Source: a virus
Lineage: Duplodnaviria; Caudoviricetes
Virus record (IMG/VR): IMGVR_UViG_3300032332_001882
Span: 1-45,317 of that record
Length of the DNA stretch: 45,317 nt
Strand: one strand, 5' to 3'
Made by a program: the position numbers and the translations under genes. Shown here in pieces: positions 1 through 45,317 of the stretch (the stretch's first letter is position 1; the number at the start of each line of letters is the position of its first letter). A model generated the notes under the pieces. It made no database searches and was not told where the DNA came from. It saw only the letters and a list, made by a program, of their open reading frames with translations.

Positions 1-252
1 AGCCCTTTCATACAAAGTGAACAAATCAAAGTTTGAGTTTTTCGCGGCCAATATCCTACATTTCAATTCTAAGCCATCTGTAATGCGCTCTAAAGGCTTT
101 AAAATGTCTTTAGGTATAAGTACTGCGCAATAGAACATATTTCGTTAGAATTGATTCTATGGCTTTTAAAAAAATATGAAATCTATTTGATAGATTCAGT
201 TTTTCGCGTATATATTATTTTAATATCTAAATATTTACCGTATCATATTTAT

Positions 253-1584
253 ATGAAGGTTCCCATTTTCCACAGATCAGAATACAAATATCAGCTATTA
301 CCGTCTTTGAATAAACATGAATATGAAGTTTTATTCAATTCAATAAAAGAACATGGAATAATACATCCAGTTGAAGTTGATGAAGATGGAAACATACTAG
401 ATGGTCATCATAGATATTCTATAGCAATGGAACTGGGCATAGAATGTCCAACCATAGTTAGAGAAAATATGACAGAAGATGAAAAACATTCCTATGCTCG
501 ATCAATGAATGTAGCTAGACGACATTTAAATTCAAAACAGAAACGTGCAATTATTGCTGATGCACTTACCGAAAATCCTGGTAGGTCAAATAATTCTATC
601 GCTAAAGAATTAGGTGTTTCAGATACAACAGTTGGTAGTGTAAGAAAAGAATTAAATCTTGATTCTAAAGTTAGAATTGGTGATGACGGAAAATCATACA
701 CAGTTGATGATTCGGATCTAAAAGTATCTAGATATGTTTATGATCAGATATTAAACAAAAAGTCCACTGGTGAAGTTCTGAAAGCAAAACTAGATACAAG
801 TATAGATATTATCTATTGTTCATCTATAAATGATCAACTTAAACATCCCGCACATGATGCTGGATGGAAAATGGGATTTCAGACTGATGCGGTCTATAAA
901 AAAGAAAATTCAATGTATGAAGAAATATTCATTGATATTGATTTCAAAAATTATAGATTTGATTATCATCTTGAAAATGTTAAGACATTTAGACCAAAAT
1001 ACTGTACTGTTATAGATATAATGACTGAAGATGAGACGGCTGGATATACAACTAAGTTTCACACATTTGATGAAGTGATGGAACAGGCTGAGCAGTTAAA
1101 TGAATATGCAGAAAATGTAATAATTATTCCAAAATATGATTGTATAAAAGATATACCAGATAATTATATTTTAGGATATAGTTGCCCATCAAGCTATGGC
1201 ATGACTTCAGTTGATTATAAAAAATTTAAAGGTAGAAAAGTTCATCTACTGGGTGGCCCATGGGGTGTTCAAAGAAGATATCTTCAAATGATGGGGGAAG
1301 ATGTTGTATCTCTTGACAATAATTCCATGAATAGAATTGCTGCGGTTGGGAGTTTCTATACAACTGATGGTATCAGAACTTCATTCTACAATTTAAATTA
1401 TGAATTCAGTGATGGTTTTGAAAATAGATCTACCGATATTGGAATCATGGCAGAGAATGTTAGGTTTATCTGTGCATCAATTTCATTCGGAAATATTATA
1501 TATGATATTGCCAGAATGAATGGTTACGAAAATCCGGATAGAGAAATACAGAAAAATTATTTTAGAAGTTTAAATAAACACTAA
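253..1584 (+). CDS. ParB/Srx N-terminal domain + HTH fused to a DUF6610/DpdA-like (guanine transglycosylase-like) domain
   Basis: N-terminal SIKEHGIIHPVEVDEDGNILDGHHR is a ParB-like signature, followed by an HTH (SNNSIAKELGVSDTTV). The C-terminal half has FIDIDFK, IIIPKY, LGYSCPSSYG, KVHLLGG and VVSLDNNS, resembling the HxLG...SxD motifs of DpdA/TGT-like barrels. Adjacent to queF and yhhQ. ATG 253 preferred over the upstream TTG 151. Confidence 0.65.
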   Translation: MKVPIFHRSEYKYQLLPSLNKHEYEVLFNSIKEHGIIHPVEVDEDGNILDGHHRYSIAMELGIECPTIVRENMTEDEKHSYARSMNVARRHLNSKQKRAIIADALTENPGRSNNSIAKELGVSDTTVGSVRKELNLDSKVRIGDDGKSYTVDDSDLKVSRYVYDQILNKKSTGEVLKAKLDTSIDIIYCSSINDQLKHPAHDAGWKMGFQTDAVYKKENSMYEEIFIDIDFKNYRFDYHLENVKTFRPKYCTVIDIMTEDETAGYTTKFHTFDEVMEQAEQLNEYAENVIIIPKYDCIKDIPDNYILGYSCPSSYGMTSVDYKKFKGRKVHLLGGPWGVQRRYLQMMGEDVVSLDNNSMNRIAAVGSFYTTDGIRTSFYNLNYEFSDGFENRSTDIGIMAENVRFICASISFGNIIYDIARMNGYENPDREIQKNYFRSLNKH

Positions 1585-1973
1585 TCTTTAAATAATACAG
1601 TAGACTTTGCTGAAGTCGCAATTCCACCACGCGGTTGCTGGGTGACCGTCACTGTTGCATTACATCTGGCATCAATAGAAATTCTTGTAGCAATCTCTAT
1701 TGCCATATCTTCGCAAAAGATTCCTCTATTTCTAAAATTCCACAAAAATAATTTTAAAGATTTGCTTTCTATAATTCCAGTATCACTTGGTTTATATAAT
1801 ATTTCTACTTTAGAAAGATCTGGTTGATTTGTTACTGGACAAAGGGACGTGACTTCATTTGTCACAAATGTTATTTCATCTATTTTTGTATGGTCTGAAA
1901 TTGGAACTATTTCAAGCTTTTCAATCGGCTCTTTAACTATAGAACCTAAAACTCCATCATGCATCATTGACAT
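1581..1973 (-). CDS. queF: NADPH-dependent preQ0 reductase QueF (short type I)
   Basis: EVTSLCPVTNQPD (catalytic Cys/Asp), QueF motif ESKSLKLF, C-terminal PRGGI. The true start may be ATG 1967 or 1964. Confidence 0.92.
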   Translation of the reverse strand: MSMMHDGVLGSIVKEPIEKLEIVPISDHTKIDEITFVTNEVTSLCPVTNQPDLSKVEILYKPSDTGIIESKSLKLFLWNFRNRGIFCEDMAIEIATRISIDARCNATVTVTQQPRGGIATSAKSTVLFKD

Positions 1974-2616
1974 CTTGTGACCAATCCCGATCTGGTGTAG
2001 TATAAATTAATGGGATACTAATGAATGTTACTATGCACTTAAAGATAATATTTGTTAAGAAAATTCCCCAAACGATGTTCCAGTCCAGTCCTTCTGATCC
2101 AAGAAATGTGAATGGAGCAAAAGCGATTAGTGTAAAAGCTAAACTATCTAGCGGTACTGATATCGCATTTGAAACAACAACCCTGGCCCACTGGAATCTT
2201 GAAGTGATCTTTGTCACAAACCAATGGTACACTTCAGTATCGGCCATTTCAGATATGACCTGAGCGACTATAGAAGCTAAAACAATTCTGGATACTGGTC
2301 CTAAGACCATAGAGAATTCTTCATTCAATGGCCACGACGGGTCTGCTGGAAATCTAGTCGTAAACCATAAATATGCAACCATGGCAACATTTAGAGAGGC
2401 TGCAACCACGATAAGTATTCTTACATGTGATTTGCCTAAAATCTTATGAGCTACATCTCTTATCGTAAATGTTAGTGGATATAAAAATGTCCCCATGTCA
2501 ATAGCAAAAGCACCAATCATGCCAATTTTAATACTAGCAATATTTGACACTAACTGTAGTGCAGTATACGTTGCGACAACTATTGTTGTTGCTGTTGGAC
2601 GAACTTTTGTAAGCAT
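1957..2616 (-). CDS. yhhQ: Queuosine precursor (preQ0/preQ1) transporter, YhhQ/VUT family
   Basis: Multi-TM protein with SNIASIK, GTFLYPLTFTIRD, RIVLASIVAQVISEMAD and RVVVSNAISVPLDSLAF. GAGGA RBS precedes ATG 2616 (track start 2688). Confidence 0.9.
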   Translation of the reverse strand: MLTKVRPTATTIVVATYTALQLVSNIASIKIGMIGAFAIDMGTFLYPLTFTIRDVAHKILGKSHVRILIVVAASLNVAMVAYLWFTTRFPADPSWPLNEEFSMVLGPVSRIVLASIVAQVISEMADTEVYHWFVTKITSRFQWARVVVSNAISVPLDSLAFTLIAFAPFTFLGSEGLDWNIVWGIFLTNIIFKCIVTFISIPLIYTTPDRDWSQDVNDA

Positions 2617-2725
2617 CTCATTCCTCTTCACATCGGATCGTTTGATCGTATATTTTTCAATTTTAAATTTATCACATAATTCGATCATATTTTTAAATTA
2701 ATATTTAAATTGTTAAAATTCAACG

Positions 2726-3634
2726 ATGAAATCTTTGAGTCTTTTTACTGGAATTGGTGGTTTCGATCTTGGTTTCGAAACTGCTGGCATTGAGACTCTA
2801 TCAATGTGTGAGGCCGATGGGCGAGCACAATCCGTCCTGAGAAGACACTGGCCACATGTTCCAGTGTTTGACGATGTAAGGAATATTAATGGATCCGACT
2901 TTAGAGCAATTGACATTATTCACGGAGGATTCCCATGCCAAGACATCAGCATGGCAGGAAAACGAGAAGGTCTTGAAGGGGATCGATCAGGGCTCTGGTG
3001 GGAATTTCATCGAATCATTTCTGAAGCAAAGCCAAGGTTCGTCGTCATCGAAAATGTCGCCGGCCTCCTGTCTTCAGGAGGAAGACGGGACTTGGGTGCC
3101 ATCATCGGGTCGCTGGGCAAACTCGGGTATATGGGGGGATATAGAGTGTTGGACGCTCGGTATTTCGGAGTGGCCCAAAGACGTAGAAGGGTGTTCATTG
3201 TCGCAAGTCTTGGAACCGACTGTGGACAAAAAATACTTTTTGAGCCAGAAAGCCTGCCAGGGGATATTGAAAAGAGCGGACAAGCGTTCGAAGAAGTTGC
3301 CGGAACTATTAGATCAAGCTTTAAAAATTCAGGATATAAAACAACAGAATTAGATGGTCACGGAACCCATGTAGTTGTTGGCTCTAAAGAGATTTTCGCA
3401 ACACCATTGGGCAGAGATCCTATAAATATCCCATTCGGTGAAAATCAGCAGCTTGGTGTGAGAAGGCTTACGCCAGTTGAGTGTGAAAGGTTAATGGGGT
3501 TTCCAGATAACTGGACACTGTTGGATGAAAAAGATAAAACCATTCCAGATACGCAAAGATACAAAATGTGCGGAAATGCTGTTGTTGTGAATGTGTCCGA
3601 ATGGCTGGGTAAAAGAATCGCCTCAGTTCACTGA
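2726..3634 (+). CDS. dcm: DNA (cytosine-5) methyltransferase
   Basis: Motif I LFTGIGG, IV GGFPCQDIS, VI ENV, VIII QRRRRVF, IX RRLTPVECERLMGFP, X GNAV. Confidence 0.95.
   Translation: MKSLSLFTGIGGFDLGFETAGIETLSMCEADGRAQSVLRRHWPHVPVFDDVRNINGSDFRAIDIIHGGFPCQDISMAGKREGLEGDRSGLWWEFHRIISEAKPRFVVIENVAGLLSSGGRRDLGAIIGSLGKLGYMGGYRVLDARYFGVAQRRRRVFIVASLGTDCGQKILFEPESLPGDIEKSGQAFEEVAGTIRSSFKNSGYKTTELDGHGTHVVVGSKEIFATPLGRDPINIPFGENQQLGVRRLTPVECERLMGFPDNWTLLDEKDKTIPDTQRYKMCGNAVVVNVSEWLGKRIASVH
2889..3353 (+). CDS. Overprinted 154-aa ORF inside the C5-MTase gene (resembles the alternative-frame beta polypeptide arrangement of M.EcoHK31I)
   Basis: ATG-initiated 465-nt ORF in the +1 frame, entirely within dcm. 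Protein-like C-terminus SLSQVLE..KYFLSQKACQGILKRADKRSKKLPELL; N-terminal QLTLF. Confidence 0.7.
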   Translation: MDPTLEQLTLFTEDSHAKTSAWQENEKVLKGIDQGSGGNFIESFLKQSQGSSSSKMSPASCLQEEDGTWVPSSGRWANSGIWGDIECWTLGISEWPKDVEGCSLSQVLEPTVDKKYFLSQKACQGILKRADKRSKKLPELLDQALKIQDIKQQN

Positions 3635-4191
3635 TTTGCTTCAAAGAATGCTTGAGCAAAACCAAGTGGGGTCATAGACCTAAATTCTTTAGTTGCTTCA
3701 CTTTTACCACCAACTTTATAAATAAGTCTACCTCCAGTAGGCTCTACTTCATTTCTATCTGGAATATTAAACTTACCCCATAGCCAAGTTGTCTTCTGGT
3801 ACGGATCCCCATGATGATATGGATGAAACTTATATTTTATTGATCCAAGTTCTGGAACCAGTTTATGTATCCTGCTCATTGGATTCTCAACAACCCAAAA
3901 TGTTGGATCATAAAAATTGATAATTTCCATCATCTTCTTCACAAGGGCGACAGATTTTTCAGTTGTTCCATCCGCATCTTTTCTTTTGAAGAATCTTGAT
4001 CCAGATAGAGAAAAGTCGGTACATGGTGGGGCCGCAAGAATGCCATAAACATTTCCCATGCTTGAATAGTCAAAGTCAAAAATATCTGACCCCAGCTTAA
4101 TGTCAACTTGGTGAACCGAATATCCAGCATTTCTATAGGGATCTGACCATCTCCCAGAGAAATCAAATAGCGATAAAATCGTTTTATTCAT
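3628..4191 (-). CDS. Short phage C5-cytosine methyltransferase-like protein
   Basis: Variant motif I ILSLFDFSG, catalytic AAPPCTDFS, VVENP, C-terminal RSMTPLGFA. No obvious target-recognition domain. Confidence 0.75.
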   Translation of the reverse strand: MNKTILSLFDFSGRWSDPYRNAGYSVHQVDIKLGSDIFDFDYSSMGNVYGILAAPPCTDFSLSGSRFFKRKDADGTTEKSVALVKKMMEIINFYDPTFWVVENPMSRIHKLVPELGSIKYKFHPYHHGDPYQKTTWLWGKFNIPDRNEVEPTGGRLIYKVGGKSEATKEFRSMTPLGFAQAFFEANQ

Positions 4192-4253
4192 TAAATAATT
4201 ATATGTATTTATTTGCAATTTTTATCTTATTTGAACATATCCGTTATGTCGAT

Positions 4254-4520
4254 ATGAAGATTGTCTTGGTTCGGTGGTATGACGCATTTGATCTCCCGCC
4301 ACAGTGGGCTTCCTTTGAGGATCTAAAAAAGGATGGTCCAGCCATTGTTCAATCAGTTGGCTGGCTACTTGATCCAGAACCTCTGGATGGCTATGTAACA
4401 TTAGCCACATCAATTGTGGATGATAACTTTGGTAGTGGCATACATATACCAAAAAGTTGCATCATTAGCGTTGAAGAATTGTCCCAGAAAAAAGGTAAGG
4501 TTGAAAAATCTTCAAAATAG
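4254..4520 (+). CDS. Small phage hypothetical protein (VxWxDA...SVGWL type)
   Basis: ATG 4254 lies 6 nt after a CCGTTA promoter-like motif; compact beta-rich sequence. Confidence 0.7.
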   Translation: MKIVLVRWYDAFDLPPQWASFEDLKKDGPAIVQSVGWLLDPEPLDGYVTLATSIVDDNFGSGIHIPKSCIISVEELSQKKGKVEKSSK

Positions 4521-4554
4521 ACGTTAATTTATAAATTAGATACTGGAGATGAAA

Positions 4555-5349
4555 ATGGCTACAGCGCAGCAGGCTTTGGATTTGGCACGTCAGCATATTG
4601 GGTATGTTGAGGGACCACGTGATAATGAAACGAAGTTTGGCGGCTGGAGCGGCTATAACTTTCAGCCTTGGTGTGGTAGTTTCGTGAACTGGGTTCTTCA
4701 TCACAGTGGAACCCAAGGTGAGCCATCTAGCGTCTATACTCCATATGGAGCAGCATCATACAAAAGACTTGGGCGTTGGATTGACCGTAATGGTGCTCCA
4801 ATTCCTGGCGATGTTGTTTACTTTGACTGGGCTGGTACTCAGAACACTGGCAATGTCGATCACGTAGGTTTTGTTGAGGCCGTACTGCCCGATGGCAGGA
4901 TTCAGACCATAGAAGGTAATACTTCGGGTGGAGACTATGGCAGTCAGAGCAATGGTGGTGGCGTATACCGTCGTGTACGTCCACGTGGCGTGATTGCAGG
5001 CTTTGGCCGTCCAGCTTATACAGCAGACAACAACTCGCCTTACAATCCAAATTCCAACGTCGATTGGGCGAAACTACGTAAGTTTGTTGCAGCTGTTCTC
5101 TTCAATGAGATTAGTGGAATCGGAACTCTACAGCGTGGCTCAAAAGGTCCACAGGTAGTTTCTCTCCAGAAAGCCCTCAATCTCATCAGTAATGCTGGGC
5201 TCAGCGAGGATGGAGATTTTGGACCAGGGACGCTTGGCGCAGTTACTTCATTCCAGAAGTTCTTCAAGCTTGCGTCGGATGGAGTCGTTGGTCCAAATAC
5301 GAAATCTATGCTACTTATTTGTCTAGCAAAAATTCGTGACGAGAAGTGA
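4555..5349 (+). CDS. Endolysin: CHAP domain + peptidoglycan-binding (PG_binding_1) domain
   Basis: PWCGSFVNW, GDVVYFDW, DHVGFVE, TIEGNT (CHAP); LQRGSKGPQVVSLQKAL..DGDFGPGT..FQ..DGVVGPNT (PGBD). GGAG RBS before ATG 4555. Confidence 0.93.
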   Translation: MATAQQALDLARQHIGYVEGPRDNETKFGGWSGYNFQPWCGSFVNWVLHHSGTQGEPSSVYTPYGAASYKRLGRWIDRNGAPIPGDVVYFDWAGTQNTGNVDHVGFVEAVLPDGRIQTIEGNTSGGDYGSQSNGGGVYRRVRPRGVIAGFGRPAYTADNNSPYNPNSNVDWAKLRKFVAAVLFNEISGIGTLQRGSKGPQVVSLQKALNLISNAGLSEDGDFGPGTLGAVTSFQKFFKLASDGVVGPNTKSMLLICLAKIRDEK

Positions 5350-5411
5350 TAGGCAGCCAGCCGCTTTCACCAACCGTGTACTGTTCCGCAGTACCCTACA
5401 ATACAAAGCAT

Positions 5412-5810
5412 TTACTCCTTTGGGTTAAATAGATCTTGTTCTCGATGAGTGCATTGTTTCCACAGCTCAACGTCGGCTTCTTGCTGAGCGTCGTGGTCAA
5501 GAGTTTCTGTAACGGTTCGCTTGTGAAGATCAATAGCGTCAGCCAGTCGGTTGTAGCGACGTGCTAGATCATTCAGATGGCGAAGCGCTTCCTCGTCGGC
5601 AGCTTCTAAATCAGTATTATGCTGCCTAGAATTGATTCCAAGAATCAGGCCAACAAAGGTTGCTAATGCTGCCAAAGTGGCAACAACTTTGTCGGAAGCC
5701 GGGAGTCCCCAAAGCTGACCCAGTGTCAAATAAAATGTCGCAAATGCGGGAAACACAATTTGCACCATCCATTTAGCAAAGTCGTAATGTTTACTAGAGA
5801 GGTTGAACAT
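5412..5810 (-). CDS. Holin (Dp-1-like) with C-terminal helical extension
   Basis: LSSKHYDFAKWMVQIVFPAFATFYLTLGQLWGLP...ATFVGLILGINS with two TM segments; convergent with the endolysin. Confidence 0.8.
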   Translation of the reverse strand: MFNLSSKHYDFAKWMVQIVFPAFATFYLTLGQLWGLPASDKVVATLAALATFVGLILGINSRQHNTDLEAADEEALRHLNDLARRYNRLADAIDLHKRTVTETLDHDAQQEADVELWKQCTHREQDLFNPKE

Positions 5811-5846
5811 TTAGACTTTCCTAGTCTTTAATTGTTTTTCTATGGG

Positions 5847-5919
5847 CTCTCAGGGTAGGACTCGAACCTACAACCCGCTGATTAACAGTCAGCTGCTCTG
5901 CCAATTGAGCTACCTGAGA
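5847..5919 (-). tRNA. tRNA-Asn (GTT)
   Basis: Reverse complement TCTCAGG TAGCTCAATTGGCAGAGC A GCTGA CTGTTAA TCAGC GGGTT GTAGG TTCGAGT CCTAC CCTGAGA G forms a full cloverleaf. Confidence 0.95.
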
Positions 5920-5925
5920 AAAACT

Positions 5926-6249
5926 TTAGTATTTAACGTACTGAGCAAACCCGCAGTCAACCATTGTGTCATTGACATTTAGATTATCAATCCAAACTTC
6001 GGCAATGTATCGACCGTAGCGATCTTCTTTGTCTTTCATTGTCTGAACATGGATTGTCTTGTTGTCCAAGATTTCCGATAAACGAGTTTTCGAAAGTGGG
6101 CCTTCTGTCGTTTTCATTTCTGGCGCATTGATTCTTGCGAGCCGCAACTTCTCTTTACGAAAAGTATTGAAACCGAGATCAAGAGTTGCTTCTATAGTGT
6201 CACCATCTATAACTCGGTATTGGGACACACGATAATTCCATAATTCCAT
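5926..6249 (-). CDS. Thermonuclease (SNase-like) family protein
   Basis: VIDGDTI, LRLARINAPE, DRYGRYIA, VNDTMVDCGFA. AAGGA RBS before ATG 6249. Confidence 0.9.
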   Translation of the reverse strand: MELWNYRVSQYRVIDGDTIEATLDLGFNTFRKEKLRLARINAPEMKTTEGPLSKTRLSEILDNKTIHVQTMKDKEDRYGRYIAEVWIDNLNVNDTMVDCGFAQYVKY

Positions 6250-6264
6250 TGAGATTCCTTTCAG

Positions 6265-6345
6265 TGGGAGAGGAGGGATTCGAACCCCCAATGCCAATGG
6301 CCACAGATTTACAGTCTGCTGAGCAACCAGTTGCTCAACTCTCCC
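6265..6345 (-). tRNA. tRNA-Tyr (GTA)
   Basis: Reverse complement GGGAGAG TT GAGC AACTGGTT GCTC A GCAGA CTGTAAA TCTGT, long variable arm, GGGG TTCGAAT CCCT, CTCTCCC A. Confidence 0.93.
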
Positions 6346-6532
6346 GAGTCTAGTTCAGACTTCAGCTTCCCAAGAACTCTAATTAACCATTAATAAACGC
6401 TTATTAAGCTAATATAACTATATTTTATCGCAGCTTACATCGGCCTCCGTAAGCGAAAGATTAACACGAAGACCAGCTTTTAAAATCACATTCGTAACCC
6501 GTTAGATAGTTAACTCTAGTAAGGAAAATGAT

Positions 6533-6940
6533 ATGGCTATTTCAAATATTGAAATTGAGACTATTCTATCAACAGATCTTAGAGACTCGGACGGTAATCA
6601 TCTCAAGATTGTTTCGATGGCGCAGTTTGATGGCACTTATGATACTGGCGGAATTGTTCTTGATCCTGCCTGGTTTGAAATGGAAGAAGTTAAATTAGTA
6701 ATAACACAATCCGGTTCTGCTCTTCCATTGGACGTTGGTGAGCCATGGAACCCAATCACTTTCAATATAGTTCAAAGAGTCGATGATGGTATTGCTGCTG
6801 ACGAAGAAGAGTCTGGAACTTTTAGTTGGAGGCTAAACGTGGCCATGTGGGATGGCTCTTCGTTTACAGAACTTGCAGATGGTAGTCCGCTTCAGCTTCC
6901 GACCGGCTTTAGTCCTGTTCTAGTTGTGGTTGGTGCGTAA
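6533..6940 (+). CDS. Hypothetical acidic beta-rich protein, possibly virion-associated
   Basis: AAGGA RBS, FDGTYDTGG motif, preceded by the CCGTTA promoter-like motif. Confidence 0.6.
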   Translation: MAISNIEIETILSTDLRDSDGNHLKIVSMAQFDGTYDTGGIVLDPAWFEMEEVKLVITQSGSALPLDVGEPWNPITFNIVQRVDDGIAADEEESGTFSWRLNVAMWDGSSFTELADGSPLQLPTGFSPVLVVVGA

Positions 6941-6974
6941 AAATAATTAAAAAAATTTATCTTTTGGGAATAAA

Positions 6975-8225
6975 ATGATTTATGTCGTAGATACTTCAGT
7001 TTTTTTGTCCGATCCCAAATCTTTGGAAAGGTTAAAAGATAAAGATATAGTTATTCCTCTAGCTGTTCTAAACGAACTTGAAGAAAAAAGAAATCATATA
7101 GATCTTGGTTTTTCTGCTAGAGAAGTTCTTAGGCATCTTGAATCTCTAAGAAAACAGAACTCTCTCATTAATCCAATTAAAAACTCTTTTGGTGGAAGTT
7201 TAAGAATTGAATTAAATAATATTGATGATTCAGATTTGCCAAATAGTTTTAAATTAGATGTTAATGATAATAAGATTTTAGCTGTTGCTTACAATCTAGC
7301 AAAAGATTTTCCAGTAACATTATTAACTAAAGATCTTCCTTTAAGATTAAAAGCTTCTGTTATTGGAATTTCTGCTGAAGATTTTATTGATGATAATTAT
7401 TCTGATAATTGGTCTGGAATTGAAAGACTTGAGGTAGAGTCTGAAATCATTCAGGAGCTATTTTCAAATGGTTCAGTTTATTTTCCAAAAGAAATTGTGG
7501 AAAATTCTGGAATTATCACTCTAAGTGGAAATAGCTCTGCGTTAGCAAAGTATCAAAATGATCATTTAAAGTTGATTAAAGATAAGTCTGTTTTTGATAT
7601 CAAGGGTAGGAGCGCAGAGCAGCGTATAGCTTTAGATCTTTTATGTGATAATTCTATTGAGATAGTTTCAATTGGTGGCAAGGCTGGGACTGGCAAGAGT
7701 TTGCTGGCGCTTGCTGCTGGTCTTGATTCTGTTATTGAGAAAAGAACTCATAAGAAAATTATTATTTTTAGACCACTCTATGCGGTTGGTGGTCAGGATC
7801 TTGGCTTTCTTCCTGGAACTGCTGAAGAAAAGATGTCTCCTTGGGCTGCCGCTGTTTTTGACGCTTTAGAAGTTTTCTGTGGTCCCAATGTTATAGAAGA
7901 GATTATTGAAGAAAATTTACTAGAGGTTTTGCCTTTAACTCATATAAGGGGTCGAACATTAAGTGATTCTTTTGTCATCATAGATGAGGCTCAGAATCTA
8001 GAAAAAATGGTTCTATTAACTGCTCTTTCCAGGATGGGTAAAGGTAGTAAGGTTGTGATGACTCATGATATTGCGCAAAGGGATAATCTGAGAGTAAATA
8101 AATATGATGGTATCATGTCAGTTGTATCAGCCTTAAAGAATGAAGACATTTTTGCCCATATTTTACTTGAGAAATCTGAAAGAAGTAGAATATCTGAATT
8201 GGTTTCTTCATTAATTGATACATAA
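6975..8225 (+). CDS. phoH: PIN domain-PhoH ATPase fusion (PhoH2/YlaK type)
   Basis: YVVDTSV...NDNKIL...TKDLPLRLKA (PIN); GKAGTGKS, LGFLPG, IRGRT, IDEAQN (PhoH). Confidence 0.95.
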   Translation: MIYVVDTSVFLSDPKSLERLKDKDIVIPLAVLNELEEKRNHIDLGFSAREVLRHLESLRKQNSLINPIKNSFGGSLRIELNNIDDSDLPNSFKLDVNDNKILAVAYNLAKDFPVTLLTKDLPLRLKASVIGISAEDFIDDNYSDNWSGIERLEVESEIIQELFSNGSVYFPKEIVENSGIITLSGNSSALAKYQNDHLKLIKDKSVFDIKGRSAEQRIALDLLCDNSIEIVSIGGKAGTGKSLLALAAGLDSVIEKRTHKKIIIFRPLYAVGGQDLGFLPGTAEEKMSPWAAAVFDALEVFCGPNVIEEIIEENLLEVLPLTHIRGRTLSDSFVIIDEAQNLEKMVLLTALSRMGKGSKVVMTHDIAQRDNLRVNKYDGIMSVVSALKNEDIFAHILLEKSERSRISELVSSLIDT

Positions 8226-8242
8226 GGTTCCGTTAATAAGTT

Positions 8243-10285
8243 ATGGAAGATTTAGCTAAAAATATAAAAGTTGGAGACCATGTTGCTTATGCAGTTCCAA
8301 AGCCACCGGATGCAACTACTTATGCACATGGTTTAGTTAAGTCTGTTAAAACTAGTGGTTCTGTCAAAGTTGAGGGTACTCAAGAAACTTTTCAGGCTAC
8401 ACCAGATGACCCAGTTGCAACTATCCAAGTTTGGGCTGTTAATGAAAATGGGGATCCGGTCTCGAAAACCGATAGGGTTGTTGCTAAGCCTTTTTCTAAG
8501 TTAAGATTAATGAGAACTCCTTTAGGTAAGGATCAGGCTGTTTCAGAAGATGCTTTAAGAAAGCTAATGGAAGAGCACAATAAGAATGCTCCAGATGGTA
8601 GAAAAGTTAAACTTTCTACATTAAAAACCGTATTTAATAGAGGTGTTGGGGCATATAAAACAAATCCGTCTAGCGTCAGACCAAATGTCGTTAGCGCTGA
8701 TCAGTGGGGATATGGGAGAGTTAAAGCGTTTTTGAAGATGCTTAAAAGTGGCTCTGCTCCAAGAAAACCATTTGATCAGGATTTGCTTCCCAAGGAACAT
8801 CCGTTATCAACAAAGGCCAATAAGATGAATGAAGAAATAGAGCTTGATGAAATCTCTAAGAAGATTTTTAATGAGAGTTTAGCTGCTGTAGAAAAAAGAA
8901 TCTATTTCAGAATTATTAAAGGCGCTGAAGGTTGCCCCGCTGATAAGCCTTACGGTGTTGTTGGTGAGAAGTCTGGCTTTGTTCATGGATGCCATTCCAC
9001 TCAAGCCTCTGCAACTAAGCAGCTTCGCAGCATTTATGCTGCGACAGATCCAAAGAGCGGCTATAAGCCTGCTTCCAAAGAGACCCGTAAGGATATGGAG
9101 ACCCCTGAACAGCATGAGAAGCGTCGTGCCCGTGAAATGAAGAAAGAGGGCAAGGTGTCTAAGGCTTCAGAAATGTTAACTCCAAGACAGGAGTTTATGT
9201 ATGAGGCTTATGAGGCTGCTGTAGAAAACTTTGGTATTTTTAATCAGGGTGCTGGTCCTGATGGCGCCCATTATGGTCCTGGTAATAAGAACCCGTTTAA
9301 GGCTGATGGTTTAGTTTGCGAGAACTGTGCTTTTTGGATGGATGGAGCCTGTGAGATCGTTGAGGGCAATATTGATCCTCAGGGTATTTGCAAGCTTTGG
9401 ATTATTGAAGAATCTGAACTAAATGACGAGATGCCCGAATCTGAAGAAGATCCGATGGAAGATGGCGTGAAATCAATCCCCGGCCTTGCTCCACAGGGAA
9501 TGCCAGAGAACCCCATGCCAAAAGAGGGCGACTACGTTTCTTTCGAGCTTGATGGTCAGAAAATGGTTGGCACAGTTGAGTATGTGATGACTGAGGGTGC
9601 TTTTGGTATTCAGGGTTCCGAGTATTACACTCCAGCTTCCAAGGAAAATCCTGTTGCTCTCATAAGAATTTGGGAAGATGGCGAAGAGACAGAGCTTCTT
9701 ACTGGGCGAGCAGTTGCTGACATTATGGTCACAGCGCCTCCGATGGAGGATCCAGAAGAAGCTGCTGAAATGTTCGCCATACCAGACCGTGTGAAGAAGA
9801 ACGCTCAGAGAGGTCTTGAACTTCGCAAGAAGTTTGGTCGTGGTGGTACTGACGTTGGTGAGAATACTGCCAGAACTTTAGCTGCCGGTGGTTCAATCGG
9901 TATAGAAAAGGTTAAGCATATTAATCGTTACTTCCCACGTCATGCTGGAGATAACCTATCAGATAAAACATCTAACGGTTGGATCGCTTGGCTTCTATGG
10001 GGAGGGGATGCTGCTTGGTCTTGGACACGGCGTATAGTCCGTAGCTATGAGGCTCAGCAGAAGCGTGATGGCGCAAGAATGTTCACTCAGGAACGTCGTA
10101 TGAAGCTTGCTAAAGAAGGCATTGCTATGCCTGATGGTTCATATCCAATTGTCACCATTGGTGATCTGAAAAACGCTATTCAGGCTTACGGTAGGGCAAA
10201 GGATCTTGAAGCAACAAAGAAGCATATCATTAAGCGTGCTAAATCTTTGAAGGCCGAAGATCTGCTTCCAGAGGCCTGGATCTAA
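8243..10285 (+). CDS. 680-aa multidomain protein built of small phage-associated domains (two Tudor-like repeats, HiPIP-like Cys cluster, others)
   Basis: Discrete modules separated by charged linkers, e.g. CENCAFWMDGACEIVEGNIDPQGICKLW, GWIAWLLWGGDAA, PDGSYPI..DLKNAIQAYGR. Confidence 0.75.
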   Translation: MEDLAKNIKVGDHVAYAVPKPPDATTYAHGLVKSVKTSGSVKVEGTQETFQATPDDPVATIQVWAVNENGDPVSKTDRVVAKPFSKLRLMRTPLGKDQAVSEDALRKLMEEHNKNAPDGRKVKLSTLKTVFNRGVGAYKTNPSSVRPNVVSADQWGYGRVKAFLKMLKSGSAPRKPFDQDLLPKEHPLSTKANKMNEEIELDEISKKIFNESLAAVEKRIYFRIIKGAEGCPADKPYGVVGEKSGFVHGCHSTQASATKQLRSIYAATDPKSGYKPASKETRKDMETPEQHEKRRAREMKKEGKVSKASEMLTPRQEFMYEAYEAAVENFGIFNQGAGPDGAHYGPGNKNPFKADGLVCENCAFWMDGACEIVEGNIDPQGICKLWIIEESELNDEMPESEEDPMEDGVKSIPGLAPQGMPENPMPKEGDYVSFELDGQKMVGTVEYVMTEGAFGIQGSEYYTPASKENPVALIRIWEDGEETELLTGRAVADIMVTAPPMEDPEEAAEMFAIPDRVKKNAQRGLELRKKFGRGGTDVGENTARTLAAGGSIGIEKVKHINRYFPRHAGDNLSDKTSNGWIAWLLWGGDAAWSWTRRIVRSYEAQQKRDGARMFTQERRMKLAKEGIAMPDGSYPIVTIGDLKNAIQAYGRAKDLEATKKHIIKRAKSLKAEDLLPEAWI

Positions 10286-11073
10286 ACTAGGTGCCTAAAT
10301 TGATGCCATCCATCAAAGTTTCCTAAAACAGTTTCTCCAGGAACCGCTGGAGTTGCAACCATTTCAAATGGTGATAGATGTGGCGGCTCTGCCGATACCA
10401 GTCTCTCGTATAGCTCCAAATCTGCTTCTATATTCGTCTTATCCTGATTAAGATATGATGATCTCGCTACCCTAGCAACGCAAACCTTTTTTTTATCTTC
10501 TTCAGAAAGTACAGTATCATTATCTGAAAGATACGGAAGATGCCATTCTCGGTAACCAATTTCAACCGGAACAGAGTCATCAATAGCTTTTTTCATTTCT
10601 ATTGCCAGTAAGCGAAACTCTGGTTGAGCATCTGCGTGGATTCTTTGTTCAAAACAATTTGAAAAATTGGTTGATGATATAACAGATGTATGCCAAAGGA
10701 ATGGCTCCAAAATTCTTGAAGCAGTTTGCTTATGCAGATTTAATCCCAGCAAAATTTCTGCGTAGTCTGATGCAGCCATTGCTGCTTCCATCCAAGTTCC
10801 AAAAGCGTCAGTTGAAGCGATTATTGGAAGTTCCTCGCTTGCAACCATACCTTTTTCATTTAAGCCCCAATGAACTGGTATAGCCGGATTTTCCCTAACT
10901 TCTTTGATCCTTCTTTTAAGAGGAATGGCTCTACTGCTTGCAGCGTTTCTTGACCACATTCTGTATGTGTTTACTTCAGGTAGAATGAATCGATGGAATG
11001 TGCATTCCATTGTTGTTAGACGATCACCGTCTGGACTGATGCTGTCGGCTATGACTTTAGCTGAAATTTTCAT
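10282..11073 (-). CDS. thyX: FAD-dependent thymidylate synthase
   Basis: AKVIADSIS, RFILPEVNTYRMWSRNAASSRAIP, HKQTASRILEPF, AQPE, HLSPFE. Confidence 0.88.
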   Translation of the reverse strand: MKISAKVIADSISPDGDRLTTMECTFHRFILPEVNTYRMWSRNAASSRAIPLKRRIKEVRENPAIPVHWGLNEKGMVASEELPIIASTDAFGTWMEAAMAASDYAEILLGLNLHKQTASRILEPFLWHTSVISSTNFSNCFEQRIHADAQPEFRLLAIEMKKAIDDSVPVEIGYREWHLPYLSDNDTVLSEEDKKKVCVARVARSSYLNQDKTNIEADLELYERLVSAEPPHLSPFEMVATPAVPGETVLGNFDGWHQFRHLV

Positions 11074-11537
11074 AGTGAAATAGATATCAATTCTACTTGA
11101 GCTTTATTTAGAAATTCTTTGGTCACGTCTGAACCAATTTTTTCTGGTTCATTTAAATAAACTATTCTTTTTATTCCAGCGCTGGCTATCGACTTAGCGC
11201 AAGTTAAGCAAGGTTCTCCATTTACATATAGAGTTGATTTTGAGTATCTTGATCCATCTCCATGAGCAAGGGCAGATATTTCAGCATGTGAGCTGAAGCA
11301 GAGTCCGTCACCATAATCATATGGAGTTCCTGAAGGGACATTGTTGGCGAATCTTGGGCAACCCCCATCGACACAATGTTTCATGCCTGATGGTACGCCA
11401 TTATACCCTTGTCCAACAATTCTACCGTATCCATGATTTTCGATAATGAAACACCAATATTGTTTTTTGCCACAAGTTGAAAAGATTTCAGCACATTCAA
11501 TACATGCTTTTATCCATTTTTTATCTCGTTCAATCAT
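11070..11537 (-). CDS. dCMP deaminase
   Basis: GYNGVPSG..HC, HAEISAL and PCLTC zinc-binding motifs. Confidence 0.92.
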   Translation of the reverse strand: MIERDKKWIKACIECAEIFSTCGKKQYWCFIIENHGYGRIVGQGYNGVPSGMKHCVDGGCPRFANNVPSGTPYDYGDGLCFSSHAEISALAHGDGSRYSKSTLYVNGEPCLTCAKSIASAGIKRIVYLNEPEKIGSDVTKEFLNKAQVELISISL

Positions 11538-11659
11538 ATAAATATACACATAAGTATAATAAAACTAAATACAAGCAATATAGCGGCAATAAGTATTCCG
11601 GATCCATCGCTGTCAAAATCTTTTGGAGTAGTCGAGATACTATTCCTCTGTTTTGGCAT
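11534..11659 (-). CDS. Small single-TM protein
   Basis: ATG 11659 overlaps the upstream gene; hydrophobic C-terminus; stop overlaps the deaminase start. Confidence 0.55.
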   Translation of the reverse strand: MPKQRNSISTTPKDFDSDGSGILIAAILLVFSFIILMCIFI

Positions 11660-11906
11660 CTTCGTTTTCCCCCATTTTTTTAATAACATCAAACCATTCA
11701 AGAGATTCAAGCTCTCTAATAATTCTACCATTCATCGCATCATCAGCATCTTTACAAGCCTGGGCAAACTCTTCGCTATCCCTCTTCATGTGAAGAGTTT
11801 TGCCATACTGATTAAATAGGTATGCCCATGATCCACCGCCCAATGGCACAATTCTTGTAACCTCGCCAGAAGGCTGATATGGGGCGTCTTTCATCTTTCT
11901 TGCCAC
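11640..11906 (-). CDS. Hypothetical protein
   Basis: Packed within the minus-strand operon, GGAG RBS. Confidence 0.7.
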   Translation of the reverse strand: MARKMKDAPYQPSGEVTRIVPLGGGSWAYLFNQYGKTLHMKRDSEEFAQACKDADDAMNGRIIRELESLEWFDVIKKMGENEDAKTEE

Positions 11907-12316
11907 AACAACTCCAATATATCGGGGAACAGATCTGAGAATCTTATAGATCCGGCTTTGATTTTGTCAACCTGAACGACCTTAACTGGAAAATTTTTTA
12001 GGCCAAGGTTTTTTGCTGCTAAGTATCGATGGTTGCCGTCACTTAGTCTAATTTTTTCATTGTCATATGTCAATGTGCCGGGTTCAAAAATTCCATTTAT
12101 ACTAATTGAATATGTTAGTTCATTTATATAATCTTTATCTTTAAAGATAATTTCTGACATATATTTATTATCTATTGTTTTTTCAATTATATGAATTGGA
12201 AGAATTATGATATTGGTATTATTATTTTCGCCAGTAGTCGGTCTGCCGAATTGTCCGTCATCGAAAAATTCGCATCCCCAACTAAGTTCATTGTAATCAT
12301 ATTTGTAAGATTTCAT
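11891..12316 (-). CDS. ParB/sulfiredoxin-like domain protein
   Basis: SISINGIFEP..LSDGNHRYLAAKNLGLKNFPV. Likely start ATG 12316. Confidence 0.75.
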   Translation of the reverse strand: MKSYKYDYNELSWGCEFFDDGQFGRPTTGENNNTNIIILPIHIIEKTIDNKYMSEIIFKDKDYINELTYSISINGIFEPGTLTYDNEKIRLSDGNHRYLAAKNLGLKNFPVKVVQVDKIKAGSIRFSDLFPDILELLWQER

Positions 12317-12345
12317 GGCAAATCTGAGATGTATGATACCAATAT

Positions 12346-12660
12346 ATGGCTGCGTTTTGTCACAATTGCGGATCACAATTCGACACAAAAACATTTATGG
12401 TGCATTGTGATCAATGCCATGCTAAAAGTGTATCTTTTGCATTCGATGAATCAGATCCAGATAATATTTATCAAATTGGTTTTATATGTATGTATAATGA
12501 CGGCTTATCTTGGACTGAATTTTCAGGAATGAGAACAGTTGTTTACAGTTTGAGAAAAAATTATTCAGTAATTCCATCATTTTGTTATGATGTCAATAAT
12601 GGAGTTATTATGGATCCAATTAATGAAAATATTATAACCATAATGCATTATGGAGACTGA
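12346..12660 (+). CDS. Zinc-ribbon hypothetical protein
   Basis: CHNC...CDQC at the N-terminus. Confidence 0.6.
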   Translation: MAAFCHNCGSQFDTKTFMVHCDQCHAKSVSFAFDESDPDNIYQIGFICMYNDGLSWTEFSGMRTVVYSLRKNYSVIPSFCYDVNNGVIMDPINENIITIMHYGD

Positions 12661-12904
12661 ATTGAGCAGACCTGGTGGAGTTCCAAACTCTTCAATTTTT
12701 TGCCAACAATGTGGCAGGGATATAGATGATATCTCATCACCTGACAAGACATACTGTGAATGTAGGGACTCCGCAATCATTTCCGGATGGGTGAGTAGCA
12801 CTTCAAATATTATTCACATGCTTCAGGCTCTAAATGTAATGATTATTGGAGATGATTGTTCAGTTCAAAGTTCTCCGAATAGAACTATATTTTATGAATT
12901 ATAA
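12650..12904 (+). CDS. Cys-rich hypothetical protein
   Basis: CQQC...CEC; overlaps the previous stop. Confidence 0.6.
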   Translation: METELSRPGGVPNSSIFCQQCGRDIDDISSPDKTYCECRDSAIISGWVSSTSNIIHMLQALNVMIIGDDCSVQSSPNRTIFYEL

Positions 12905-12927
12905 GATAAGTTTGTCGATGATTTAAT

Positions 12928-13338
12928 ATGGAAAATTGGGACAGAAAAATGAGCGCTGTACTAGAATCAGCGAAATTTTTAAATAAATTAAATGTTATTG
13001 ATATTGATTTCGTTAACGGATCTTCTTTGGAAGTCTATGTGGCAATGACTAAGGAAGATCGATCAATAGGTCTTTCAACTCTTCCATATCTTGATACTGA
13101 TGGCATGATGTTTTTTTACGACCAGCCTTCATATAATCCATTTACGGTTTTGGATATGGGATTTGATATTGACATCGCTTGGTATTCTAGGGATGGGAAG
13201 TGCATCAAACACGGCACATTCCCAGCGGGTATGGACTCACCAATTTTTAGCCCAAAACCATATACTTATGTTGTAGAAACTTTGGCAAATAACTTACCAA
13301 AGTCTGATTTGAAGGTATCTAATGTCGCGTCAATTTGA
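12928..13338 (+). CDS. DUF192 family protein
   Basis: VAMTKEDRSIGL..GMMFFY..F..MGFDIDIAW..YVVE pattern. Confidence 0.75.
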   Translation: MENWDRKMSAVLESAKFLNKLNVIDIDFVNGSSLEVYVAMTKEDRSIGLSTLPYLDTDGMMFFYDQPSYNPFTVLDMGFDIDIAWYSRDGKCIKHGTFPAGMDSPIFSPKPYTYVVETLANNLPKSDLKVSNVASI

Positions 13339-13489
13339 AGATCTTCTTGATGAAGATGAGTGCTGTCTTAACTGTGGGGAGTTAGACTATAGGCCATCAA
13401 AGATTATGGGACTATGCTTTGACTGCTTTACTGATCCAAAGAGATCGCTAGAGATTGGGAAGCAAAACGATTCAGACTCATTCGTCTGA
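13322..13489 (+). CDS. 55-aa zinc-finger miniprotein (not in the ORF track)
   Basis: Manual translation MSRQFEDLLDEDECCLNCGELDYRPSKIMGLCFDCFTDPKRSLEIGKQNDSDSFV*; CxxC...CxxC; GAAGG RBS. Confidence 0.6.
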   Translation: MSRQFEDLLDEDECCLNCGELDYRPSKIMGLCFDCFTDPKRSLEIGKQNDSDSFV

Positions 13490-13771
13490 GTCATCTGGAA
13501 AATCATCGTCAAGGGAATTTTTGACAATAAAGTCACCCTTATATGATACATTAATTGGTGGTATCAAAAGTTCTATTGACTCAATGGCCGCTTTAAGTAG
13601 GGTGATAGCTACCCACGGAGAGCAATCCCCAAGATGTACTTCAGGGAAGATTTCTGGATCTTTATCATAAGTAATTGTTATGACATGAATTCCAGTACCA
13701 AGATCAGATAGTTCTGAATCTGATTTTTCGCTATCCTGATCTACGATCTCTTCTGACGGTTCTTCGTTCAC
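13478..13771 (-). CDS. Acidic hypothetical protein
   Basis: GTG start overlaps the upstream stop; GAGG RBS. Confidence 0.7.
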   Translation of the reverse strand: MNEEPSEEIVDQDSEKSDSELSDLGTGIHVITITYDKDPEIFPEVHLGDCSPWVAITLLKAAIESIELLIPPINVSYKGDFIVKNSLDDDFPDDSDE

Positions 13772-15108
13772 AACGCCTCACCATTCTTATTGATAATAGA
13801 TTCGTAAATCTTTCCACCGTAGAAAGCGACTCCATCTTCTATAAGAACGGGTTCGACAATAGCTTTTTGATCACCATCAGGCTGATACCAGACAATGAAG
13901 ATACCCTGCTGCCATTTTTCAGTCTTTTTAGCGGACTGCTTCCCAGCGGAGTTGATGCCAGTTTTACTTGATGGAAGTATCCCATCAATTCTAGCTGTTG
14001 TTCCAGGTGTTCCAGCAAAAATTGGTCGTGAAGAATTACGCTCTCTAATTCTTGAATAGACCAATTCCTGTCGATGGGTATGTCCAAAGATTGTTGAAAC
14101 TCTTGCATCTGACAGATACTTTGCAGCCGTGGATCCTGGCGTTGAGCTGACAAGCGATCCATGCTCAAACCTCAGATAGTCATTAGCCCAATATTCACCA
14201 TCTGGATATGACTCAATTGACGTAATATCATATTCATCAAATCTACAAAGATTTGCTATAGATAACACTGGTTCTCTTGAGTTGGCTTTTGAGAGACCAA
14301 CAAGACCGGGTATTTTATCAACGATTGCCTTATTAAGGCGATCATCATGGTTGCCACTTAAAACTACAATCTCAGCATTTGGAGCCAACTCTCGCTGAAG
14401 GGCTACCTCGGTTCCAAAACGATCAATCTCAAGCTGAGTGTTTGATGTATAGCCTGGGGCAGTTCTGTGCGTAGAGAATGCGCTGAAATCATGGTTATCA
14501 CCAAGAATCACAGTTAGATCTATTTTATATGAGGCTTCAAGAAATAACGTGATCTGATGAGCCACATCTAAAGCGGACTCATCGTGAGTCGTCGTCAGAT
14601 CGCCGTCAATGTCTCTGTAGTAGCCAATCTGAGGATCTGGTATAACCACTCCAACATTCCATCCAGATGGCTTAGAAAGCTTTTTAGCACCCTTTAAAGA
14701 GACTTTAAAATCTCCTATGGTTGCCTTATCTGGAGATGGTAGTGATGGAACTACATCGATATTAAAAGAAGTTGACTCTTTTTCAACTTGGACGTTTTGT
14801 CCATCAATCTTTTCCCAGCCAGGAAATTTCTTTTTAGTAAATCCCATCTTGACAATGTGGCCAAGATTATTTTCTTCAATATCATTGATGGCATCAGCTA
14901 TATCAGCAGCTGAAGCATCGGTAGATATACGAACTTTTTCATTCCAAAATCTCTGGCCATATCTGGCTATGGTGGATTCTTTGATTATGGGAAGAGAGTT
15001 CTCGTGAAGAAATGCGAGAACGTCTTTAGCACGACCACCCGACCGCCAAATCTGCTCCATCTGAGCTTTGGCTGGATGGTCGGCAACCCCCTTAGGTTGG
15101 TTGCTCAT
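13768..15108 (-). CDS. Calcineurin-like metallophosphoesterase with N-terminal extension
   Basis: IPDPQ, LGD, GNHD, EHG and GHTH motifs. Confidence 0.88.
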   Translation of the reverse strand: MSNQPKGVADHPAKAQMEQIWRSGGRAKDVLAFLHENSLPIIKESTIARYGQRFWNEKVRISTDASAADIADAINDIEENNLGHIVKMGFTKKKFPGWEKIDGQNVQVEKESTSFNIDVVPSLPSPDKATIGDFKVSLKGAKKLSKPSGWNVGVVIPDPQIGYYRDIDGDLTTTHDESALDVAHQITLFLEASYKIDLTVILGDNHDFSAFSTHRTAPGYTSNTQLEIDRFGTEVALQRELAPNAEIVVLSGNHDDRLNKAIVDKIPGLVGLSKANSREPVLSIANLCRFDEYDITSIESYPDGEYWANDYLRFEHGSLVSSTPGSTAAKYLSDARVSTIFGHTHRQELVYSRIRERNSSRPIFAGTPGTTARIDGILPSSKTGINSAGKQSAKKTEKWQQGIFIVWYQPDGDQKAIVEPVLIEDGVAFYGGKIYESIINKNGEAL

Positions 15109-15239
15109 CAGTAAACCTTTCAGGCGACTGTCGCTATAGTAAGGTTAACGGTCGCTTTGTTAACATATGGACCAAAATTCTAATTTTGAAACACGGCCTC
15201 GAGGTATTCCGGGCTTGATTTTTTTGAAATTTAAATTCT

Positions 15240-15560
15240 GGCGACCGCGTGTTAACAGAATCAACTGATGCCCTAATCTGGATTCTGCTTAGCAAATTTC
15301 AGAACAAGTGGGATGCGCCCCAAATAGCGCCATAAGGACTGAGGGTGGCCTGGACTCCTCCGGTGGGCAATCCGTCATCAATGCCGTCCCGAGCGAAAAG
15401 TTAGGGAACTGGTCAAGGAACGTCCGGGCAGTTCATCTAAGCAACCTACTGAGTAGCAGCCTGAATCAGTACGTTAGATTCGTATTTAGATGAAGACACC
15501 GACCGTTGTAGTACAGCTACTATACCCATTGGGGTGGGGTGAGGTCTGTCTAAGCTGAAG
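15240..15560 (+). ncRNA. Putative structured non-coding RNA or cis element (strand uncertain)
   Basis: GC-richer intergenic island with many stems: CAGAATC/GATTCTG (15256-15287); TCCC/GGGA (15387-15407); TTCATCTAA/TTAGATGAA (15432-15494) enclosing CTAC/GTAG and GAATC/GATTC; ACCC-ATTG-GGGT (15524-15535). Confidence 0.45.
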
Positions 15561-15601
15561 AAATGTTTTAACATGTTTTACTATTTGACTAATATTATCT
15601 T

Positions 15602-16342
15602 ATGGATATAAAAAGTCTTTGGGAAAAATATGAAAAAGATAAATCATCTTTTCAAGATTTAATTATTGAATATGATTATCTTGTAAAAACTACTGCTGCT
15701 TCTATTGCAAAAAATCTGCCAAATCATATTGACTATGATGATTTAGTGTCAGATGGTTACATTGGTCTTATTGATGCAATTGAAAGATATGATTCTTCTT
15801 ATGGATATAAATTTGAGACCTACGCTTCATTTAGAATTCGTGGAGAGATAATAGATAAACTTCGCCAGTTTGATTGGGCACCACGATCTCTAAGATCGAA
15901 AAATAGACAAGTAGACTCGGCCACCGAAAAGTTGTCCAGCGAGTTGGGACGAGAACCAACTGAGGAAGAAGTTGCAAATATATTAGGCTGGAAACCTGGT
16001 GATATAAGTAGAATAAAAGGTCATGGAAACTCTGCTTCAGTCTTTAATATTGATGAAATTGTAAATTCTGAAGGTGATTCATTTAAGCTTTCAGATATAC
16101 TAGCTGATGATTCAGACAATTATGATCTACTTGATCATGAAGATTTTTCAATATTAAAAGACAAGATTCTTGAAGGCTTTACTCAGTTAAATGGACAACA
16201 AAAAACGGTATTCTTTCTACACTATATAGAAAACTTATCCCTTAAAGAGATAGGCGAAATGCTTGAAGTAACCGAGTCGCGCGTTTGCCAGATTCACACC
16301 GGAGCACTTGATTCAGTTTGGAAATTTTGTGTTCCAGAATAA
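15602..16342 (+). CDS. FliA/WhiG-family RNA polymerase sigma factor
   Basis: DDLVSDGYIGLIDAIERYD..KFETYASFRIRGEIIDKLRQFDWAPRSLR; region 4 LSLKEIGEMLEVTESRVCQIH. Confidence 0.95.
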   Translation: MDIKSLWEKYEKDKSSFQDLIIEYDYLVKTTAASIAKNLPNHIDYDDLVSDGYIGLIDAIERYDSSYGYKFETYASFRIRGEIIDKLRQFDWAPRSLRSKNRQVDSATEKLSSELGREPTEEEVANILGWKPGDISRIKGHGNSASVFNIDEIVNSEGDSFKLSDILADDSDNYDLLDHEDFSILKDKILEGFTQLNGQQKTVFFLHYIENLSLKEIGEMLEVTESRVCQIHTGALDSVWKFCVPE

Positions 16343-16367
16343 AATTCGTCCCTTATTCTGAATCGTG

Positions 16368-16403
16368 AAAAGAGAGCAGCCGACGCGTGATAAGCTCTCT
16401 TTT
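16368..16403 (+). terminator. Hairpin / probable terminator after the sigma gene
   Basis: AAAAGAGAGC-N16-GCTCTCTTTT, a perfect 10-bp stem. A second stem CAGAATAA/TTATTCTG lies at 16335-16360. Confidence 0.5.
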
Positions 16404-16449
16404 AATTCGGGAAAATTTGCCGTAAATATCATCTAGCGTCGGAGGCACA

Positions 16450-18480
16450 ATGTCTGAATATCTATCTTTTCATTTGTCAGATTCTTTTATTGAAGAGTAC
16501 GTGAATAAGCCTGTTGATTGGGGTTTTGATATAGGTGCAGGAAATTCACTTAGTGAACTAACCTTTTTAACTAAGTATAGTAGAAAAAAGGAAGATGGTA
16601 CAAAAGAAAAGTGGTATGAGGTTTGCCGGCGCTGTATTGAAGGTATGTACTCAATACTTAAAGATCATTGTGCCTATCAGAGAACTCCATGGAATGAGTT
16701 TAAGGCACAAAAGGCCGCCCAAGATGCATTCGACAGAATGTTTCACTTTAAATGGACGCCACCTGGTCGCGGTATGTGGGCCATGGGAACGGAATATGTT
16801 CATCTGAATCAGTCAAACTCAAGTCTGAATAATTGTGCATTCATCTCAACAGAGAAGCTTTCCAATCACTCAGCCTATGAAGCTACCATGCCATTTGCCC
16901 GACTGATGGAAATGTCCATGAATGGTGTTGGCGTTGGCTTCGACACCAAGGGCGCTGGAAAGCTAATAATCTCCGAACCAACTGGTGATCCAGTTTCTTT
17001 CGTTGTTCCAGATACGAGAGAAGGTTGGGCTGAATCAATTTCAACTCAACTTGAGTCATTCTTTTTCAAGAATCGCCAGCCCATCAGTTTTGATTATTCT
17101 GAAATTCGTCCCGCTGGTTCACCGCTTAAGTCATTTGGTGGAACGGCATCTGGCCCAGGTCCATTAATGGACGTTCACGAATCTATTAATAAGCAGTTTG
17201 CTGGTCGCCACGGTGAAAAGATTAGTAGTCGTGACATCGTTGACATTATGAACAAGATTGGCAAGGCGGTTGTTGCCGGTGGCGCTCGTCGCTCAGCTTT
17301 AATTGCGCTTGGTGAATCAGAAGATGAGGACTACGTAAATCTTAAGAACTGGGAGCTTCCAGAAAACGCCGAGAGAACTGGCGCCGATGGTTGGGCTTGG
17401 ACAAGCAATAACTCCGTACTTGTTAACTCGGGTGACGAGCTTGATCATTTGGTTGACAAAATTGCTATTAATGGAGAGCCGGGTGTGATCTGGCTGGACA
17501 TGATGAGGAAGTTCGGAAGAATTGCTGATGTTGAGAATAATAAGGATTCCCGAGTTTCTGGTTGTAACCCATGTGCAGAGATTTCTCTTGAGTCACATGA
17601 GTTCTGCTGTCTAGTTGAACTTTATCCATCAAAGCATGAGAGTTTCGCTGACTTCAAGAAGTCGATCAAGCACGCCTATATGTATGCCAAAGCCGTAACT
17701 CTTATGCCTTCAACTTGGGCTGAGACTAACGAGGTTATTACTCGTAACCGTAGAATTGGCATTTCCATGACTGGAATTGTTGACTTCATTGAAAGTCATA
17801 GCTGGTCTGATATGCAGTACTGGATGGACGAAGGATATCAGTATCTAAACTTCGTTGATACAAAGTACAGCGAGTGGCTTGGAGTTAGAAATTCTGTTAA
17901 ATTAACAACTGTTAAGCCAGCTGGAACGACTTCTATTATTGCCGGAACAACTTCTGGCGTTCACTGGCCGACGACATCAGGATTCTATATTCGAAGAATT
18001 AGATTCCATAAGACGGATCCATTGATTCCAATTCTCAAGAAGGCTGGATATCACGTTGAGGATGATGTGATGGATTCTAAATCAACAGCTGTAGCGTCAT
18101 TCCCAACAAGGGGTCTTGATGTTCGATCTGAGCTCGATGTTTCAATTTGGGAAAAGGCTTCTCTGGCTGCGATGGCTCAGCGTTATTGGGCTGATAACAT
18201 GGTCTCAGTAACGGTCTCATTTAAAGAGTCAGAGCGTCAGGAAATTTCTCCATTGCTTAGATCACTTCAAGGTCAAGTAAAGAGCCTTTCCTTCCTTCCA
18301 ATTAGTGAAGAAGGAACTTCATATGCCCAAGCTCCATATGAGCCAATCTCTGAAGAAGAGGCTCTTAAAATGATGAAGAAGATTAAACCACTTGATCTTA
18401 AAGCTCTTTACACAAAGGCCGAAGATGGTCTTGGTGAAAAGTTCTGCACCACAGATTCTTGTGAGATTGATCTTGGATGA
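16450..18480 (+). CDS. nrdJ: Class II adenosylcobalamin-dependent ribonucleoside-triphosphate reductase (monomeric RTPR type)
   Basis: PPGRGMW, NNCAF, GVGVGFD, RRSA, NPCAE, TTVKPAGT, C-terminal CTTDSC; GGAGG RBS. Confidence 0.95.
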   Translation: MSEYLSFHLSDSFIEEYVNKPVDWGFDIGAGNSLSELTFLTKYSRKKEDGTKEKWYEVCRRCIEGMYSILKDHCAYQRTPWNEFKAQKAAQDAFDRMFHFKWTPPGRGMWAMGTEYVHLNQSNSSLNNCAFISTEKLSNHSAYEATMPFARLMEMSMNGVGVGFDTKGAGKLIISEPTGDPVSFVVPDTREGWAESISTQLESFFFKNRQPISFDYSEIRPAGSPLKSFGGTASGPGPLMDVHESINKQFAGRHGEKISSRDIVDIMNKIGKAVVAGGARRSALIALGESEDEDYVNLKNWELPENAERTGADGWAWTSNNSVLVNSGDELDHLVDKIAINGEPGVIWLDMMRKFGRIADVENNKDSRVSGCNPCAEISLESHEFCCLVELYPSKHESFADFKKSIKHAYMYAKAVTLMPSTWAETNEVITRNRRIGISMTGIVDFIESHSWSDMQYWMDEGYQYLNFVDTKYSEWLGVRNSVKLTTVKPAGTTSIIAGTTSGVHWPTTSGFYIRRIRFHKTDPLIPILKKAGYHVEDDVMDSKSTAVASFPTRGLDVRSELDVSIWEKASLAAMAQRYWADNMVSVTVSFKESERQEISPLLRSLQGQVKSLSFLPISEEGTSYAQAPYEPISEEEALKMMKKIKPLDLKALYTKAEDGLGEKFCTTDSCEIDLG

Positions 18481-18758
18481 AGCATATGCACAACAGAGAG
18501 AGTCTTTATAGATTCCTCTGGGAACATAGAAATCAAAAAAATGTAGTAGCGCTCTCGCAGGGAGAGATAGCTAAAAAATTTGGAATATCTTATCAAAGAC
18601 TCTCAATAGTTATGAGAGAGTTTCAAGATATGAATATAATTCATAAATATAAACACGAATTTCTGCTTCGCTATGACCCAGATAAGATTCCATGGGGAGA
18701 AGAGTTTGATAAGTTTAGATCGGAATATATTTCCTCAAAGAACAAGGAGCAAAAGTGA
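18477..18758 (+). CDS. Winged-helix/HTH DNA-binding protein
   Basis: LSQGEIAKKFGISYQRLSIVMREF. Confidence 0.7.
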   Translation: MKHMHNRESLYRFLWEHRNQKNVVALSQGEIAKKFGISYQRLSIVMREFQDMNIIHKYKHEFLLRYDPDKIPWGEEFDKFRSEYISSKNKEQK

Positions 18759-19243
18759 AGAATCAACTAATTGGCCTATTTGAGAAGGCCGCAACAACTT
18801 ATATTGAAGCCCTTATTGCAGTAGTCGCAGCATCGTCAACTCTTGGCGTATCTGTGCTACAGAGCGCAGCAATTGCGGCCATTCCAGCGGCGCTTACAGT
18901 AATTGCTAATGGCATACCTCAGCCTCCAGTCAATTTGCCATTTTACACCGATATGGCTTTTAGAACTATTCGTACATATGTTGTTTCTTTTGTAGGTATC
19001 CTTGTTGCGATGCCAATGTTTGACTTCTCAATATCAATCCTACAGACAGCTGCTCTAGGCGCACTACCGGCAGCATTTGCCGTAATTAAGGGCATCGTGG
19101 CTGGCCGTATGGGCAACAAGGAAACGTCGGCATTACTTCCATTACGCTACGACCAGCAGATGCCAGCTCTCCAGGTTGGCGCTATCGTTCCGTGGCCCGA
19201 TGCAACTGACGCAACCGAGCCGACCGATCAGCCAGAGGCGTGA
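18755..19243 (+). CDS. Holin-like membrane protein (tandem r1t-holin-like repeats)
   Basis: Two repeats, EKAATTYIEALI..AAIAAIPAALTVI and RTIRTYVVSFV..AALGALPAAFAVIKG; four TM segments. Confidence 0.6.
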   Translation: MKNQLIGLFEKAATTYIEALIAVVAASSTLGVSVLQSAAIAAIPAALTVIANGIPQPPVNLPFYTDMAFRTIRTYVVSFVGILVAMPMFDFSISILQTAALGALPAAFAVIKGIVAGRMGNKETSALLPLRYDQQMPALQVGAIVPWPDATDATEPTDQPEA

Positions 19244-19299
19244 TAAGGGGCCTGACGGCACCGCCTCTACGCCCGAGGTCTCGTCGTCACAAAAAGCGC

Positions 19300-19328
19300 T
19301 TGACGACACCGATCATCCATGCTACAAT
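19300..19328 (+). promoter_or_regulatory. Housekeeping-sigma (sigma70/SigA) promoter giving a leaderless mRNA
   Basis: TTGACG-N17-TACAAT with extended -10 TG; ATG 19335 starts 6 nt after the -10. Confidence 0.75.
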
Positions 19329-19334
19329 CCGTAT

Positions 19335-19676
19335 ATGGAACAATTTTTTAATCCGATTATTGAAGAAATTGAATCTAGATTAACTAAACTTGGACTCTAT
19401 CTTAGTAATGTTGAGGCTGGAGCAGTTCCAGTTAGCGAAGATGTTTCTAAAGAAATAATTGATGGAGCAGATCCTGAGCAGATGATCATGGATGAATCCA
19501 AGATCTCTCTATATCTAACTTCAGTATTTAATATATCTGATTTAGCTTGGTCTGATAGGGTGATAAACCCATCCTCTTACGAGGAAGAAAAACAATTCAA
19601 GATGATTGCTCCAACTGAATTTGAGATAAGTTTTGAATCATTTAAAGATGAAATCTTAAATTGGGATGACGATTGA
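19335..19676 (+). CDS. Acidic hypothetical protein
   Basis: Start MEQFF at 19335 is supported by the promoter position. Confidence 0.7.
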   Translation: MEQFFNPIIEEIESRLTKLGLYLSNVEAGAVPVSEDVSKEIIDGADPEQMIMDESKISLYLTSVFNISDLAWSDRVINPSSYEEEKQFKMIAPTEFEISFESFKDEILNWDDD

Positions 19677-19711
19677 GATTATCGATTTGGCAAATGTAAT
19701 AACATTCGATT

Positions 19712-20089
19712 GTGAAACATTTGTCAATAGAAGATTTTGATATTAATATCACTGTTGATGCCATATCCCCATCCATGTTATGGGAATCAAGATTTGTAGA
19801 ATTTGATAGAACAAAAGAATCCCAAAGGTTATATTACGATATGAGCATTAATCATCGAGATGCAATAGCTGAAAGAATCAAAAGAGCCACAGCAGTCATG
19901 TATGATACTGTTGATGAATGGATTCCTGACGCTATCAGCCTATCAGATGATGGAACCTGTATTAAGATTGAGTTTAATCTTGTATTAGGCAAGGTTGATA
20001 TTGATGTTGAAAACAAGAATCGTGCAACAACCTTCAAATTGATGGAGGTGAAGAAAGAGATTGAATCTCTTTTAGAGGATGAAGCCTAG
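19712..20089 (+). CDS. Hypothetical protein
   Basis: 125-aa ORF in the operon. Confidence 0.7.
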   Translation: MKHLSIEDFDINITVDAISPSMLWESRFVEFDRTKESQRLYYDMSINHRDAIAERIKRATAVMYDTVDEWIPDAISLSDDGTCIKIEFNLVLGKVDIDVENKNRATTFKLMEVKKEIESLLEDEA

Positions 20090-20441
20090 TACAGCAAAGA
20101 GAAAAGGCTCAGAAACTGAAGTTAAATATGTTGAATACTTAAAGCGTAATGGTGTCCCAAATGCGGAAAGACGCCATTTGAACGGAGTTTTTGATAAGGG
20201 TGATATTGCCGGCTGGAATGCGCCAGACGCATCTTGGAATGTTGTCGTAGAAGTTAAGTCCGGAGCTTCACTTAAGATTCCTCAATGGCTCGCTGAGCTT
20301 GATGCTGAAATTAGCAATGCCAACGCTGAGACTGGTCATATAGTTGTGAGACCAAAAGGTAAACCAAATCCGGAAGATTGGTTTGCGGTAATGCCAGTAT
20401 CCATACTTATGGAATTAATGAAAAAGGCCGGTTATGTATAG
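20079..20441 (+). CDS. Holliday junction resolvase (PD-(D/E)xK type)
   Basis: AKRKGSETE..AERR..DKGDI..VVEVK..W..E. Confidence 0.85.
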   Translation: MKPSTAKRKGSETEVKYVEYLKRNGVPNAERRHLNGVFDKGDIAGWNAPDASWNVVVEVKSGASLKIPQWLAELDAEISNANAETGHIVVRPKGKPNPEDWFAVMPVSILMELMKKAGYV

Positions 20442-20661
20442 CGCCATCGGATGGGTCGGCACAGCGTTGATTTTGCTGGCATATGTCCAAGCGACGAGGG
20501 CGGTCTGGCCAGCCCATGAACGCATAGGCGCGACGATCAATCTCGTTGGAGCCGCTTTGTTAGCCATCAGCGCTTGGCATTATCAAGCATTTCCAAATGT
20601 TGCTCTTGAAGTTGTATTTGGCGGCATAGCTGGAATAACTATATATAGAACATTAAGATAA
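20434..20661 (+). CDS. Small 3-TM membrane protein (CBU_0592/SemiSWEET-like)
   Basis: IGWVGTALILLAY..NLVGAALL..AFPNVALEVVF; stop overlaps the first glycosyltransferase start. Confidence 0.65.
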   Translation: MYSAIGWVGTALILLAYVQATRAVWPAHERIGATINLVGAALLAISAWHYQAFPNVALEVVFGGIAGITIYRTLR

Positions 20662-21365
20662 TGAATATAATTATTGGATGTCCATTCTCTGATAGAACTT
20701 GGATTTTGGATAGATGGTTAGAACATATTTATACATCATTTGATAAAGCTGGAATTATTCCTAGTTTTATTTTTGTCGTTGGAAGCGGAAATCCAAACGA
20801 TATTGATGCATTATCTAAAATAGATAAGTCTACAATCAGAGTCGTATCTGAGCCAGAGAGAGAAGATCTCAGAAAGTGGAATCATGGCAGATATGAACAT
20901 ATGGCATTTCTTAGAAACGAACTTCTCTCTCTAGTAAGAGAGAAAAAACCAGATCTTTTTTTGAGCCTAGATTCAGACATTCTTCTAGCTCCAGACGCGG
21001 TTGATTCAGCTATCAATGCCTTAGATCTCCATACAGATGCTTGGGCTGTTGGAATGAAATGTTACATGAGTCAAACATCAACAGTTCATCCAAGTATGGG
21101 AATTTGGTCTGACATTAACAGAATAAGATATCGAAGAGTTGATGGCGATGATATTGCCAGTGTTGATATTATTATGGCTGCAAAATTAATGAAGCCTGAA
21201 GCTTACAATATTGATTATGTTTTTCATCGTAATGGAGAAGATTTAGGATGGTGTTCTGAGATTAAATCAGCTGGTGGAAAGCTAATATGGGATGGTCGCG
21301 TTACTAATAAGCATGTAATGGGACCAAACTTTCTTGAAGCAATTGATAAGAGGGCTGGATTTTGA
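20661..21365 (+). CDS. Glycosyltransferase (GT-A fold, GT2-like)
   Basis: IIIGCP, LRN, DxD motif LSLDSDIL, GEDLGW. Confidence 0.85.
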   Translation: MNIIIGCPFSDRTWILDRWLEHIYTSFDKAGIIPSFIFVVGSGNPNDIDALSKIDKSTIRVVSEPEREDLRKWNHGRYEHMAFLRNELLSLVREKKPDLFLSLDSDILLAPDAVDSAINALDLHTDAWAVGMKCYMSQTSTVHPSMGIWSDINRIRYRRVDGDDIASVDIIMAAKLMKPEAYNIDYVFHRNGEDLGWCSEIKSAGGKLIWDGRVTNKHVMGPNFLEAIDKRAGF

Positions 21366-22147
21366 ATATTGAATTAGTTGTAATTAATTACAGAACGTAT
21401 CCGGAGTTGCAAAGATTTATTGATTCATATATCAAATTTCAGCCAAATACTGAATCGCATTTAACTATTATTGATGTTGATTCTTTGGATGAATTTGATT
21501 CAATCTCAATTCCTGATGAGATGCAGGAAAAGATTAGCGTAGTTAGAACTGACTGGAATCTTGGCTATGCCCTTTCCTGCAACTATGGAGCATATACATC
21601 AGATTCTGATATTATTGCATTCTTTAATGCTGATACGGAATTTGTTGACAGTGAATGCGTTGATTATTGCGTAAACTTCCTAGACGAGCATGATCAGGTT
21701 GCTATTGTCGGTCCAATGCAATACGATTCCAGTGGCCTATGTACTCATGGTGGAATCTTTGGAACACTTGATAATCCGGTGCATAATGGATGGAAATCCA
21801 ATGATTTAGATAGAATGATTTTCAATAAGAAAGCCGTAACAGTTTCTGGATCAGCCTTCTTCATGAAAAGATCGGTTTGGTCCGAACTCACAAACTGTGA
21901 GATTTATAGATCACTTCATCCAGATGTTGTTGGGGCATTCTTGCCGACTCCTCACTATTTTGAAGAAACTGGATGCGCTTATCACGCTCAGTCTCACGGT
22001 TATGAGGTCTGGTATCTTGGCGAAGCCAGAATGATTCATCAGTGGCATAAATCATCCCCGGTTGGGTCAGCAGTCGATCAGAAATTTCATGAATCAAAAC
22101 AAATATTTGTAGAGTTTTGTGAAGCGCATGGAATAGATCATGACTAA
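21362..22147 (+). CDS. Glycosyltransferase family 2 (WbbL/rhamnosyltransferase-like)
   Basis: VVINYRT, NLGYALSCNYG, FFNADT, VSGSAFF, YFEET. Confidence 0.9.
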   Translation: MNIELVVINYRTYPELQRFIDSYIKFQPNTESHLTIIDVDSLDEFDSISIPDEMQEKISVVRTDWNLGYALSCNYGAYTSDSDIIAFFNADTEFVDSECVDYCVNFLDEHDQVAIVGPMQYDSSGLCTHGGIFGTLDNPVHNGWKSNDLDRMIFNKKAVTVSGSAFFMKRSVWSELTNCEIYRSLHPDVVGAFLPTPHYFEETGCAYHAQSHGYEVWYLGEARMIHQWHKSSPVGSAVDQKFHESKQIFVEFCEAHGIDHD

Positions 22148-22868
22148 ATTATGTGGAATATTAGTCATAAAAAATGAGGCTGATAGATATTTGAAATCTT
22201 GTCTAGAGTGGATGTCTCCATTATTTTCTGATTTATTTATATATGATGATATTTCTGATGATAATTCTGTTGAGATTGCAAAAGAATATGGAACGGTTGT
22301 TGTAAGAAACAAAAGCATTTCATCTTTCATTGACAATGAGTCAGAGTTCAGATTCTCTGCATGGAAATCATTTGAAGAAACCCTTTCGCCATCAGAAGGT
22401 GATTGGGTTCTTTCTTTTGATGCTGATGAATTTCTTGTTGGATCTGAAAATCTAAATCTAGCAATTGATACAGCAAAAAATGAAGGACATATTGGTGTCT
22501 CAATACCATTTCCAGAAATATTTGATATCATCGATGATATTCCATACATGAGAATAGATGGTCTTTGGAATAAGATTAGGGGACCAAGACTCTTTGAATA
22601 CAGATATAATGCAAATTGGAATAATAAAAAAATGGGCTGTGGATCAGAGCCTACATATGTATCAAATTCCAAAGTAAGTCGAAAAAATTTCGATATAAAT
22701 GTATTGCACTATGGCTACGCTAACAAAAAAGATAGAGACGCGAAATGGAATAGATATAGTAATCTTTCATTTCATGGCCATAATGATTCACATATTAAGT
22801 CAATTATAGAAACTCCAATATTAGAACCCTGGACTGGGGATATTCCTAAGGTTAAATATGGACAATAA
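22140..22868 (+). CDS. Glycosyltransferase family 2
   Basis: VIKNEADRYL, YDDISDDNS, WVLSFDADEF, LHYGY. Confidence 0.88.
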   Translation: MTKLCGILVIKNEADRYLKSCLEWMSPLFSDLFIYDDISDDNSVEIAKEYGTVVVRNKSISSFIDNESEFRFSAWKSFEETLSPSEGDWVLSFDADEFLVGSENLNLAIDTAKNEGHIGVSIPFPEIFDIIDDIPYMRIDGLWNKIRGPRLFEYRYNANWNNKKMGCGSEPTYVSNSKVSRKNFDINVLHYGYANKKDRDAKWNRYSNLSFHGHNDSHIKSIIETPILEPWTGDIPKVKYGQ

Positions 22869-23526
22869 AATTGCTGTAATTACAGCTGTCGCTGGTGACT
22901 ATGATCATCGCGGTAGCAGTATATATGATGATAATGTTGACTATATTTATTTTACTGATGGATTATCAACTCCAATTGATAAAAATAAATGGATCATAGA
23001 AAAACTTCCAGATCTTCCTCTTGATCCAAGACGTTTATCGAAATTTCCAAAACTACATCCACACTATTTTTCAATTCTTAGAAAATACGATTACGTTATC
23101 TGGGTTGATGGATCAATGCAGATCCGTTCACCGAATTTTGTTAATGAAATTCTCTCATACCTAGATAACGGACTTGTGATATCTCCACATTTTGATGGAC
23201 GTGATTGTGGGTATGGCGAAGCAACGATTAGACCACTTAAATATGTAAATGAACCATTAGATGAGCAGACGGATTTCTATTACTATCAAAATTTTCCTGA
23301 GCATTTTGGACTATATGAGGCCGGTGTCCAAGCAAGAAATATGAAAATTTCCGCCGTGTGTGATCTTGGAGAGTTTTGGCTGGGGCAGAATTTGATGTGG
23401 TCATATCAGGACCAGGTGAGCTTTGGGTACAGTTTATGGAAAACTGGATTCGTTCCTGATGTGCTTCCAAAATCATTTAGAGAATTCAGATGGGTGCACA
23501 TAAACGCACACAAGTCGGAGAAGTGA
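22858..23526 (+). CDS. DUF616 (TOD1/MUCI70-like) glycosyltransferase
   Basis: VITAVAGDYD, YIYFTD, KFPKLHPH, IWVDGS, QDQVSF. Confidence 0.85.
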   Translation: MDNKIAVITAVAGDYDHRGSSIYDDNVDYIYFTDGLSTPIDKNKWIIEKLPDLPLDPRRLSKFPKLHPHYFSILRKYDYVIWVDGSMQIRSPNFVNEILSYLDNGLVISPHFDGRDCGYGEATIRPLKYVNEPLDEQTDFYYYQNFPEHFGLYEAGVQARNMKISAVCDLGEFWLGQNLMWSYQDQVSFGYSLWKTGFVPDVLPKSFREFRWVHINAHKSEK

Positions 23527-23527
23527 T

Positions 23528-24058
23528 ATGGGTGAAAGAAAATCATTAGAAGAAAATGACTGGTATGGTCATCATTTCAGATATCGACTTGCCTCTGGTT
23601 TCGCAGATCGTGGTGATGTAGTCCTTGATGCCGCTTGTGGAATCGGTTATGGAAGTCAATTTTTTGACGGTCTTGATCGAACCTACTTTGGGGTAGATAA
23701 GTATGCTGATGAAGTTGTCTGCTTTCATGGAGAGGGAAGAACTTTCTTTCAAGAAGATCTAAATGTCTGGAAGCCGTCATTTGATTATGATGTATTTATT
23801 AGCTTTGAAACTATTGAGCATGTTCAGGATTATTCAAATATAATACAAATTGCTCATCAAGCTAAAAAGTGGATCATTACCTCAGTTCCGGTAATTCCAA
23901 CTAAGCACATTAATGAGTGGCATTTGCATGATTTTGAGCCTGGTGAGCTTCCTTCTTATATTATTAATGACGACTGGGAGATGTATCAACCAGTTGGTCA
24001 GCCACTAGAATTTTCGGAAATATACGTTTTTAAGAGAAAGAGTTATGATGGGAAATAA
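23528..24058 (+). CDS. Class I SAM-dependent methyltransferase
   Basis: HHFRY, VLDAACGIGYG, SFETIEHV. Confidence 0.9.
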   Translation: MGERKSLEENDWYGHHFRYRLASGFADRGDVVLDAACGIGYGSQFFDGLDRTYFGVDKYADEVVCFHGEGRTFFQEDLNVWKPSFDYDVFISFETIEHVQDYSNIIQIAHQAKKWIITSVPVIPTKHINEWHLHDFEPGELPSYIINDDWEMYQPVGQPLEFSEIYVFKRKSYDGK

Positions 24059-24593
24059 TTTCGGAAAATGGGATAAGCACTATAAAGATCTTAAGGATCG
24101 AGATCACTATATAGATACCGAAACTTATTATATTGGATCTGACTGGCTTGAAGATTGTGAAACTGTAGAGGACTGGGGATGCGGCAAAGGTTGGTTTAAG
24201 CTTTGCTCAAAATCACCTAATGTCATTTCTATAGACGGATCACATACACCATTTGCGGATGTTGTTGTTGATCTTGAAGAGTATGTTTCAGATGTTGATG
24301 GAATTTTCATGAGAGCAGTTGCTGAGCATAATTTTAAGTGGAAGAAGATTCTTCAAAATGTTCTTGACTCTTTTACAAAAAAAGCTTTTGTTGCATTCTT
24401 TACTCCAATGAGTAACACTGAACTGGCTGAAGTTATCGATATGCCTGCTGGATATGATAATATTCCAGATATTTCTATTCCATCAAAAATTTGGGAAAAA
24501 ATGATTAAAGATTCTGGAGCTAAGTTTACTAAAAAGCAGATAGTTTCAGATACCGCTTATAAAACCGAAACTTACTATAAAATTTCGAAATAA
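24045..24593 (+). CDS. Class I SAM-dependent methyltransferase
   Basis: VEDWGCGKG, SIDGS, IFMRAVAEHN. Confidence 0.8.
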   Translation: MMGNNFGKWDKHYKDLKDRDHYIDTETYYIGSDWLEDCETVEDWGCGKGWFKLCSKSPNVISIDGSHTPFADVVVDLEEYVSDVDGIFMRAVAEHNFKWKKILQNVLDSFTKKAFVAFFTPMSNTELAEVIDMPAGYDNIPDISIPSKIWEKMIKDSGAKFTKKQIVSDTAYKTETYYKISK

Positions 24594-24634
24594 TTGTCCC
24601 TCAATATGGGACATAATTAGACGTTAAGATTAAT

Positions 24635-25288
24635 ATGACTGACGATTTTGATATTAGCCAAATCATCGATGATGCTGATGATTCAATTCCAACAGGTGTT
24701 GATGTAACAACTCCATCTGGCGCAACAATCATGGTGATGAATCAGTCAGAAGCTGATTACTACGATCAAGTTCATAAAAGATATCTGACTGATAATAAGT
24801 TTAAGAATGTATCAGATATTCTAGAGCTTGATAGAATTTTGATTATGGAACTAATGTGTTATCGTTGGGGTATCTGGATTCTTGCTGAAGAGGATTACTA
24901 TGGTCGCAAGATCAATCCTACTGAAGTTCAGAAATCTATCGAAACTTATTCTCGTGAGATTCGTGGTATTAAAAAAGATCTTGGAATAGATAAATCAACT
25001 AGAGATAAAGATAAGGGTGATTCCATAGCTGAATATATTCAGATGCTTGGAATTAGAGCTAAAGAGTTCGGAATCGTTAGAAATAAACAATCTGGAAAAG
25101 CGATTGAAATTCTTATGGAGGCAAGAGCTTTAATTACTTTATATGAAAATTCATCTGATTCTGAAAAAAAAGAATTTAAAGCAAATCTTCCTGATATTAT
25201 AGATTGGTTTAAAAATAAATTCGAAGAATTCGAAGAGATTGATAAAGAGTTAAGAAAAAATCAATCTATGTGGATTAGAGATATATAA
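24635..25288 (+). CDS. Probable terminase small subunit (positional call)
   Basis: Helical protein two genes upstream of terL; follows a GACGTTAA promoter motif. Confidence 0.5.
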   Translation: MTDDFDISQIIDDADDSIPTGVDVTTPSGATIMVMNQSEADYYDQVHKRYLTDNKFKNVSDILELDRILIMELMCYRWGIWILAEEDYYGRKINPTEVQKSIETYSREIRGIKKDLGIDKSTRDKDKGDSIAEYIQMLGIRAKEFGIVRNKQSGKAIEILMEARALITLYENSSDSEKKEFKANLPDIIDWFKNKFEEFEEIDKELRKNQSMWIRDI

Positions 25289-25797
25289 TGTCTAAAAAAA
25301 AATCTTGGGAAAAAAGATACGAAACCATAAGATCCTCTTATCCAAACGTCGCTTCAGTTGATTGGTCATCAGCAATTCAAGATGATGACATATTCATTAA
25401 GATGCTTGGCGATGTCTTAAAATCTGAAAGAAAAGTTTCAACTCCTGGTAAAAGACCAAGCCTTAATAAGTCTGATGGAATTGATCGTTTAAATAAAATT
25501 CTTGATAGAGACTATTGCTCTTTTGAATTTCCAAAATCATTTAAAGCTATAGCAAATGGAAGATCAATTAGATCAATACATGCGAAAACCGGACTTAGTA
25601 AATCACATGTTCAAAGATTATTGTCTGGTCAAGATTTTCCATCTATCGAGACTATTGAAAAAATTGCGAATGGTTTCAATAAACATCCATCATATTTTTT
25701 AGAATATAGAATTTTTAAAGTTCTAGAATCATTTAATAATCTGATGTTGGAAAATCCAGAAACGGCAACAAATTGGTATAAGAAAATTCTGGGATAA
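25288..25797 (+). CDS. XRE-family HTH protein
   Basis: RSIRSIHAKTGLSKSHVQRLLSGQDFPSIETIEKIANGF. Confidence 0.8.
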   Translation: MSKKKSWEKRYETIRSSYPNVASVDWSSAIQDDDIFIKMLGDVLKSERKVSTPGKRPSLNKSDGIDRLNKILDRDYCSFEFPKSFKAIANGRSIRSIHAKTGLSKSHVQRLLSGQDFPSIETIEKIANGFNKHPSYFLEYRIFKVLESFNNLMLENPETATNWYKKILG

Positions 25798-25799
25798 AG

Positions 25800-27422
25800 A
25801 TGACTGTATATGAAAATCTTTCAGAAGAAGAATGTTATCTATACTCAATTTTACAAGATGAGTCTGGACTTGATCTGGCTGAATTCTCATATCTTGATGA
25901 AACCCAAGACGACAACATATTTAGGGCATGGCCTGTTCAGTGGTTTTGGTGGAGATGTGAAGATCAAAAGCAGATAGATAGAGGCAGTCGTTCAGTTGGA
26001 AAATCTCTTTCAATCAAGTTTCGAGCTTTTGCTTTCCCATTTGTTTGCCCAGGTGAAGAAATGGTTATTACGGCACCAGAAGGAATCCACCTTGATGCCG
26101 TAACTGATAATATAGAAAGCCTTTACACGAATAATCGTCTAGCAAAAGAAATGATTGCCAAGGGACGTGGCGGCATTAAGCATCGTCCATTCATGGTTAA
26201 TTTTGTGAATGGTGGAAGGATTATTGGAAGAATTCCACAGCGTGATGGCAAGGGGCTGAAAGGCACTCACCCACTGTGGCTTGAGCAAGATGAGGCGTCC
26301 GACTTTCCGGAACAAGCTTGGGCGGAAATTATTGAGACCGTAAAGATCCAGAATCCAAAAGCACGCTGGCGAGCACATGGCGTAACAAGAGGCGTTGGTG
26401 GGGGGTTCGATGAGCGCTGTCAGCCAGATAGTGGCTGGAAGGTTCACGCACTACCAGCAATGTTTAGGCCAAATTGGACAAATGAAGAGCGTGAGCAGAA
26501 GGTGCAAGAGTATGGTGGTCACGCTGACTCAGTTGACTATAGGAGAAATATTCTAGGACTTCCTGGTGATCAGAATAGTCCTATTTTTGTTCTATATAGA
26601 TTAATGGCCGCTACCGATATTGACACCGGAAGCAACTACAATGAATTTGAGTACGTTTCTTTGGAAATTGACGAAGCAGCTGTTCGTGATTATGGATCGA
26701 TCATTCCGCTACTGGATCTTCCAGCAAATCATAGATCGTATAAGAAATTTTGGATTGGCATGGACCTTGGTTGGACAATAGCGCCAACATCAATTGTAAT
26801 TTTTGCTGAAGATAGTAAGACCAAAAAGGGAAAAAACTGTTTAAAGTTATTGGCTAGAATTCTTCTAAAGAAGATAACTGCATCAGATCAAGCTGCGGCA
26901 ATACTTCATTTATTAGATATTTATCGTCCAATGGCATTTGCCCTTGATTCAACTGGCGCTGGTCTTCCATTATTTGATTATGTACAAAAAGCTACTAGAG
27001 AAGATCCTAACTTAAAGTCACTAACTTCCCGTATAAAGGGTTATAACTTCTCTGAAAAAATAATAGCAGAATTTGATGACTCTATTAAGATTGATGAATT
27101 ATCTCCTGATGGATACAAAGAAGCTGCTATTTACAGAAATGTTCTTGAATGGAGTACCGACATTCTAAGGAGCATGGTTGATGAACAGACAATTATACTT
27201 CCGTATGATAAGTCAATCATCGCTGAGTTTCAGGGACAAACTTGGGCTTATTCGAAAGCAGCTATGGATTCTTATGGGAGAAAGCGTATCTTCAGTAACG
27301 GAAGCTTCCACACGCTGGATGCTTGCCGCATGGCAGCTCTTGCCTACCAGCAGCAAGTTATTAATGAATTTATTGAAAATAATAATAACTCCTGGAGTCC
27401 ACCTCCCATGCTCTTTCTCTGA
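25800..27422 (+). CDS. terL: Terminase large subunit
   Basis: Walker A GSRSVGKS, Walker B LEQDEA, nuclease IGMDLG, ALDSTGAG, HTLDACR. Confidence 0.9.
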   Translation: MTVYENLSEEECYLYSILQDESGLDLAEFSYLDETQDDNIFRAWPVQWFWWRCEDQKQIDRGSRSVGKSLSIKFRAFAFPFVCPGEEMVITAPEGIHLDAVTDNIESLYTNNRLAKEMIAKGRGGIKHRPFMVNFVNGGRIIGRIPQRDGKGLKGTHPLWLEQDEASDFPEQAWAEIIETVKIQNPKARWRAHGVTRGVGGGFDERCQPDSGWKVHALPAMFRPNWTNEEREQKVQEYGGHADSVDYRRNILGLPGDQNSPIFVLYRLMAATDIDTGSNYNEFEYVSLEIDEAAVRDYGSIIPLLDLPANHRSYKKFWIGMDLGWTIAPTSIVIFAEDSKTKKGKNCLKLLARILLKKITASDQAAAILHLLDIYRPMAFALDSTGAGLPLFDYVQKATREDPNLKSLTSRIKGYNFSEKIIAEFDDSIKIDELSPDGYKEAAIYRNVLEWSTDILRSMVDEQTIILPYDKSIIAEFQGQTWAYSKAAMDSYGRKRIFSNGSFHTLDACRMAALAYQQQVINEFIENNNNSWSPPPMLFL

Positions 27423-27753
27423 GATTCTGTGTTTTGACTGTGGGTCGCCATCTGGCAAAGTGCGCCAATCCAATAAATCGATAGGATTTATTGTCTGTGA
27501 TAAATGTTTCAATAATTGGACAATTTTTATACTTCCATCCATAAATGAAGAGTCCTACTCTGTTCATCTACTAAAACCATATCAATCCGTGATTATGAGT
27601 TCATGCACACTTCCCGATGCCGTAAAATGCACAATTGATTTTACTATGGCAAATGACGATAAAAGTTGGAGTAAAGATGGAAAAAAATTCTTCAGAAGAA
27701 GTTGTGAAGGGTTGGCGAGAGGAACTTTTAGGTTATTTAAGGGAAATGGCTGA
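27364..27753 (+). CDS. Hypothetical zinc-finger protein (start uncertain)
   Basis: CFDC...CDKC; fills the gap between terL and the next gene. Confidence 0.5.
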   Translation: MNLLKIIITPGVHLPCSFSEILCFDCGSPSGKVRQSNKSIGFIVCDKCFNNWTIFILPSINEESYSVHLLKPYQSVIMSSCTLPDAVKCTIDFTMANDDKSWSKDGKKFFRRSCEGLARGTFRLFKGNG

Positions 27754-27979
27754 TTTTTCGAATTTGAATGATTCATATATCATACTGAGAAAAATTTCGG
27801 GATTTTCAGCTAGAGCTACATATATGAATAACTTGATAGGTTCCTCTAAAAATAGACAGTTGACAGAGTTTAAATTTAACGAAATAGTTCCATTTCTTAA
27901 AGAGTCAGAGTTTCAGTTTAAGATTTGGTCAAGAGTTGCTTCTATCCATGCATCCGAGTGGGAAATGACGAAGGGATAA
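27677..27979 (+). CDS. Hypothetical helical protein
   Basis: GGAG RBS before ATG 27677; ends just before the portal. Confidence 0.7.
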   Translation: MEKNSSEEVVKGWREELLGYLREMADFSNLNDSYIILRKISGFSARATYMNNLIGSSKNRQLTEFKFNEIVPFLKESEFQFKIWSRVASIHASEWEMTKG

Positions 27980-27986
27980 TTTGAAA

Positions 27987-29612
27987 ATGGCTGAAGGTTC
28001 AGAACTGGAGTTTGATCCAGAATTTGGAGTCTCGTTTATCAATGAGACAGATGTTCCAATCTCAGACATTAAGAGCCAACTGGATTCAATGCCGGAAGTT
28101 GCAGCTCTTCGCCGCTGGTCAATGATGAACCAAGGGTCTTCTCGTCGTAGAACGATATTTGACCGCGACAGATACGTTAGTCCAGCCAATATCTTTGATA
28201 AGTTTCAAATTGCCATCTCTGCCGTTGAGAGCGATGATGCAGTTGCTAATGTCGTTGAAACAACTGAGCAACTTGCATTTAAAAGAATTGCTATTGAATG
28301 TCAAGATGAGGATGAGCAGAATATCTGGAATCAGATTGCTGACGAAATCGATCTTTCAGAAAGACTTCGTGAATGCTGGAGAGAGGTATTCACAATTTCA
28401 CAAGCTTATCCATCTGTCATGTACAAAAGAAAAACTTTTAAAGTTAAGGGTAAGGGAAGAAAAAGAGAATTCAAGGATCTAATAGTTCCGGTTGGAATTT
28501 CTTATCTTGATCCAATGAAGGTAATTCCTGTCGGAAACTTTATGTTTAACCAAGAGAGGCTTGTATATCTTGCCGATAGGCAGGAGGCGCAAGAGTTTGA
28601 CACTTTGGCTGGCTATAACACGTCTGATCTGATAGTCGATCAGCTGATTGAGTCAAAGTATGAACCTTGGAATAATGGTCCAAATAAAGAAGCTGGCAGA
28701 GACGAACTTCGTTACCTGATGGAGCTGACTGGTCAGTCAAATATCGAAAATCGCATGTATCTACTCAGGCCAGAAAATGTCTGGAGGATCACATCAACAA
28801 GGCCGCAGTATCAGCGTTTTGCCTCTGTCCGCATGGAATCGATCTTTGAGCTTCTCGATCTGAAGCATCTTCTGCGTGAAATGGATAGATCTTCAATATT
28901 GGGAAGCACCAATGCCATCATCCTTATCAAGAAAGGTGACAAGGATCATCCAGCAAGGCCGCAGGAACTTGAGCAGCTCAGTTCACAGGTTCAGATGACA
29001 TCCAGAGTCCCAATTATCGTTGGCGATCACAGACTTAATATTGAGATAATTACACCAAAAACCGACAAGACGCTTTCCCCAGAAAGATATAATGGAATTG
29101 ATTCTAGAATTACCGCTAGAATGTATCAGATACTTTCAACTGGTCATAATACGGCAGGTGCGTCTGGCGACGATTCAATGAAGCTGCTCAAGGTTATATC
29201 AGCCTCAATGGAGGCTAGAAGAGATCAGATTAGAGATTCCTTCATGAATAAGGTCTTCAAATCTGTTTGGATGAGAAATGATCAGCTTATGAGTGAGCCT
29301 AAGATGCAGTTCTATCCAAGAAGAATTGCTTTGGACTTCGATCCAAATATTGCGAACTTCATGCAGCAGCTAAGGGATCGTGGCGATATTTCTCGTGAAA
29401 CTATTCTTGCCGAGTTGGATATTCTTGAGGAAGATGAGGCCATTAAGCGTCAGCGTGAGGCAGAACAGTATGACGAGATCTTTTCTCCGGTTAATGTTCC
29501 GTTCTCTTCACCAAATCCTGTCAATCCCGCTAATCCAACTGGCAATGTTACGCCTAACGGGAGTGGTAGTACTGGTGGCACTAATCCGGATTCGTTTATC
29601 CCAAACTCTTGA
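27987..29612 (+). CDS. Portal protein
   Basis: ~540 aa, located between terminase and head genes, helical with a disordered P/N/G-rich C-terminus. Confidence 0.8.
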   Translation: MAEGSELEFDPEFGVSFINETDVPISDIKSQLDSMPEVAALRRWSMMNQGSSRRRTIFDRDRYVSPANIFDKFQIAISAVESDDAVANVVETTEQLAFKRIAIECQDEDEQNIWNQIADEIDLSERLRECWREVFTISQAYPSVMYKRKTFKVKGKGRKREFKDLIVPVGISYLDPMKVIPVGNFMFNQERLVYLADRQEAQEFDTLAGYNTSDLIVDQLIESKYEPWNNGPNKEAGRDELRYLMELTGQSNIENRMYLLRPENVWRITSTRPQYQRFASVRMESIFELLDLKHLLREMDRSSILGSTNAIILIKKGDKDHPARPQELEQLSSQVQMTSRVPIIVGDHRLNIEIITPKTDKTLSPERYNGIDSRITARMYQILSTGHNTAGASGDDSMKLLKVISASMEARRDQIRDSFMNKVFKSVWMRNDQLMSEPKMQFYPRRIALDFDPNIANFMQQLRDRGDISRETILAELDILEEDEAIKRQREAEQYDEIFSPVNVPFSSPNPVNPANPTGNVTPNGSGSTGGTNPDSFIPNS

Positions 29613-29656
29613 GTTGATTTTAGGATTATCTAGTCGTTTAGATCTTGGTGATAAAT

Positions 29657-30472
29657 ATGACTATTATTACGGAAAATTCTCATTCATTCTATCTAACATG
29701 CCCAGTTGAATTAGTTAATGTTGACAGAGACATGGCTGCTCATTGGGCGTCTAAATACATGAACTATAATCCAGCATTTAAATGGATTGTTGGAAAATAT
29801 GTTGAGGCTGACAACGCTAACTCTAATGGGCAGTTTTGGTCCTTAGATGATTTGAAAATGTCAAAACCAAGCATCGAATATGCTCCCATGAATATGGGTC
29901 ATCGGCAGAATCATATTGTCGGAACTTATGTGGCATCAGAAATGATGTATCCATCCGATGACGTTGGAAATGCATACATAGAAACAGCATCAGTATTTTG
30001 GAAGTATTATTTTCCGGAAGAGCTGGCAATGGTTGAAAAGGCTTATGATATTGGCGCTCTTCATCAGAGTATGGAATGTATCGCTGAATCAGTGACATGC
30101 GCTGGTCCAATGGGATGTGGCGAGACATTTAAGTACGCCGGCCCGATGTCAGCAGAATACTGTGATCATATTAAGTCAAGAGAGTCTTATCGACAGCTAA
30201 ATAATCCACATTTCTTAGCTGGCGGTCTAATTCTTCCACCAGATAGACCAGGTTGGAAAAATGCGTCAATTGATGAGTTAGCAATTTCCGAAACCGAACT
30301 TGAAAGAGTTTATGATCAGATATCACAAAACTCTCCGCAGCTATCAAATGAACAGTGGGAATCATTGATGTTTGAAATCCTTCATTTTACAATGAAAGAT
30401 GATGTAGATTCAGCGCCGTCAGCAAAACATCTTGCAACAAAAGCTGTTCTAAATATTAAGAATACATTGTAA
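29657..30472 (+). CDS. Probable capsid maturation (prohead) protease
   Basis: Position; NANSNGQFW, PMNMGH..IVG, QSMEC (His/Ser protease-like), FLAGGLILPP. Confidence 0.65.
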   Translation: MTIITENSHSFYLTCPVELVNVDRDMAAHWASKYMNYNPAFKWIVGKYVEADNANSNGQFWSLDDLKMSKPSIEYAPMNMGHRQNHIVGTYVASEMMYPSDDVGNAYIETASVFWKYYFPEELAMVEKAYDIGALHQSMECIAESVTCAGPMGCGETFKYAGPMSAEYCDHIKSRESYRQLNNPHFLAGGLILPPDRPGWKNASIDELAISETELERVYDQISQNSPQLSNEQWESLMFEILHFTMKDDVDSAPSAKHLATKAVLNIKNTL

Positions 30473-30529
30473 TTATTTTAATTGTCTTTTATATAGACGT
30501 TATTCTTGGCAGGCGTTGAAAGGTTTAAT

Positions 30530-31246
30530 ATGATTCTTCAAGAGTTCCATGATCTATTGTTAGAACAGAAACCTGAAAGCGCTGATCACGATGCAGAAAA
30601 TTGTCCTTTCTGCAACGAGAATGTAAGTGAAATTTCTAACAACGATTACTCCATTGGAGGGGGTGACATGAAGACTTATACCGAAGATGAGTTTACTGCT
30701 GCTATAACAGAGGCTGTTGCCCCTCTTCAGGCCGCGGCTGACGCCAAGGCCGCAGAGCTACAGGCTGAGATTGACGAGCTTCGTACTTCTCAGGCTCGTA
30801 GCGAAGTGGAGGGTCAGATTGCCGAATTACAGGCAGACCTAGATAAGGCTGAAATCCGTGTTGCTGAGGCCGAGCGTAAGTACGATGAACTCGCTGCTTA
30901 CCTTGAGGCTGAGGCTGCTGCTGCCGAGCAGGCTGCATTGGTTGAGGCACGTAGAGCAGAGCGTCGTGAGGCAGTTAAATCCGCCGCACCGTTCGCAGAT
31001 GATTACATTGATGCCAACCTTGATCGCTGGGTAGCGATGGAGGACGAGGCATTTGATGCAGTTATTGAAGACTGGAAGGCTGTTACTGCAACTGCTCGTC
31101 AGAGCGATGAGGTTGTGGAAGAGGCTTCAGAGGTCATTCCTGAAACTGCAATGTCCAATGTCCGCAATGAAGACCACAGCGCTGGCTCACTAGCATCAAC
31201 CGTGTTTGCTGCTCGTAGTCATGGCGTTGACGTTCGTTACCTGTGA
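30530..31246 (+). CDS. Scaffolding protein (possible second in-frame start at 30668)
   Basis: Long Ala/Glu coiled coil between protease and capsid genes. Confidence 0.75.
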   Translation: MILQEFHDLLLEQKPESADHDAENCPFCNENVSEISNNDYSIGGGDMKTYTEDEFTAAITEAVAPLQAAADAKAAELQAEIDELRTSQARSEVEGQIAELQADLDKAEIRVAEAERKYDELAAYLEAEAAAAEQAALVEARRAERREAVKSAAPFADDYIDANLDRWVAMEDEAFDAVIEDWKAVTATARQSDEVVEEASEVIPETAMSNVRNEDHSAGSLASTVFAARSHGVDVRYL

Positions 31247-31266
31247 TCTGAAAGGAGGGAATAACA

Positions 31267-31830
31267 ATGTCATATGGTCGTAACTTTTCATTCCGTTCCG
31301 CCCCCAAGGGTGGAAACCGAGCAGGCCGCTATTACCTAGATGGTTCAACCGATCTTCCCATCGGTGCTCCAGTTGTTCTTAGTGGTGAGGAAGATTCCTC
31401 AACTGGTCGTCTTGGCGTTACTCTTGCTACTGGTGCTCAGGCTAAGCCTGTTCCCGGCAAGGGCGGTATCTTGGTTTATGAGCACATTCAGCCCATCGGT
31501 CAGGATCCCTACTCAACAACTTATTCAGACTTCGATACAGTCCCCGCAGGCGAGGCTGTTCAGGTCGTAAACGGTTATGATGTCAAGGTTGCTTTCAAGA
31601 ACACAACCGCAACCAGCTTCCTTACCCGTTCAAATTATCCAACAGCCCGAGTAATGGTCGCTGGCCTTGGTGCCACTCCGACTGTTGCAGTTGGCGATCT
31701 CCTTACCCCAGGCACCGGCAATGGTTCCGCTGGCTACTGGGCAGAGACCGCTACCGCTGCTAACGGCTGGCTAGTAGTAACTGCTGTCAATGCTTCAACC
31801 GGCGAGGTTGAAGCCCGAGTGAACTTCTGA
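31267..31830 (+). CDS. Head decoration/cement protein
   Basis: Gly/Ala/Thr beta-rich 187-aa protein just upstream of the MCP; strong AGGAGG RBS. Confidence 0.65.
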   Translation: MSYGRNFSFRSAPKGGNRAGRYYLDGSTDLPIGAPVVLSGEEDSSTGRLGVTLATGAQAKPVPGKGGILVYEHIQPIGQDPYSTTYSDFDTVPAGEAVQVVNGYDVKVAFKNTTATSFLTRSNYPTARVMVAGLGATPTVAVGDLLTPGTGNGSAGYWAETATAANGWLVVTAVNASTGEVEARVNF

Positions 31831-31844
31831 AAGGGGGGTTAACA

Positions 31845-32795
31845 ATGTCTAGCATCAAACTTTTTGGTAAAGAATCAAATCCAGAACTTGACGCTCTCCG
31901 CGAGAAGGTCGCTCTTCTCAACGAAGAGGCACGTCTACATTTCGATGATCCTCAGTGGCGTCGTGAGCGTGCTCAGGAAATGACTGAGACCATCTATCTT
32001 GGTTTCCAGCATGAGAATCTTCTGTCGCTTATGGCTCAGGTCGAAAACCTGCCATTCGATGGTCGTTCATTCGTGAAGGAAGTTAAGGGTCTTAAGGCTT
32101 TCTGGGTCGCCCGTGGTGGTCATATTGAGGCATCAACCCTAAACGCAGACGTAATGGAGATTACCCGTGATACGGTTGGTTTCCATGTGACTGAGTTTGA
32201 AGAGAAGATGGAGACCAACTTCGCTGAGACTTCAGCAACTCTGGTTGATCTCGCAATCCAGCGCATGGATGCCGCTGTTAACCAGCGTGTCTTCGGCCTC
32301 TTCCAGGCTGCAATTCCTTCTGGAAGCCCATACTACGTCTCAGGTACAAGCGTGAGCCTTGCTGCTCTTAATAGCGCTCTTACCTCTGTGCGTGACGCTT
32401 CTCGCACTCGTAACGTGACCATTGTTGGTCGCCCAACGATGACCGAGCAGATCATGGATGAGCTTCTTGGCTCAAGCTACAATGGTTCAGGTTTCCTTCC
32501 TGCTTCCAATGAGGAAATGGTTCAGCGTGGTCTTCTTGGCACCTACCGTGGTGCTAACATCATCTCCCTGACTAACTACCTTGATGAGAACGACGAGCCG
32601 TTCGTCCCCGGTAACGAGATGTTCGTTATCGCTGACGATGCTTCCAAGTTCGCCTTCTGGGGTGGTATGAAGTCCAAGGAGTACATGGAGGACGACAACT
32701 GGTACTGGCACTACATTGGCAAGAAGGACTTCGGTGGTGTTGTTCACCGTCCGGAGCGTGTCCGTCGTATCGTGGACACCAGCCTTTCTGCTTGA
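31845..32795 (+). CDS. Major capsid protein (HK97 fold expected)
   Basis: Position, 316 aa, strongly biased codon usage, followed by a strong hairpin. Confidence 0.85.
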   Translation: MSSIKLFGKESNPELDALREKVALLNEEARLHFDDPQWRRERAQEMTETIYLGFQHENLLSLMAQVENLPFDGRSFVKEVKGLKAFWVARGGHIEASTLNADVMEITRDTVGFHVTEFEEKMETNFAETSATLVDLAIQRMDAAVNQRVFGLFQAAIPSGSPYYVSGTSVSLAALNSALTSVRDASRTRNVTIVGRPTMTEQIMDELLGSSYNGSGFLPASNEEMVQRGLLGTYRGANIISLTNYLDENDEPFVPGNEMFVIADDASKFAFWGGMKSKEYMEDDNWYWHYIGKKDFGGVVHRPERVRRIVDTSLSA

Positions 32796-32822
32796 TAGTA
32801 GTCAAAATCTGGTTATCGGGTT

Positions 32823-32850
32823 GGGAGGGCTTCGGCCCTCCCTTCCTGTG
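32823..32850 (+). terminator. Intrinsic terminator after the MCP
   Basis: GGGAGGGC-TTCG-GCCCTCCC followed by a T-rich tail. Confidence 0.85.
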
Positions 32851-32903
32851 TTTATAGGTGTTTTTTAGGAGCAATAATATATTTGGAACTTAGGAGGTTC
32901 ATC

Positions 32904-33389
32904 ATGGCAGAGTTAGATAAGGAAACTTGGGAAAATATTGGTAAGGGCGATGTGTTTGTTCTCACTTTCGATCACACGGGTCGTTTGAAGTCGGTTCCGG
33001 TTCGTGCTGGTGGCAAGATCACTATGTCTATTGAAGAGCGTCAGCTTAATCAGGAGCGCGCTTTTAGTTCGGATGTTGATATGTTTAGTAATGGTAGACT
33101 TTCACCAATTCGTCTAGTTGATACAGCTGATGATTACGAAAAGATTGCCAACAATCCAAACCATATCTCCGAGAGTGATATGAATGATATTCTCAAGCTC
33201 AAGGGTAAGGCTTTCAGTGAGCGGATTAACGAGATTACCAATGCTGTTGCTCTTGAGAGAATGTTTGAACTAGCAAGCGATGAGACCGCAAATGTGTCGA
33301 TGACACAGTTCCGTTCACTTGAAAAGAGACTTGCTGAAGTCCGAGGTGACGTTGCTGAAGTCGCAGAGGTTGAGACGGTAACTCCCTAA
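32904..33389 (+). CDS. Hypothetical protein (head module)
   Basis: AGGAGG RBS before ATG 32904. Confidence 0.75.
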   Translation: MAELDKETWENIGKGDVFVLTFDHTGRLKSVPVRAGGKITMSIEERQLNQERAFSSDVDMFSNGRLSPIRLVDTADDYEKIANNPNHISESDMNDILKLKGKAFSERINEITNAVALERMFELASDETANVSMTQFRSLEKRLAEVRGDVAEVAEVETVTP

Positions 33390-33413
33390 ATTTTCATTGT
33401 ATTTTGACGTTGA
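33387..33413 (+). promoter_or_regulatory. Sigma28/WhiG-like promoter (best example of the recurring motif)
   Basis: TAAA-N15-GACGTTGA versus the established FliA consensus TAAA-N15-GCCGATAA. Confidence 0.55.
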
Positions 33414-33441
33414 TCAAATATCAATCTAGGGAGGTTCACTC

Positions 33442-33939
33442 ATGGCGTCAGTGGATTTAAGCGAACTCATTGGCGATCTAGAGGGGGCTGTAACCGTACC
33501 TGGAGCAACATCTCCGTTTGCTACGTCATCTGAGACTGAGTGGCTTACAAGGCTAAGAAACGCTTTCTGGAGCGCTTACAATGATGGGGTCATCATGGGT
33601 TACACCTGTGATGAAGATGGCGTTGTTAGTCCCATAAACGGCGACTCAACATTCACCAGGGATATGCAGCAAATTGTTATCATGTATGCTGCAATAAATA
33701 TCTACCAGAATCAGATGATGCAACTTAAGACTCTCTTCAGGGCTAAGGCTGGTCAGGTTGAATATGAAACACAGCAGTCTGCCCAAGTGATGAAATCACT
33801 TCTTGACTCTCTTTTGGCACAAAGAGCAACAATTCTTCAGCGTCTGTCTGATGGTGGGTTTACTGATTCATATTATATTGATGCTGTAAGAAGCAGAGAT
33901 GAGTCTTTGAGGTATAACTTTATTGATTGGAATGGCTGA
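33442..33939 (+). CDS. Head-tail adaptor-like protein
   Basis: Position after the MCP; helical; KAGQVEYE motif. Confidence 0.6.
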   Translation: MASVDLSELIGDLEGAVTVPGATSPFATSSETEWLTRLRNAFWSAYNDGVIMGYTCDEDGVVSPINGDSTFTRDMQQIVIMYAAINIYQNQMMQLKTLFRAKAGQVEYETQQSAQVMKSLLDSLLAQRATILQRLSDGGFTDSYYIDAVRSRDESLRYNFIDWNG

Positions 33940-34394
33940 TGGCTAAGGTAACAGATCCAAATTTTGGACAGGGTTTCGATGCCGCACTATTTCGTTCAGC
34001 CATTACTTCAGCGATGGAGATGGGACTTCCTGAGGCGGTAAACGAACGCGTGACGTTCTACTGGACTCCAGAGAAATCTTTTGCGGTTACAGATCCAGAA
34101 GGAAATCCCTATGATCTTTCTGGAGTTCCCCAAACTGAGACCACCAAAGATCCTGTCCAGATTCCCTGTGCAGTAAATTTCTCATCATCGCAACCCGATG
34201 GAACAGCTATTGGCGACTTTGATGAGAATAGGGTAACGCTAACTGTTTTAGATATTCATTTTGAACAGGTTCGTGGGGCAGATAAAGTTATCATTGATGA
34301 TGATACATTTACCATAGATTATACTGGTGTTCCCACTGGATTATTTGATGTTACCGTATATACAATTTATCTAGTATCGGTGGACAAGACATGA
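33939..34394 (+). CDS. Head closure/stopper-like protein
   Basis: Position, beta-rich, TGATG coupling. Confidence 0.55.
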   Translation: MAKVTDPNFGQGFDAALFRSAITSAMEMGLPEAVNERVTFYWTPEKSFAVTDPEGNPYDLSGVPQTETTKDPVQIPCAVNFSSSQPDGTAIGDFDENRVTLTVLDIHFEQVRGADKVIIDDDTFTIDYTGVPTGLFDVTVYTIYLVSVDKT

Positions 34395-34921
34395 GTTATA
34401 TTGGTGGCGTTAGAAATAGATTGGTTAGAGATAACTTTAGAAGAATGATTGAGGAAGCTCTTTCAGAGTTAGGTTGGTTTAATCTAAACAGAAACCATCT
34501 TCCGGTAACTGTTAAGTCTGGCCCATTTGACACATCTGAAGAAATCCTACCAAATGTTGTTGGAGTATCAATTGAAGATATTCAATCTGAAGAACTTGAG
34601 CTAGGATCTAACCTAGAAGAGACAAGACATTTTGCATATGTAGATATCTTCGCTGAAGATGATCCTATTGGAACCCAGTTGTCTGGTGATATTTTTGATA
34701 TAATTAGAGGAAAGTTTTCATCCTTAAGAGATTCCGGAATTGCTGATGGCAGGCTAAATGTCCTAGATCTATCGGACGCAACACCTTCAACAATTTTTTA
34801 CTGCAATTTAGAGTTTCCTGAAATTAATAGAAATAGAAACTGGAATCAGAAATACAATAAGTTCTGGTGGATCATTGCCGTTGAGATTGTTGATGCATAT
34901 ATGGATGATGAGGATGAGTAA
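34391..34921 (+). CDS. Tail terminator-like protein
   Basis: Position; YVDIFAED..QLSGDIFDII pattern. Confidence 0.5.
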   Translation: MSYIGGVRNRLVRDNFRRMIEEALSELGWFNLNRNHLPVTVKSGPFDTSEEILPNVVGVSIEDIQSEELELGSNLEETRHFAYVDIFAEDDPIGTQLSGDIFDIIRGKFSSLRDSGIADGRLNVLDLSDATPSTIFYCNLEFPEINRNRNWNQKYNKFWWIIAVEIVDAYMDDEDE

Positions 34922-35265
34922 TGGCAACCATATTCAATACTCTACATAAGCCAAACGGTCAACCAATAAGAGATGCCCTAGTTTCCGTAACCCTATCTTG
35001 GGACACATCTTTAGATGTATTTGTAAAAAACGCTGATAATGAAGTTGTCGTTGATAATACTGCTCAAATAAAGACTGATGTTGATGGTTATTGGGAGATG
35101 GAAGTAATTCCAAACGACTCATTGACTCCAACTTGTTTTTATAAAGTTACTGAAACAATTGATTCAACTAATAGTAACACATACTATATTGAAGTGAATG
35201 ATCAAGCAACTCCGATATTTTGGATTGGGGATCTCATAGTCGCTACCCCAGCTTGGGAGGCATGA
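34921..35265 (+). CDS. Virion beta-sandwich protein (possible fibre anchor)
   Basis: TDVDGYWEMEVIPND..YKVTE resembles N-terminal fibre-attachment domains. Confidence 0.5.
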   Translation: MATIFNTLHKPNGQPIRDALVSVTLSWDTSLDVFVKNADNEVVVDNTAQIKTDVDGYWEMEVIPNDSLTPTCFYKVTETIDSTNSNTYYIEVNDQATPIFWIGDLIVATPAWEA

Positions 35266-35627
35266 TGAATATTGATCCGATTAAATACACCTTAACTTGT
35301 TGGCAAGGTAAAACTTTTGAGAAAATCTTTTATTTCAAAGATGCTCAAGATAATATCATAGACTTAAGCGGCTATACAGCCCGTATGCACGTTCGTCCAT
35401 CTGTGGATTCCGACACGATCACGATTGAGTTAACAACGGAAAATGATCGTATCGTGGTCAATGGTGAAGATGGTTCAGTAACTCTCTACATCGCTGATGA
35501 AGATTCTGAGGACGTTGCCGCAGCTACTTATAAATATGATTTAGAGATCATCTCTGGGAGCGGACGTGTTTATTGCCCAATTTACGGTTCTTTCAAGGTC
35601 AAAGCCGAGGTAACTAGAAGTGCCTAG
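35262..35627 (+). CDS. Virion beta-sandwich protein (fibre adaptor/BppU-like)
   Basis: [36 protein letters not shown]. Confidence 0.65.
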
Positions 35628-38600
35628 TTTTATTCAGGGTGATGACGATGAGGTCATCGTTTCGGAAAACTTAGAGGAAACTGTTCTTGTTACATCAAGT
35701 GACGAGGACTCAGTTCTGGTCGTCGTGGCGCAGCAGGGTCCAGAAGGTCCGCAGGGAACGACTGGTTGGACTGGTCCAACTGGCCCCATTGGGCCAACCG
35801 GACCGGCTGGTAACGCTGGATTGCCAGAGTTAACCGATGCCGGGGACATCCTTACCGTCTCTGAGGTTAATGCTGGATTGGTCGGCTATGCAGTTGATAA
35901 TTCTGGTCAGGAAATTATTGATATTTTAAGCATCAATACCAATCCCCCAAATCTTCCTCTTGAAAACTGGGCTGACCTTCCCGGTTTTTATGTTGACGGT
36001 CCTGCATGTGGCATGGCTGCTACTGATCCATTCCTTACTGGAGTTTTGTTCTTTAGCGAGTTACAGCCTGGACAGCTTGTTGTTGGTGCTGAGGTGACTA
36101 TCCAAAGCGGCGAATACACTGAACTATGGGCAGCCCTAGTTAATTATGATGGAGATAATCTTAGCGCTCCCTTAACTGGTAGTTCGGATTCTCCAATACC
36201 CAATTATTCTTGGTTGGAAAATAAGGCTATAGGTTATCGACCTACGGGCAACTCTGGAGAGACGGTTATTACTCTCTCTTTATCTGCTCCATTTGAGATA
36301 GTTAATGAATGGGATGTGGAAGTTGAAATTCTTGCCCACAACGCCATAGGTGGAGATACGGTAGTCATCACGCAGGTTCGTTGGCTATATATAGATAGCC
36401 TTGCTGCAACATGGGAAACTCCAACCCCTACGGTTGTAAAAGCGGCGGCAATTTTGCTTACCCCTTCGCTGAATCCACAAGTAGGTGATGAGATTTGGAC
36501 TCTTACCTATTCGCCTGGAGCAGAAGAAACTGATTGGACTGGTGGATGGGTTGCCGGTAACAATAGTTTCTCTAAGGTTACATCATACGAATACAGTGGA
36601 ATATGGGAAGCTGATCCCAATGATGTAGTTCTTCTTATGATCGATGAGGGATCAGGTGGTCAGCAAGACTATTGGCCTTCAACCTATGCTCGCTTTACGG
36701 GTACTGGATTTGACCCAATTACCCTACCCGGTGGTACGCTCGTTTCTCTATCATGTGGTGGTGCGGGATTTGGTATTCCATCTATTTTTGTTGGAGCTAA
36801 TACCTTGTCTCCAGTATTTGGTGGTACATGGCCCTTTGCTGATGCCGATTATTTTCAACCCCACGGTACAACTGCGTCAGAAGTTGTTACTCGTTATAAT
36901 TACACTGGTAATCTTGATAATACGAATAATCTACAACAAGCACTTGATGCAATTGATGCACTAAGTCTTTCCTCTGGAGCAACCGGCCCGCAGGGTGAAA
37001 CCGGACCAGTTGGTCAGACTGGACCTTCTGGTAACGACGGTTTAACAGGTCCAATTGGTGAAACGGGGCCAATCGGTGAGACTGGTCCCACTGGTCCCCA
37101 AGGTGAAACCGGGGCACAGGGCGAAACTGGCTCAACCGGACCCAAGGGTGAACTTGCTGGCCTATCTTGGACTTATCAAATAAATACATCCACTTCCGGT
37201 GATAGGGATCCCGGTAATGATCATGTGGGTTTCGTTACTTTACCATATTATAATGCAACCCAAATTGTTGTAGATGATAATCCTTATGCTATAAATACAA
37301 CTTTACACGAATTATTTTTAAACGTTCAAAGTGCCTACTTGACATTAACAAGCCAATCTAATTCATACATTTACGCAACTTGGAAAGTTACTTCATGTGT
37401 TGATGGTACTGTTGACAACGAAACAGTTGATGGAAGTTATGTAATATTTAATGTTGATGCAAGTAATATGGGATATGGTTCTTTTACCGATGGTGAACTA
37501 GTTACTTTATCTCTGTCTATTATTGGATCCCAAGGCGCAACTGGCGCAACTGGTCCAACTGGCGATGGTTTCTATTGGTCCGGTCCCTACAACCCAAGTA
37601 CCAGTTACGTTATCGGATCTGTTGTCAGTGGATCGGACGATAACCTTCACATCGCTACTAGCAGCGGCATTCTTGGAGATCCTGCCGCTGGCGCTAATGG
37701 TTGGAACCTATATCTGCCTAAGGGTGATATGGGCGAGACTGGGCCAACTGGGCCAATCGGTGAAACAGGACCAATGGGTGAAACTGGTCCTAGCGGAAAT
37801 GATGGTGCTACTGGTCCGACTGGATCTGGTTTTTATTGGTTAAATATATATGTTTCAGGTAATGGTTATGTTCCCGGCGCTGTAGTCAAAGGGTCAGATG
37901 ATAACCTTTATATTGCTACTGGTAGCGGTGAATTGGGCGACCCGGCTGCTGGCGCTGGAGGCTGGGATCTATATCTGCCAAAAGGTCAGCAGGGGTACAC
38001 CGGAGCGCAGGGTGACCCCGGTGGCGATGGCCCGCCCGGTGACCCCGGTCTAGACGGAGCAACTGGTCCTCAGGGTTCCACTGGACCCGCAGGCGCAGAT
38101 GCTCTTTGGAATTTTCTTGGAGCTTATAATGTTGGGGCTTCTTACGCTGTTGGTGATGTTGTCACCTATGGTGGATCAACTTGGTATCGAATTAATGCTA
38201 ACGGTGGGAATACTGGCGATACTCCCTCTGAAGGAATTTTTTGGACTGAGATTGCTGCAAAAGGTGATCAGGGTAGCAGTGGTCCTTCTGGAGACTTTGG
38301 CGCTACTGGCGCTACTGGCGCTACTGGCCCACAGGGCGCCACTGGTCCTAGTGGTCCTAGTGGTGCTGCGGGGGAAACTGGTCCTATCGGAATAACGGGA
38401 CTCTCTGGAGAGACTGGCGCAACCGGACCAGCTGGCTTTACCGGGGCAACAGGGCCGCAAGGTTCTACGGGAGTAACTGGTGCTACCGGGCCGCAAGGTG
38501 CTACTGGTGCAGCGAATAGTCAGAATGTTCATGATTCTGTTTATGTTACAACAACAACAGTTCTTCCTAACTCACCAACTTATACTGCTGGGACTATAGA

Positions 38601-40224
38601 TGCTAATGGTGGCTATGGTATTGGTGCTACTTTAACTTCCGCAACTAACTCTACTCTTACTGTTGATAGCACCGTTGTTCCAGTTAATTCTAGAGTTCTT
38701 GTAAAAGATCAGGCTGATCCTAAACGTAATGGTATTTATAAACTTACTACTGCTGGTGGTGCTGTTCCTTGGGTTCTTACTAGAGCAACTGATTATGATA
38801 ATCATGTTTCTGCTGATGTAAATAATGGCGATTATGTTCTTGCTATTAATGGTACTACTAATACTGGTACTACTTGGATGATGTCAGCTATTGGTTCTGG
38901 TACTGGTGGAAATATTGTTATTGGAACGGACAACATTACTTTTACAAGAGTAAGCGGTGTTGGACCACAGGGTGCTACTGGTGCTACTGGTGCTGGTGGA
39001 ACTATCGGCTACTACGGATCGTTCTACTCAACGGTCGATCAGGCGCTTGTTTCTACGACCGCTGGGCAGGCCGTCCGGTTCGACACCACGAACATCGCTA
39101 ATGGTGTTAGTATTGTATCGAATGGTACGGCGCTAACAAGGATTACATTTGATTATACTGGAACTTACCATCTTGGTTTTGCAGCTCAGTTGGTTGATGC
39201 TTCTAATGGCAATGTGGTTCACACGGTTTCATTCTGGTTAGTAAAGAATGGTGCTACGGCACTTGCAACGACGTTCGATACGACTGTTACAAGTGGTACA
39301 CCACAGTTAGCTAACTGGGAGTATCAGTTTACTGCCACTGCTGGCGATTATTACGAGATTTTCTGGAATGCTTCAGATATAGATGTACGTCTTGACTATA
39401 TTGGCACCCAGTCAAATCCTACTCGTCCTTCTGTTCCATCTGCGTTTATTGTTGTTAACCAAATTACTTACACACAGATTGGTCCTTCTGGGGCTACTGG
39501 TCCGCAGGGCGCTACGGGTGTTCAGGGAGCGACTGGTTCTGCTGGAACTAATGGAACGCAAGGATTTACAGGAGCAACTGGTCCTGCTGGCGCCACTGGA
39601 TCTATTGGGGCAACTGGTTCTCAAGGTGCTACCGGATCTCAGACCGTAACACCAGCAGTATACGCTCCATATACAACAAATGATTGGGTTCTATTAACAT
39701 CAAATCTAGGTACTGGAACTGGTACTGTAACAATTGGCGGAACCGCAGCTGCTTCAAATAACTCTGCTCGTTGTTATCCAATATTTATTGGACAAAATGC
39801 AAGTTTAATTGGTCTTGGAGTTGACGTTCAAGCGGTAAACACGGGCGCTTCTGCTGTTGTCAGACTTGGGATCTTCTCTGATTCTGCTGGTAGACCAGGA
39901 ACTCTAGTCAAAGATGCTGGAACTGGAACTTTAACATCTGGAGTGTCTTCAAGAGAGTTAACATTTACCTCTGTAGCATTAACTCCCGGCTGGTACTGGG
40001 TTGCTATTTCTACACAGTCTCTTGATACTGGTCAACCAAACCCCGGTTTTCGTGGAACGGCAGCATTGGCTGGTTCTCCAGTTGCTAGATCTGCGGTTCC
40101 CAGCAACTCTACTGCTCATGGTGCAGTTTATTCATTTACTGCTTCTGGAGCATTTGCATCAACTCCTACCGTGGCAGAAGTTAGCTCAGTTAATATTGTT
40201 CACATATGGGGGAAGTTCGCATGA
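35620..40224 (+). CDS. Collagen-like fibre protein with CBM5/12-like repeats and a C1q/BclA-like domain
   Basis: Multiple Gly-X-Y (GPT/GAT/GET) blocks between globular domains; [19 protein letters not shown] fibre domain; [29 protein letters not shown]. Confidence 0.9.
37561..37986 (+). repeat. Duplicated ~55-aa domain in the fibre (37561-37725 and 37822-37986)
   Basis: GFYW...VVxGSDDNLxIAT..[17 protein letters not shown] twice; a more diverged third copy at ~38092-38266. Confidence 0.85.
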
Positions 40225-40505
40225 GTGGATATATGAGATATTTTGAAGGCATTCTTCAAGAACAACTAGTTGATAATGGTGACGGAACTGGAACTAAGAC
40301 AGTATTTAATACTGATGGTTCAGTTGCTGATGTTCAGCAGATCTCTGGTCTTCCAGTTCAACAATTTCCACCTTTGGATGCTACTGGCGCTTTGGCAACT
40401 CTATTGGTTGTTCTTAATATTATTCCTATAGAGGATGCTGCTAATGTTATTCGTGGGGAACCTGCTCACCTTATTGCTGAGGCTGAAGCTTGGTCTTTGG
40501 GTTAA
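40221..40505 (+). CDS. Hypothetical protein (possible fibre chaperone)
   Basis: ATGA overlap with the fibre stop. Confidence 0.65.
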
Positions 40506-40521
40506 TTAAAGGAATTTAAGG

Positions 40522-40779
40522 ATGAATGAATCAAATTTGTTAGCTAAACGTCGGGATAGGGTTATTGCTTCTTTCCTTTCTTTTAAGGAAAGGGAGTGCG
40601 ATGAATATCTCCCTCCTGAGGTTTCATCAAAGCTGAGAAAAAAGTTTTTAGATGATATTAATGATCTATGTGATATTGCATTTGATTTAATTGGTGCTGA
40701 TAATGTCGTTTGGAATGAAGAGTTTATGAATAGACTCGATGACATTTATCAAATTATTTCAGATTCGGAGAGATCTTAA
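40522..40779 (+). CDS. Hypothetical protein
   Basis: AAGGA RBS, 85-aa helical protein. Confidence 0.7.
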   Translation: MNESNLLAKRRDRVIASFLSFKERECDEYLPPEVSSKLRKKFLDDINDLCDIAFDLIGADNVVWNEEFMNRLDDIYQIISDSERS

Positions 40780-41679
40780 ATGGCAACAAGTGGGCCAAAT
40801 ATACCAGTAACTGGAACTGCGTTACCCAATGGTGGATATGGTGTTGTCTTAGATACTGGACAAATTATTGCCCAACTTTGCAAGGAGTCTAATACGAGAT
40901 TGGCAAAGTGGGCCAATGAGTCGTTTGCTCAGTCTAGAAAAAGTTCTAGATTTAGAGAGCAAATTAAACAGGTCAATATTGATCTTGCTGAAGATACTCG
41001 TAAAGTTATTTATAACTCATATAAAAGAGGAAAGAAAAAAAGACAGGTATATAGACAGCAAGATAGGGGAAAAAATTATAGATATGCCAACAAGAAGATG
41101 GATAGAGCCATTAATGATAAAAACTTCATTAAGGGCGATGCTTCCGGAATTACGATTAATTTTACCGTTCTAAACAGTTACGCAAAGCAATGGTCAAGAC
41201 TCAACTTCGGCGCTCAGCCAGCCGGATCAAAGAGTGTTTCTGACCAAAATATTAAAATATTTAGAAGAAATCTCAGATCGTCTCCAACTCTATCAAAATT
41301 TGGAGCTAGGCCCGGATTCCTAACTCCATCAAGTCAGATGAGTAAAAGGAGTGGAAAAGGGTTTAGGTCGGTAGGCGTTTCATCATCCAGAGCCTACCCA
41401 GGAACACCGGACCCAAGGTCAATTGTCCAAACTCCAAGAGGCAGGTATCTATATGTATATAGATTCAAAACGTCTGGTCTTGGAGCTAGAGGATTTTATC
41501 CAAAACAGTCTAAGGGTATTGTTGGCTGGAGATTCCTTGATCAAGGCATTGCTTATATGAATAAAGAATATGGTCCAAGGATGACCAAGGCTTTGGATTC
41601 ATGGACAAAAGAAGTTGCGAAAAATGCTAAGAAAGCGGCTTCTAAACAGTCTGGAAGAACAAGAGTTAGAATTAAATAA
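40780..41679 (+). CDS. Basic protein, possible tail completion (HK97 gp10-like)
   Basis: Very Lys/Arg-rich; just upstream of the major tail protein; GIVGWRFLDQG. Confidence 0.5.
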   Translation: MATSGPNIPVTGTALPNGGYGVVLDTGQIIAQLCKESNTRLAKWANESFAQSRKSSRFREQIKQVNIDLAEDTRKVIYNSYKRGKKKRQVYRQQDRGKNYRYANKKMDRAINDKNFIKGDASGITINFTVLNSYAKQWSRLNFGAQPAGSKSVSDQNIKIFRRNLRSSPTLSKFGARPGFLTPSSQMSKRSGKGFRSVGVSSSRAYPGTPDPRSIVQTPRGRYLYVYRFKTSGLGARGFYPKQSKGIVGWRFLDQGIAYMNKEYGPRMTKALDSWTKEVAKNAKKAASKQSGRTRVRIK

Positions 41680-41790
41680 TTTTAATTACATGCTTATTTT
41701 CCGTTACACATTTAGGTATTTGTGTATAATATTTTATATGGACCACAAGTTGGTAAGGATTAAAAAAACGAGAACTATGGAGGTTCACTA

Positions 41791-43110
41791 ATGGCTATTA
41801 AGGCTGGTGCAATTTTAACTGATGTAAACGGATTTGTGGTTGACCGCATCCAGTCGGGTGGTCCTGGTAACCTCAATATCCCCGAAGAGAAGATCTACGA
41901 GCTTGGTAACTGGAATACCGTTGCTACAATTCGCGACATTCCAGACCTTTCTTTCGACCTTGAGTCGTTTGACGTGTTCTCAGAGTTTGAGGCACTTCTT
42001 GTTGGCAAGAATGGCGCTGCCGTTCCCGGTGCTGCTGCCGTTGGCAATCAGCTCTCTGGCCAGATTGGTTCAAACGAGGTCGATTTTCAGTCCCATATCC
42101 CAATCGACGTAATTTCACCATTCAAATCACGTCGTAATGCATACAATATTGTCAAGGGCGTTGCAGTCCCATATCTTACACTTGAGAACGCAACTTATCG
42201 TTTCGGTATTGGTCAGAATGCCTCACAGTCATTCACTCTCAAGGGCGACTCAATCTATTACACCCCAGGTCAGCCTTACTACAATGAGGTAACCTATAGC
42301 GGTTCATCTGGTGCAGTCAGTGGCGCATTTGACGGTAGAACAGCTATTCTTTATGAAGAGGATGGCGACAGCATTTACGCTCTGTGCGTAGTTGCCGTTA
42401 CCGACAATGGCGATTACAAGCGTCTCTTTGTTGGCGATGATTTCACAAACACATCAACAACTCTGACAATTACTTCAACTGGTGCAGACAAGATTGCATC
42501 TCTTGATTACACAACTCTTGCAGCAACAACTCTGCGCATTGTTTATAGCTCAGACCCAACACCAAATAGCTATAACCAGAATGGAAATAACCCTTCTGGT
42601 AACAAGGTGCATCAGGGTGTTTCCGTTAAACCGGCAGCAGTTCGTCCAAAGGACATCGATGTCTACATTGGTTCTGCTGATGCAACTCCAGTATTCACAC
42701 GCTTCAGCTCAGTTCAGTCAGCCGAGGCAACATGGTCAGTAACTCTTGACCCAGATCAGGAGTTCGGTAACAAGCACTATGTTTCACAGGACTATGATAT
42801 TCCAAATGTAAATGGTTCAATTGGCGTTCGTCCATACAATCCAGCAGACATGTGGGACAAGCTTGCAACAATTACCGGCGTGAACACTGCAAATGTTGTT
42901 GGCCCAGACTCCGCAATCCCCGTTCCAATGGAGATCAGAATCAACCACCCTGACACTGGTGCTCGCGTTAAGACCATTTATGTTCCTGACGCACGTTTCC
43001 AGATCCCAGGCTACTCCGGTCAGGTTCAGCAGAAGGTTGAGACAACACTCTCATTCACCTCCGATGGTGGCTTCATGTACGTTTACAATGGTGAGCGTGT
43101 AGCATCTTGA
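41791..43110 (+). CDS. Major tail protein
   Basis: Upstream of the frameshifted chaperone and tape measure; EKIYELGN, DQEFGN; GGAGG RBS; followed by a terminator. Confidence 0.85.
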   Translation: MAIKAGAILTDVNGFVVDRIQSGGPGNLNIPEEKIYELGNWNTVATIRDIPDLSFDLESFDVFSEFEALLVGKNGAAVPGAAAVGNQLSGQIGSNEVDFQSHIPIDVISPFKSRRNAYNIVKGVAVPYLTLENATYRFGIGQNASQSFTLKGDSIYYTPGQPYYNEVTYSGSSGAVSGAFDGRTAILYEEDGDSIYALCVVAVTDNGDYKRLFVGDDFTNTSTTLTITSTGADKIASLDYTTLAATTLRIVYSSDPTPNSYNQNGNNPSGNKVHQGVSVKPAAVRPKDIDVYIGSADATPVFTRFSSVQSAEATWSVTLDPDQEFGNKHYVSQDYDIPNVNGSIGVRPYNPADMWDKLATITGVNTANVVGPDSAIPVPMEIRINHPDTGARVKTIYVPDARFQIPGYSGQVQQKVETTLSFTSDGGFMYVYNGERVAS

Positions 43111-43141
43111 TAGTAATTTCATAAATTTAATTACTCGGATT

Positions 43142-43172
43142 AGGGGATCGGCTTAAATGTCGGTCCCCTTTT
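43142..43172 (+). terminator. Intrinsic terminator after the major tail gene
   Basis: AGGGGATCGGC-loop-GTCGGTCCCCT followed by TTT. Confidence 0.8.
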
Positions 43173-43242
43173 CCGTTATTGTGATAGGTGCGTTTTAGGG
43201 TGATCTATAATGATCACAATCTCGGTTAAAGGAGTTAATACC

Positions 43243-44028
43243 ATGTCAAATTCTTCTATCATTACCAGAAAGCGTCGTCGCCTTACAGATCTTTATATGG
43301 TCGGCAAGGAACTGTCATTGGATGACCATTCTGATGATTCAGACGAGCCAATCGTTATCTGGCTAAACAAGCTTTCACCAATTGAGCAGCGTGATTCCGC
43401 TGATAATGCGACAAAGGCTAGAGCAAATATCTTAGCCATCAAGAACACGCCATCTGGCTCAGTTGAGCGTCTTGCCTATGAAGATCAGATTTACGACATT
43501 GGTATTGATAACAGATCCTTGCAGATTGAGTTCTTGGCCTCTGAAAAGATCCAGCAGGCAGAAATCTCAAACGAAGAGCGTCTTGCCGCTGAGGACGAGT
43601 GGGCAAAGGATCAGTACCTTGTCTCACTTCGTGAAGCTTGGAATGATGGCATGATGGAGAAGTGGACAGAGGATCCCAAGGATGAGGAAGCTAAGAAGAT
43701 TTATGAAGAGCTAAAGCGATTCAGCGAACAGGTCACCAATGCATCCGAGGATGAGCGTGAGAGTATACTTGCAGAGTATGAGCATCTTGCAGATGAAGAG
43801 ATTTTCAAGAACGTTGTAGATAAGATTATTGAGTCAGAGGCTGATTTTGCTTGGATGAATGAGTTTGCTGGGTGGCAGGTCTACTACGCAGTTCGTGAGA
43901 TTGATGACCATAAGGCAAGATACTTTGAGTCTCGTGATGAGGTTAGCTGTCTAGATAACCGTATTCTTACTGAAATAGTTCGTGAGTATCGCGAAATGAC
44001 AGTTGAGGGCGTTGAGGGAAAAGACTAG
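43243..44028 (+). CDS. Tail assembly chaperone (G-like)
   Basis: AGGAG RBS; ends GAG GGA AAA GAC TAG with a slippery heptamer. Confidence 0.85.
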   Translation: MSNSSIITRKRRRLTDLYMVGKELSLDDHSDDSDEPIVIWLNKLSPIEQRDSADNATKARANILAIKNTPSGSVERLAYEDQIYDIGIDNRSLQIEFLASEKIQQAEISNEERLAAEDEWAKDQYLVSLREAWNDGMMEKWTEDPKDEEAKKIYEELKRFSEQVTNASEDERESILAEYEHLADEEIFKNVVDKIIESEADFAWMNEFAGWQVYYAVREIDDHKARYFESRDEVSCLDNRILTEIVREYREMTVEGVEGKD

Positions 44029-44363
44029 CCTGCGATCCACAATTTTTAAGAATTGTTTCAATTGCTAAATCTACTGGTGGCTTATCTTCAATATTTCCTG
44101 ACGGAACCACTATAGAAAGTGTCCCACATGATTTCCATGCGGCACTTGACCACGCGTTAAGAGTACTGTCTTGGCAGGAAAATCTTCCTAGCGAAGAAAT
44201 GCCACCAAGATGGATGTGGATATTGGATTGGGAGATTGATAGGCACTTTGATATTGTGGAATCAAAGAGAAAAGTTAAATATAACTTGTCATCTGAAGAT
44301 GAGTACAATGATGATGATGAGGCTTGGGAGGACAATATTTACGCTGCTAGATTTAAGGATTAG
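44016..44363 (+). CDS. -1 frameshift extension of the tail assembly chaperone (GT-like)
   Basis: G GGA AAA at 44016-44022. The -1 frame is open to TAG 44361-44363: RLACDPQFLRIVSIAK...EEMPPRWMWILDWEIDRHF...ARFKD. Confidence 0.85.
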   Translation, partial: GKRLACDPQFLRIVSIAKSTGGLSSIFPDGTTIESVPHDFHAALDHALRVLSWQENLPSEEMPPRWMWILDWEIDRHFDIVESKRKVKYNLSSEDEYNDDDEAWEDNIYAARFKD

Positions 44364-44400
44364 TCTGTCGTTATTAAGTTAAGAGCTTTGAGAGGGAAAT

Positions 44401-45317
44401 ATGGCAAGCGATGTTTTTTCGATTAAAGTAAAACTTGATGTCGATGATAGCGATCTCAATAGAGCCGCTCGTGAAAATGAGCGTAGAATTCGACAGGCAA
44501 ATGCGGCAGCAGCAAGCTCTAGAACCCCAATACCTCAGGCTCCAAATCAGAGACAGGTCGCAGCAGCCCTTCCACAGAGTGGTCAAATTTCAACTGTAGT
44601 TTCTCAGTATGGCCGTGCAGCCGCAACTGAGATGCAGGTTATTGCACAGCAGATGCGTAGACTTGGAAATCAAGTTCCCGATCTACAAAAAGCACAGCAA
44701 CAGTATCTAAAACAGTTCACGAACTCTGTAGCCAATTTCCAAGTTCTGCCAAAAAATGTTCAGACAGATATCACTAGAAGATTTACAGCTTCTTTTGATA
44801 GAACGGTTAAAGAATTTGAGACAGCCCTAGCAAGTGTGGGGAAGTCCAGAGCCAACGCTGTCGTCAGAAACTTGGCAAACACTAATTACAGCGCTTTGGG
44901 TGTTCAGCAGCGCGCCGTTATCACCACTCCAGCGCAGATGACAGCCGGGGGTGGCGTCGATAAAGAGGTCGCAGCAGCTAATAGTAAACTTGTTGCAGCA
45001 ATCAACGCAAGCACAAGTCAGATCAAGGCAGCAACTGGACAAAATGTAACCCTAGACAAAGCTTTGGCTGAAGCTAAGCGTGCAAATATTGATGCCTATA
45101 ATCGATCAACTGCCGCAATAAGAGCTGGCATCCCAAAAGCTAGTGGGCCTCAAGGTCAGGCCGCTCCAAACGTAGCTTCAATATCAAATATAACAAAAAA
45201 AAGAAGTGGAATAAGAAGAAATAATAATGCCTCGAAGAAGAAAAGATCCTTAAAATATTTTGTAAAAAAAAGTATTTTTAATGGACTCAGGAAGCCATTC
45301 ATAAAAAGAATAGAGAA
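44401..45317 (+). CDS. Tape measure protein, N-terminal part (runs off the window)
   Basis: GAGGG RBS, ATG 44401 MASDVFSIKVKLDVDD, Ala/Gln-rich helical; follows the chaperone; no stop seen to the window end. Confidence 0.8.
   Translation, partial: MASDVFSIKVKLDVDDSDLNRAARENERRIRQANAAAASSRTPIPQAPNQRQVAAALPQSGQISTVVSQYGRAAATEMQVIAQQMRRLGNQVPDLQKAQQQYLKQFTNSVANFQVLPKNVQTDITRRFTASFDRTVKEFETALASVGKSRANAVVRNLANTNYSALGVQQRAVITTPAQMTAGGGVDKEVAAANSKLVAAINASTSQIKAATGQNVTLDKALAEAKRANIDAYNRSTAAIRAGIPKASGPQGQAAPNVASISNITKKRSGIRRNNNASKKKRSLKYFVKKSIFNGLRKPFIKRIE

Follow-up and report, generated by a model that had tools for sequence, protein, structure and literature searches.

A ParB-fused DUF6610 (DpdA4) gene beside queF and yhhQ in a bacterial virus: a predicted salvage route to preQ1-modified phage DNA

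The closest described relatives of the locus analyzed here are the DpdA4 proteins, a group named on the basis of HVTV1_69, for which HHpred gave matches to both DUF6610 and TGT (Cui et al. 2023, PMC10516641); this was the sole work found by a full-text search for DUF6610 and DpdA4. In the available parts of that paper, DpdA4 is a predicted DNA transglycosylase described as archaeal-virus specific, and its activity tests in E. coli failed; ParB and YhhQ occur nowhere in the main text, and supplement DS1 lists gp1 of the mycobacteriophage Knocker as DpdA4, with YhhQ in no DpdA4 row. About 30% of the guanine of HVTV-1 DNA is dPreQ1, and Rosebush DNA contains dPreQ0 (PMC6884629, available part). 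Phage DpdA1 (Rosebush, CAjan, 9g) resembles the DpdA4 proposal in its TIM-barrel base exchange into DNA, with a ParB gene beside dpdA in Rosebush and a yhhQ in CAjan. In contrast, it forms a separate subfamily (no HMM match to DpdA4, only a weak profile match) that inserts preQ0, its ParB is unfused, and its yhhQ accompanies de novo genes. In the bacterial DpdA-DpdB system (Salmonella Montevideo, PMC10164549), a host restriction-modification system inserting preQ0/ADG, a three-aspartate TIM barrel works with a ParB-like NTPase, DpdB, which is a separate protein.

The window, that is, the whole stretch of DNA analyzed, is a linear virus record of 45,317 nt and ∼50% complete; the absent half lies upstream, as it does in all three close contigs. 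The following features were recognized.
253..1584, plus strand: ParB-fused DpdA4 (DUF6610) of 443 aa, a predicted DNA-guanine transglycosylase (Pfam, tblastn, models, fold searches, Atlas)
280..633, plus strand: ParB/Srx-like N-terminal domain (residues 10-76) plus HTH (residues 98-127) (Pfam, TIGR00180, Foldseek)
793..1527, plus strand: DUF6610 TIM barrel (residues 181-425) with invariant D228, D255, D355 and H331 (model, alignments)
1581..1973, minus strand: unimodular QueF, a predicted preQ0 reductase whose motifs include CP..PD and ESKSLK (ORF, Pfam, NCBIfam)
1957..2616, minus strand: YhhQ/QPTR (Vut_1), a predicted 7-deazaguanine precursor transporter (Pfam, TIGR00697)
2726..3634, plus strand: full C5 cytosine MTase, a neighbor outside the deazaguanine module (E 3e-65)
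3628..4218, minus strand: short C5-MTase-like gene (phrog_757), a neighbor (E 1.2e-5)

The ParB-DpdA4 gene is convergent with queF, and the two overlap by 4 nt at their stop codons. The three ORFs and the two C5-MTase genes described in an earlier note were all found in place, with the identities of the three upheld by Pfam and NCBIfam, as were the motifs VHLLGG, VVSLDNNS and ESKSLK. Residues are numbered here from the ATG at 253, where the protein of the sister phage L003 opens with the same N-terminus; the earlier count started from a TTG at 151 (+34). Profile searches across the half-complete contig likewise found no QueC, QueD, QueE, FolE, TGT or DpdA1. Inside the full C5 MTase, in another frame, an ORF of 154 aa (2889-3353, plus strand) was 64-70% identical in the related contigs L104 and L105 and matched the MTase PHROGs phrog_16143 and phrog_1008; the overlapping ORFs look like a dual-coded two-chain MTase, presumably of the M.EcoHK31I type.

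Genes for a CHAP/peptidoglycan-binding lysin, a Dp-1-type holin and a sigma-70 factor were identified by Pfam, and judged from these genes the window phage infects a bacterium; the lysin matches lean to actinobacterial phages, but weakly, and hence do not fix the host phylum. DUF6610 is thus carried by this phage, by mycobacteriophages and by Streptomyces loci, and the stated archaeal-virus range of DpdA4 needs correcting. Near the virion genes, at 21362-24058 and 35620-40224, Pfam also revealed a cluster of GT2/glycosyltransferase-like and methyltransferase genes and a collagen-repeat protein of 1534 aa.

The DUF6610 domain (PF20314) was matched at residues 200-377 with E 2e-41 (142 bits, cut-off 27), ParB_N at residues 10-76 with E 1.4e-4 (below its curated cut-off), and HTH_24 at residues 98-127 with E 1.2e-3 (all Pfam). 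The ParB region was matched by TIGR00180 (E 1.8e-10) and resembled Spo0J/Noc in Foldseek (E 3e-6). As shown by tblastn, the barrel is 31% identical to HVTV1_69 over 170 aa (E 8e-20) and 36-40% identical to gp1 of the Mycobacterium phages Funsized, Rinkes and Knocker (E 1e-35 to 3e-33); phrog_23010 was matched with E 1e-25. The TGT/DpdA resemblance read from motifs in the earlier note was borne out by the model of the C-terminal domain (pLDDT 91.9, pTM 0.89), a (beta/alpha)8 barrel whose closest fold is TGT/DpdA and which holds conserved aspartates: D228, D255, D355 and H331 were invariant in 108/108 and 71/71 aligned homologues. In a weak profile alignment, D355 (strand 8) and D255 (strand 4) fell on invariant Asp residues of DpdA1, whereas D228, which ends strand 3 in the model, lay outside the aligned stretch. 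By sequence, the window protein is a member of DpdA4, and it probably works like a DpdA, base exchange on nucleic acid being its predicted activity. Where DpdB has the motif DGQQR, the window protein has DGHHR; the Zn site of bacterial DpdA is absent from DUF6610.

Two other identities were ruled out. The tRNA TGT/bacterial DpdA type was rejected on the missing CxCxxC zinc motif (0/71 and 1/108 homologues vs 9/10 TGTs) and the lack of a Pfam match to PF01702; the motif is missing from phage DpdA1 too (0/60). DpdA1 was rejected when its profiles A3 and A4, which find gp3 of Funsized and Knocker, gave no match to the window protein.

The QueF sequence holds ESKSLK and CPVTNQPD, and the Cys and Asp of the latter stretch are taken here to be the catalytic residues. 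QueF was matched by Pfam (E 1e-12) and by NCBIfam QueF-II (TIGR03139; E 1.2e-21; 76.7 bits, below the cut-off of 86.9). The QueF motif is given as E(S/L)K(S/A)hK, and phage QueFs are reported to act on free preQ0, in the available parts of PMC10516641; by this motif, the window QueF would be a type I, unimodular preQ0 reductase. YhhQ scored well above the cut-offs of Vut_1 (E 1.3e-35; 123 vs 27 bits, Pfam) and of the queuosine-precursor transporter model TIGR00697 (82.6 vs 50.95 bits), and the YhhQ of the sister L103 is 79% identical with the same start. Since the substrates of QPTR and QueT differ between members, some of which transport queuine (PMC11130926, available part), the imported compound is named below as a presumed one.

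The window module is thus like HVTV1_69 in domain family, in its link to QueF and in predicted preQ1 insertion into DNA. It differs in that HVTV1_69 and HF2 are not fused to ParB and are placed outside the ParB clade described below, and in that a transporter stands in place of FolE/QueD/QueE/QueC in a phage with a bacterial host, which sets it apart from the archaeal-virus range and the DS1 rows without YhhQ in the parts of PMC10516641 available.

The genomic neighborhoods were compared over 180 loci, pooled from the best 80 of 115 viral matches, 15 genome matches, the best 80 of 406 metagenome matches, four isolate records and the window, a set that leans to close relatives. The loci fell into 103 groups at 75% identity, for which contexts were pooled; neighbor profiles were built from recurring ORFs, with one representative each checked by Pfam and FolE checked by the HVTV-1 annotation. 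In a quick tree of 100 groups (three short domains left out), the window, itself a long branch, fell in a 68-row clade (SH-aLRT 98). A ParB domain was in the same frame in 48/53 clade groups with enough upstream DNA, against 0/32 outside.

After 27 groups with <3 kb downstream were dropped, a precursor supply gene was found near DpdA4 in all 45 clade groups with enough flank, and a terminase in 36. Outside the clade, supply genes were found in 5/31 groups, including HVTV-1 and a frameshifted ParB-type gene unplaced in the tree; because groups share descent, Fisher P overstates the contrast. Among the 45, folE-queD-queE-queC, always with queF, occurred in 19 and a transporter in 26: a YhhQ-type or QueT transporter only in 20, transporter plus queF plus queC in four, and transporter plus queF in two, including the window's own group. 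The label 'minimal' given to the window module is therefore not apt, the transporter-only form without QueF being commoner (20 vs 2 groups). On the tree, the transporter-only state requires 14 changes, and well-supported branches force at least five of these. The best argument for preQ1 as the substrate is that this nested supply series always retains the last steps to preQ1, and the clade thus gives comparative evidence on the DpdA4 substrate. ParB-fused DpdA4 is common in bacterial phages, where it likely often depends on salvage alone; most DUF6610 genes outside the clade lack supply genes and may serve another role. In the openly readable literature, including part of the supplement of PMC10516641, no description of a ParB-fused bacterial clade or of a salvage-only DpdA4 was found; what is new against the published work is this mostly phage-type clade with precursor supply, together with the salvage-only form.

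Partial pathways (transporter, QueF and QueC, without QueD/QueE/FolE) were seen in L035, L037, L044, L111 and L042/L087, which suggests CDG salvage. In other loci, mostly without que genes (L060 6941-8737, L061 6509-8995, L062, L075, L094), the fusion partner of DUF6610 is an N6/N4 MTase, a GNAT together with a C5 MTase, or a GNAT; L060 has two DUF6610 genes. Haloarchaeal genomes (the Haloferax volcanii control genome; L095-L097) carry DUF6610 without que genes nearby, in three copies in Saliphagus.

It is very unlikely that DNA modification here depends on preQ0 made de novo, or on a second DpdA, encoded in the unsequenced half of the genome, with YhhQ as a back-up. CAjan offers the precedent, since its yhhQ lies beside a full pathway, the phage makes its own preQ0 and yhhQ is dispensable (PMC7544227, available part); the contig is incomplete, and DpdA1 co-occurs in two clade groups. 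Against this, a transporter was found together with QueD/QueE/FolE nearby in 0/45 clade groups, and neither QueC nor DpdA1 was found in the 67.5- and 79-kb sister contigs or in a module-less 145-kb relative. Complete transporter-only records also exist: G007 (49 kb, terminal repeats, 100%), like G029 (80 kb, 94%), has DpdA4 together with a transporter, and searches of both found neither QueC nor QueF nor TGT.

The sister phages revealed what else occupies the module's position. In L102/L103, the ParB-DpdA4 (81% identical) and its convergent yhhQ (79%) were retained, with a different queF (49%) 1.7 kb away; in L103, the short C5-MTase-like gene (73%) adjoins yhhQ. L104 and L105 are without the module and keep the counterpart of the C5 MTase (2726-3634) at the slot, where a ParB-HTH 55-57% identical to that of the window was found in the following arrangements.
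L104 234-2682, minus strand: ParB-HTH fused to an N6/N4 MTase (DNA methylase), adjoining an Asp/Asn-hydroxylase-like gene
L105 1-1294, minus strand: ParB-HTH, then Mom

As read from these gene contents, the slot is an exchangeable DNA-modification cassette, which favors DNA as the target. The contig's two tRNAs bear on the alternative that the module serves tRNA, with YhhQ and QueF raising preQ1 and the host TGT or DUF6610 modifying GUN tRNAs, including those of the phage. Both, tRNA-Asn(GTT) and tRNA-Tyr(GTA), are GUN-anticodon Q substrates, a different queF (49% identical) lies between the same two genes in L003, and L017 has a tRNA-Asp(GTC) upstream of its DpdA4. This alternative is nevertheless considered very unlikely: the same tRNA pair is present in L104/L105, which have no module at the slot; a tRNA gene was found in 1/54 other loci scanned (kin of the window excluded); and the ParB-HTH, the terminase linkage, the MTase/Mom swaps and the dPreQ1 of HVTV-1 DNA point to DNA. 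A side benefit to tRNA may accompany the role in DNA. The tRNA genes, at 5843-5920 and 6264-6345 (minus strand), flank a variable gene that is SNase-like in the window and queF in L003 (6885-7652).

Taken with the fold, the conserved aspartates and the neighborhoods, it is probable that the module modifies the phage's own DNA with preQ1 by salvage. The route proposed earlier, from import through QueF reduction to base exchange, thus stands as a prediction; as a first function for an uncharacterized family it was claimed too strongly, DUF6610 having been DpdA4 since 2023 and the ParB-fused Knocker gp1 being already in the supplement (PMC10516641, available part). YhhQ would import preQ0 or preQ1, QueF would use NADPH to reduce free preQ0 to preQ1, and the DpdA4 barrel would exchange guanine for preQ1 in replicated phage DNA. 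By analogy with D256/D95/D130 of bacterial DpdA, D355 may be the nucleophile of a double-displacement exchange in which D228 serves as general acid/base and D255 binds the base. The ParB-HTH may load the protein onto DNA in an NTP-dependent manner, as a fused counterpart of the ParB-like partner DpdB, and preQ1 in DNA would shield the genome from host restriction enzymes.

On a wider proposal, belief and doubt are nearly balanced, with doubt slightly ahead: ParB-fused DpdA4 would be an NTP-driven preQ1 DNA transglycosylase complete in itself, its single chain combining DpdA with a DpdB-like loader. It would define a clade widespread among bacterial phages, whose members need a single transporter gene instead of the whole five-gene synthesis pathway; the resulting two-gene scavenging hypermodification system would be a cassette that can trade places with Mom or a DNA methyltransferase. 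Members with only a transporter may even insert queuine, for which no report in DNA was found in the parts of the literature consulted. These results suggest that DNA hypermodification in many phages draws on scavenged precursors, and, if true, genes currently annotated as 'ParB-like nuclease' or 'hypothetical' would be renamed. All DpdA4 proteins tried so far came from salt-adapted archaeal viruses; non-halophilic enzymes are available from the bacterial ParB-fused members.

Culturable M. smegmatis phages make DpdA4 testable (Funsized, Rinkes and Knocker vs Rosebush). Rosebush has ParB, DpdA1, QueC/D/E, FolE and a terminase; in the other three, a ParB 46-47% identical to that of Rosebush is extended by DUF6610 and followed by queF and then the same set. 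Like the window, these phages therefore have a ParB-DUF6610 fusion followed by QueF; unlike it, they have DpdA1 and a full de novo pathway by the terminase and no transporter. DUF6610 and QueF appear, from this gene order, to have been gained jointly. Such a gain beside an existing DpdA1 would also fit the least probable of the alternatives, in which the DUF6610 TIM barrel is not the exchanging enzyme and has an accessory role, such as that of a reader or a base-flipping partner letting QueF act on preQ0 already present in DNA; the weak DUF6610 profile match to TGT and the many standalone copies without supply genes agree with it. It is opposed by the 20/45 groups with a transporter but no QueF, by the three invariant aspartates, by the action of phage QueFs on the free base and by the rarity of any other DpdA: DpdA1 was found in 2/50 records searched (Funsized and Knocker) and PF23859 in 2/50, both outside the clade. 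DNA-guanine exchange by DpdA4 itself is thus the preferred reading. The Streptomyces prophage-like loci L085 (8552-10659) and L086 (6893-9492) carry, besides ParB-DpdA4 and a complete que pathway, another ParB and two DpdA1-like ORFs.
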